IMG/VR virus record: IMGVR_UViG_3300017903_000773
Coordinates: 1-37,349 of that record
DNA: 37,349 nt
Direction: 5' to 3' (one strand)
Origin: a virus
Taxonomy: Duplodnaviria > Caudoviricetes
The first letter of the stretch is position 1, and the number at the start of each line of letters is the position of its first letter. Below, in pieces: positions 1 through 37,349 of the stretch. The notes under the pieces were generated by a model. That model was not told the DNA's origin. It made no database searches and saw nothing but the letters and a program-made list of their open reading frames with translations. The translations under genes and the position numbers were made by a program.

Positions 1-141
1 CAATTAAGTGATCAAAAAGCTTTAGCACAAGCAGCAGTTGACGGAAATTTAGAACAAGTACAAACACAACAGGAAATAAATGCTCTTGTTGCAATTCATG
101 GCGAGGGACTTAGAGATATAATTACAAAATATATTGAAGGC
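1..141. repeat. Terminal direct repeat (assembly circularisation overlap), copy 1
   Basis: Identical to 37209-37349 and lies inside a continuous coding frame. Indicates a complete circular or circularly permuted genome of 37,208 bp. Confidence 0.97.
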
Positions 142-708
142 ACAAATGCACTTAAAAAACAAAAAGATGAAGCAGATGAGTTAAAAGATAAATTTGATCA
201 GATTGGTGAAGCAATAGAAAGCAGTATAAAAGATAATTTAAGAGATGCAATTACAGGCGCACAATCTTTTGGTCAGGCAATGACAAATGTATTAAATAGA
301 ATAAGAGATAAGATCATTGATGCACAACTTGATAGGCTTGTTGGTGGATTTTCTGACGCTTTTAGTGCTGGAGCAAGAGGTAAACAAAGAAAAGGTATCG
401 GAGGCTTTTTAGGTGGTATTCTTGGAGGTCTTTTCAAAGCTAATGGTGGGCCTGTAAAAGCAAATCAGCCATATATTGTTGGTGAACGTCAGCCTGAGTT
501 ATTTGTTCCAAGATCATCTGGTACTATAGTTCCATCTGTTCCCATGGGTGGAGAATCTATTGTAAATAACATTACAGTAAGTGTTGATGCCTCAGGTAGT
601 GCTGTAAGTGGTTCATCAACTGAGGGTAATGAACTTGGACAACAAATTGCCGTTGCTATACAATCAGAACTAATTAAACAAAAACGTGCTGGAGGCTTAT
701 TGGCATAA
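1..708 (+). CDS. Tail tape measure protein, C-terminal part (continues from 35835 across the join)
   Basis: Frame 1 is open from base 1 (QLSDQKALAQ...) to TAA at 708. It has the lambda-H-like C-terminal motif ANGGPV...YIVGERQPELFVP and lies directly upstream of the gpM-like gene. Confidence 0.92.
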   Translation, partial: QLSDQKALAQAAVDGNLEQVQTQQEINALVAIHGEGLRDIITKYIEGTNALKKQKDEADELKDKFDQIGEAIESSIKDNLRDAITGAQSFGQAMTNVLNRIRDKIIDAQLDRLVGGFSDAFSAGARGKQRKGIGGFLGGILGGLFKANGGPVKANQPYIVGERQPELFVPRSSGTIVPSVPMGGESIVNNITVSVDASGSAVSGSSTEGNELGQQIAVAIQSELIKQKRAGGLLA

Positions 709-1055
709 TGGCTACTTTTCCATCAATTACCCCTCAGTATTCAACACAGGAAACTGTTGATCAGGATAGTTTACGAATTAAACTAGGTGACGGATATGAA
801 CAACGTTTTGTTCAAGGTTTGCCCGCAAATAAAAGGTTGATTTCTTTAAATTTGACTTTCAATGTCACAACAACAGATGCAACGACAATTGATACATTTT
901 TAGATGCAAGATTTGACGATCAAGCAAACTTTGATTTCACTCCGCCTCATCATTCATCAGCTTTGAAATTTATATGTACAAGAAGATCGAGAACAGCAGT
1001 TTTAAATAATAGAGTAGTTATGAATTTAACATTTGAACAAGTTGCAGAACCATAA
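708..1055 (+). CDS. Minor tail protein, lambda gpM-like (distal tail)
   Basis: Motifs LGDGYEQR, FDFTPP and terminal TFEQVAEP; directly after the tape measure gene. Confidence 0.88.
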   Translation: MATFPSITPQYSTQETVDQDSLRIKLGDGYEQRFVQGLPANKRLISLNLTFNVTTTDATTIDTFLDARFDDQANFDFTPPHHSSALKFICTRRSRTAVLNNRVVMNLTFEQVAEP

Positions 1056-1669
1056 TGGCAATACCAGTATCTGAACTACAAAAACTGAATCCTAGTTCAA
1101 GGATAGAACTTTTTGTATTAGAACTTGTAGAGGGGTTGCACTATGCAACAGGAAACCCATCAAGTGTACCAACAACATTCAGATTTCATGCTGGTTCCAG
1201 TATGAACTCAAACGCAGAAATTGTTTGGCAAGGAAACTCATATCAAAGAATACCTTTGACATTTGAAGGTGCTGAGTTTACTGGTAAGGGTCAAATTCCA
1301 AGACCAACAATTACAGTTGCAAATTTAGGTGGTATTTCAAGGAGTGGTTCAGTTATTACTGTTACTGATTTAATGATTATTGTTAATTTAACTACACCAC
1401 ATAATGATTTAGTAGATTCAAAACTAACTCGCATAACAACTCTAGCAAGTGAACTTGACGCAGCAAATTTTCCAAGCAATAGCAATCCATTTGGCACACC
1501 ATCATCAAATGAACTTCCTCAAGAAATATTTTTTATAGACAGGAAAATATCTGAAACAAGAGAAATTGTACAATTTGAACTTGTAGGAGCTTTAGATCAG
1601 GCAAACAAAAAACTACCAGCAAGACAAGTAACAAGAAATGAATTTCCAGCCGTTGGTAGTTTTATATAA
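1055..1669 (+). CDS. Minor tail protein, lambda gpL-like (Cys-free, lacks Fe-S domain)
   Basis: IELFVLEL, FRFHAG, IVWQGNSY, PRPTITVAN, FFIDRK...VQFEL and LPARQ motifs; M-L-K-I-J synteny. Confidence 0.88.
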   Translation: MAIPVSELQKLNPSSRIELFVLELVEGLHYATGNPSSVPTTFRFHAGSSMNSNAEIVWQGNSYQRIPLTFEGAEFTGKGQIPRPTITVANLGGISRSGSVITVTDLMIIVNLTTPHNDLVDSKLTRITTLASELDAANFPSNSNPFGTPSSNELPQEIFFIDRKISETREIVQFELVGALDQANKKLPARQVTRNEFPAVGSFI

Positions 1670-1671
1670 AA

Positions 1672-2019
1672 ATGGAATATATTTGGAAACAAGACGCAAT
1701 AAATCATGCAAAACGATGTGACCCAGAGGAGTGTTGCGGAATTATTGGTAAAAAAAATAATAAGGAAAAATATTATCCTTGTAAAAACATATCAAATGAA
1801 TTTAAAGCAGAATCTTTTGTAATAGAGCCTTTGGACTGGGCAAAAGTTGAGGATTCTGTAGATGAGATTACAGGTATTGTTCATAGTCACCCACAAAACA
1901 TTTTAGAGTTTTCTGAGTCTGATAAATATAGCTGTAAGGCAATAGATTTAATTTTTTATCTCGTTTCGCCAAAATCAGATAAAATAGCAGTAATGAGACC
2001 TGATGAAATAGATGCTTAA
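1672..2019 (+). CDS. Tail assembly protein K-like, JAB/MPN (Mov34) domain only
   Basis: PEECCG and the JAMM motif HSHP-x6-S-x2-D. Only 115 aa, with no NlpC/P60 domain. Confidence 0.85.
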   Translation: MEYIWKQDAINHAKRCDPEECCGIIGKKNNKEKYYPCKNISNEFKAESFVIEPLDWAKVEDSVDEITGIVHSHPQNILEFSESDKYSCKAIDLIFYLVSPKSDKIAVMRPDEIDA

Positions 2020-2614
2020 AAAAATCAAGGTTTATGGAACATTAAGAAAATTTTTAGGTCAAGCAGAATTTGTTGTTGATCTAAATACACCGAAAGAAGC
2101 AATAAGTTTTTTGGTTTGTAATTTTAAAGGTATTGAAAAACACATGGCAGAGCAGTTTTATACTATACAAGTTGGAGCAAGAGTAATTACCGAGGATTTG
2201 TTAAATTTTAGATCACAGGATGATATAAAAATAATTCCTGTTGTTCATGGTAATTTTTTCTTTGCTATCGGTTTAGGAAGTTTATTCACTGCGGCTAGTG
2301 CCGCCCTTCCCGCAAAAATACTTGGAAGTAAACTTTTAGCTACTATTGCAACCACAGCGCTTACAAGTATTGGAACAAGTATGATAGTTGATGGCGTAAC
2401 AAGTATGCTTTCACCACAGCAAAACACAATGTCTGCGGCATCTGGTCAAGATAGTTTAGACCCCTCTGCTTTAGCTTCCAACTATTCTTTTACTGGACTG
2501 ACAAATATTTCAAGGGCTGGTATTCCAGTGAATCTGGTATATGGAGAAATCTTGGTTGGCTCTATTGTGGTTTCTAATGGTGTTGATACTGTACAGGTGG
2601 AGGGTAACAACTGA
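2012..2614 (+). CDS. Tail assembly protein I-like (ubiquitin-like N-terminus)
   Basis: KIKVYGTLRKFLG, IIPVVHG, a hydrophobic middle, and C-terminal YSFTG...GIPVNLVYGEILVGSIVVS. Confidence 0.87.
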   Translation: MLKKIKVYGTLRKFLGQAEFVVDLNTPKEAISFLVCNFKGIEKHMAEQFYTIQVGARVITEDLLNFRSQDDIKIIPVVHGNFFFAIGLGSLFTAASAALPAKILGSKLLATIATTALTSIGTSMIVDGVTSMLSPQQNTMSAASGQDSLDPSALASNYSFTGLTNISRAGIPVNLVYGEILVGSIVVSNGVDTVQVEGNN

Positions 2615-5600
2615 TGGCGATACAAGAGTTTGATCAAAATACAGTATTCAACAATCCTGATCTGCCCAGTGGTGCCTTATCTTCCAAGCAGTTCAACACG
2701 ATTGTTGAGCTATTAGGGGAGGGGGAGATAGAAGGATCAGCAACCGCATCTAAAGCCAGTATTACAGACAAGACATCAACTGCATACTTCAATGCTTTTA
2801 AAAAAGATATATTCTTAAATGGAACTCAGGTTTTACAGGAAGCCGCAAGCAATACTGCCCCAGAGGACAGTGATTTTAATTTTAAAGATGTAGGCTTTGA
2901 TTTTAGGCTTGGCACTTCCAGCCAGACATTTATTGATGGAATATCAAACATTGAAACTGAAACTGTAATTGGTACAACTGTAACCACTTCAACCCCTGTC
3001 ACTCATACAGTAAGTTCCAGTGATATTAATGCAGTTCGTGTAACTTTGAGGTTTCCTTCAATGCAGAAATTTGAAAATGATGGAGATATTAATGGTGTAG
3101 AAGTTAATTTATTGATAAAAACTATTGAAAATGATGGAACAACAACAACAGTTATTGATGACACTGTAAAAGGTAGATCAACAAACGCATATTTCAGAGA
3201 TTATATTGTCAAGCTAAAGTCAACAACATCTTTTCCTGTTGCTATCAGAGTTGAAAGAGTAACGGCAGACAGCACAGATGCAACTTTAGTAAATGCCTTT
3301 CAGTTTCAACAGGCAACAAATATAATTTTTGAACAGAACGCATATGCAAATACGGCTCATGTCGCATTAAGGTTCAATGCTGAACAGTTTCCAAGAGTTC
3401 CCAAGAGGGTGTTCCGCATCAGGGGCCGCAAGATCAAAATTCCACATAACGCAACTGTAGATTTGCAGACAGGTGCAATATCTTATGCTGGTACATTCAA
3501 CGGAACTTTTAAAACAGACAAGGAATGGACAACAGATCCAGCATGGATTTTATACGATTTGCTGACAGATACAAGAGCGGGGTGTGGCATCGCTGAATCA
3601 AACCTTGATAAATTTAGTTTCAAGACAGTAAGTGAATATTGCGGAACATCAGTTGATGCTGGTAACGGTGATGGATCAACAGAACCAAGATTCAGTTGCA
3701 ATGTAAATATCACACAACGACAGGAAGCTTATAGTTTGATTAATGCACTTTGTTCTGTCATGCGAGTGATGCCATTCTATTCTGCGGGTGGAATTTCAAT
3801 ATCTCAAGACTCACCAAAATCGGCATCATATATCTTTACTAATGCAAATGTCGTTGATGGGCAGTTTATATATACTGGTTCAAGTTTAAAAACAAGACAT
3901 ACAGTTATAAATGTTAGCTATTTTGATATGACAACTCAAGAAATTGATGTTGAAACTGTTGAGGCTGATTCTGCTACACAAACAAAGTATGGAATTGTTG
4001 TTAAAAATATAAGAGCATTTGCTACGACTAGTCGAAATCAAGCAAGAAGATTAGGAAGATGGTTTTTATATAATGAACAAAATTCTGGCGAAACCTGTTC
4101 TTTTTCTACTACTGCGGCTGCTGGTGTTTTAGTTCGACCTGGAGATGTGATAGAAATATCTGACAGACTTAAAGCTGGTGTAAGGCGTGGAGGTTTGCTT
4201 AAAAGCGTTACCAGTACAACAGTTGTTGTTTTAGATGATTCTGACAACACAGATATTCCTAGTCTTGGAGATAGCCCAACAATTTCAATTATTCTTCCTG
4301 ATGGCACATTGGAAGAAAAAACAATTAGTGCAATATCAGGGACAACTATAACTGTATCATCAGCCTTTAGTACAGCACCAAATCAACACGCACCATATAT
4401 CCTTGAAACTACAAATTTACAGACTACAACTTGGCGAGTCATAACAGTCAAAGAAAATGATGATAAAACTTTTACAATAACTGCACTTTCACATGATTCT
4501 GGTAAATATGCTTTTGTAGAAGATGGTTCTTCGTTACCAACAAGAAATATAAGCACTCTTACAACAGTTTTAAATCCACCCGAAGGATTGAGAGTGGATG
4601 AAAAGATTGTAACTATTAACAATAAGGCAGTATCAAAACTGATTCTTGATTGGCAGACGCAATCTGGTGCCAGTAGATATGAAGTTCAATACAGATTTGC
4701 TAATGGTGATTTTAAGAAAATAGAAACCCTTTCAAGTGATGCTGAGATATTAAATTCAGATGCTGGTGAGTATGAAATTAGAGTTTTTAGTTTTAATGGT
4801 CTTGGGCAACCTTCAACGCAACCAGCAACATTAACATTTAATGCTGTTGGTAAAACTGCCCCACCTTCAGATATTACAAACCTTACTTATGAACCAATAT
4901 CTGATAAAGAAATCAGACTTAGATGGGATGCTGTACCAGATCAAGATGTTAGAGCAGGGGGGCGTATTCATGTAAGACATTCTCCTAAAACAGACGGAAG
5001 CGGTACTTTTTCAGATGCAACTGATCTTGTTTTTGCTTTGAGTGGAGCATCTACAGAAAAAGTTGTTCCTTTACTTGAAGGAGAGTACATTCTTAAGACG
5101 CAAGATGATGGTGACAGATTTGGTACAGGGGAAACTTCACTTGTAATTGATTTACCTGAGACTCAGCCAAAACTATTGGTATTAGCAAGAAGAGAAGATC
5201 AGGACAGCCCAAAATTTCAAGGTTCAAAAACTAATGTAGGATTTGATTCTGGTACAAATTCAATTAGTTTGGCTGGTACAGGTAATTTTGATGACAGTAC
5301 AGATATAGATTCTGAAACCTCTATTGATGATATTGGTGGTGTCTCGACAACTGGTACATATTTATTTAATGAAACTTTGGATTTAGGTGCTGTTTTCAGC
5401 CTTGACCTCAGAAAACTTATACAGACTGATTCTGTATATTCTTCAGACTTGATAGATTCAGTTACAGATATTGATGCAAGACAGGATTTTGATGGAGTTT
5501 CAAGTGTTGATACAAATGCAGAAGTTTTTGTCCAGACTTCACAAGATGGCAGTAGCTATTCAGATTTTCAAAAGTTTGCAAATGGAACATTTAAAGGTAG

Positions 5601-5964
5601 AACATTTAAATTTAAATGTGTGTTATCAACACAAGATACAAACCAAGATATAAGAGTAAGTCAGCTAGGATATTTTGCAGAGTTTCAGAGAAGAACAGAA
5701 CAAAGCACAACAACTATTGCGTCTGGGGCAGGGGCAAAATCCATCACATTTGACCATCCATTTTTCACAGGCACTAGCGCATTATTAGGTGCAAACTCTA
5801 ACCCACCTGCTATTGGAATTACTGCTTTTAATATGGCAACTGGTGACTTTTTTGAACTTTCCAGTATTACAGGAACAGGTTTTACTGTGCATTTCAAAAA
5901 CAGTTCTGGAAGTTCAGTTGATAGAAACTTTAACTTTACTGCTATTGGTTTTGGTAAAGGTTAA
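2614..5964 (+). CDS. Tail tip / host specificity protein J-like (central fibre)
   Basis: 1116 aa with LLGEGEIEG, IRGRKIKIP, WTTDPAWILYDLL, EPRFSCN and QARRLGRW motifs, plus FN3-like repeats. Confidence 0.92.
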   Translation: MAIQEFDQNTVFNNPDLPSGALSSKQFNTIVELLGEGEIEGSATASKASITDKTSTAYFNAFKKDIFLNGTQVLQEAASNTAPEDSDFNFKDVGFDFRLGTSSQTFIDGISNIETETVIGTTVTTSTPVTHTVSSSDINAVRVTLRFPSMQKFENDGDINGVEVNLLIKTIENDGTTTTVIDDTVKGRSTNAYFRDYIVKLKSTTSFPVAIRVERVTADSTDATLVNAFQFQQATNIIFEQNAYANTAHVALRFNAEQFPRVPKRVFRIRGRKIKIPHNATVDLQTGAISYAGTFNGTFKTDKEWTTDPAWILYDLLTDTRAGCGIAESNLDKFSFKTVSEYCGTSVDAGNGDGSTEPRFSCNVNITQRQEAYSLINALCSVMRVMPFYSAGGISISQDSPKSASYIFTNANVVDGQFIYTGSSLKTRHTVINVSYFDMTTQEIDVETVEADSATQTKYGIVVKNIRAFATTSRNQARRLGRWFLYNEQNSGETCSFSTTAAAGVLVRPGDVIEISDRLKAGVRRGGLLKSVTSTTVVVLDDSDNTDIPSLGDSPTISIILPDGTLEEKTISAISGTTITVSSAFSTAPNQHAPYILETTNLQTTTWRVITVKENDDKTFTITALSHDSGKYAFVEDGSSLPTRNISTLTTVLNPPEGLRVDEKIVTINNKAVSKLILDWQTQSGASRYEVQYRFANGDFKKIETLSSDAEILNSDAGEYEIRVFSFNGLGQPSTQPATLTFNAVGKTAPPSDITNLTYEPISDKEIRLRWDAVPDQDVRAGGRIHVRHSPKTDGSGTFSDATDLVFALSGASTEKVVPLLEGEYILKTQDDGDRFGTGETSLVIDLPETQPKLLVLARREDQDSPKFQGSKTNVGFDSGTNSISLAGTGNFDDSTDIDSETSIDDIGGVSTTGTYLFNETLDLGAVFSLDLRKLIQTDSVYSSDLIDSVTDIDARQDFDGVSSVDTNAEVFVQTSQDGSSYSDFQKFANGTFKGRTFKFKCVLSTQDTNQDIRVSQLGYFAEFQRRTEQSTTTIASGAGAKSITFDHPFFTGTSALLGANSNPPAIGITAFNMATGDFFELSSITGTGFTVHFKNSSGSSVDRNFNFTAIGFGKG

Positions 5965-5999
5965 TATTTAGGATATACTTAAAAAAATACTGAGTTGTC

Positions 6000-6959
6000 A
6001 TGTCAAGAGTCGATAATACTGGTGGATCTGGCTTTACCGTTGATAATGGTACTGGTCTTGTTGTAAGAACAAAGTTAAATCAGATAATTGCTGCACTTAG
6101 TACTGTTAATCAAGGCTCTGGCGACCCTACAATCGGTGTTGCAGCTTATGTTCCTCATATTGATGGCAATACTTTAAAAATTAGAAACGCAGCAAATGAT
6201 GCTTTTATAAGTTTGGGTGATGTAAGTGCAACAAACTTTGGTCATGCGGGATTGTCGGCAGCTAATACTTTTACTTCAACAAATATATTTCAGGAAGATG
6301 TTACTTTTGATGGTGCTACTGCTGGAAGAGATGTTGTTTTTGACAGGTCAGATAATGCTCTTGAGTTTGCTGATAATGCAAGTGCAGTTTTTGGGGCTGG
6401 TTCTGATTTAACGATCACGCATGATGCAACAGACAGCACTATTACAAGTGCAACAAACGATTTAAAAATTACCAGTAATGGTGATGATCTTATTCTTGAG
6501 GCCGAAGATGACGTAATTATTAGAGATAATGGCGGTTCTAATATTTTGGCACAGTTTATTAATGGTGGAGCAAATGAGCTATATCACAATGCAACAAAAA
6601 AATTTGAAACAGCAAGTGGTGGCGTAAGTCTTACAGGAGGAGCCGCAGCTAACGTCACAGCACTCTCTGATGGGGCAACAATAACAATAGACATGGCTAC
6701 AGCCTGTCATCACTCAGTAACACTAGGAGGCAACAGAACCTTTGCAGCACCAAGTAATCAGGTAGTAGGTCAGGCAGGTTCAATATTTATCACACAAGAT
6801 GGTACAGGATCTAGAACAGCATCATTTAATAGTGCTTTTAAATTTGTAGGTGGTACAGCACCAACACTTACAACAACGGCGGCGGCGGTAGATAGGATAG
6901 ATTATGTGATTTTATCTAGTAACGTAATTCATTGTGCAGTTTCATTGGATGTTAAGTAA
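6000..6959 (+). CDS. Tail fibre protein
   Basis: Gly/Thr/Ser/Asp-rich. C-terminal SVTLGGNRTFAAPSN...ITQDGTGSRT...FVGGTAPTLTT...VDRIDY is typical of marine phage fibres. Follows gpJ. Confidence 0.75.
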   Translation: MSRVDNTGGSGFTVDNGTGLVVRTKLNQIIAALSTVNQGSGDPTIGVAAYVPHIDGNTLKIRNAANDAFISLGDVSATNFGHAGLSAANTFTSTNIFQEDVTFDGATAGRDVVFDRSDNALEFADNASAVFGAGSDLTITHDATDSTITSATNDLKITSNGDDLILEAEDDVIIRDNGGSNILAQFINGGANELYHNATKKFETASGGVSLTGGAAANVTALSDGATITIDMATACHHSVTLGGNRTFAAPSNQVVGQAGSIFITQDGTGSRTASFNSAFKFVGGTAPTLTTTAAAVDRIDYVILSSNVIHCAVSLDVK

Positions 6960-9682
6960 TGCCATTTTTTGATCCAATAAGAATAGGTGCTTCTGGTGCT
7001 GCTGTTGATTACACTGTAGATCGCAGTTTAAGATTTAATGATGGTGATAGTCCTTATTTTAACAGAACTCCTAGTAGTGCTGGTAATAGAAGAAAATGGA
7101 CTTTGAGTTTTTGGGTAAAACGTTGCAGCTTAACATCTAATCAAGGAATTTTTGGGGCTGAATCATCAGGAGACAGGCTTACCATTTTGTTTGGTTATTC
7201 TGGAAGCGATCAAGTCCGATTTTACAGCCAATCCCCTGCTGTAGAAGTCTATACAAATAGAGTATTTAGAGATGTTTCTTCTTGGTATCATATTGTCTGG
7301 GCAGTTGATACAGAACAAGCAACTGCAAGTAATAGAATTAAATTATATGTAAATGGTACACAGGAAACATCTTTTGCTTCAGCTTCATATCCATCGCAAA
7401 ATTCTGATTTAACTGTAAATAATACAGTTGCACAATATATCGGAAGAAACTCTGGATATGACGGTGAATATTTTGATGGATATATTGCAGAAATGAATTT
7501 GATTGATGGACAACAATATGACTCTTCATATTTTGGAGAAACAAATGCGACAACAGGACAATGGATTCCTAAACAATATACAGGAAGTTATGGAACAAAT
7601 GGATTTTATTTGAATTTTTCAGACAATTCTGGAACGACTGCAACAACACTCGGCAAAGATTCAAGCGGTAACGGCAACAACTTCACACCAAATAATTTTT
7701 CTGTAAGTGCTGGTGCTGGCAATGATTCTTTAGAAGATACACCTACTAATAATTTTCCAACTTTAAATCCTTTAAATATTAACCCTTACAGTTCATCAGG
7801 TTATCCATCTCCAACTTTTACAAATGGAAATCTAACATTTACTACAAATACAACTTCACAAGTAAATTATGCTGAAAGTAGTTTTTACTTTCCTGCTACA
7901 GGTAAATGGTATTTAGAAGTAGTTATAAATAATTTGAATATTGGTAGTGGTGTTGGATATTTACAGGCTTTAACCATCAGAAGTGCTACAAGTGGTTCTT
8001 ATTACCTTTGGTGGGTGTATTCTTCTCCTTATTATCAAATAAACACAGGTAGTGGATTAGTAACTATAAATGCACCTTCTAATGGTGATGTATTGCAACT
8101 TGCTTTTGATGCTGATACTGGTAAGACTTGGTTTGGCAATAATAACACATGGTATTTAAGTGGTGATCCTGCAACTGGCACAGCAATGTCCTCTCCTATA
8201 GTAATTGCAGGGGATGATGTTAGATTTTCTGTTTCAGGTAGATCAGGTAGTGCAGCAAATATAGTTGATGTTAATTTTGGGCAAAGAGCATTTAGTTATA
8301 CCCCACCAACAGGATTTAAGGCACTTAATTCAGCAAACTTACCCGACCCAACAATAAAGCTACCTAATAAACATTTTAATACTTTGCTTTACACAGGTGA
8401 TGGGAACGATAACAAAGCAATTACTGGGCTTAGTTTTCAGCCTGATTGGACTTGGGTTAAAAAACGTGGAGGAAATAGCTCTGCTGAACATCATTGGCTA
8501 GTTGATGCTATAAGAGGTGTAACAAAACATTTATCTTCTAGTCTTGCTGATAGTGAATATACATTTACTAATGTCATCAAATCTTTGACTTCAGATGGAT
8601 TTACTTTAGGAACTGATGGGAAAGTTAACAGGGCAAGTGATACTTATGTTGCATGGAACTGGAACGCTGGTGATACAGATGGCAAAACTTATACAGTAAA
8701 AGTTGTTTCTGATTCTGGTAATAAATATAGATTTGATGATTTTGGAACGTCTGCCGTAACACTTGACCTTGCAGAAGGTGGTACTTATATCTTCGATCAA
8801 TCTGATAGTTCCAACTCTGGACATCCACTAAGATTTTCTACGACATCAAATGGTACTCATGGAGGTGGAACTGAATATACAACAGGAGTTACTACATCAG
8901 GTACGCCAGGATCTAGCGGTGCTTATACACAGATTGTTGTAGCTGCTTCTGCTCCTACTTTGTACTATTACTGTTCTGTTCATAGTGGAATGGGAGGACA
9001 GGCCAATACAAACTCAACTCTTGGATCAAGTAATTTTGATGGGTCTGTTCAATCAACTGTAAAAGTAAATGCAAGTGCAGGGTTTTCTATTATTACATAT
9101 ACAAGAAACGGAGGTAATATTACTGTTGGTCATGGTTTGGGTGTCGCACCAAAAATTTATATAAGAAAACGAAGAGATAGTACTGATAACTGGATTGCTT
9201 ACAACACAATTCTTGATGGAAGCATGGATTATTTAGTTTTAAATGCTACTGATGCCAAAGCAGATTCTTCATTAACAGTACCAACAAGCACAAAATTTTA
9301 TGATGATGGTTCTGGTAATATGGTGGTTTATGCTTTTAGCGAAGTAGCAGGGTATAGCAAGTTTGGGTCATATACTGGTAACGGAAATGCTGATGGCACG
9401 TTTGTTTTTACAGGCTTCAGACCAGCTTGGGTAATGATTAAAAGAACTAGTCCTAATGGATATAGTTGGGTACTAGTTGATAACAAAAGAGATACTTTTA
9501 ATGTAACTGATAAAGGTTTGATACCTAATTTAAGTGATGCTGAAGGAACTGGATATAGTATGGATTTTTTTAGTAATGGTTTTAAATTACGCTTAACAGG
9601 CACAGCAATGAACGCATCTGGAGCAACATATATTTATTTATGTTTTGCCGAATCTCCTTTCAAAAATGCAAGGGCAAGGTAG
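6959..9682 (+). CDS. Large tail fibre / receptor-binding protein with ConA-like (LamG) and SPRY-like domains and an inserted cupredoxin-like domain
   Basis: SLRFND, WTLSFWVKR, WYHIV and YFDGYIAE (LamG); GKWYLEV and VNFGQRAF (SPRY-like); FQPDWTWVK, GFRPAWVMIK; HPL...YYYCSVHSGM. Confidence 0.8.
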   Translation: MPFFDPIRIGASGAAVDYTVDRSLRFNDGDSPYFNRTPSSAGNRRKWTLSFWVKRCSLTSNQGIFGAESSGDRLTILFGYSGSDQVRFYSQSPAVEVYTNRVFRDVSSWYHIVWAVDTEQATASNRIKLYVNGTQETSFASASYPSQNSDLTVNNTVAQYIGRNSGYDGEYFDGYIAEMNLIDGQQYDSSYFGETNATTGQWIPKQYTGSYGTNGFYLNFSDNSGTTATTLGKDSSGNGNNFTPNNFSVSAGAGNDSLEDTPTNNFPTLNPLNINPYSSSGYPSPTFTNGNLTFTTNTTSQVNYAESSFYFPATGKWYLEVVINNLNIGSGVGYLQALTIRSATSGSYYLWWVYSSPYYQINTGSGLVTINAPSNGDVLQLAFDADTGKTWFGNNNTWYLSGDPATGTAMSSPIVIAGDDVRFSVSGRSGSAANIVDVNFGQRAFSYTPPTGFKALNSANLPDPTIKLPNKHFNTLLYTGDGNDNKAITGLSFQPDWTWVKKRGGNSSAEHHWLVDAIRGVTKHLSSSLADSEYTFTNVIKSLTSDGFTLGTDGKVNRASDTYVAWNWNAGDTDGKTYTVKVVSDSGNKYRFDDFGTSAVTLDLAEGGTYIFDQSDSSNSGHPLRFSTTSNGTHGGGTEYTTGVTTSGTPGSSGAYTQIVVAASAPTLYYYCSVHSGMGGQANTNSTLGSSNFDGSVQSTVKVNASAGFSIITYTRNGGNITVGHGLGVAPKIYIRKRRDSTDNWIAYNTILDGSMDYLVLNATDAKADSSLTVPTSTKFYDDGSGNMVVYAFSEVAGYSKFGSYTGNGNADGTFVFTGFRPAWVMIKRTSPNGYSWVLVDNKRDTFNVTDKGLIPNLSDAEGTGYSMDFFSNGFKLRLTGTAMNASGATYIYLCFAESPFKNARAR

Positions 9683-9691
9683 TATATAGAT

Positions 9692-10234
9692 ATGGCTTTT
9701 TTATTAAACGGAAAACCATTAGCAGTTGATGTTCCCTTTACAGTAGGGGATGTTAATTACCCTGCTAACTGGTTAAGATTATCTTCTGCACAGGAGAAAA
9801 AAGATCTTGGTATTACTGAGGTTGCTGATGCTCCAACGTATGATTCACGTTTTTATTGGAATGATGGCACTGCAAAGACTCTTACAGATACAAACGAAGT
9901 TGATGAGAATGGTGACCCATTATTAGATGAGAATGGAAATCAGGTTGTTACTTTAGGTGTTAAGTCTGTATTAAAAGCACAGGAAAAAGCAACTGCTGGT
10001 TCTTTATTAGCAACATATGATTGGTACGTTGTAAGAAAAGCAGAAAAATCTACTGCAATACCAACAGCTATCACAACTTATCGTGATGCCGTCAGAACAG
10101 CTTGTAATACAAGGGAAACAGAGATTGATGCCTGTTCAGATACTGCAGCTTTAGTAACTCTTTACGGATCAACAGAAACAGATGGTGTTGTAACACCTAA
10201 CATGACACAATATCCAGACGATCCTAACGCTTAA
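9692..10234 (+). CDS. Putative tail fibre assembly chaperone
   Basis: Follows the fibre gene; YPANWLRL and LLATYDWYVVRKAE...ITTYRDAVR are Tfa-like motifs. Confidence 0.65.
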   Translation: MAFLLNGKPLAVDVPFTVGDVNYPANWLRLSSAQEKKDLGITEVADAPTYDSRFYWNDGTAKTLTDTNEVDENGDPLLDENGNQVVTLGVKSVLKAQEKATAGSLLATYDWYVVRKAEKSTAIPTAITTYRDAVRTACNTRETEIDACSDTAALVTLYGSTETDGVVTPNMTQYPDDPNA

Positions 10235-10355
10235 GTTCCTGCATTTGTCTAGTCATTATTCCCATAGTGACGTAGAGAGGGGATAGGGCTACAATAAGCA
10301 GTAATACAAGCACACTTGAAAAAGATAGTGCTTTTAAAATTGCAAATTTAATCAT
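10224..10355 (-). CDS. Small membrane peptide, 43 aa (MIKFAILKALSFSSVLVLLLIVALSPLYVTMGIMTRQMQELKR)
   Basis: Manually translated, below the ORF-track cutoff. Has one long hydrophobic segment and fills the otherwise empty gap. Confidence 0.6.
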   Translation of the reverse strand: MIKFAILKALSFSSVLVLLLIVALSPLYVTMGIMTRQMQELKR

Positions 10356-10572
10356 GTTTCAAAAAATTGCTAATATTCTTAGCATCGTTTCATTTGTAAT
10401 GGTAGCTTCCATGAGTGGTGGAACGTACTTTGCATATAAATATGTAACATCAGAACAGTTTAAAGCAAGAGTAATGAATAAGATCCTTGGGAATGTTCAA
10501 AACATGATGCCAAAAGTATTAGATCAGGAATTACCAAAAGTTACTGGCCCATCAATGCCGATCATTAAATGA
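10354..10572 (+). CDS. Hypothetical N-terminally anchored membrane protein
   Basis: Hydrophobic N-terminus (ILSIVSFVMVASMSGGTYFAY); resembles small conserved cyanophage proteins (from recall). Confidence 0.7.
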   Translation: MFQKIANILSIVSFVMVASMSGGTYFAYKYVTSEQFKARVMNKILGNVQNMMPKVLDQELPKVTGPSMPIIK

Positions 10573-10796
10573 TCTTTGGATTTTTAAAAAACCTAGTTAA
10601 ATACTATATAGATAAATTAATTCATTGGATGCGTATGACAAAATTTAATTTAGAGCTTGATAATGACATAAAAAAATATCACGAAAAAATGGATAAAAAA
10701 GTAAAAAAACCTAAGATTATAGAGAAAGGTACTTTTGGAAAAGATGGTTGGTCTATTTCTATTGGAGATATGAAAGATGGAAATACCAAAGATTGA
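10569..10796 (+). CDS. Hypothetical protein
   Basis: ATGA-coupled to the upstream ORF and overlaps the next ORF. Confidence 0.55.
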   Translation: MIFGFLKNLVKYYIDKLIHWMRMTKFNLELDNDIKKYHEKMDKKVKKPKIIEKGTFGKDGWSISIGDMKDGNTKD

Positions 10797-11421
10797 TATT
10801 CCACAAATAAGAATAAAAGAGATTGATATTCCAAAAATACGCAAATGGGAAGTTCATAGACCTACATTAGATGTCATTCTTAAGCCTGTCGTAGATATAC
10901 CAGCTTGTGTTGATGCTCATAGAAATAATTTACCTAGTCTTATTGGAAAAGATGAAAAAGGTACATATCAAGCCTGTGGGACGTTTGATATACCAAGTTT
11001 TGAACCTTTGGAATATAATCCTAATAATTTTATTTACACAGCCCCTTTAAGCCCTCAGAGCCAAGAGCAAAAAGATATACAACCAGAACAGCCAAAGATT
11101 CCAGAAACAAAAAAAGAAAAAGTTACAGTTGAACCTTGCCCACCCAAAGATGCACAATTTCGGGAAGGGGATTACAGAAATGATAAAAAAATTGAAAGGC
11201 TGGTAAAATATGAAAAAAAAACTATAGGGGGTTCATGTGACCCGATCTGGGAAAAAGTACCATTCAGAGAAAGCTTTATTGGTACACCTCAAGCACTCAT
11301 TTCTACTGCTGTTATCGGTGTGGTTGCTGGTGGCTCTGCGCTTTTGGCTCCTTTAATAAAAAAATTAATTTCTGAAATATTTAAAAAAATAAAGAAAAAA
11401 CTTAGTAAACCTAATTCTTAA
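10777..11421 (+). CDS. Hypothetical Pro/Cys-containing protein with C-terminal transmembrane segment
   Basis: N-terminal IxIP repeats, four Cys, TM segment ALISTAVIGVVAGGSALLAPLI and a Lys-rich tail. Confidence 0.72.
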   Translation: MEIPKIDIPQIRIKEIDIPKIRKWEVHRPTLDVILKPVVDIPACVDAHRNNLPSLIGKDEKGTYQACGTFDIPSFEPLEYNPNNFIYTAPLSPQSQEQKDIQPEQPKIPETKKEKVTVEPCPPKDAQFREGDYRNDKKIERLVKYEKKTIGGSCDPIWEKVPFRESFIGTPQALISTAVIGVVAGGSALLAPLIKKLISEIFKKIKKKLSKPNS

Positions 11422-12070
11422 TTTGTAATTTATGTGTATGTGGTAGAACTTGCCCTTTTTTTGGACTGACAATTACATCCTCACATAGTTTGTGGTAAAT
11501 ACTTGATTTTGCATATTCAATTCCAGCAAGTTTCAATTCACCACAATTTTTAAGTCTTGCTAGTTCGTAATTTAGCCTTTCTTTAGACAATATTTGTCTT
11601 TGTATCTTTTCTTGTGTTGTAGCACTTTTTAAGCAAGCATCTTGAAATCTTCTATCTAATGGAATATTAAAAGTCAAAGCTACACCAATATTTAAACCTA
11701 GTGAATCTTTATTGCCACTATAATTTTCTTGATAAAAAAGAATTTCACCCGCATTTGTAAGGTTCCCATCATCATCTACCGCTGGATTATAGTAGGGAGT
11801 TTCATAGGTGTAATCCATAGGGCGTTTGATATTTAAATTTGAATATGCAAAGGGGCTTATAGACATTTGAGGGCCAGAACAAACTATTCCATTTCCATAA
11901 CTATTTTCGACCATTGGGCCGCCAAGCACTTGTGTAGCAAAGTTTGATACACTTCCAGACGCGGATGCTTGTGGAGCCGCGGTATTTGAGGTATTAGCAA
12001 ATACTGGACTCCCAAACAATAATCCTATTATTGGGAGAATATTGTAGTTGTATCTGTAACGCTTTCTGAT
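11411..12070 (-). CDS. Putative secreted protein (start uncertain; ORF open to 12196)
   Basis: Signal-peptide-like IRKRYRYNYNILPIIGLLFGSPVFA, then SASGSVSNFATQV, NGIVCSGP, LNIGVALTFNIPLD and LNYELARLKNC. Confidence 0.7.
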   Translation of the reverse strand: MRKRYRYNYNILPIIGLLFGSPVFANTSNTAAPQASASGSVSNFATQVLGGPMVENSYGNGIVCSGPQMSISPFAYSNLNIKRPMDYTYETPYYNPAVDDDGNLTNAGEILFYQENYSGNKDSLGLNIGVALTFNIPLDRRFQDACLKSATTQEKIQRQILSKERLNYELARLKNCGELKLAGIEYAKSSIYHKLCEDVIVSPKKGQVLPHTHKLQIKN

Positions 12071-12450
12071 TGAATTGTTCTGGTTATATCTGTTATAGAT
12101 TGAACCCCACTTGGAGTATATGTCTCTACAAATTGAAAAGCACCTTGATTTGTTAAAGTCCAATTTGGTTTCTGGTTTAAATCTAAATCTGTCCACGTAT
12201 AAGTCGTCCCGTTTAGGTTTTGATTACTGGTAGTGATAGGAGGTGTAATTGAAGTTCCATCCATTTTAATTCCAGAGCCAGAAACACTGTATTGAAATCC
12301 ACCATATTCTGTAGTGCGGATCTGTTCTGTGATATTTGTGATTGTTTCTGTTCGAGAAGTACTTGAGCCTTGTGAAAAATTTGGTACCACAGGGACAGCA
12401 TAGACAGGGCTAGATATAAGAAAAACAAACGAAAATATCCCCCACATCAA
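12028..12450 (-). CDS. Putative secreted Thr/Ser-rich protein
   Basis: Signal peptide ending PVYA, followed by VPVVPNFSQGSSTSRTET; beta-strand-like composition. Confidence 0.75.
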   Translation of the reverse strand: MMWGIFSFVFLISSPVYAVPVVPNFSQGSSTSRTETITNITEQIRTTEYGGFQYSVSGSGIKMDGTSITPPITTSNQNLNGTTYTWTDLDLNQKPNWTLTNQGAFQFVETYTPSGVQSITDITRTIQSESVTDTTTIFSQ

Positions 12451-12932
12451 TCAACAGTTAAATCTGTGACAAATTGACCAGTAAGAACTACCCCTGTTCC
12501 TGTTCCACCTGTAAGAGTCATTGTGTGATGGTCTAAAGTTACCGCTGCTGTACCTACTGAACCAGCGGCAGTCGAAGTCAAATCACTAAAGTTACCTACT
12601 GTCCCGACAGTTGGGGCTGATCCAGCAGTAGCATCACCCTCAAGGTATGACTGAGTAAAGCTAAAAGTTTCACCAGCTGTTGTTTGTGTTGCACTTGGCA
12701 TAGTCACTGCTGGAACTCCATTTGTAACAGATCCAAAGCCACCCACGCTCGCAGCGTCACCGCTTGTAGTTGTTATATTTGTGCCGCTTATGCTATAAGA
12801 TGAGCCGATTTTGTCTGCTGACGTTGCGGCACTGAGGCTTTCTAATTTGACTGATGAGGTTATTGTACTCTGAATATCAGAATAAGCAGCTGATGGAATA
12901 CAGAGTGCAGCTAATAGTAAGATTTTTTTCAT
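12447..12932 (-). CDS. Putative secreted Thr/Ser/Gly-rich protein
   Basis: Classical signal peptide MKKILLLAALCIPSAAYS; mature part rich in T/S/G/A. Confidence 0.78.
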   Translation of the reverse strand: MKKILLLAALCIPSAAYSDIQSTITSSVKLESLSAATSADKIGSSYSISGTNITTTSGDAASVGGFGSVTNGVPAVTMPSATQTTAGETFSFTQSYLEGDATAGSAPTVGTVGNFSDLTSTAAGSVGTAAVTLDHHTMTLTGGTGTGVVLTGQFVTDLTVD

Positions 12933-13168
12933 TTGGTGCTTGCTTTAGGGTTCTTATTATCTACTATAGTATCTTTTTTCTTTTTTATCGAAAAACCTAG
13001 TGATGCAGTACTTGCTGAAAAAATACTTGCAATAAATGTCGGATCAAAATCTACAATCTTTTTACCAGATGGAGGTTCATAGTATGAAAGAGACAAAAGT
13101 GTTGCTGACCATAAAAGCACACAAACTTTGACAATGGTTTCAACTTTGCTGGGTTCTTGATCTTCCAT
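12929..13168 (-). CDS. Small two-TM membrane protein (holin-like topology)
   Basis: Two hydrophobic segments (IVKVCVLLWSATLLSLSYY; FIASIFSASTASLGFSI) and a KKKKD basic tail. Confidence 0.65.
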   Translation of the reverse strand: MEDQEPSKVETIVKVCVLLWSATLLSLSYYEPPSGKKIVDFDPTFIASIFSASTASLGFSIKKKKDTIVDNKNPKASTK

Positions 13169-13231
13169 AAGATTAAGGGTTTCTTGTTTAATACTGGCAT
13201 ATTAGCTATGTTTGGAAAAACAAACAAATCA

Positions 13232-13396
13232 ATGATTCGTATTCTCAAACCTATCCTTTTAACTTTCTGTAAAACAAATGCAGTTAAAAAGTTAATTCTT
13301 GACCTTTTGAAAGCTTTGGTCAAAACTACAGACAACACAGTAGACGACAAAATCGTGGCAATTATAGAAAGTAAATTATGGCCTGATCTTAAATGA
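13232..13396 (+). CDS. Small amphipathic hypothetical protein (MIRILKPILLTF...TDNTVDDKIV)
   Basis: Likely start is ATG 13232 within the ORF 13157-13396; ATGA-coupled to the next gene. Confidence 0.68.
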   Translation: MIRILKPILLTFCKTNAVKKLILDLLKALVKTTDNTVDDKIVAIIESKLWPDLK

Positions 13397-13686
13397 TGGA
13401 TATAATCAAAGCTCTAACATCTACTTACAGCCTTGAGGGTGAGTTTGAGGTGCAAAAGTCTATAAAATTTATTGAAAAGCTAGAGGATATTGAACTACTC
13501 AAGCCTTATGCGATTAAGTTATTACAGACAAATGCAAAGCAAGCTCATTTTGTAAGTTCTTCGATTGAAGTTATATCTCAGCAAGCCGCTTATATATTTA
13601 AGCTAGAAAAACAACTAAAAAAGAAAAAAGCGACCCTTTGGGATCGCATGAGATACGTTTTGTTTAATAAAAAATCAGGGGACTAA
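13393..13686 (+). CDS. Hypothetical protein
   Basis: 97-aa ORF coupled to the upstream gene. Confidence 0.65.
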   Translation: MMDIIKALTSTYSLEGEFEVQKSIKFIEKLEDIELLKPYAIKLLQTNAKQAHFVSSSIEVISQQAAYIFKLEKQLKKKKATLWDRMRYVLFNKKSGD

Positions 13687-13845
13687 ATCCTTTTCTGTAA
13701 TATCAAACCAAGTTGCAGACTCTGTAACCATACCAGTAAGCTCATCTGTTCTTGTTGTTTCACAAAATTCATAAGTTCTTTCAGATTCTGGGTGATAAAA
13801 AATCTGACCTATGTATGGATTGTTTGGAAAAGTTACTAAGTACAT
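13675..13845 (-). CDS. Hypothetical protein, 56 aa (MYLVTFPNNPYIGQIFYHP...)
   Basis: Manually translated; last gene of the leftward arm, 2 nt after the SSB-like stop. Confidence 0.6.
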   Translation of the reverse strand: MYLVTFPNNPYIGQIFYHPESERTYEFCETTRTDELTGMVTESATWFDITEKDLVP

Positions 13846-13847
13846 AA

Positions 13848-14189
13848 TCAAAAAGGTAAATCCTCTGGAAGTTCACGCTGGTTTGCTTTGACGTTTACAG
13901 TCCTCTCAGAGGCTGGTTTAGGGTTTAGTGGTGCAATCTTACCTGAGTTACCCCAGAGGCCGCCCCAGATCGAAAAACCAGCTATTTCATCATAGTCTGA
14001 TTTGCTTTTGTAAACCCTTATCTTAGTATCTTCGATATGGGCATTATCAACCATAGTTTGTAACCAGTTTGCCATTTTCATAGCTTCATCAACTGATATG
14101 TCGATAATTAAGTTTCTTTCTGGTGCATTGTCTCTATCGCTGTTGTTATCAACGATTCTAAATTTTGCGTTAAATGCTGTGTTTGCCAT
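13848..14189 (-). CDS. Putative single-stranded DNA-binding protein
   Basis: Acidic C-terminal tail ELPEDLPF, typical of SSBs; adjacent to the Sak/RecE genes. Confidence 0.55.
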   Translation of the reverse strand: MANTAFNAKFRIVDNNSDRDNAPERNLIIDISVDEAMKMANWLQTMVDNAHIEDTKIRVYKSKSDYDEIAGFSIWGGLWGNSGKIAPLNPKPASERTVNVKANQRELPEDLPF

Positions 14190-14194
14190 AATAA

Positions 14195-14419
14195 TTAAAA
14201 GGGTTCAATGGGTGTAATGCCGTTTGCTTCTTCCCAAGCAAGCACTTTATGAAGTTCATAACGTACTCTGGGATCTCCGAAAATGGCTTCAATTCTAGAA
14301 AGTTCGTAGAACTCAGGGCCATAGCCTTTGTATCTCCACTTTCTGATCGTTTGAGGAGTTTTGCCATATCTTGAAGCCAGTTGCTCTGTTGTGAAAAACT
14401 GGCTCTCAGCTACTGTCAT
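14195..14419 (-). CDS. Excisionase/AlpA-like winged-HTH DNA-binding protein
   Basis: FTTEQLASRYGKTPQTIRKWRYKGYGPEF...VRYELHKVLAWE. Confidence 0.75.
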   Translation of the reverse strand: MTVAESQFFTTEQLASRYGKTPQTIRKWRYKGYGPEFYELSRIEAIFGDPRVRYELHKVLAWEEANGITPIEPF

Positions 14420-15039
14420 GTTGTAATCACCTCCTTTCTAGTTTTGATAAGTTCACAAAGGTCTAAATAATCCTCTTGTGGTATTTGTCTGTTAGCATAA
14501 CGCACCTCTAAAGACTCAGCACATTTATCAAGCCTTTCTCTGGTGTCAGCTTTAAGGATTGCATCTTTGGCAACTACTGTAAGGTTTTGAGTAGAAACTG
14601 GAGTCCTATCCTTTTTAGGATTTTTCCAAGCTTTACTGCGGTCATATAAAGATAATCCAAGCTGTGAACCAAACTGCATAAAAGCACGTTTTCTAGCGTC
14701 AGATTCAGCTTCCTTTACTGCTGATTCATGCTTGTCACCTAAGTTAACTCTTTCACCTTTACCATGTCCAGCACCAACTCCTTCTCTAATTACATCACCA
14801 ACAGTCACTCTAACTTTTGCAATGTAAGTTACACAGAACTCATCACTCTGCACACAGTCAAGCTGTATTGTTTCAGATGACCAGCCATCAAATCCAAAGA
14901 TGCGGTTAGCTTCATTGATTACATACCAGCTTTCTAAGTAAGCAAGTTGCATATTGCCTTGCTTTCTAAAAGCAACAACTTTAGGGTCAATAGGTTGTTT
15001 AAGTTGTTCTGTTTGTTCTTTAGTAAATGTCATAACCAT
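14416..15039 (-). CDS. Rad52/Rad22-family single-strand annealing protein (Sak-like); probable start 15033
   Basis: LAYLESWYVINEANRIFGFDGWSSE, REGVGAG and AVKEAESDARKRAF are Rad52_Rad22 signatures. Confidence 0.9.
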   Translation of the reverse strand: MVMTFTKEQTEQLKQPIDPKVVAFRKQGNMQLAYLESWYVINEANRIFGFDGWSSETIQLDCVQSDEFCVTYIAKVRVTVGDVIREGVGAGHGKGERVNLGDKHESAVKEAESDARKRAFMQFGSQLGLSLYDRSKAWKNPKKDRTPVSTQNLTVVAKDAILKADTRERLDKCAESLEVRYANRQIPQEDYLDLCELIKTRKEVITT

Positions 15040-15866
15040 TTAGGGGGTGTAAGTGTTTTGATGCCCTCTGGAGCTTGATCGGTATATCCAGCCCAAATGC
15101 CTGACTCTTGGGCAGCTTTGATGTCAGACAAGGTTTGTTCTTGTAGTTCATATCCACGCTCAATAAAATGAGGTGACAGTTCATATACTCCCACGCTATA
15201 TGGAAATACCTTTTCAACTGCCACAAATATGAACCGCTTTGCTCCAGTACCTTGAAGATAGTGTGCTGCTTGCAGATGGTAAAAAAATGAGGAAATTGTC
15301 CGAGTAAATTTGTCAGGACTAGCCCCACCTTCACCTGTTGTTTTGAGATCAATGACCATATCATCAATCACATAGTCACAACGGCATTTGCATTGCAAAC
15401 CTGTTTCCCTGTGCTTCCACCAGTAAGATTGCTCTGCTAGTCCTCTGGTATCTCTCAAGGTATCTGAAATAATGTATTTGTTGGCAAATTCGTTATTACA
15501 AAGAGCTTTATAGATACCAGTAAGAGTATCCATTTCTGGAGTTGTAAAAGTTTCAATGCCTTTTTCTTGCAAAGAAAGTGCTACTGCCTTACCAGCTTTA
15601 GTTCTTTTATCATCTAATAAAGCATAAGAGTTAGAAAAAAGTTCGGGTTCTAAACAGTACTTATGGCACATAGATCCAAACTTCATTGCTGGAGTTGCAA
15701 TTCTGGGAGGATTGTTCTTGCCATACTTGTAAGTATGAAAAGCCTGTAAGCCATGATCTATGGCATATTTCAAGTCAGACGCTGCAATAGCTGGATCTGA
15801 TCTATACACTTGTTCATCAATATCAACTGACGTTATGTGTGGTGTGGTGTTGTTTAAAGATTCCAT
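15030..15866 (-). CDS. RecE/exonuclease VIII-like PD-(D/E)XK nuclease (DUF3799-like)
   Basis: AMKFGSMCH, CKCRCD, IDLKTT, YHLQAAHY and FIFVAVEK motifs; paired with the annealing protein. Confidence 0.88.
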   Translation of the reverse strand: MESLNNTTPHITSVDIDEQVYRSDPAIAASDLKYAIDHGLQAFHTYKYGKNNPPRIATPAMKFGSMCHKYCLEPELFSNSYALLDDKRTKAGKAVALSLQEKGIETFTTPEMDTLTGIYKALCNNEFANKYIISDTLRDTRGLAEQSYWWKHRETGLQCKCRCDYVIDDMVIDLKTTGEGGASPDKFTRTISSFFYHLQAAHYLQGTGAKRFIFVAVEKVFPYSVGVYELSPHFIERGYELQEQTLSDIKAAQESGIWAGYTDQAPEGIKTLTPPKWL

Positions 15867-15924
15867 TTTGTTATAGTAATGGTGTCCTCTGGTGTTAGGA
15901 CAATGGGTGGAGTACTGGTAGAGA

Positions 15925-16086
15925 TCAGGGGTGGTCTTTACCAGTATTTTTTTGTGTAATAGTATTTATTTCTTCTTGAATTACTATCATTGTTAAATTA
16001 ATCTCGCTAATAATTTTAAGAAGTTTGTCTTGATTTTTTTCAAGATCAGCAAGCCTTTGCTTTATGCGTGTCATTTCAAAGGTCAT
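15925..16086 (-). CDS. Small coiled-coil hypothetical protein, 53 aa
   Basis: Manually translated (MTFEMTRIKQRLADLEKNQ...); ATGA overlap with the upstream ORF. Confidence 0.5.
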   Translation of the reverse strand: MTFEMTRIKQRLADLEKNQDKLLKIISEINLTMIVIQEEINTITQKNTGKDHP

Positions 16087-16214
16087 TGTTGTAGCTCCTT
16101 ACAAGCGAGTTCAATACCAGCATTGCAATCTGCAACTGTCATGTCGTATAAAGTTCCAGTAAGGGTTGTATAAAACAACCCCATGCCAGCGATAAGTAAG
16201 AAAAAGTTTTGCAT
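16083..16214 (-). CDS. Small membrane/secreted peptide, 43 aa (MQNFFLLIAGMGLFYTTLTGTLYDMTVADCNAGIELACKELQQ)
   Basis: Manually translated; hydrophobic N-terminus and C-x7-C; TAATG overlap with the upstream gene. Confidence 0.62.
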   Translation of the reverse strand: MQNFFLLIAGMGLFYTTLTGTLYDMTVADCNAGIELACKELQQ

Positions 16215-16486
16215 TAGTCAAGCTCCGTTTGATCGAATTGAATTTTGATTAGTGGATAAGATTCAACATCTGTGAATTTTTCTTTTGCTCCATCAAGCAT
16301 TAGTTCATAAAGTCTGACTGCTTGTTTTGCTTCATCTTCTGTGAACTTGTAGTTGCTCTGGTTAGCGAGGTTCAAGAGTTGCTTGTGTCTCATAACTAAA
16401 GCGTTAACTCTTTGAACAAAGAGAGCTTTGAATCTATCTCTCTTGTGCTGATCTTTTTCAGCTTGTGTCTTAGGTGTAGAGGTCAT
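16214..16486 (-). CDS. Hypothetical protein (MTSTPKTQAEKDQHKRDRF...)
   Basis: Probable ATG at 16486 within the ORF 16214-16525. Confidence 0.65.
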   Translation of the reverse strand: MTSTPKTQAEKDQHKRDRFKALFVQRVNALVMRHKQLLNLANQSNYKFTEDEAKQAVRLYELMLDGAKEKFTDVESYPLIKIQFDQTELD

Positions 16487-16488
16487 TC

Positions 16489-16725
16489 TTATAACCCCAA
16501 CACATACTGATCTGTTAAGTAGCAATCAGGTTTGATCTGCCACTCAGTTACCCAAGCATCACCGACTACTGGTGCTTTAGGTGTTGATACTTGCTGCAAC
16601 CAGACATAGCCTTTTCTGGCTGGTCTGTGCATTGTGCTGTCATCAAGCACTTTTGCAAGGAAACAATTACCGCAATGCTCAAAGCCTTTTGCGTTCATTG
16701 CCCAGACTGTTTTTGTGTTTTTCAT
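16489..16725 (-). CDS. Hypothetical early protein, first gene of the leftward arm
   Basis: Probable ATG at 16725, downstream of the leftward promoter and hairpin. Confidence 0.6.
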   Translation of the reverse strand: MKNTKTVWAMNAKGFEHCGNCFLAKVLDDSTMHRPARKGYVWLQQVSTPKAPVVGDAWVTEWQIKPDCYLTDQYVLGL

Positions 16726-16764
16726 AAAAACCTCAACGAAGAACGGCCTCTCAGCCATACATTA

Positions 16765-16793
16765 ATATTATATTACCTTTGTTTACCTGTCAA
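16765..16793 (-). promoter_or_regulatory. Leftward sigma70-type early promoter
   Basis: Minus strand: TTGACA (16793-16788), 17-nt spacer, TAATAT (16770-16765). Confidence 0.8.
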
Positions 16794-16850
16794 TACCTAT
16801 AAGACATTGTTACAGATTCAAAACATATAGAGGTAATTAGAGGTAAAAGA

Positions 16851-16879
16851 TTGACATATAGATTAATTACATATATTAT
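16851..16879 (+). promoter_or_regulatory. Rightward sigma70-type early promoter
   Basis: TTGACA (16851-16856), 17-nt spacer, TATTAT (16874-16879). Confidence 0.85.
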
Positions 16880-16933
16880 ATAAATATGAGGTCGAGAGAT
16901 CGGCTGATTATTCAAACTTCGCAAAGGATTCAA

Positions 16934-17269
16934 ATGAGAACTCTAACAAAAAGAATTGACGGCTTTGACAAGATCAACAGCTTTGGTATTGAGTACAAAA
17001 ACTGGAGAGGTCAAAAAGATGTCAAAGGTGTTTACTTAATGCAAGGCTATCAAAAAGATGATGACGGCATTTACTGGGCTATGAGCAGAACAGTATGCTT
17101 GAGCAGCAATCCAAGTCAGGCAGATGTAGATGAGATTGACAGAATATACAACAATCCACCAGTTGTTGATGGTGAGTTGGTCTTGATAAATGGAGAGGTT
17201 TACAAGACTCGTCTTTTATCAGGTGGTGACTACAGCAACACTGCAATCTTCGACAAGGTAGAAGCTTAA
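16934..17269 (+). CDS. Hypothetical early protein
   Basis: Probable ATG at 16934, after the repeated leader motif. Confidence 0.68.
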   Translation: MRTLTKRIDGFDKINSFGIEYKNWRGQKDVKGVYLMQGYQKDDDGIYWAMSRTVCLSSNPSQADVDEIDRIYNNPPVVDGELVLINGEVYKTRLLSGGDYSNTAIFDKVEA

Positions 17270-17290
17270 TTGCTCTACCTTTTTCTTTTT
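17255..17290 (+). terminator. Intrinsic terminator
   Basis: AGGTAG-a-AGC/GCT-CTACCT hairpin followed by TTTTCTTTTT. Confidence 0.7.
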
Positions 17291-17312
17291 ATTCACTTCG
17301 CAAATTATTCAA

Positions 17313-17627
17313 ATGGCAAACTATTACATGACAGAAAAAGAGCAACAGTTTCTTACAGTTGCATCTATAGACCAAAATCAATGGCATGAGTGGGTCGGTA
17401 TTGATCCAGCTTATGTATATTTTGATTTCAATGACCTTTTAGAGGCCAATATTCCTATGAAACAAGCCGAAGGTTTACTCAGCAGCCTATTACAAAAAGG
17501 TATTGTTGAGGTTGAAATGGCTTATGCAGATATGAATGTTTTTGATAAAGGAGAGTTTCTTTATTCATTTACAGAAGAGTTTTGTACATGGGTTGCTCAA
17601 GGAGGCAACTACAAAGTAAAAAACTAA
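17313..17627 (+). CDS. Hypothetical acidic early protein (possible winged helix)
   Basis: 104-aa ORF; QAEGLLSSLLQKGIVEV segment. Confidence 0.68.
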   Translation: MANYYMTEKEQQFLTVASIDQNQWHEWVGIDPAYVYFDFNDLLEANIPMKQAEGLLSSLLQKGIVEVEMAYADMNVFDKGEFLYSFTEEFCTWVAQGGNYKVKN

Positions 17628-17635
17628 ACCTATCA

Positions 17636-17664
17636 GCCCCACCTCAACTGGTGGGGTCTTTATT
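17636..17664 (+). terminator. GC-rich hairpin / weak intrinsic terminator
   Basis: GCCCCACC-tcaact-GGTGGGGT followed by CTTTATT. Confidence 0.6.
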
Positions 17665-17684
17665 CACCTATCACCCCAAAAACA

Positions 17685-17843
17685 ATGTACGAAAACTATC
17701 AGGCAAATCTTTTAGACAAATGCAACCAAAGACTTTTATGTTGCAACCAAAAAATTGAACAATTAACACAAGAGCTTAGAAAAGCCAAGTTAGACAAAAT
17801 TGAAGTTTACAAACTTATGAAAGCAATCAAGGAGGTTAAGTAA
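17685..17843 (+). CDS. Small coiled-coil hypothetical protein, 52 aa
   Basis: Manually translated (MYENYQANLLDKCNQRLL...); abuts the next ATG. Confidence 0.55.
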   Translation: MYENYQANLLDKCNQRLLCCNQKIEQLTQELRKAKLDKIEVYKLMKAIKEVK

Positions 17844-18083
17844 ATGGAAACTCAATTTAAATCATTAAGCCCAGACTATAGCGTTGCAGAATTACTGGCA
17901 ATTAAGATTAAGCAAGAGGCAATAGATCTCAAAGGTGTGGAATTTGATTGCTATTTTAATTGTATTTTTAACTGGAAATATATCACTCTTGGTATTTACC
18001 CAGATGGTCAAGTCTATACAATGTATTCAGATACAGGGTTTAGTTCCCTTGATAAAGTTTTTGGTACACAAGAGGCTAAATGA
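17844..18083 (+). CDS. Hypothetical protein
   Basis: Preceded by GGAGG; ATGA-coupled to the next ORF. Confidence 0.62.
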   Translation: METQFKSLSPDYSVAELLAIKIKQEAIDLKGVEFDCYFNCIFNWKYITLGIYPDGQVYTMYSDTGFSSLDKVFGTQEAK

Positions 18084-18289
18084 CTCAAGACAAACTTGAA
18101 TACCAGTTTAAAAAGGCTTTTTTGGAACAAGAGTCAGAAAAATATATAGATTATCTTTGTCAGCCTAGAACAAAGCCAGAGGTTTATGCAGCAATAGAAA
18201 AGATTGCATTGTTACACCTTGAGATTAAAAATTGTGAGGATATTATCTATACAGCAAATATTCCAGAATTTGATGATCCTTTGAATTAA
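18080..18289 (+). CDS. Hypothetical protein
   Basis: 69-aa coupled ORF. Confidence 0.62.
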   Translation: MTQDKLEYQFKKAFLEQESEKYIDYLCQPRTKPEVYAAIEKIALLHLEIKNCEDIIYTANIPEFDDPLN

Positions 18290-18342
18290 AGGCTAATATC
18301 AATTTGTAAGAGATTACCTATGCTTCGTTACTTCAACGATAC

Positions 18343-18507
18343 ATGAACATCTTTCTAAACATAAAAGCTGAAGATGCTGTAAGGCTTAGACAGTTTTTAA
18401 AAAAGAACCCTTCAACGTCTGGATCTGGAGTTACAAGGGAACATCTTAACGCTGGTATTATTTCCAGAGTTGTTTATTCTCTTGAACACGCTTTAAATGA
18501 ATTATGA
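18343..18507 (+). CDS. Hypothetical protein, 54 aa (MNIFLNIKAEDAVRLRQFL...)
   Basis: Manually translated; TAATAT at 18294 upstream. Confidence 0.55.
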   Translation: MNIFLNIKAEDAVRLRQFLKKNPSTSGSGVTREHLNAGIISRVVYSLEHALNEL

Positions 18508-18617
18508 GTCGGGTAGCCTGATGACTTTAGCAAAGCAAGTCTGAAAGCCATACAACACCTATTGTGAGATTTAGGAAAAGCAGGGGGGCAAGCGAAGTGC
18601 CTATCTATCACCCGACT
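18507..18617 (+). ncRNA. Candidate structured non-coding RNA (multi-stem junction); strand not certain
   Basis: 8-bp closing stem AGTCGGGT/ACCCGACT enclosing CCTG/CAGG, GACTT/AAGTC, CCTA/TAGG and GGGCA/TGCCT. GC-enriched, non-coding, between convergent stops. Confidence 0.55.
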
Positions 18618-18813
18618 ACTCACATAATGTATATTTTGCTTTTATATCTTCAACAATCATTTCTGGATATTGAATAGTGTGCCAAATATGACCACACTCA
18701 TAACATTCTCTACGCCTTACAATAACGTGCTTTGAATTGCGGTCTGATCTTCTTACTTTCTGGTCTGTATAATCCTTGCACTTAGGACAGGCTACCCATG
18801 AAATCCGTTTCAT
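18616..18813 (-). CDS. NrdR-like zinc-ribbon protein (N-terminal domain only)
   Basis: CPKC...VIVRRRECYECGHIWHT matches the NrdR Zn-ribbon pattern; no ATP-cone. Confidence 0.72.
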   Translation of the reverse strand: MKRISWVACPKCKDYTDQKVRRSDRNSKHVIVRRRECYECGHIWHTIQYPEMIVEDIKAKYTLCE

Positions 18814-19234
18814 TGATTGTTCTTATTTTTATGTTTGCACCAGTTTCAGAATCTGTTTCACAGTACTTTTTGACAGCGTGTAAAGATACAACTTGAGAGT
18901 CGTCAGCAAATGCGGACTTAGTTAGACTATCCAGTAATGCTCTGCAATGTTTGTCCAGATCACCCTTGTTTTTGTTAGTGATATACACAGGAGCAGCTTG
19001 ACGCACCATGCCATTTGGGAGATAGTGCTTAAGCGGCCTTTTGAACCAGAACACCACCTCTATCTCAACTGGTTCTTCGATTATATCGTCCACTATTAAC
19101 TTTGCCCTCATTTCCACCTGTTTACGCCATGACTTCAGACGCTTACTTGTCTCAACCATTATTCCATTGCCAACGTGTTTTTTGCTTCCCTGCGGAGCAG
19201 ATTCCATGCCTTTCACAGAAATAATATATTCCAT
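18782..19234 (-). CDS. rusA: Holliday junction resolvase RusA
   Basis: APQGSK and GDLDKHCRALLDSL...FADDSQVV motifs. Confidence 0.88.
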   Translation of the reverse strand: MEYIISVKGMESAPQGSKKHVGNGIMVETSKRLKSWRKQVEMRAKLIVDDIIEEPVEIEVVFWFKRPLKHYLPNGMVRQAAPVYITNKNKGDLDKHCRALLDSLTKSAFADDSQVVSLHAVKKYCETDSETGANIKIRTINETDFMGSLS

Positions 19235-19239
19235 AGAAA

Positions 19240-20013
19240 ATGAGTTTTATTCCAGAGAATACACCATTCATAGCTTTGCCAACAGCATTAAAGGGCAAAG
19301 TAACACCATTTCAGCTATCAGTTCTGTGGGTTTTGCAGTCCTATTATCCAAACATCTGGCCTAGCTATCAGACCATTTCTAATGATGCAAAAATGTCCAG
19401 AGACAAGGTTATTAAGACTGTTGCAGAACTTGTAGAACTAGGTTTGCTGCAAAAGCAATATAGGATCAATGAAGATGGTCAAAAAACTAACTGCTATAGG
19501 GTCACAATTTGGCATCAATGCAAGACATTTCCTGTACCAGATCCTAGTATTCATGCGGGGTCGTTGATACATACTACCCCAGTCGTTGAGAACTACCCCC
19601 CCAGTACGCCACAGCGACCCCCCCAGTCGTTGAGAACGACCCTAACTAAAACAAACTTAACTAAAACAAATAACTATAAAACTATTAGTCAGAAAAAACC
19701 TGTAGATAAATTCTTTGAACCTTTCTGGGAAGCTTACAGAAAGATACCTACATCAATGCGTGTTGTATCGCAATCTAAAAAGCTTGCAAAGGCCGAATTT
19801 AGTAAATTAGGTAAAAAGACACAGGAAAAGATACTTGACTGCCTACAGGCCGATATAAGAGCCAGATCGAAGCAATTAAAAAATGATAACTTCACTCCAT
19901 TATTTCCTGATTGTTTTCGTTATCTCAAAAATGGTCAATTTGAACAATATCTATTGACAGTATCTAAAAATGCAACTACATTAGGAAAACCCAAACAAAA
20001 CACCCCCTTTTAA
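19240..20013 (+). CDS. Replication initiator (lambda O-like; N-terminal winged HTH)
   Basis: WPSYQTIS...SRDKVIKTVAELVELGLL...NCY, C-terminal FEPFWEAY, and internal iterons. Confidence 0.82.
   Translation: MSFIPENTPFIALPTALKGKVTPFQLSVLWVLQSYYPNIWPSYQTISNDAKMSRDKVIKTVAELVELGLLQKQYRINEDGQKTNCYRVTIWHQCKTFPVPDPSIHAGSLIHTTPVVENYPPSTPQRPPQSLRTTLTKTNLTKTNNYKTISQKKPVDKFFEPFWEAYRKIPTSMRVVSQSKKLAKAEFSKLGKKTQEKILDCLQADIRARSKQLKNDNFTPLFPDCFRYLKNGQFEQYLLTVSKNATTLGKPKQNTPF
19555..19684. repeat. Replication origin: four 22-bp iteron-like units plus A-rich repeats
   Basis: CCCCAGTCGTTGAGAAC(T/G)ACCC at 19577 and 19621, degenerate copies at 19555 and 19599; TAACTAAAACAAA at 19643 and 19658. Confidence 0.8.
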
Positions 20014-20019
20014 CACCCC

Positions 20020-20487
20020 ATGAAGAATTACAAGCGGGCTGCTGTTGATAGAGAAGTTACCTTCAACGCACCCAAATACACTTGTTATGCTTGCAATGAT
20101 ACAGGCATCATTAACAATTCAGACAAGTTAATAAACAATCACTTACCAGATTATGACATTGACGACAACGGAAGGCGGTTCTCTGGTCAGGATTTAGCTC
20201 TTATATGTTACTGCAATGCAGCTAACGCTCAATATGACATAGATGGTCAGATAATCTCTCATGGATACAGAGATTCAGATGGTCAAATAAGAAACAACAT
20301 TGGTGTAGATATTCCTATCGACATTGTTCGAGATATACACAACATGAGAAAAGAAGGCTGGTCTAAAACAGAAAAGCTTATGAATAAACTTATCCAAAAA
20401 AATATCAAAAACCAAGAATTTGCACTTCCACCAGAAGCTCAAAAAGTAAAAGATCAACTAACAAACTTTCAAATCAAATCATTATGA
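20020..20487 (+). CDS. Zn-binding hypothetical protein, possibly replication accessory
   Basis: CYACNDTG...ICYC; occupies the lambda P / helicase-loader position. Confidence 0.6.
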   Translation: MKNYKRAAVDREVTFNAPKYTCYACNDTGIINNSDKLINNHLPDYDIDDNGRRFSGQDLALICYCNAANAQYDIDGQIISHGYRDSDGQIRNNIGVDIPIDIVRDIHNMRKEGWSKTEKLMNKLIQKNIKNQEFALPPEAQKVKDQLTNFQIKSL

Positions 20488-21422
20488 CTAACCACAAGTA
20501 TCGTCCTCATCTTTCTTTTGAGTACAAACAAACAAGAAATCAAACCATTTTAGAAATGAGAAAAGATGGTCACACACTGCAATCAATCGCAGACAAATTT
20601 GATTGTTCCAGAGAATGGATTAGATTAATTCTTAAAAATGATTTAAATACTACTGATAAATTTAAATTTAATCCTCAACAACATTGTAAAGCAGATGAAT
20701 ATTCTGCTCCTGACATCACTAAGCTTACTGGCTACTCTGATCATTACATTTATCAACTTATCAAAAAAAATTGGATTCCAAATTCTACAAGGTTTGTTAA
20801 AACACGTTCACCACGTACACCTGATGCACATTTCTGGAAAAAAACTGATATTGATAGATGGATTGATATTAAAATAAAATACTTAAAAATTTCTCTTGAT
20901 AATTTTTTAAACTCCAGACTTAATGGATATGACCTTTATCACCCAACTAATGGTCGCACTTATCGTGCTGCATATAATTTCTTTCACCCTGATTTACAAA
21001 AAAGATATAAATTACTTTTAGAACTACAGTCTGGCAATTGGAAAGGTAAACTTTCTTACAATTCAAAATGCAATGACTTAGTAATGAAAGAGTTTAATAA
21101 TTTAATTAAACCTATACAATATGTTCCTACTGACTATTCAAAATACTTAAATAAAGTAAGAACTAAAGATTATGCAGAAAAAGGTTTATATAACTCTATG
21201 AAAACAGCAAAGATTTTAGACATTGCTAGTACAACTATTAAAAGATATAGGCTATCAGGTGTTCTAAAAGAAGGTGAACACTATTTTACTGGTGAGCATT
21301 ACTTTCACAGATATATGTATGATCCTGAGAAAACGAAAAAAGCATTAGTTAAAGCTGGATACAACCAAAAATTAGCAGCTATACAAAAAAAAAGATGGGC
21401 AAAAATTAGAGGTGACAAGTAA
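20484..21422 (+). CDS. Multi-HTH DNA-binding protein (sigma region-4-like plus two AlpA/MerR-like HTHs)
   Basis: GHTLQSIADKFDCSREWIRLIL; YSAPDITKLTGYSDHYIYQLIKK; YNSMKTAKILDIASTTIKRYRLSG. Confidence 0.68.
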   Translation: MTNHKYRPHLSFEYKQTRNQTILEMRKDGHTLQSIADKFDCSREWIRLILKNDLNTTDKFKFNPQQHCKADEYSAPDITKLTGYSDHYIYQLIKKNWIPNSTRFVKTRSPRTPDAHFWKKTDIDRWIDIKIKYLKISLDNFLNSRLNGYDLYHPTNGRTYRAAYNFFHPDLQKRYKLLLELQSGNWKGKLSYNSKCNDLVMKEFNNLIKPIQYVPTDYSKYLNKVRTKDYAEKGLYNSMKTAKILDIASTTIKRYRLSGVLKEGEHYFTGEHYFHRYMYDPEKTKKALVKAGYNQKLAAIQKKRWAKIRGDK

Positions 21423-21715
21423 TGAGAAAAATTTACAACTTTATTTTTTTAAGCAACATTAAACTTTATGATTCAATGTTTTATAAAGCTGAATTGATTG
21501 CTGAATCAGAACTACCACATAATCTGAAAATTATTTATGTCTGGTGTATTTGTCAAATACAAAATCTTTGTGGTTTGCTTAATAATTTTTTGATCTTTAT
21601 TGATGATAAGTTTGTACTTAATAATCTTATTTCCTTACAAGAAATTCAAGATTTTGGTATCGATTTAGAAAGAAATCAAAATTTAAGAAAAAAATACGAA
21701 GAGGAACAAGAATGA
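21422..21715 (+). CDS. Hypothetical protein
   Basis: Coupled ORF (TAATG and ATGA overlaps); very AT-rich. Confidence 0.5.
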   Translation: MRKIYNFIFLSNIKLYDSMFYKAELIAESELPHNLKIIYVWCICQIQNLCGLLNNFLIFIDDKFVLNNLISLQEIQDFGIDLERNQNLRKKYEEEQE

Positions 21716-22344
21716 GAAAAACACTTGCAGACCTTAGAGGTAAGCTTGTTGCTTGGAAAGGTTGGGAAACTAGCCAGAGGCACAACAGAACATGGATTTG
21801 TATTTCTAAAGCTTATGTAATTCCTTGGGACAGAAATATGGCAATACAAAAAATTGTTGAAAAAAAAGGTGGTTTTTATTTGCATCACTTTTGGCTCACA
21901 GGTGATAAACAAAATAATGCTCCACAACCTATCCATTTGTACGACAAATTAGGAGGTGTCGGTATTGTTCGTAGTTATATGAGAAACAATGGATCTATTG
22001 ATTACACAATAAAAATGCCTGCTGATCTCTGGAATGTAGAAAGTTTTATTGATTTATATAATCAAGAATATAAAAAAACTACAGAAAAACAAAAAATTCA
22101 AAGATTAGAAGAAGGATTACAACACATAAGAGAGCATGAAAAAAATGATGAACATATTTTGTATGGTCTTACAAGATCAATAAGCAGCTTAAAAAAAGAG
22201 TTAGAAGAGGAAAAAAGATTTATAAAAAATTCACTAGAAGCTACAAATAAAGCTTTGAAAACAGTAAAAATGAATGGTAAATGTAAAAAATTAGATTTAA
22301 TAAAATTTCCTAACAGAAAAATTCGTACTCAAAAGGTTTTTTAA
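21712..22344 (+). CDS. Hypothetical protein
   Basis: 210-aa ORF with a C-terminal coiled coil. Confidence 0.65.
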   Translation: MRKTLADLRGKLVAWKGWETSQRHNRTWICISKAYVIPWDRNMAIQKIVEKKGGFYLHHFWLTGDKQNNAPQPIHLYDKLGGVGIVRSYMRNNGSIDYTIKMPADLWNVESFIDLYNQEYKKTTEKQKIQRLEEGLQHIREHEKNDEHILYGLTRSISSLKKELEEEKRFIKNSLEATNKALKTVKMNGKCKKLDLIKFPNRKIRTQKVF

Positions 22345-22345
22345 A

Positions 22346-22660
22346 ATGACTTTCTACAACACAATCAACGAAAAGCCCAGTGAACTTGCTAAATCACAAA
22401 CAAAAGCTAAAACACAGGAACAAAAGATTATTAATTGTTTTAAGCAATACGAAAGGCCACTAAGCCCATCAATGGTTCTTTCTATCTCAGGATTAAACTG
22501 CCCTATAACATCAATCAGAAGAGCTATGACAAACTTATCTGATGATGGCAAACTGGAAAAAACAAAAGACTTTGTAATGGGTAACTATGGAAAAAAAGAA
22601 CACCTTTGGTGTTTACCTAAAAAACCAGAATCATTTACTCAATCAACTCTACCTTTTTAA
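22346..22660 (+). CDS. Winged-helix DNA-binding protein
   Basis: PLSPSMV...ITSIRRAMTNLSDDGKLEKT...GNYGKKEHLW. Confidence 0.68.
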   Translation: MTFYNTINEKPSELAKSQTKAKTQEQKIINCFKQYERPLSPSMVLSISGLNCPITSIRRAMTNLSDDGKLEKTKDFVMGNYGKKEHLWCLPKKPESFTQSTLPF

Positions 22661-22662
22661 GA

Positions 22663-23133
22663 ATGATTGTTCAGTTAAGTCCTTCTGAAGTTTTAGTTTG
22701 TGAATGTATAGGAAGAATGAGATCATTGATTGCTCGCACAGCAAATGTTAAAGATCAAAAAATAGGTCAACATGATGGAAGTGATGCTGATGTAATGGGT
22801 TTTAAAGGAGAATATGCTTTCGCAAAACACTTTAATGTTTTTCCTGATCTTGGTTTATCACCCAGAAGTGGGAGTTATGATGGAGTTTTGAAAGATTTTA
22901 AATATGATATTAAATCAACACACATAAAAAATGGTCACTTGTTAGCAACAAAAAAAATAAATCCTGATGTCGATATTTATGTTTTATGTATTGTTGATAA
23001 TAATCAAGTTGATATAAAAGGCTATGTTAAAAAAGAAGATTTCATTATTCCTGAAAATTTAAAAACATTAGGACATGGTGAAGGTTATTGCTTGAATCAA
23101 TCTCAACTAACACAATTTAAATTAAAAACATAA
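22663..23133 (+). CDS. Putative PD-(D/E)XK-fold nuclease
   Basis: GFKGEYAFAKHF...YDG...YDIKST, i.e. an E..D..DxK arrangement. Confidence 0.55.
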   Translation: MIVQLSPSEVLVCECIGRMRSLIARTANVKDQKIGQHDGSDADVMGFKGEYAFAKHFNVFPDLGLSPRSGSYDGVLKDFKYDIKSTHIKNGHLLATKKINPDVDIYVLCIVDNNQVDIKGYVKKEDFIIPENLKTLGHGEGYCLNQSQLTQFKLKT

Positions 23134-23261
23134 TGAAAAACAAAGACTTTGACACCTTCAACAATGACCGCATCAATGCACTAAGAAAAAGGATTGATGA
23201 ACTAATATTTTTAAAAAATAGCTGGGAGAAACAAAGTAAATCGACAAAAACTAACGATTGA
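23133..23261 (+). CDS. Hypothetical protein, 42 aa
   Basis: Manually translated (MKNKDFDTFNNDRINALRKRIDEL...); TAATG overlap. Confidence 0.5.
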   Translation: MKNKDFDTFNNDRINALRKRIDELIFLKNSWEKQSKSTKTND

Positions 23262-23297
23262 CGCTACATTTAGAATAATAAAAACCATAAATCCATA

Positions 23298-23621
23298 GTG
23301 GCTAACGGCAGAACTAGCAAGAATGAATATGAGTACAGAGTGAACAAAGTGGCAAAACTTTTGTCTGTTGGTAGTGTTAGGTCAGATATACACCAATTTG
23401 CAACAAAGGAATGGGGGGTTCATTCAAGAACTATAGATAGATATATCCAAGATGCTAGAGAGATTGTAAAGCAGGATTTTGACATTGATCGCAGACAATT
23501 TACGGCAGATATTCTTTCTCAATATGCATCATTAGCAAAAGAGGCTAGGAAATCAGGGCAGTTGCACGTAGCTTTAGGCTGTATAAACTCAATGGCTAAA
23601 GTAGGACAGGTAAGCACTTGA
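23298..23621 (+). CDS. Putative terminase small subunit
   Basis: HTH-like WGVHSRTIDRYI; immediately upstream of and overlapping TerL. Confidence 0.68.
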   Translation: MANGRTSKNEYEYRVNKVAKLLSVGSVRSDIHQFATKEWGVHSRTIDRYIQDAREIVKQDFDIDRRQFTADILSQYASLAKEARKSGQLHVALGCINSMAKVGQVST

Positions 23622-24958
23622 GCATTCTAAATAGAGAAGGATCAGTCTTAGATCACATAGGCAGTCACTACGTTGATATTGATACTGATGAGCTTTTAGA
23701 TCGCATAAGAACAGATTTACACCCACCCCAACAACAGTTCTTTGATAATCAGAACGAAATAGTTGGCCTTTCTGCTGGATATGGTGCTGGTAAGACAAGA
23801 GCTTTGTGCAGTATGGCTGTAAAGCTTGCAGCTATGAATATTGGATTTATTGGTGCTGTTATGGAACCCACTGCACCGCTTATCAGAGACATATGGCAAA
23901 CAGACTTTGAATTGTTCCTTGAGCAGTATGAAATCCCATATACTTTCAGAGCTAGTCCGCTTCCAGAATATACTTTGCATTTCAAAGAAGGTGACAGCAA
24001 GCTATTATGCAGATCTTTTGAAAACTGGAGTCGAATAATAGGCTTGAACTTATCGCACGTTCTTGTTGATGAAATAGATGTTGTATCCCCAACTATTGCA
24101 GATAAAGCCTTCCCAAAGATACTGGGACGACTAAGGGCTGGTAATGTCCGCCAGTTTTGTGCAGCAAGTACACCAGAGGGATTTAGGTGGCTATACAACA
24201 CCTTTGGTACAGATGAAGCAAAGGAGAGAACCGATAGGCAGCTAATCAAGATGAGGACTCAAGACAATCCACATTTGCCTAGTGACTTCATTGAACGTAT
24301 GCAAGCCAACTATGATCCATCAATGTTACAGGCGTATTTAAATGGAGAGTTTATCAACTTAACTACAGGTCAGGTTTATGACCGCTTTACCAGAGAAAAG
24401 AATGTCATCAATGTCAAACCTGATATTGGCCTTGAACCCTTGAGAATCGGCTTGGATTTCAATATATCGAACATGAACTGCGTGATCGGTATTATCCAAA
24501 ATCAAAAATTGTTAATATTTGATGAGATTAGTGGCAGTCACGATACAGATAGCATTGCCCAAGAGATCAAAGCCAGATACCCTATGAATAAGATTTACAT
24601 ATACCCAGATGCAAGTGGAGGCAACAGAAGTACTAATGCAAGTCAGACGGACATTCAGATTCTTGAAGGATATGGGTTCAGCAATCAAAGCCCACGCAGC
24701 AACCCACCAGTCAGAGACAGGATTTCTGCCGTACAGGCTTTATTATGTAACGGCAAAGGGGAAAGCCGTTTACAAATCCATGCCAGTTGCCGAAAGCTAA
24801 TTGAATCAATGGAACTTCAGTCATACACAGAGAAGGGAGAACCAGATAAAGAGTCTGGCTATGACCATATGGCTGATGCTGTGGGATATTTAATATGGCG
24901 TGAATTTAATCCATTATTTGCTAGGTCGGGCAAAGCTACAGGGATTAGAATATATTAA
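23618..24958 (+). CDS. terL: Terminase large subunit
   Basis: Walker A AGYGAGKT, Walker B VLVDE, ASTPEG coupling motif, nuclease motifs GLDFN and YDHMADA. Confidence 0.95.
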   Translation: MSILNREGSVLDHIGSHYVDIDTDELLDRIRTDLHPPQQQFFDNQNEIVGLSAGYGAGKTRALCSMAVKLAAMNIGFIGAVMEPTAPLIRDIWQTDFELFLEQYEIPYTFRASPLPEYTLHFKEGDSKLLCRSFENWSRIIGLNLSHVLVDEIDVVSPTIADKAFPKILGRLRAGNVRQFCAASTPEGFRWLYNTFGTDEAKERTDRQLIKMRTQDNPHLPSDFIERMQANYDPSMLQAYLNGEFINLTTGQVYDRFTREKNVINVKPDIGLEPLRIGLDFNISNMNCVIGIIQNQKLLIFDEISGSHDTDSIAQEIKARYPMNKIYIYPDASGGNRSTNASQTDIQILEGYGFSNQSPRSNPPVRDRISAVQALLCNGKGESRLQIHASCRKLIESMELQSYTEKGEPDKESGYDHMADAVGYLIWREFNPLFARSGKATGIRIY

Positions 24959-24984
24959 GAACATGATAGTATTGAGGCAAAACT

Positions 24985-26406
24985 GTGTATAGCTCACTAA
25001 ATATTTACAATCAGCCCATAACACAAGCTGCTACTACAGTTGCCAGCCCTAATGCTGCTTATCAAAGGATGAGTCAGTTCTGGGATTTGATAACAGATTT
25101 GAAGGAAGGAACATATAAGATTAGGAGTGAACATAGAAAATACTTGCCACAAGAAAGCAGGGAGACAGATGATTCATATGACGTTAGATTATCGAGATCA
25201 ACAGTAGTGCCATATTTGCAGCGTATTGAAAAGATGCTATCAGGTATGTTGGTCAGAAAGCCAGTCCGTTTAGATGACGTTTCAGATCTTGTTCGTGAGC
25301 AACTTTTTGATGTTGACCTTGAGGGTAATGATCTTAATGTTTGGCTATACAACACAGCAAGACTGGCAATCAGCTTTGGCCATGTTGGGGTACTTGTTGA
25401 TGCACCAAAGGAAGGGGACAAAACCAGACCATACTGGGTGACGTACACACCGAAAGACATTCTAGGATTTAGGTCTGAGATCATAGATGGTGCAAGGCAA
25501 CTCACACAGTTGCGTTTATTAGAACAGGTTGTTGAACCAGATGGAAAATATGGTGACAAGATCATTAAACAGATCAGAGTATTAGAAAGGGGCAGATATG
25601 AGATTCATAGAAAAGATGAAAAGAAGGGCGAATATAAATTGTTTGATGAAGGTGAAATGAGCCTCAAGGACAAGATTCCTTTTGCCATTGCCTACTCCAA
25701 CAGAGTTGGTTACTACGAAAGCCGCAGTCCTTTGTATGATATTGCAGAACTAAATCTCAAGCATTATCAGATACAGTCTGACTTGGATAATATTTTGCAC
25801 ATAAGTTCTGTTCCCATGCTTGCAGTCTTTGGGTATCCAAATGCAGATGAGATAACAACAGGGCCTAATGAGGCATTATCATTGCCACCAGAATCAAGAA
25901 TGGAATACATTTCTCCATCAGGGGACAGCTATGACAGCCAGTTCACAAGACTGAAAGATATTGCAGAACAAATCAATACATTGTCACTAGCCGCAGTGCT
26001 TGGACAAAAGTTGGTAGGAGAGACAGCAGAGGCCAAAAGGATAGATAGATCGCAGAATGACAGCACAATGATGGTCATTGCACAGCAGATGCAAGACTTG
26101 ATTGATAACTGCCTTAAGTTTCATAGTGAATACCTTAATGAGCCTAATGCTGGCAGTAGTTTTGTAAACAGGGATTTTGTAAGTGCAAGACTAGAACCAC
26201 AGGAGATAACATCATTGCTCACATTGTTTACTGCTGGAACTATTAGTCAAGAAACTCTACTTAAGCAATTATCGACTGGAGAAGTTTTGCCAGATGATTT
26301 TGATATTGAAGAGGAGATAGAAAGTACACAGCAGGGAGGTCTTACAGAAGTAGAGCCACCAGAAGAACCTGACCCAGACCCAGAGGAGGAACAAGAGGAA
26401 GAATGA
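24985..26406 (+). CDS. Portal protein (DUF4055-like)
   Basis: Follows TerL; YLPQ...YDVRL, SPLYDIAELNLKHYQIQSD and ETAEAKRID motifs; acidic tail. Confidence 0.88.
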   Translation: MYSSLNIYNQPITQAATTVASPNAAYQRMSQFWDLITDLKEGTYKIRSEHRKYLPQESRETDDSYDVRLSRSTVVPYLQRIEKMLSGMLVRKPVRLDDVSDLVREQLFDVDLEGNDLNVWLYNTARLAISFGHVGVLVDAPKEGDKTRPYWVTYTPKDILGFRSEIIDGARQLTQLRLLEQVVEPDGKYGDKIIKQIRVLERGRYEIHRKDEKKGEYKLFDEGEMSLKDKIPFAIAYSNRVGYYESRSPLYDIAELNLKHYQIQSDLDNILHISSVPMLAVFGYPNADEITTGPNEALSLPPESRMEYISPSGDSYDSQFTRLKDIAEQINTLSLAAVLGQKLVGETAEAKRIDRSQNDSTMMVIAQQMQDLIDNCLKFHSEYLNEPNAGSSFVNRDFVSARLEPQEITSLLTLFTAGTISQETLLKQLSTGEVLPDDFDIEEEIESTQQGGLTEVEPPEEPDPDPEEEQEEE

Positions 26407-26409
26407 TAG

Positions 26410-28677
26410 ATGGATACTCCAGAGGTATTTTTTAGGGAAACTATTGATCTTAATAGGTACAGTAATTCTGTTGCAAAGAAATATGCTGTCACTTATAACG
26501 AAATAATAGTCAATGCAGCCAAACAACTTAAGCAGATTGATCTTAGACAACAAGCCGCAGATGCTGGTGTAGTAATCGCACCTCAGACAAGGAAAAGACT
26601 AAGAGCAATAATCAAACAATCAAAAGATAGTCTCGCAACATGGTCAACTAAATCGGCAAGAGATTTTAAAAAAGAACTTCAAGGGGTAACGATATTACAG
26701 AAAGATTTTATTGAAAACGAATTGAAAAAAGTTACAGCATCTGGTGATGTACCGATCAACAGCGTTGCAATAAGTCCCAAGTATGCAGAGTCAGTTATTA
26801 TGACTGATCCATCAAAAGTAAATATTTTTACAAGTAAAGCTTTTACAGAAGATAATTTTGTAAACTTTGGCTCTGGTAAATTTAGTCTTACTGCTACACA
26901 AGGGGCTGCAATAAGGCTGCCAAATGGCACAACAGTAAGCAAAGCATTTAGAGGTTTAGCAGAATCTTCGGCAGAAAGATTAGATTTAGCTGTCAGATCA
27001 GGAGTGTTTGCTGGTGAGTCACTAGATCAGATTACTAGGAGACTTGTTGGTAGGCTTGAATTTGCAGATTTTGGCCCTTTATCTGTTAAGCAGTTAGCTC
27101 TTGCTGGAGGAGAACTTACAAAAGTAGCTAATAATCAAATCTCAACCATTGTTAGAACATCTGTTAATCAAGTTACGAATCAGGCATCACAAGCTGTATA
27201 TGCAGCCAATAAAAAGGTTGCCCCTAAATATGAATATGTTGCAACGCTAGACTCAAGGACAAGTCCGATATGTCAGAGGTTAGATGGCCAGATATTTGAT
27301 TACAACAAAGGCCCTACACCACCTCAACATTTTAATTGTCGATCAACTACTGTCCCTGTTGTTGACTTTGATGGTCTGCAAAAGAAATATCCAACGCTTG
27401 AAAAACCACCAGCAACTAAACTTGATACCAGACCAAGTATTACAGGAAGAGTTCCACAAGGAACACCATACGGCAACTGGCTTTTGCAACAGGATAAAAA
27501 GCTGCAAGTTAAGACTTTAGGTAATGAAGGAAAGGTAAATTTCTTTAAAAAGCTTGCAAAAAAAGAAGGTTCTGGACAGGCAGCGTTGCGGAAGATGATA
27601 AGAACAGATGGAAGCGAAAGAAGTTTGAAGGACTTGGAGAGATTGTATGGCAAGCCCAGAGATATAACTATCAAAACAAAAACTCCTAAACCTGTTGCAA
27701 AACCTGTTGCATTTGAACGAAGGCTTGTAGATTCAAGCCCAGAGCAATTAAGAAAAGATGGCAGGGCGTTAATGAATGAAGTAGGTGAGTTTGATACAGC
27801 TAAACTTAAAAAATTAAATGATAACTTTAGATCGGCTGCGGCAAAAAGTGGTTCTAATTTGAAGCCAGAGTTGGCTGATAAGTTACAGGCAGACTTTGAA
27901 AAAGCTAAAAATGAATACTTAAATTATCGTGGACAGATTTTACAAAAATTTGAAAAATTAAAAAATAAAATGCTAGAAACACCCCTCAGTCAATCGCAAA
28001 TAGATGGTTTTGTAAAAAATACGAAGATTACAACATGGCAAGCTGCACAAAAAACACAAATTAGGGGTTATTTAAGTGAATATATAAGAATGTTCAATGG
28101 TAATGGTTTTATTGCTGCCCCTAATGGTGTTCCACCTATAACAAAAATAGGCAAAGCACAAAGGGCATCAAACAGTTACTGGAAAGGTCAAATGTCAACA
28201 AGTGGTGGAAGAAACTATGTAAGTAAATCAACGACTTTCCATGAAATAACTCACTCAGTAGAGGTAATGAACCCTAAATTAAATAACTATATGAATGAGT
28301 GGAAATTTAATAAAGGATTTACAGATAAAACAAAAATTCAAGAGGTTATTCATAAGAAAAAAGCTCTTGCATCTAGCGGTGCATCTGATTTGGCAAAGAA
28401 AAAACCAGTATATAAGCTAAAAGATATTACTCATATCAATTATGATGCCAGAGAAAAAGCGTTTGTTGATAAATATTTAGACCCTTACATGGGTAAAATA
28501 TACGAGCCAGATAATTTTGTTAAAAGGTTTGGTATTGATGGTTCACCAGAAGCTTCAGAAGTTTTAACAATGACAGTGCAACAATTTGCTGATGTAGAAA
28601 ATATGCCAAAAGTATTAGCTGACCACCCCGATCTTTTTGAACTTATAGTTGGTATGTCTAGGGCAAAGGGTCTGTAG
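26410..28677 (+). CDS. Head morphogenesis protein (MuF/SPP1 gp7 family) with C-terminal HEXXH metallopeptidase-like extension
   Basis: IVRTSVNQV, YEYVATLDSRTSPIC and PPQHFNCRS (MuF); Pro/Lys linker; HEITH at 28240-28254. Confidence 0.88.
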   Translation: MDTPEVFFRETIDLNRYSNSVAKKYAVTYNEIIVNAAKQLKQIDLRQQAADAGVVIAPQTRKRLRAIIKQSKDSLATWSTKSARDFKKELQGVTILQKDFIENELKKVTASGDVPINSVAISPKYAESVIMTDPSKVNIFTSKAFTEDNFVNFGSGKFSLTATQGAAIRLPNGTTVSKAFRGLAESSAERLDLAVRSGVFAGESLDQITRRLVGRLEFADFGPLSVKQLALAGGELTKVANNQISTIVRTSVNQVTNQASQAVYAANKKVAPKYEYVATLDSRTSPICQRLDGQIFDYNKGPTPPQHFNCRSTTVPVVDFDGLQKKYPTLEKPPATKLDTRPSITGRVPQGTPYGNWLLQQDKKLQVKTLGNEGKVNFFKKLAKKEGSGQAALRKMIRTDGSERSLKDLERLYGKPRDITIKTKTPKPVAKPVAFERRLVDSSPEQLRKDGRALMNEVGEFDTAKLKKLNDNFRSAAAKSGSNLKPELADKLQADFEKAKNEYLNYRGQILQKFEKLKNKMLETPLSQSQIDGFVKNTKITTWQAAQKTQIRGYLSEYIRMFNGNGFIAAPNGVPPITKIGKAQRASNSYWKGQMSTSGGRNYVSKSTTFHEITHSVEVMNPKLNNYMNEWKFNKGFTDKTKIQEVIHKKKALASSGASDLAKKKPVYKLKDITHINYDAREKAFVDKYLDPYMGKIYEPDNFVKRFGIDGSPEASEVLTMTVQQFADVENMPKVLADHPDLFELIVGMSRAKGL

Positions 28678-28960
28678 AGTATCCAGTGGGATAGTTTTGT
28701 AAATCTTTGACTGCTTGTAATCTTGCTTTCTCTGGTATTTTTATATTTGACAACCCAACTGAATCAACGGCTGCATTTATAACATCTGCAATATCACACC
28801 TGTCTTTATCAAACAAATGACCATGCACTCCAAATAATCCTTCTTTTACATCATTATTCCAAAACTCGACAGCATCTTTTGAACCTACAGCCTTTGCTGT
28901 TTGTTTAGAATGTTGTATTTCAATATCCCCTAAGGGGGTGGTGATAGTTATAGTAAGCAT
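28658..28960 (-). CDS. Hypothetical protein, candidate immunity protein for the MuF toxin domain
   Basis: 100-aa ORF convergent with and overlapping the MuF 3' end; the only minus-strand gene in the head-tail block. Confidence 0.6.
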   Translation of the reverse strand: MLTITITTPLGDIEIQHSKQTAKAVGSKDAVEFWNNDVKEGLFGVHGHLFDKDRCDIADVINAAVDSVGLSNIKIPEKARLQAVKDLQNYPTGYSTDPLP

Positions 28961-28975
28961 AGTTGTAGTTTAGTT

Positions 28976-29107
28976 ATGCCACTTAAAAAAGGCAAATCAC
29001 AAAAGACTATCTCTGGCAACATACGTTTGCTGATGAAAGAGGGCAAGACATTAAAACAAGCTCAAGCAATAGCTTTATCAACTGCTAAAAAACGCAAAAG
29101 GAAGTAA
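28976..29107 (+). CDS. Small basic protein, 43 aa (MPLKKGKSQKTISGNIRLLMKEGK...)
   Basis: Manually translated; Lys/Arg-rich. Confidence 0.7.
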   Translation: MPLKKGKSQKTISGNIRLLMKEGKTLKQAQAIALSTAKKRKRK

Positions 29108-29132
29108 TATAAAAACAGCTACTTTTATTGTT

Positions 29133-29207
29133 ATGCCTTCACACTATGGTTCAATGAAACCCAAAGGAACAAAGAAAAAGAAAGTTAAGAAGGGAGGTAA
29201 AAAGTAA
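29133..29207 (+). CDS. Tiny basic peptide, 24 aa (MPSHYGSMKPKGTKKKKVKKGGKK)
   Basis: Manually translated; 10 Lys; TAATG-coupled to the next ORF. Confidence 0.55.
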   Translation: MPSHYGSMKPKGTKKKKVKKGGKK

Positions 29208-29308
29208 TGGGATATACATTTAAAGTTCAGACTTATGATGAGTCAAAGCCTAAGGCAGAAAACTGTGAAGTAAAGCCTAAAACAACAAAAAAGAAAGCTA
29301 AAAAGTGA
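29207..29308 (+). CDS. Tiny basic peptide, 33 aa (MGYTFKVQTYDESKPK...TTKKKAKK)
   Basis: Manually translated; preceded by GGAGG; coupled at both ends. Confidence 0.55.
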   Translation: MGYTFKVQTYDESKPKAENCEVKPKTTKKKAKK

Positions 29309-29532
29309 CAAGAAAATTTAGGCGAGTTCCAAAGGACAAAAAGACAGGTGTTCCAAAAAAATATCTGTCTGGTTCTAAAAGTAAGTCTGCGAAAGCGGCT
29401 GAGATCAAGCGAACTGCCGAAGCTTACAGAAAAGGAGAGTATATTGATATAAAAGCTGTATCTAAATCACGCACCAAACAAAATGTCACAGGCAAAAAGA
29501 AGAAAACCACTAAGCGAAAGCGTAAAAGCTAG
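29305..29532 (+). CDS. Small basic protein
   Basis: GTG start in a GTGA overlap; extremely K/R-rich. Confidence 0.65.
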   Translation: MTRKFRRVPKDKKTGVPKKYLSGSKSKSAKAAEIKRTAEAYRKGEYIDIKAVSKSRTKQNVTGKKKKTTKRKRKS

Positions 29533-29740
29533 TTTAAAGAAAAAGGCTGAAGGCACACGTTTTTTTTATGGTGAACTTGCAGAGGTTTACCGCAAAGGAC
29601 AGGGTGCATATCTTTCTGCTGGTTCAAGAAATGTTCCTATGGCAGCGTGGGCTATGGGCAGGGTAAATAGTTATATGAGGGGTGATAAAGCAAGAACAGC
29701 AGACGCAGCAATCTATTCAAGATACAACAAGAAAAGATGA
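29483..29740 (+). CDS. Small basic protein
   Basis: VYRKGQGAYLSAGSR...WAMGRVNSY motif, which I recall from marine viruses. Confidence 0.7.
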   Translation: MSQAKRRKPLSESVKASLKKKAEGTRFFYGELAEVYRKGQGAYLSAGSRNVPMAAWAMGRVNSYMRGDKARTADAAIYSRYNKKR

Positions 29741-29892
29741 AGCTAACTACCAGACAAAAAAACACACTTGCAAAGCACCAAAAGGCTCATGGTCACACAA
29801 AGGCTCATATGGAATATATGAAACGTAAGATGAGAGAAGGGGTTTCATTTACTGAAGCACACAATATGGCAATGAAGAGGAAAGGCAAATGA
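29737..29892 (+). CDS. Small basic His-rich protein, 51 aa (MKLTTRQKNTLAKHQKAHGHTKAHMEYM...)
   Basis: Manually translated; ATGA-coupled at both ends. Confidence 0.65.
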   Translation: MKLTTRQKNTLAKHQKAHGHTKAHMEYMKRKMREGVSFTEAHNMAMKRKGK

Positions 29893-30170
29893 GTGATCCT
29901 AGATTAAAAAGATTTGGACTTGCTGGTTTTAACAAACCAAAGAGGACCCCATCACACCCAACAAAGAGTCATGTTGTTCTTGCAAAAGAAGGCGATAAGG
30001 TTAAATTAATTAGATTCGGGGCGCAGGGTGCAGATACAAAGCCACCAAGAAAGGGTGAATCAGAGGCAGATAAAGCAAAACGCAAGAGTTTTAAGGCTAG
30101 ACACGCTAAAAATATTGCCAAAGGTAAAATGTCAGCAGCTTTTTGGGCAGACAAGACAAAGTGGAGCTAA
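29889..30170 (+). CDS. Small basic protein
   Basis: NKPKRTPSHPTKSHVVLAK...IRFG...SFKARH...AAFWA motif, which I recall from marine viruses. Confidence 0.72.
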   Translation: MSDPRLKRFGLAGFNKPKRTPSHPTKSHVVLAKEGDKVKLIRFGAQGADTKPPRKGESEADKAKRKSFKARHAKNIAKGKMSAAFWADKTKWS

Positions 30171-30199
30171 TATTGTGAATAATTGTAAATTTTTTATTT

Positions 30200-30871
30200 A
30201 TGGCTGACGAACCAATCAAACCAAATCCACCTGTAGATACAGCAGCGTTGATGGCAGAAGTTGAAGCACTCAGAAAAAGCAACAGAGAGATTTTAGATGA
30301 CTACAAAAAAGCAAAGGAGGCGGCAAAAGCTGTTCCACCAGATGTTGATGTAGATGCTCTTATAGCTTTTAAACAACAGAAAGAAAAAGAAGAGTTAGAG
30401 GCAAAGGGCAGATATGATGAGGCGATTGCTAAACAGGCACAGCAGTATCGTGATGCTGAAGAGGCAAAGAACAAAAGAATCCAAGAGCTAGAAGCTAGGC
30501 AGAGACAGCTTGAAGTTGAAGCCCCAGCAGTAACAGCCCTTGCTGATGTTGTACACGATCCCCAATATGTGCTATCACGCATCAGTAAGGATCAACTTGC
30601 AAGAGAGGCAGATGGAACAGTTGTTGTTGTTGATGGTTATAACAGGACTCCAGTTAAGGACTGGGCAATGTCAAAAATGCCTTCATGGGTACAGAAGAAC
30701 CCAAGACCACAAGGCGGTGGAGCAACGACAACTAAAGTACAGACTGAAACAGTAGCTGCTGGTGAAAAGAACCCCTTTGCAAAGGAATCTTTCAACCTTA
30801 CAGAGCAAAGTAGGTTATATAGAACAGATATAAATAAATATAATATGCTCAAAAACGCAGTTAGCGGTTAG
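30200..30871 (+). CDS. Capsid scaffolding protein
   Basis: Coiled-coil, GGG linker and C-terminal KNPF...FNLTEQ; directly upstream of the capsid gene. Confidence 0.8.
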   Translation: MADEPIKPNPPVDTAALMAEVEALRKSNREILDDYKKAKEAAKAVPPDVDVDALIAFKQQKEKEELEAKGRYDEAIAKQAQQYRDAEEAKNKRIQELEARQRQLEVEAPAVTALADVVHDPQYVLSRISKDQLAREADGTVVVVDGYNRTPVKDWAMSKMPSWVQKNPRPQGGGATTTKVQTETVAAGEKNPFAKESFNLTEQSRLYRTDINKYNMLKNAVSG

Positions 30872-30881
30872 TATAGAACTA

Positions 30882-30913
30882 ACGTGGTTGTGCCATGTCA
30901 GAGGTTGTGCCTC
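30882..30913 (+). promoter_or_regulatory. Twin hairpins with identical UUGUG loops in the capsid gene leader
   Basis: ACGTGG-TTGTG-CCATGT and GAGG-TTGTG-CCTC. Confidence 0.6.
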
Positions 30914-30939
30914 GAAGTAAACATATTAATTAAATTCTA

Positions 30940-31977
30940 ATGGCGACATTAAGATCGGATTTAATTATTCCTGAGGTGTTTACTCCCTACTTGATCGAAG
31001 CGACAACTCAAACTGACAGCTTCCTACAGAGTGGGGTAGTGCAACCTTTGGCAGAATTAAATCTTTCCGCAGAAAGAGGCGGTGATTTTGTAAAGATACC
31101 TTTTTACAAAGCAAACTTAACAGGTGATTTTGAAGTATTAACAGATAGCACTTCATTAACTCCAGCAAAGATCACAGCAGATAATCAAATTGCTGCTGTT
31201 CTTCACAGAGGTCGTGCTTTCAGTTCTAGAGACTTAGCTGCACTTGCAGTTGGTGGTGGCGTAGATCCTATGGCTGCTATTGCTCAGAAGATGGCTGCTT
31301 ATGTAAACAACCAAAAGCAAAAGGATTTATATTCTTGCTTAACTGGTGCATTTGGATCTATCAACGCAAATGACAGCAATTCAGCTTTATTTGCTTTGAC
31401 TATTGATTCAGAGTCAGGTGATACTCCAACAACTTTAAGCCCAAGACACGTTGCTAAAGCTCAGTCTTTACTAGGCGATCAGGGCGGTAAGTTAACAGCC
31501 GTTGCAATGCACTCTAAGGTTTTCTATGACTTAGTAGAGCGTAATGCCATAGATAGAATCTATGACAACACTGGCGCACCTGATACAGGAGCAACAAGTG
31601 GTAGTACAACAAGAGCATTTGATGGCCCTACTGCTGTTAATACCTTCATGGGTCTTAACGTAATTGTGTCTGATGATGTTCCTACAACAGGATCTGGTTC
31701 TTCAACTGAGTATTCAACATTCTTCTTTACACAAGGGGCTGTTGTTACTGGTGAGCAAGCACCAATCAGAACACAGACAGATAGAGACATTCTTGCTTTA
31801 GAAGAAGCAATGGCAGTGGATCTCCACTACATCTATCACCCAGTAGGTCTTAAATACGCTGTATCAACAGTTAACCCAAACAGAACAGTTTTGGAGACAG
31901 TTGCATCATGGTCGAAAGTGTATGAGACAAAGAATATCGGTATTGTTAGAGCTACTAACGTATCTAATCAGGATTAA
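30940..31977 (+). CDS. Major capsid protein
   Basis: 345 aa; LSDLIIPEVF-type N-terminus, SFLQSG, HRGRAF, VAMHSKVF and VIVSDDVP; follows the scaffold. Confidence 0.92.
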   Translation: MATLRSDLIIPEVFTPYLIEATTQTDSFLQSGVVQPLAELNLSAERGGDFVKIPFYKANLTGDFEVLTDSTSLTPAKITADNQIAAVLHRGRAFSSRDLAALAVGGGVDPMAAIAQKMAAYVNNQKQKDLYSCLTGAFGSINANDSNSALFALTIDSESGDTPTTLSPRHVAKAQSLLGDQGGKLTAVAMHSKVFYDLVERNAIDRIYDNTGAPDTGATSGSTTRAFDGPTAVNTFMGLNVIVSDDVPTTGSGSSTEYSTFFFTQGAVVTGEQAPIRTQTDRDILALEEAMAVDLHYIYHPVGLKYAVSTVNPNRTVLETVASWSKVYETKNIGIVRATNVSNQD

Positions 31978-31979
31978 TC

Positions 31980-32345
31980 ATGTCTTCATTATTTGACGTA
32001 ACAGCAGGGTCACTTATAGGCCCTACAACAGGCGGCACTGTAACTCAGGCCACTAACAAAGCAACAGGTGTAACTCTAAACACTCAGAGTGGACAGATCA
32101 CAATGAACGGTGCTGCACTAGCTGACGCTGCGGAAGTATCTTTCACAGTGACTAATAGCAAGATTGCAGCGACAGACGTTGTTGTTGCTTGTCATGGTTC
32201 TGCTGGAACTGCTGGTGCTTACATTGTGAGTGCTAACGGAATCGCTGCTGGATCATTCAAGATTACAGTTTCTAACGTGTCTGGTGGATCTTTAAGTGAA
32301 GCTATTGTTATTAACTTTGTTGCCCTCAAGGGTGCATCAAGCTAA
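31980..32345 (+). CDS. Putative capsid decoration protein
   Basis: GGTVTQATNKATGVTLN...GQITM; beta-rich; follows the capsid gene. Confidence 0.6.
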   Translation: MSSLFDVTAGSLIGPTTGGTVTQATNKATGVTLNTQSGQITMNGAALADAAEVSFTVTNSKIAATDVVVACHGSAGTAGAYIVSANGIAAGSFKITVSNVSGGSLSEAIVINFVALKGASS

Positions 32346-32482
32346 TGGCAATGTACGCATTTAGGCGTATGAGAGAGAGGAATGAGGCTGCTCAAAAGGC
32401 AGCTTCACTCACTCAAACTCTTGAAAAGCCAAAACCAAAATCTAAGCCCAAAAAGGTAAAACTCAATGGCGATAACTCTTGA
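32345..32482 (+). CDS. Small basic hypothetical protein, 45 aa (MAMYAFRRMRERNEAA...)
   Basis: Manually translated; TAATG-coupled. Confidence 0.55.
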   Translation: MAMYAFRRMRERNEAAQKAASLTQTLEKPKPKSKPKKVKLNGDNS

Positions 32483-33026
32483 TGCTACTGTTGGTGGGGC
32501 TAATGCCAACACTTATATAGGTCTATCTGATGCAAACTCTTTTATCGAAGGGTTAGTTCTAAGTGATGATGCCGCAGCATGGGATAACTCATCTACGGAC
32601 AATAAAAATCGTGCATTATTTACAGCAGCCCAAAGAATAGACAGAGAGAAGTTCTTAGGAGCTAGGGTATCTGATACTCAAGCTTTGGAGTGGCCTAGAT
32701 CAGGAGTAAGGAAGCCTGACACATACACCAACTTGTATGGATTAAGCTTTCCAAATAGATTAGTTGCTGATTATTACCTTGATACTGAAATCCCAGATCG
32801 TGTAAAAAATGCACAGGTTATCTTGGCTGTTTATCTCAACAACAATAGGAACGGTTTAGAACTAAGTGGCTTAGAGGACTTTGCTGCTGTAAGTATTGGA
32901 AATATAAATGTTACTCCTAGATTTTATGGGGCTACTGGTATTGATCGTATTCCACCGATAGTTGATCATTACCTAATGGGTATTAGAATAGGTGGAAGAG
33001 CAAATATTGGCATCAAGAGGAGTTAA
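32466..33026 (+). CDS. Head-tail adaptor protein (DnaT-like family)
   Basis: GANANTY, RALFTAA, QALEWPR and IPDRVKNAQ motifs. Confidence 0.8.
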   Translation: MAITLDATVGGANANTYIGLSDANSFIEGLVLSDDAAAWDNSSTDNKNRALFTAAQRIDREKFLGARVSDTQALEWPRSGVRKPDTYTNLYGLSFPNRLVADYYLDTEIPDRVKNAQVILAVYLNNNRNGLELSGLEDFAAVSIGNINVTPRFYGATGIDRIPPIVDHYLMGIRIGGRANIGIKRS

Positions 33027-33028
33027 TT

Positions 33029-33283
33029 ATGGCTAAAGCTTATGGATTTGGTTCTCCTGTTGATTACAATATCGGGGCAGAAGTCATAACAGATACAGCA
33101 GCCCATACAGGTCGTTTTAAAAGAATTGACTTTTATGAAAACACACATATCACAACTCTTGTAACTGAAAACTATACAGGTAATTCACTAGATGGTGAAA
33201 CAATCCCAGCAGGTTTTCATATTGAGGGTGTTTTTACCAGTATTACGCTCCAAAATGGAGCTTGTATAGCTTACAAAATTTAA
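33029..33283 (+). CDS. Small virion protein, paralogue 1
   Basis: ITDTAAHTGRF...GVFTSITLQNGACIAY. Confidence 0.68.
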   Translation: MAKAYGFGSPVDYNIGAEVITDTAAHTGRFKRIDFYENTHITTLVTENYTGNSLDGETIPAGFHIEGVFTSITLQNGACIAYKI

Positions 33284-33285
33284 TT

Positions 33286-33510
33286 ATGTCTTATTCTGAT
33301 TTCCCAGCAGCCAAAATTATCAATGATACTGACGCACATACAGGGCGTTTTGGAAAGGTTGTTGCCTTACAAGATTCTGTAATCACACTTGTCTCTGAGA
33401 ATGTAACAGGTGATTTAAGTGCTGTTCCTTTTAAATCCAGTAATGAAATTTGTGGTGTTATAACTAGCATTACTTTAGGAAGTGGAACTGTTATTGCTTA
33501 TTTATTATGA
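33286..33510 (+). CDS. Small virion protein, paralogue 2
   Basis: INDTDAHTGRF...GVITSITLGSGTVIAY; probable ATG at 33286. Confidence 0.68.
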   Translation: MSYSDFPAAKIINDTDAHTGRFGKVVALQDSVITLVSENVTGDLSAVPFKSSNEICGVITSITLGSGTVIAYLL

Positions 33511-33860
33511 GCCTTGCAAACGCATTAAAAAAAGCTGCATCAAAAACTCTGGGTAAACTTGGAGGTGATGTGACTATCAGGCAAGTTACAGCAGGGGCAT
33601 ACAACACCACTACTGGAGCTATTACAGAATCTACATCTGATACAACTATTAAAGGTGCATTGAGTAATGTTTCAAGAAATCAGGTAAATGATTTAATTGA
33701 GTCACAGGATAAATTGCTTACTATTTCTGCTGGTGATCTTACATTTGTCCCTACAACCAAAGATAGAGTTGTTATAAGTAGTGTTGAATTTAAAATTATT
33801 CAAGTAATAATTAATGAGCAAAATAATACACCAGTAAGTTTTGATCTTGTTTTGAGGTAA
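33507..33860 (+). CDS. Head closure / head-tail joining protein
   Basis: VTAGAYNTTTG motif, ~117 aa, neck position. Confidence 0.7.
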   Translation: MSLANALKKAASKTLGKLGGDVTIRQVTAGAYNTTTGAITESTSDTTIKGALSNVSRNQVNDLIESQDKLLTISAGDLTFVPTTKDRVVISSVEFKIIQVIINEQNNTPVSFDLVLR

Positions 33861-33862
33861 TT

Positions 33863-34240
33863 ATGGCAAGACAAATAAGGCTTGATCAAATTGATAATGT
33901 TATGAGGGAAGCAGTAGAAGATTTAGTAAGAGCAACTACTTTGGAATGGACAGCTAGAGTAAAAAAAGCAACACCAGTTAGAGTTGTTTATGAGGGAGAA
34001 CCAAAAGGAGGTGGTCAGCTAAGAGCAGCATGGCAGACTGATATTAAACCATTACAGGGAACAGTCACAAATAATCTGCCTTATGCAGAGCCTGTTTGTT
34101 TTGGTGTTAACTTACCACCATCATGGGGTGGTCAATACAGAACTAGACAAAAAACTGTTGCTGGTTTTCCAGAACTTATTGGAAAAGAGCTTGAACAATA
34201 TGCCAGAAAAGAGTATGAAAGAATCAAAAGGGGTATTTAA
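33863..34240 (+). CDS. HK97 gp10-like neck/tail completion protein
   Basis: TPV...GQLRAAW...NNLPYAEPVCFG. Confidence 0.78.
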   Translation: MARQIRLDQIDNVMREAVEDLVRATTLEWTARVKKATPVRVVYEGEPKGGGQLRAAWQTDIKPLQGTVTNNLPYAEPVCFGVNLPPSWGGQYRTRQKTVAGFPELIGKELEQYARKEYERIKRGI

Positions 34241-34662
34241 TGGCTGCTATTGATTTAAACACTGTCAGATCCACAATAGAGGCTAGGTTAGCCACAGAGC
34301 TTGCTTCAAGCCCAGCTATCCCTGTTGTATTCAATAACATGACCTTTGATTCAACAACTGAAGATACTTTTGTTCAATGTGTTACTAGCTTTGGTGCAAA
34401 CGAATATTTAACTCAAGGTGACTCAAGCACTGCCACAAATAATGTTGTTGGTTTAATTATTCTTAATGTGTTCACTGAGGAAGGTATTGGAGCAGGGTCA
34501 AACTATACTATTTGCAAGAGGCTTAGAGACTTATACAATAGGATCACTGTTTCTAATGTAATTTTTGATCCACCTATAGGCCCTGAGATATTTACATCAA
34601 GTCCAGAGGGTAAGTTTCAAACTCAAATTAGAATCACTTTTAACATTTATGAGGATCTTTAA
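34240..34662 (+). CDS. Tail terminator protein
   Basis: Position before the tail tube; PVVFNN and GLIILNVFT..GIG motifs. Confidence 0.72.
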   Translation: MAAIDLNTVRSTIEARLATELASSPAIPVVFNNMTFDSTTEDTFVQCVTSFGANEYLTQGDSSTATNNVVGLIILNVFTEEGIGAGSNYTICKRLRDLYNRITVSNVIFDPPIGPEIFTSSPEGKFQTQIRITFNIYEDL

Positions 34663-34806
34663 ATGCAAATAACAGAGACAATGCTTGATGCAATCGAGGC
34701 TGTAAAAGGTAGGCGTGACCCTGCTTACTGGGATAATCGTTGTAGACGATATATGGAAAAACAAGAAAATTTAAAAAAAGATGTGAAAAAACCTAAAAAA
34801 GGTTAA
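34663..34806 (+). CDS. Hypothetical protein, 47 aa (MQITETMLDAIEAVKGRRDPAYWD...)
   Basis: Manually translated; exactly fills the gap. Confidence 0.58.
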   Translation: MQITETMLDAIEAVKGRRDPAYWDNRCRRYMEKQENLKKDVKKPKKG

Positions 34807-34831
34807 TATAAAATAAATACTTTCTTTTGTT

Positions 34832-35251
34832 ATGGCTATTAAGGGTGATGTTGGGAAAATCATGTTTGAAAACGCTGGCGGTACGGAAGCTGACGTTGGT
34901 CAAACAAGGTCTTGGTCTTTGTCTATCACTAAAGACACTATGGAGACAACAAAACAAGGCGATACATTCAAAACAAATATTGGTGGCCTGATTCAAGGTG
35001 AAGGTTCAGCAGAACTTCTTTACAATCCATCTGAAACAGGTGCAGGCTACACAACATTTATTGATGATGTATTAACTACAGGTGATAACGCTGACGCATT
35101 ATTTGAATTGTTCCCTGATTCTGGAGAATCAGCTAAAAAAATTAGTTTTGCAGGTATTATCACTAACGCCGAATATGGTGCAACACTTGGGGAAGTTCAA
35201 ATAATTAATATTAGTTTTATTACAAGCGGTACTATAACTTCAGCTATATAG
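34832..35251 (+). CDS. Major tail (tube) protein
   Basis: RSWSLSITKDTMETT..GD...IGGL..GEGSAELLY; siphovirus tube position. Confidence 0.82.
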   Translation: MAIKGDVGKIMFENAGGTEADVGQTRSWSLSITKDTMETTKQGDTFKTNIGGLIQGEGSAELLYNPSETGAGYTTFIDDVLTTGDNADALFELFPDSGESAKKISFAGIITNAEYGATLGEVQIINISFITSGTITSAI

Positions 35252-35279
35252 TAAATTTAAGATACTTCGCACTTAATTT

Positions 35280-35633
35280 ATGCCAAACAAAAGAACCATT
35301 GACCTGTTAACTGAATCTTACAAAGATCAGATGACAGCAAGACGTAAATATGAGTTTAAAAATGCTCAAGGTGAAAAAGTAGTAGATTTATATTTCAAAC
35401 CATTAACAAGATTCGATAGACAAAGGGCGCAAAGTGTTGCTGGTACTGATGAGGCTCTTACAGTGTCAACTCAACTTCTTTGTCAAATGGCAGAACTTGA
35501 AGATGGTACAAAAGCTTTTGCCCTTGCAGATGCACCAAACTTACAAAGAGAATTACCAGAGAATATTTTAAATGAAATAGAGTTATTTTTGTTTGATATA
35601 AAACTTGATGTAGATACAGCAAAAAACGATTAA
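35280..35633 (+). CDS. Tail assembly chaperone (gpG-like)
   Basis: Between the tube and tape measure genes; ends with the slippery A AAA AAC. Confidence 0.82.
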   Translation: MPNKRTIDLLTESYKDQMTARRKYEFKNAQGEKVVDLYFKPLTRFDRQRAQSVAGTDEALTVSTQLLCQMAELEDGTKAFALADAPNLQRELPENILNEIELFLFDIKLDVDTAKND

Positions 35634-35809
35634 GGCGAGATAGTTGGCTTAATTTTGAGTTTTTTCTCGCAACAGAACTTGGTAAGACATTAATTGAATT
35701 AAGAAAGGCTGTAACAGAAGAGGAGCTTATTTATTGGGCTGCATATTATGAAAATAAATTTGACGAAGAAAAAAGAGCAGCACAACGACAAAAGGCCAAA
35801 TCAAGGTAA
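35621..35809 (+). CDS. -1 frameshift extension of the tail chaperone (gpT-like)
   Basis: Heptamer AAAAAAC at 35621-35627. The -1 frame reads RLRRDSWLNFEFFLATELGKTLIELR...WAAYY...KSR* and has no ATG of its own. Confidence 0.82.
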   Translation, partial: KKRLRRDSWLNFEFFLATELGKTLIELRKAVTEEELIYWAAYYENKFDEEKRAAQRQKAKSR

Positions 35810-35834
35810 TATATAATAAAGGTTATTTGTATTT

Positions 35835-37349
35835 GTGGCACAGGCTAATGTAAAACTTACGGTTGATGCTAGTGGTGCAACTAGAGCTTTAAACGGTGTT
35901 CAGAGTCAAACTAACAAATTACAATCTGCTTTTGGTGGCCTTAGAACTGCTCTAGGTGGTATAGGTCTTACATTGTTAGCAAAGAACGCAATACAAACAT
36001 CAACTAATTTTGAAAAATTAAATGTAAGACTTGGGCTTTTAACAAAAGCGTCTGGAACTTTTGCCAGATCACAAGAAATAGCTGCTGATGCACAGAAAGC
36101 TTTTGGATTAAGTGCAACTGAGGCTCTTGAAGGAATAACAGATATTACAGCTAGATTACAGCCTCTTGGTGTAGGAGTGGAAGATATAAAATCAACATTT
36201 TTTGGATTTAATACAGCAGCAAAATTGGCTGGAGCTTCAGCTATTGAATCATCAAATGCATTTAGACAATTAGCACAGGCTCTTGGTTCTGGAAGGCTAG
36301 CTGGAGATGAATTTAGAAGTATATCTGAACAAATACCAACATTGTTAGCTCCTATTGCTGAAGAATTAGATGTCAATGTGGGTGCGCTTAAAAAATTTGC
36401 TGCTGAAGGTAAATTAACAAGTGAAGTTGTATTAAGAGCATTAAGACAAATTGAAACAGATGGAGCTGCTTCGTTAAAAGCATTACTTGAAAATGACCCT
36501 ACACAGGTATTTAAAAATTTAGGAAATGAAACAGAAAATTTATCAAGAGCTTTTGGTGAGGCATTACAGCCTGCCGTGTTACCTGTTATTAAAGCATTAA
36601 CTCAATTAACTATTGCAGCAACTGAGTTTGTAAATTCTCCAATCGGAAAAACTGCACTAATATTTACAGCTATTGCGGTTGCAGCAAAAGGTGTTGTAAT
36701 AGTCTTGCCATTAGTTAGTGCTGCATTGATAAAAGTAGCTGCTGCTGGTGGTTTAGCTACTATTGCTTTAAATGCAATACCATTTGTTGCTGTTGCAACA
36801 GGAATTGGAGCTATAGTAACACAGTTAATAAAACAAAGACAGGAACAAGATAAAGTTACTCAAGCAATAAAAAATGGTGAAAAAGCACAGCTTGAAGCAC
36901 TTGAAGCTGATCTCGGCATAAAAATGGCAAAAGAAATAGCAATAATTAATGAGTCAACTGATAAAAGAACAATCGCAGCAGCAAAAAGAAGATTAGCAAT
37001 ATTAAAAGAGGAAATGAAACCTATAAAAGAAAGATTAGATACTGTGATTAAAGAAAATGCAGAACAGTTAAAGAAAAATAAAACAACACAAAAAAATAAA
37101 GAAATACAAGAGGAAATAAATAAACTAATAAAAGATAATTTAAAAAAAGCTATTGCTTATGAACAGGCAGAAATAGATTCTGTTAAGGCTAAAGGTAAAT
37201 TGATAGATCAATTAAGTGATCAAAAAGCTTTAGCACAAGCAGCAGTTGACGGAAATTTAGAACAAGTACAAACACAACAGGAAATAAATGCTCTTGTTGC
37301 AATTCATGGCGAGGGACTTAGAGATATAATTACAAAATATATTGAAGGC
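35835..37349 (+). CDS. Tail tape measure protein, N-terminal part (GTG start; ~693 aa in total across the join)
   Basis: AQANVKLTVDA start and FRQLAQALGSGRLAGDEFRSISEQIP tape-measure motif; Ala/Leu-rich helical; in frame with bases 1-708. Confidence 0.92.
   Translation, partial: MAQANVKLTVDASGATRALNGVQSQTNKLQSAFGGLRTALGGIGLTLLAKNAIQTSTNFEKLNVRLGLLTKASGTFARSQEIAADAQKAFGLSATEALEGITDITARLQPLGVGVEDIKSTFFGFNTAAKLAGASAIESSNAFRQLAQALGSGRLAGDEFRSISEQIPTLLAPIAEELDVNVGALKKFAAEGKLTSEVVLRALRQIETDGAASLKALLENDPTQVFKNLGNETENLSRAFGEALQPAVLPVIKALTQLTIAATEFVNSPIGKTALIFTAIAVAAKGVVIVLPLVSAALIKVAAAGGLATIALNAIPFVAVATGIGAIVTQLIKQRQEQDKVTQAIKNGEKAQLEALEADLGIKMAKEIAIINESTDKRTIAAAKRRLAILKEEMKPIKERLDTVIKENAEQLKKNKTTQKNKEIQEEINKLIKDNLKKAIAYEQAEIDSVKAKGKLIDQLSDQKALAQAAVDGNLEQVQTQQEINALVAIHGEGLRDIITKYIEG
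37209..37349. repeat. Terminal direct repeat (assembly circularisation overlap), copy 2
   Basis: Identical to 1-141. Confidence 0.97.

Follow-up and report, generated by a model that had tools for sequence, protein, structure and literature searches.

A cyanophage gene cassette of envelope-type proteins as a possible stand-in for endolysin

A module of envelope-type genes in a marine cyanophage genome may constitute a late lysis machine that spans the envelope, works without an enzyme and takes the place of the endolysin cassette, a reading to which we assign a probability of about one half. Its directly observed basis comprises the gene set and its synteny; a late motif; the genomic slot and near-exclusion with small lysins; a nested start; and monomer structure models. 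The original prediction wavered between a lysis or outer-membrane disruption system and a surface fibre or pore. Position, distribution and the late motif favor lysis; the fibre or superinfection-exclusion option, which gained no positive support, is less likely. The gene cluster has been in print since 2010 as hypothetical genes, and its reading as an envelope or lysis machine is new.

The genome and its module

The window analysed, the entire 37,349 nucleotides of record IMGVR_UViG_3300017903_000773, represents a Prochlorococcus-type siphovirus, a marine cyanophage of about 37.2 kb; the recurrence of its first 141 bases at the end marks the genome as complete. Window ORFs revealed no peptidoglycan-hydrolase family when compared with Pfam (13 + 54 + 3 ORFs), PHROGs (13 + 55 ORFs) or NCBIfam (24 ORFs), and Pfam and PHROGs detected no hydrolase domain in the virion genes. 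The three libraries thus bear out the earlier claim that the genome carries no lysozyme, amidase or peptidase motif, and a conventional endolysin among the hypothetical ORFs, which would speak against the module's proposed role, did not appear. By these profiles the genome lacks a recognisable endolysin; a novel enzyme is possible.

All nine predicted ORFs were found in place (Table 1), and hydropathy identifies signal-type, anchor or transmembrane segments in most of them, as expected for envelope-type proteins. (Signal peptides were read from the sequence together with hydropathy.)

Table 1. Features of the module, with family assignments.
Feature	Position	Strand	Families	Remarks
43-aa single-TM peptide	10224..10355	-		siphovirus-only, 69/81 loci
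GC414, N-anchored membrane protein	10354..10572	+	phrog_568 / T4-GC414	
Basic soluble 75-aa protein	10569..10796	+		siphovirus-only insert, 43/81 loci
GC234, Pro-rich 4-Cys protein	10777..11421	+	phrog_570 / T4-GC234	11% Pro
GC235, exported protein	11411..12196	-	phrog_848 / T4-GC235	start GTG 12196
Nested overlap, GC235 in -1 frame of GC236	12028..12196	-		169-nt
GC236, exported protein	12028..12450	-	DUF6322 / phrog_650 / T4-GC236	Pfam E 1.3e-28
GC237, exported T/S/G-rich beta protein	12447..12932	-	phrog_564 / T4-GC237	
GC218, two-TM small protein	12929..13168	-	DUF6450 / phrog_721 / T4-GC218	Pfam E 1.3e-17
Small amphipathic protein	13157..13396	+	phrog_2738/402	

The minus-strand genes had been described as a coupled operon. 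They are present, but the GC235 gene begins inside that for GC236 rather than simply downstream of its neighbour. GC218 (79 aa) shows two hydrophobic segments, of which the second is weak (1.53), and charged termini; such small multi-TM proteins are typical of holins, making GC218 a holin-like candidate by its sequence features, although it matched no holin family in Pfam or PHROGs. GC237 and GC236 bear the expected N-terminal signal-type segments and T/S/G-rich composition (43% and 38%, respectively). GC237 is a paralogue of DUF6322 (HHalign with the adjacent GC236, 97.6%, E 3.3e-12) and falls in the DUF6322 Atlas cluster. GC235 begins with a basic 52-aa n-region, followed by a short h-region that ends in VFA and has a conserved AxA site. 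Its mature part contains four conserved Cys residues and the strand LNIGVALTFNIPLD, in which hydrophobic and polar residues alternate across 75 homologues, matching the four Cys and amphipathic strand first noticed.

The plus-strand operon holds an N-anchored protein (GC414) and a C-anchored Cys/Pro protein (GC234) as described, with one correction: the gene between them encodes a protein without a membrane segment. GC234 ends in a membrane anchor and a basic tail; a short form without Cys occurs in podoviruses. GC414, which reached the cut-off for no Pfam or NCBIfam family, is labelled "plasmid stability" in databases. Hydropathy confirms a single TM segment in the 43-aa peptide. None of the cassette subunits contains a catalytic motif, and a scan of ten proteins over their first 40 residues found no lipobox pattern.

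Distribution

Six of these genes constitute the T4-GC 237/236/235/234/414/218 cluster of cyanomyoviruses. The suggestion that similar sets occur in unrelated cyanophages proved correct: profile searches found the cluster conserved in siphoviruses, myoviruses and podoviruses, three phage morphotypes. The P-RSM4 and S-SCSM1 loci share 30-44% identity and the same convergent order with the module (tblastn). The GC235 gene is present in 429 isolate records, all labelled Synechococcus, Cyanophage, Prochlorococcus, Marine or uncultured; its conservation is far above chance. GC218 was found in 63/81 siphovirus, 52/82 myovirus and 68/81 podovirus loci, and the amphipathic gene also in phages without the cassette (Syn5, S-TIP28, ACG-2014f and S-H34). 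No GC237 gene was seen in the podovirus isolates examined. Because the GC237 profile cross-reacts with GC236, its counts from the loci survey were left unused. The 43-aa peptide and the basic soluble protein were found in siphoviruses only.

The myovirus cluster is surrounded by replication and host-like genes, which counts against the lysis reading; in some genomes it is near psbA. A host origin was considered and set aside: a genome scan with one pattern yielded 11 MAG or single-cell loci of mixed taxa, all of which carry further cassette genes and are likely phage DNA.

The relevant passage of Sullivan et al. 2010 (PMC3037559) describes a cluster of T4-GC 218, 219, 234, 235 and 237 plus a "plasmid stability protein", which 15 of 16 cyanomyoviruses carry and S-PM2 lacks, and which is treated as a mobile cassette without known function. 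The genome analysed here has the same genes in the same convergent layout, except that GC219 is absent. That passage is silent on envelope targeting, podoviruses and siphoviruses, alternation with lysins, and the nested start. Searches for literature on DUF6322, DUF6450, PF19847, PF20048 or the phrog identifiers found no paper, those on cyanophage overlapping genes with a signal peptide found nothing related, and none of the titles listed on cyanophage lysis addresses the cluster.

Alternation with conventional lysins

In this genome and in MED4-184 the cassette follows the tail fibres; in P-SSP7 and 9515-10a it occupies the slot between the tail fibres and terS. The same slot in S-CBP1, P60, S-CBP2 and S-CBP4 holds a lysin. 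Among 87 terS-anchored loci of T7-like cyanophages, 46 have a lysin only, 37 the cassette only, four neither, and none both. (At least 2.5 kb upstream was required, so that 87/160 loci were kept and 73 dropped as too short; the podovirus contrast amounts to two clades, and thus to few independent events.) A lysin in an ORF below 450 aa occurs in 9/11 whole records without GC235 vs 2/12 with it. Seven of 12 near-complete contigs carry GC235, none of them (0/7) with a small C39/GH73 lysin; four others have such a lysin without GC235, and one has neither. (The survey covered five lysin types, and many records were chosen for having a lysin match.) The myovirus S-PM2, without the cluster, has a C39-like peptidase gene adjoining that for lysozyme, and ACG-2014f, without the cassette, has a lysin. 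Host identity is shared: WH7803 is infected both by S-SCSM1, a cassette carrier, and by the lysin carriers S-PM2 and S-CBP42.

Exceptions occur. DSL-LC02 combines the full cassette with C39 and lysozyme genes; DSL-LC03 combines GC235 with lysozyme; and S-CAM7 has lysins and, at a distance from them, a divergent two-gene form of the cassette without the overlap. Such co-occurrence would fit a cassette that acts as an export pore with no part in lysis and bears a fibre or channel at the surface, in which GC237 and GC236, as major and minor subunits, are exported through a GC235 ring by a curli-like logic and serve superinfection exclusion, aggregation or solute uptake. The paralogous T/S/G-rich exported pair, the ring-like GC235 model and the proximity to psbA in some myoviruses also suit this explanation. 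However, it predicts neither the shared slot nor the near-exclusion with lysins, and we consider it unlikely.

Alternatively, the cassette could be an accessory part of lysis, substituting for a spanin at the outer membrane or setting timing, alongside a wall hydrolase that is unrecognised or carried by the virion; in that case the gene for the small amphipathic protein could be the core lysis gene. That gene is the sole occupant of the slot in Syn5, in S-TIP28 and in G004, a complete siphovirus, where neither cassette nor lysin was detected (five lysin types). Several carriers (S-RIM2, P-RSM4, S-SCSM1 and G015) have hydrolase domains in ORFs of 849-1025 aa, and S-SCSM1 ORF214 has been suggested as an endolysin (PMC9602691). 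The nested, Rz/Rz1-like genes adjoining terS also fit. Yet a spanin substitute should accompany endolysins, whereas 0/87 slots hold both, and the genome analysed lacks a hydrolase domain even in its virion genes. We consider this explanation unlikely as well, slightly more so than the export pore. The three phages with neither element indicate that undetected lysis routes exist, so absence of an endolysin by itself proves little.

Late motif and virion content

The motif [AC]TAAATA precedes GC237 in 49/57 myovirus copies and GC218 in 25/40, against a background of 212/12,762 tiles. (The late consensus is from PMC2984593; the motif was widened after inspection of the top 7-mers.) This suggests that the cluster is expressed late in myoviruses. 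Late rather than early promoters fit superinfection exclusion, and hence the export-pore explanation, poorly.

The possibility that these are ordinary virion parts, raised at the outset as a potential refutation, found no backing in PMC3037559: the extracted text of its Table S8 names no cluster protein among the virion proteins, although non-detection is no proof. Minor virion or ejection-tube parts could adjoin tail genes, as the cassette does, and the top Foldseek matches of GC236, none of them significant, are to podovirus collar tubes (8egr_I, E 3.6e-3, TM 0.27). Signal peptides and anchors, a distribution common to three tail types, and absence from that table make this explanation very improbable.

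Structure models and known systems

The GC236 model (pLDDT 81.8, pTM 0.46) has predicted N- and C-terminal strands of 23 residues, and GC236 is likely a tube or filament subunit. GC235 is modelled as an elongated monomer (pLDDT 75.7, pTM 0.40): an amphipathic beta-hairpin with a DxDxDG-type loop, then "PL", then a 41-residue helix. Alternating hydrophobic columns in its alignment (44/46/50 and 101-113) are of the kind seen in membrane-spanning amphipathic hairpins, and GC235 is predicted to be an outer-membrane ring subunit.

Neither model has a significant PDB fold match. Other non-significant rows include the FlgH ring (E 0.028); the best VIA row has Z 3.6, rmsd 7.0 over 69 residues. A viral-library fold search gave five rows at E<=0.001, of which the two named are marine or Synechococcus phage proteins. 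Three profiles compared with PDB sequences returned nothing below E 0.5, and the Atlas search yielded DUF6322 or unnamed clusters only. No match list includes TolC, CsgG or curli subunits, which does not prove absence of kinship. None of the cassette members could be placed in an established lysis or pore family.

Holin-endolysin-spanin cassettes (T7 17.5/18.5/18.7; lambda S-R-Rz/Rz1) are late and lie beside tail fibres and terS. They comprise a small 2-TM protein; nested reading frames; a periplasmic protein with Cys and a long helix; and a Pro-rich partner. The module resembles them in each of these respects, but lacks an endolysin and a lipobox, and has three cleavable-type signal peptides, beta-hairpin subunits and a C-anchored Pro-rich protein. 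Relative to two-component spanins, the overlapping gene pair is present (GC236/GC235) and the outer-membrane lipoprotein, judged by its lipobox, absent. As to the type II inner-membrane partner with its periplasmic coiled coil, GC235 gives a mixed picture: a basic n-region and a 41-residue helix, but a short h-region with a conserved AxA site.

TolC repeats and CsgG have an amphipathic outer-membrane hairpin with a helix. GC235 resembles these channels and FlgH in its hairpin, "PL" and long helix, and GC236 resembles long beta-barrel tubes (phi29/Andhra collar; beta-pore stems) in its very long paired strands; sequence matches are lacking, and fold rows are non-significant only.

A proposed mechanism

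In the lysis machine that we propose, GC218, perhaps with the amphipathic protein, would permeabilise the inner membrane and set timing. GC237 and GC236 would be exported by Sec and, joined by their long hydrophilic strands, polymerise as a beta-tube in the periplasm. Exported, disulphide-bonded GC235 would oligomerise with its hairpin in the outer membrane and its helix in the periplasm. GC234 and GC414 would hold the assembly at the inner membrane, and both membranes would thereby be linked and ruptured. Candidates for breaching peptidoglycan are autolysins of the host, a long hydrolase associated with the virion, and mechanical rupture.

A tentative and rather doubtful extension is that, across tail types, most marine Prochlorococcus and Synechococcus phages have given up endolysin for a beta-tube and an outer-membrane ring that assemble themselves and burst the cell with no wall-cutting enzyme from the phage. 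If true, this would be a new lysis class for tailed phages, its subunit ratio set by a start nested at a conserved Trp codon. The proposal bears on how P-SSP7, Syn9-type and MED4-type phages, killers of major ocean primary producers, lyse their hosts. According to PMC1079782, the T7 lysis genes 3.5, 17.5 and 18.5 were not identified in P-SSP7. With a conserved, defined candidate alternating with endolysins, the question becomes accessible to test, and engineering of T7-like cyanophages is feasible (PMC8776855).

The nested start

The nested GC235 start is a feature newly seen here, and would lower GC235 output relative to the tube subunits. The -1 overlap is present in 220/222 GC236/GC235 pairs, and the start is an xTG that a conserved GC236 Trp codon creates (Trp-derived in 99/113 further pairs). 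Only TGN codons yield NTG in the -1 frame, which would explain the location at Trp. The overlap contains no stops in the -1 frame, against about 490 expected. In myoviruses the Trp codon gives ATG in 48/48; siphovirus starts are CTG in 0/26, vs 10/26 at the second Trp.

A programmed -1 frameshift, producing a GC236-GC235 fusion, is less likely: stop suppression begins at an xTG, and GC235 variants have ordinary short signal peptides of their own or 4-nt coupling with GC236. One point in its favor is that podoviruses are stop-depleted upstream of codon -70 too (15 observed, 133 expected). We rejected the idea that the long basic n-region is functional, because the distance from GC235 start to GC236 stop varies from 17 to 69 codons; given the Trp-codon constraint, this region is probably a by-product of the nested start. 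The nested start also accounts for inconsistent annotation of GC235, which is truncated in P-SSP7 and absent from the S-SCSM1 annotation.

A conserved module of envelope proteins

The window holds a complete genome, circular and about 37.2 kb long, whose opening 141 bases are repeated at the end. Assigned genes (including terminase, portal, head, tail, and a gpJ-like tip) identify a lambda-like siphovirus, and gene order around the nine-gene module is shared with Prochlorococcus phage MED4-184. The original prediction, envelope-type genes in the lysis-cassette position of a genome with no recognizable endolysin, is confirmed as a whole: scans of window ORFs against Pfam (70 ORF queries), PHROGs (68 queries), and NCBIfam (24 queries) matched no peptidoglycan hydrolase, and the nine genes have the envelope features described, except that one product is soluble (table). 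The lambda gpK-like tail protein lacks the second domain present in its counterpart from siphovirus G004, which has no cassette; therefore, even a gpK-type virion hydrolase-like domain seems to be absent. In gpK the second domain is NlpC/P60. The 100-aa gene matched no family.

Six module genes correspond to clusters T4-GC 237, 236, 235, 234, 414, and 218 of P-RSM4, in an identical convergent layout. In the accessible text of Sullivan et al. (2010; PMC3037559), this cluster is present in every cyanomyovirus studied except S-PM2, and no function is given; our literature search, which covered papers outside subscription, found none assigned. Isolate records with GC235 number 429 and those with GC236 number 414; all come from picocyanobacterial or marine phages, and T7-like podoviruses are represented, for example by P-SSP7 and S-TIP37. 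The predicted co-occurrence across cyanophage families is borne out at loci anchored on GC235, partial contigs included: GC236 lies nearby in 78/81 siphovirus, 77/82 myovirus, and 76/81 podovirus loci; GC218 in 63/81, 52/82, and 68/81; GC234 in 79/81 siphovirus and 75/82 myovirus loci; and GC414 in 72/81 and 63/82. In the podovirus isolates examined, the module is reduced to GC218, GC236, GC235, and a GC234-like protein free of Cys; the 43-aa peptide and the soluble protein were seen in siphoviruses only. For GC414, neither Pfam nor NCBIfam gave a family above cut-off, and the "plasmid stability" label of its family, phrog_568, looks unsupported. GC219, a myovirus cassette member missing from the window, likewise matched neither database.

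Features discussed, by position in the window or in compared loci (L-numbers)
Feature	Position	Strand	Remark
gpK-like tail protein	window 1672-2019		115 aa, JAB part only
GC414	window 10354-10572	+	short N-anchored membrane protein
Soluble protein	window 10569-10796		module member
GC235 hairpin tip	window 11760-11790	-	acidic loop
Small amphipathic gene	window 13157-13396	+	module member
100-aa gene	window 28658-28960	-	lone minus-strand gene inside head-gene operon
T4-GC219	L001:7461-8063		N-terminal anchor, C-terminal glycine-rich hydrophobic hairpin
Fusion protein P0001	L020:1343-2197		deletion puts GC236 N-terminal part in frame with GC235
GC235-like protein	L297:5541-6014	+	lone, distantly related, exported; just upstream of terS; S-CBP1-type podovirus contig
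Short contig	L417:1896-5537		terS-like gene adjoining psbA, haem-oxygenase-like and DoxX-like ORFs (both labels by eye)
S-CAM7 two-gene form	L504:2413-3291 (~31 kb)		divergent; GC236-like and GC235-like
G004 gpK-like protein	L507:4472-5176		235 aa, with second domain
G004 tandem genes	L507:13894-16586		three, phrog_1281-related, within run of inserted genes

Alternation with lysins

Where T7-like cyanophages carry the cassette, it sits between the tail fibres and terS; S-CBP1, P60, S-CBP2, and S-CBP4 lack it and carry a lysin in the same slot. Three lysin queries were used on 160 terS-anchored loci. Of the 87 with 2.5 kb or more of upstream sequence, 46 held a lysin only, 37 the cassette only, 4 neither, and none both; the contrast is between two clades. 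Across 23 whole records, some picked for having lysins, a small lysin was found in 9 of 11 without GC235 (among them S-PM2, ACG-2014f, S-H34, and P-SS2) and in 2 of 12 with it. Four of these 12 have hydrolase domains solely in 849-954-aa ORFs, and six have none of the tested lysin types. Twelve near-complete contigs divide into seven with the cassette only, four with a lysin only, and one with neither. We put at about one half the probability that the module is a late envelope-spanning machine standing in for the endolysin cassette. An accessory role, at the outer membrane or in timing, is an unlikely alternative.

Several results count against such a replacement. Cassette genes and lysins occur together in DSL-LC02, DSL-LC03, and S-CAM7. 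The S-CAM7 pair does not overlap and is distant from the lysin genes. Long hydrolases of cassette carriers could act at lysis; S-SCSM1 ORF214 has been put forward for such a role (PMC9602691, accessible text). No module subunit looks enzymatic. By the features tested, the module is neither a spanin nor a canonical lysis cassette; it likely does the job of these.

Further evidence against replacement comes from Syn5, S-TIP28, and G004 (32 of 41 G004 ORFs scanned): they have neither the cassette nor a detected lysin, and their slot keeps the small amphipathic gene alone. Members of this gene's family turn up in phages of all three kinds, whether these carry the cassette, lysins, or neither, and it may be the most universal gene of the cyanophage lysis slot. 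The L297 protein shares the GC235 Cys, amphipathic strand, and helix pattern (by eye); no lysin was detected in that locus.

Structure and timing

The mature GC235 monomer model (75 sequences; pLDDT 75.7, pTM 0.40) pairs a long hairpin with a helix of 41 residues and leaves the N-terminus disordered. Both hairpin strands alternate hydrophobic and polar residues across homologues, as membrane-spanning strands do. Mature GC236, a paralogue of GC237, was modelled as a monomer with a 23-residue strand at each end (32 sequences; pLDDT 81.8, pTM 0.46); these strands are mostly hydrophilic and probably pair with each other. Fold searches with the models gave no significant match. The best rows, all non-significant, were the flagellar L ring, pore stems, and collar tubes, with TM at most 0.27 or, once plain helix matches are set aside, Z at most 3.6. 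These rows show shape, not family. A non-lytic pore or fibre is a less likely alternative reading of the module.

The GC235 hairpin tip bears a DxDxDG-type loop (DDDGN here, DLNDDG in P-RSM4), shorter in podovirus forms and a possible calcium site; the C-terminus carries a conserved PHxH motif.

The published late-promoter consensus is NATAAATA (PMC2984593, accessible text). The pattern [AC]TAAATA, widened after the first motif results, is found no more than 80 nt from GC237 in 49/57 myovirus copies and from GC218 in 25/40; it occurs at 0/61 GC234 and 4/52 GC414 copies, and in 212/12,762 background tiles. None of the six T4-GC clusters is listed in the text extracted from virion-proteome Table S8 (PMC3037559). 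That the module consists of virion parts is a very improbable reading.

A probable nested start for GC235

Over the final 30 codons of GC236, the GC235 frame contains no ATG, GTG, or TTG in any of 220 GC236-GC235 pairs, and there is no canonical start near the GC235 signal peptide. In 220 of 222 pairs that frame can be read without a stop through 172 nt or more of GC236; one deletion fusion and one frameshifted contig are the exceptions. Among representatives below 90% nucleotide identity (26 siphovirus, 49 myovirus, 44 podovirus), the last 54 GC236 codons contain no −1-frame stops, versus 112, 146, and 233, respectively, expected from codon usage. Directly upstream, stops match expectation in siphoviruses (25 versus 29.5) and myoviruses (66 versus 61.7); podoviruses remain depleted further upstream (15 versus 133), where a second Trp-derived ATG occurs. 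The stop-free stretch is bounded by an xTG formed by a conserved Trp codon: ATG in 48/48 myoviruses; ATG 18, TTG 7, and GTG 1 in siphoviruses; and ATG 37, GTG 5, and TTG 2 in podoviruses. Third-position divergence drops past it in all three. These sequence patterns suggest that GC235 is translated from the Trp-derived start. Because a −1-frame NTG arises only from a TGN codon, the long basic n-region of GC235 is most plausibly a by-product. The P0001 fusion is a natural variant or an assembly artefact.

Another 169 loci, collected around other genes and with two genomes entering twice, supplied a further 113 pairs. The MED4-184 pair is apparently broken; a Trp-derived −1 start lies at least 21 codons ahead of the stop in 99 pairs, 3 have no canonical start, 3 show 4-nt coupling, and 7 have a short +1 overlap in which GC235 carries an ordinary signal peptide.
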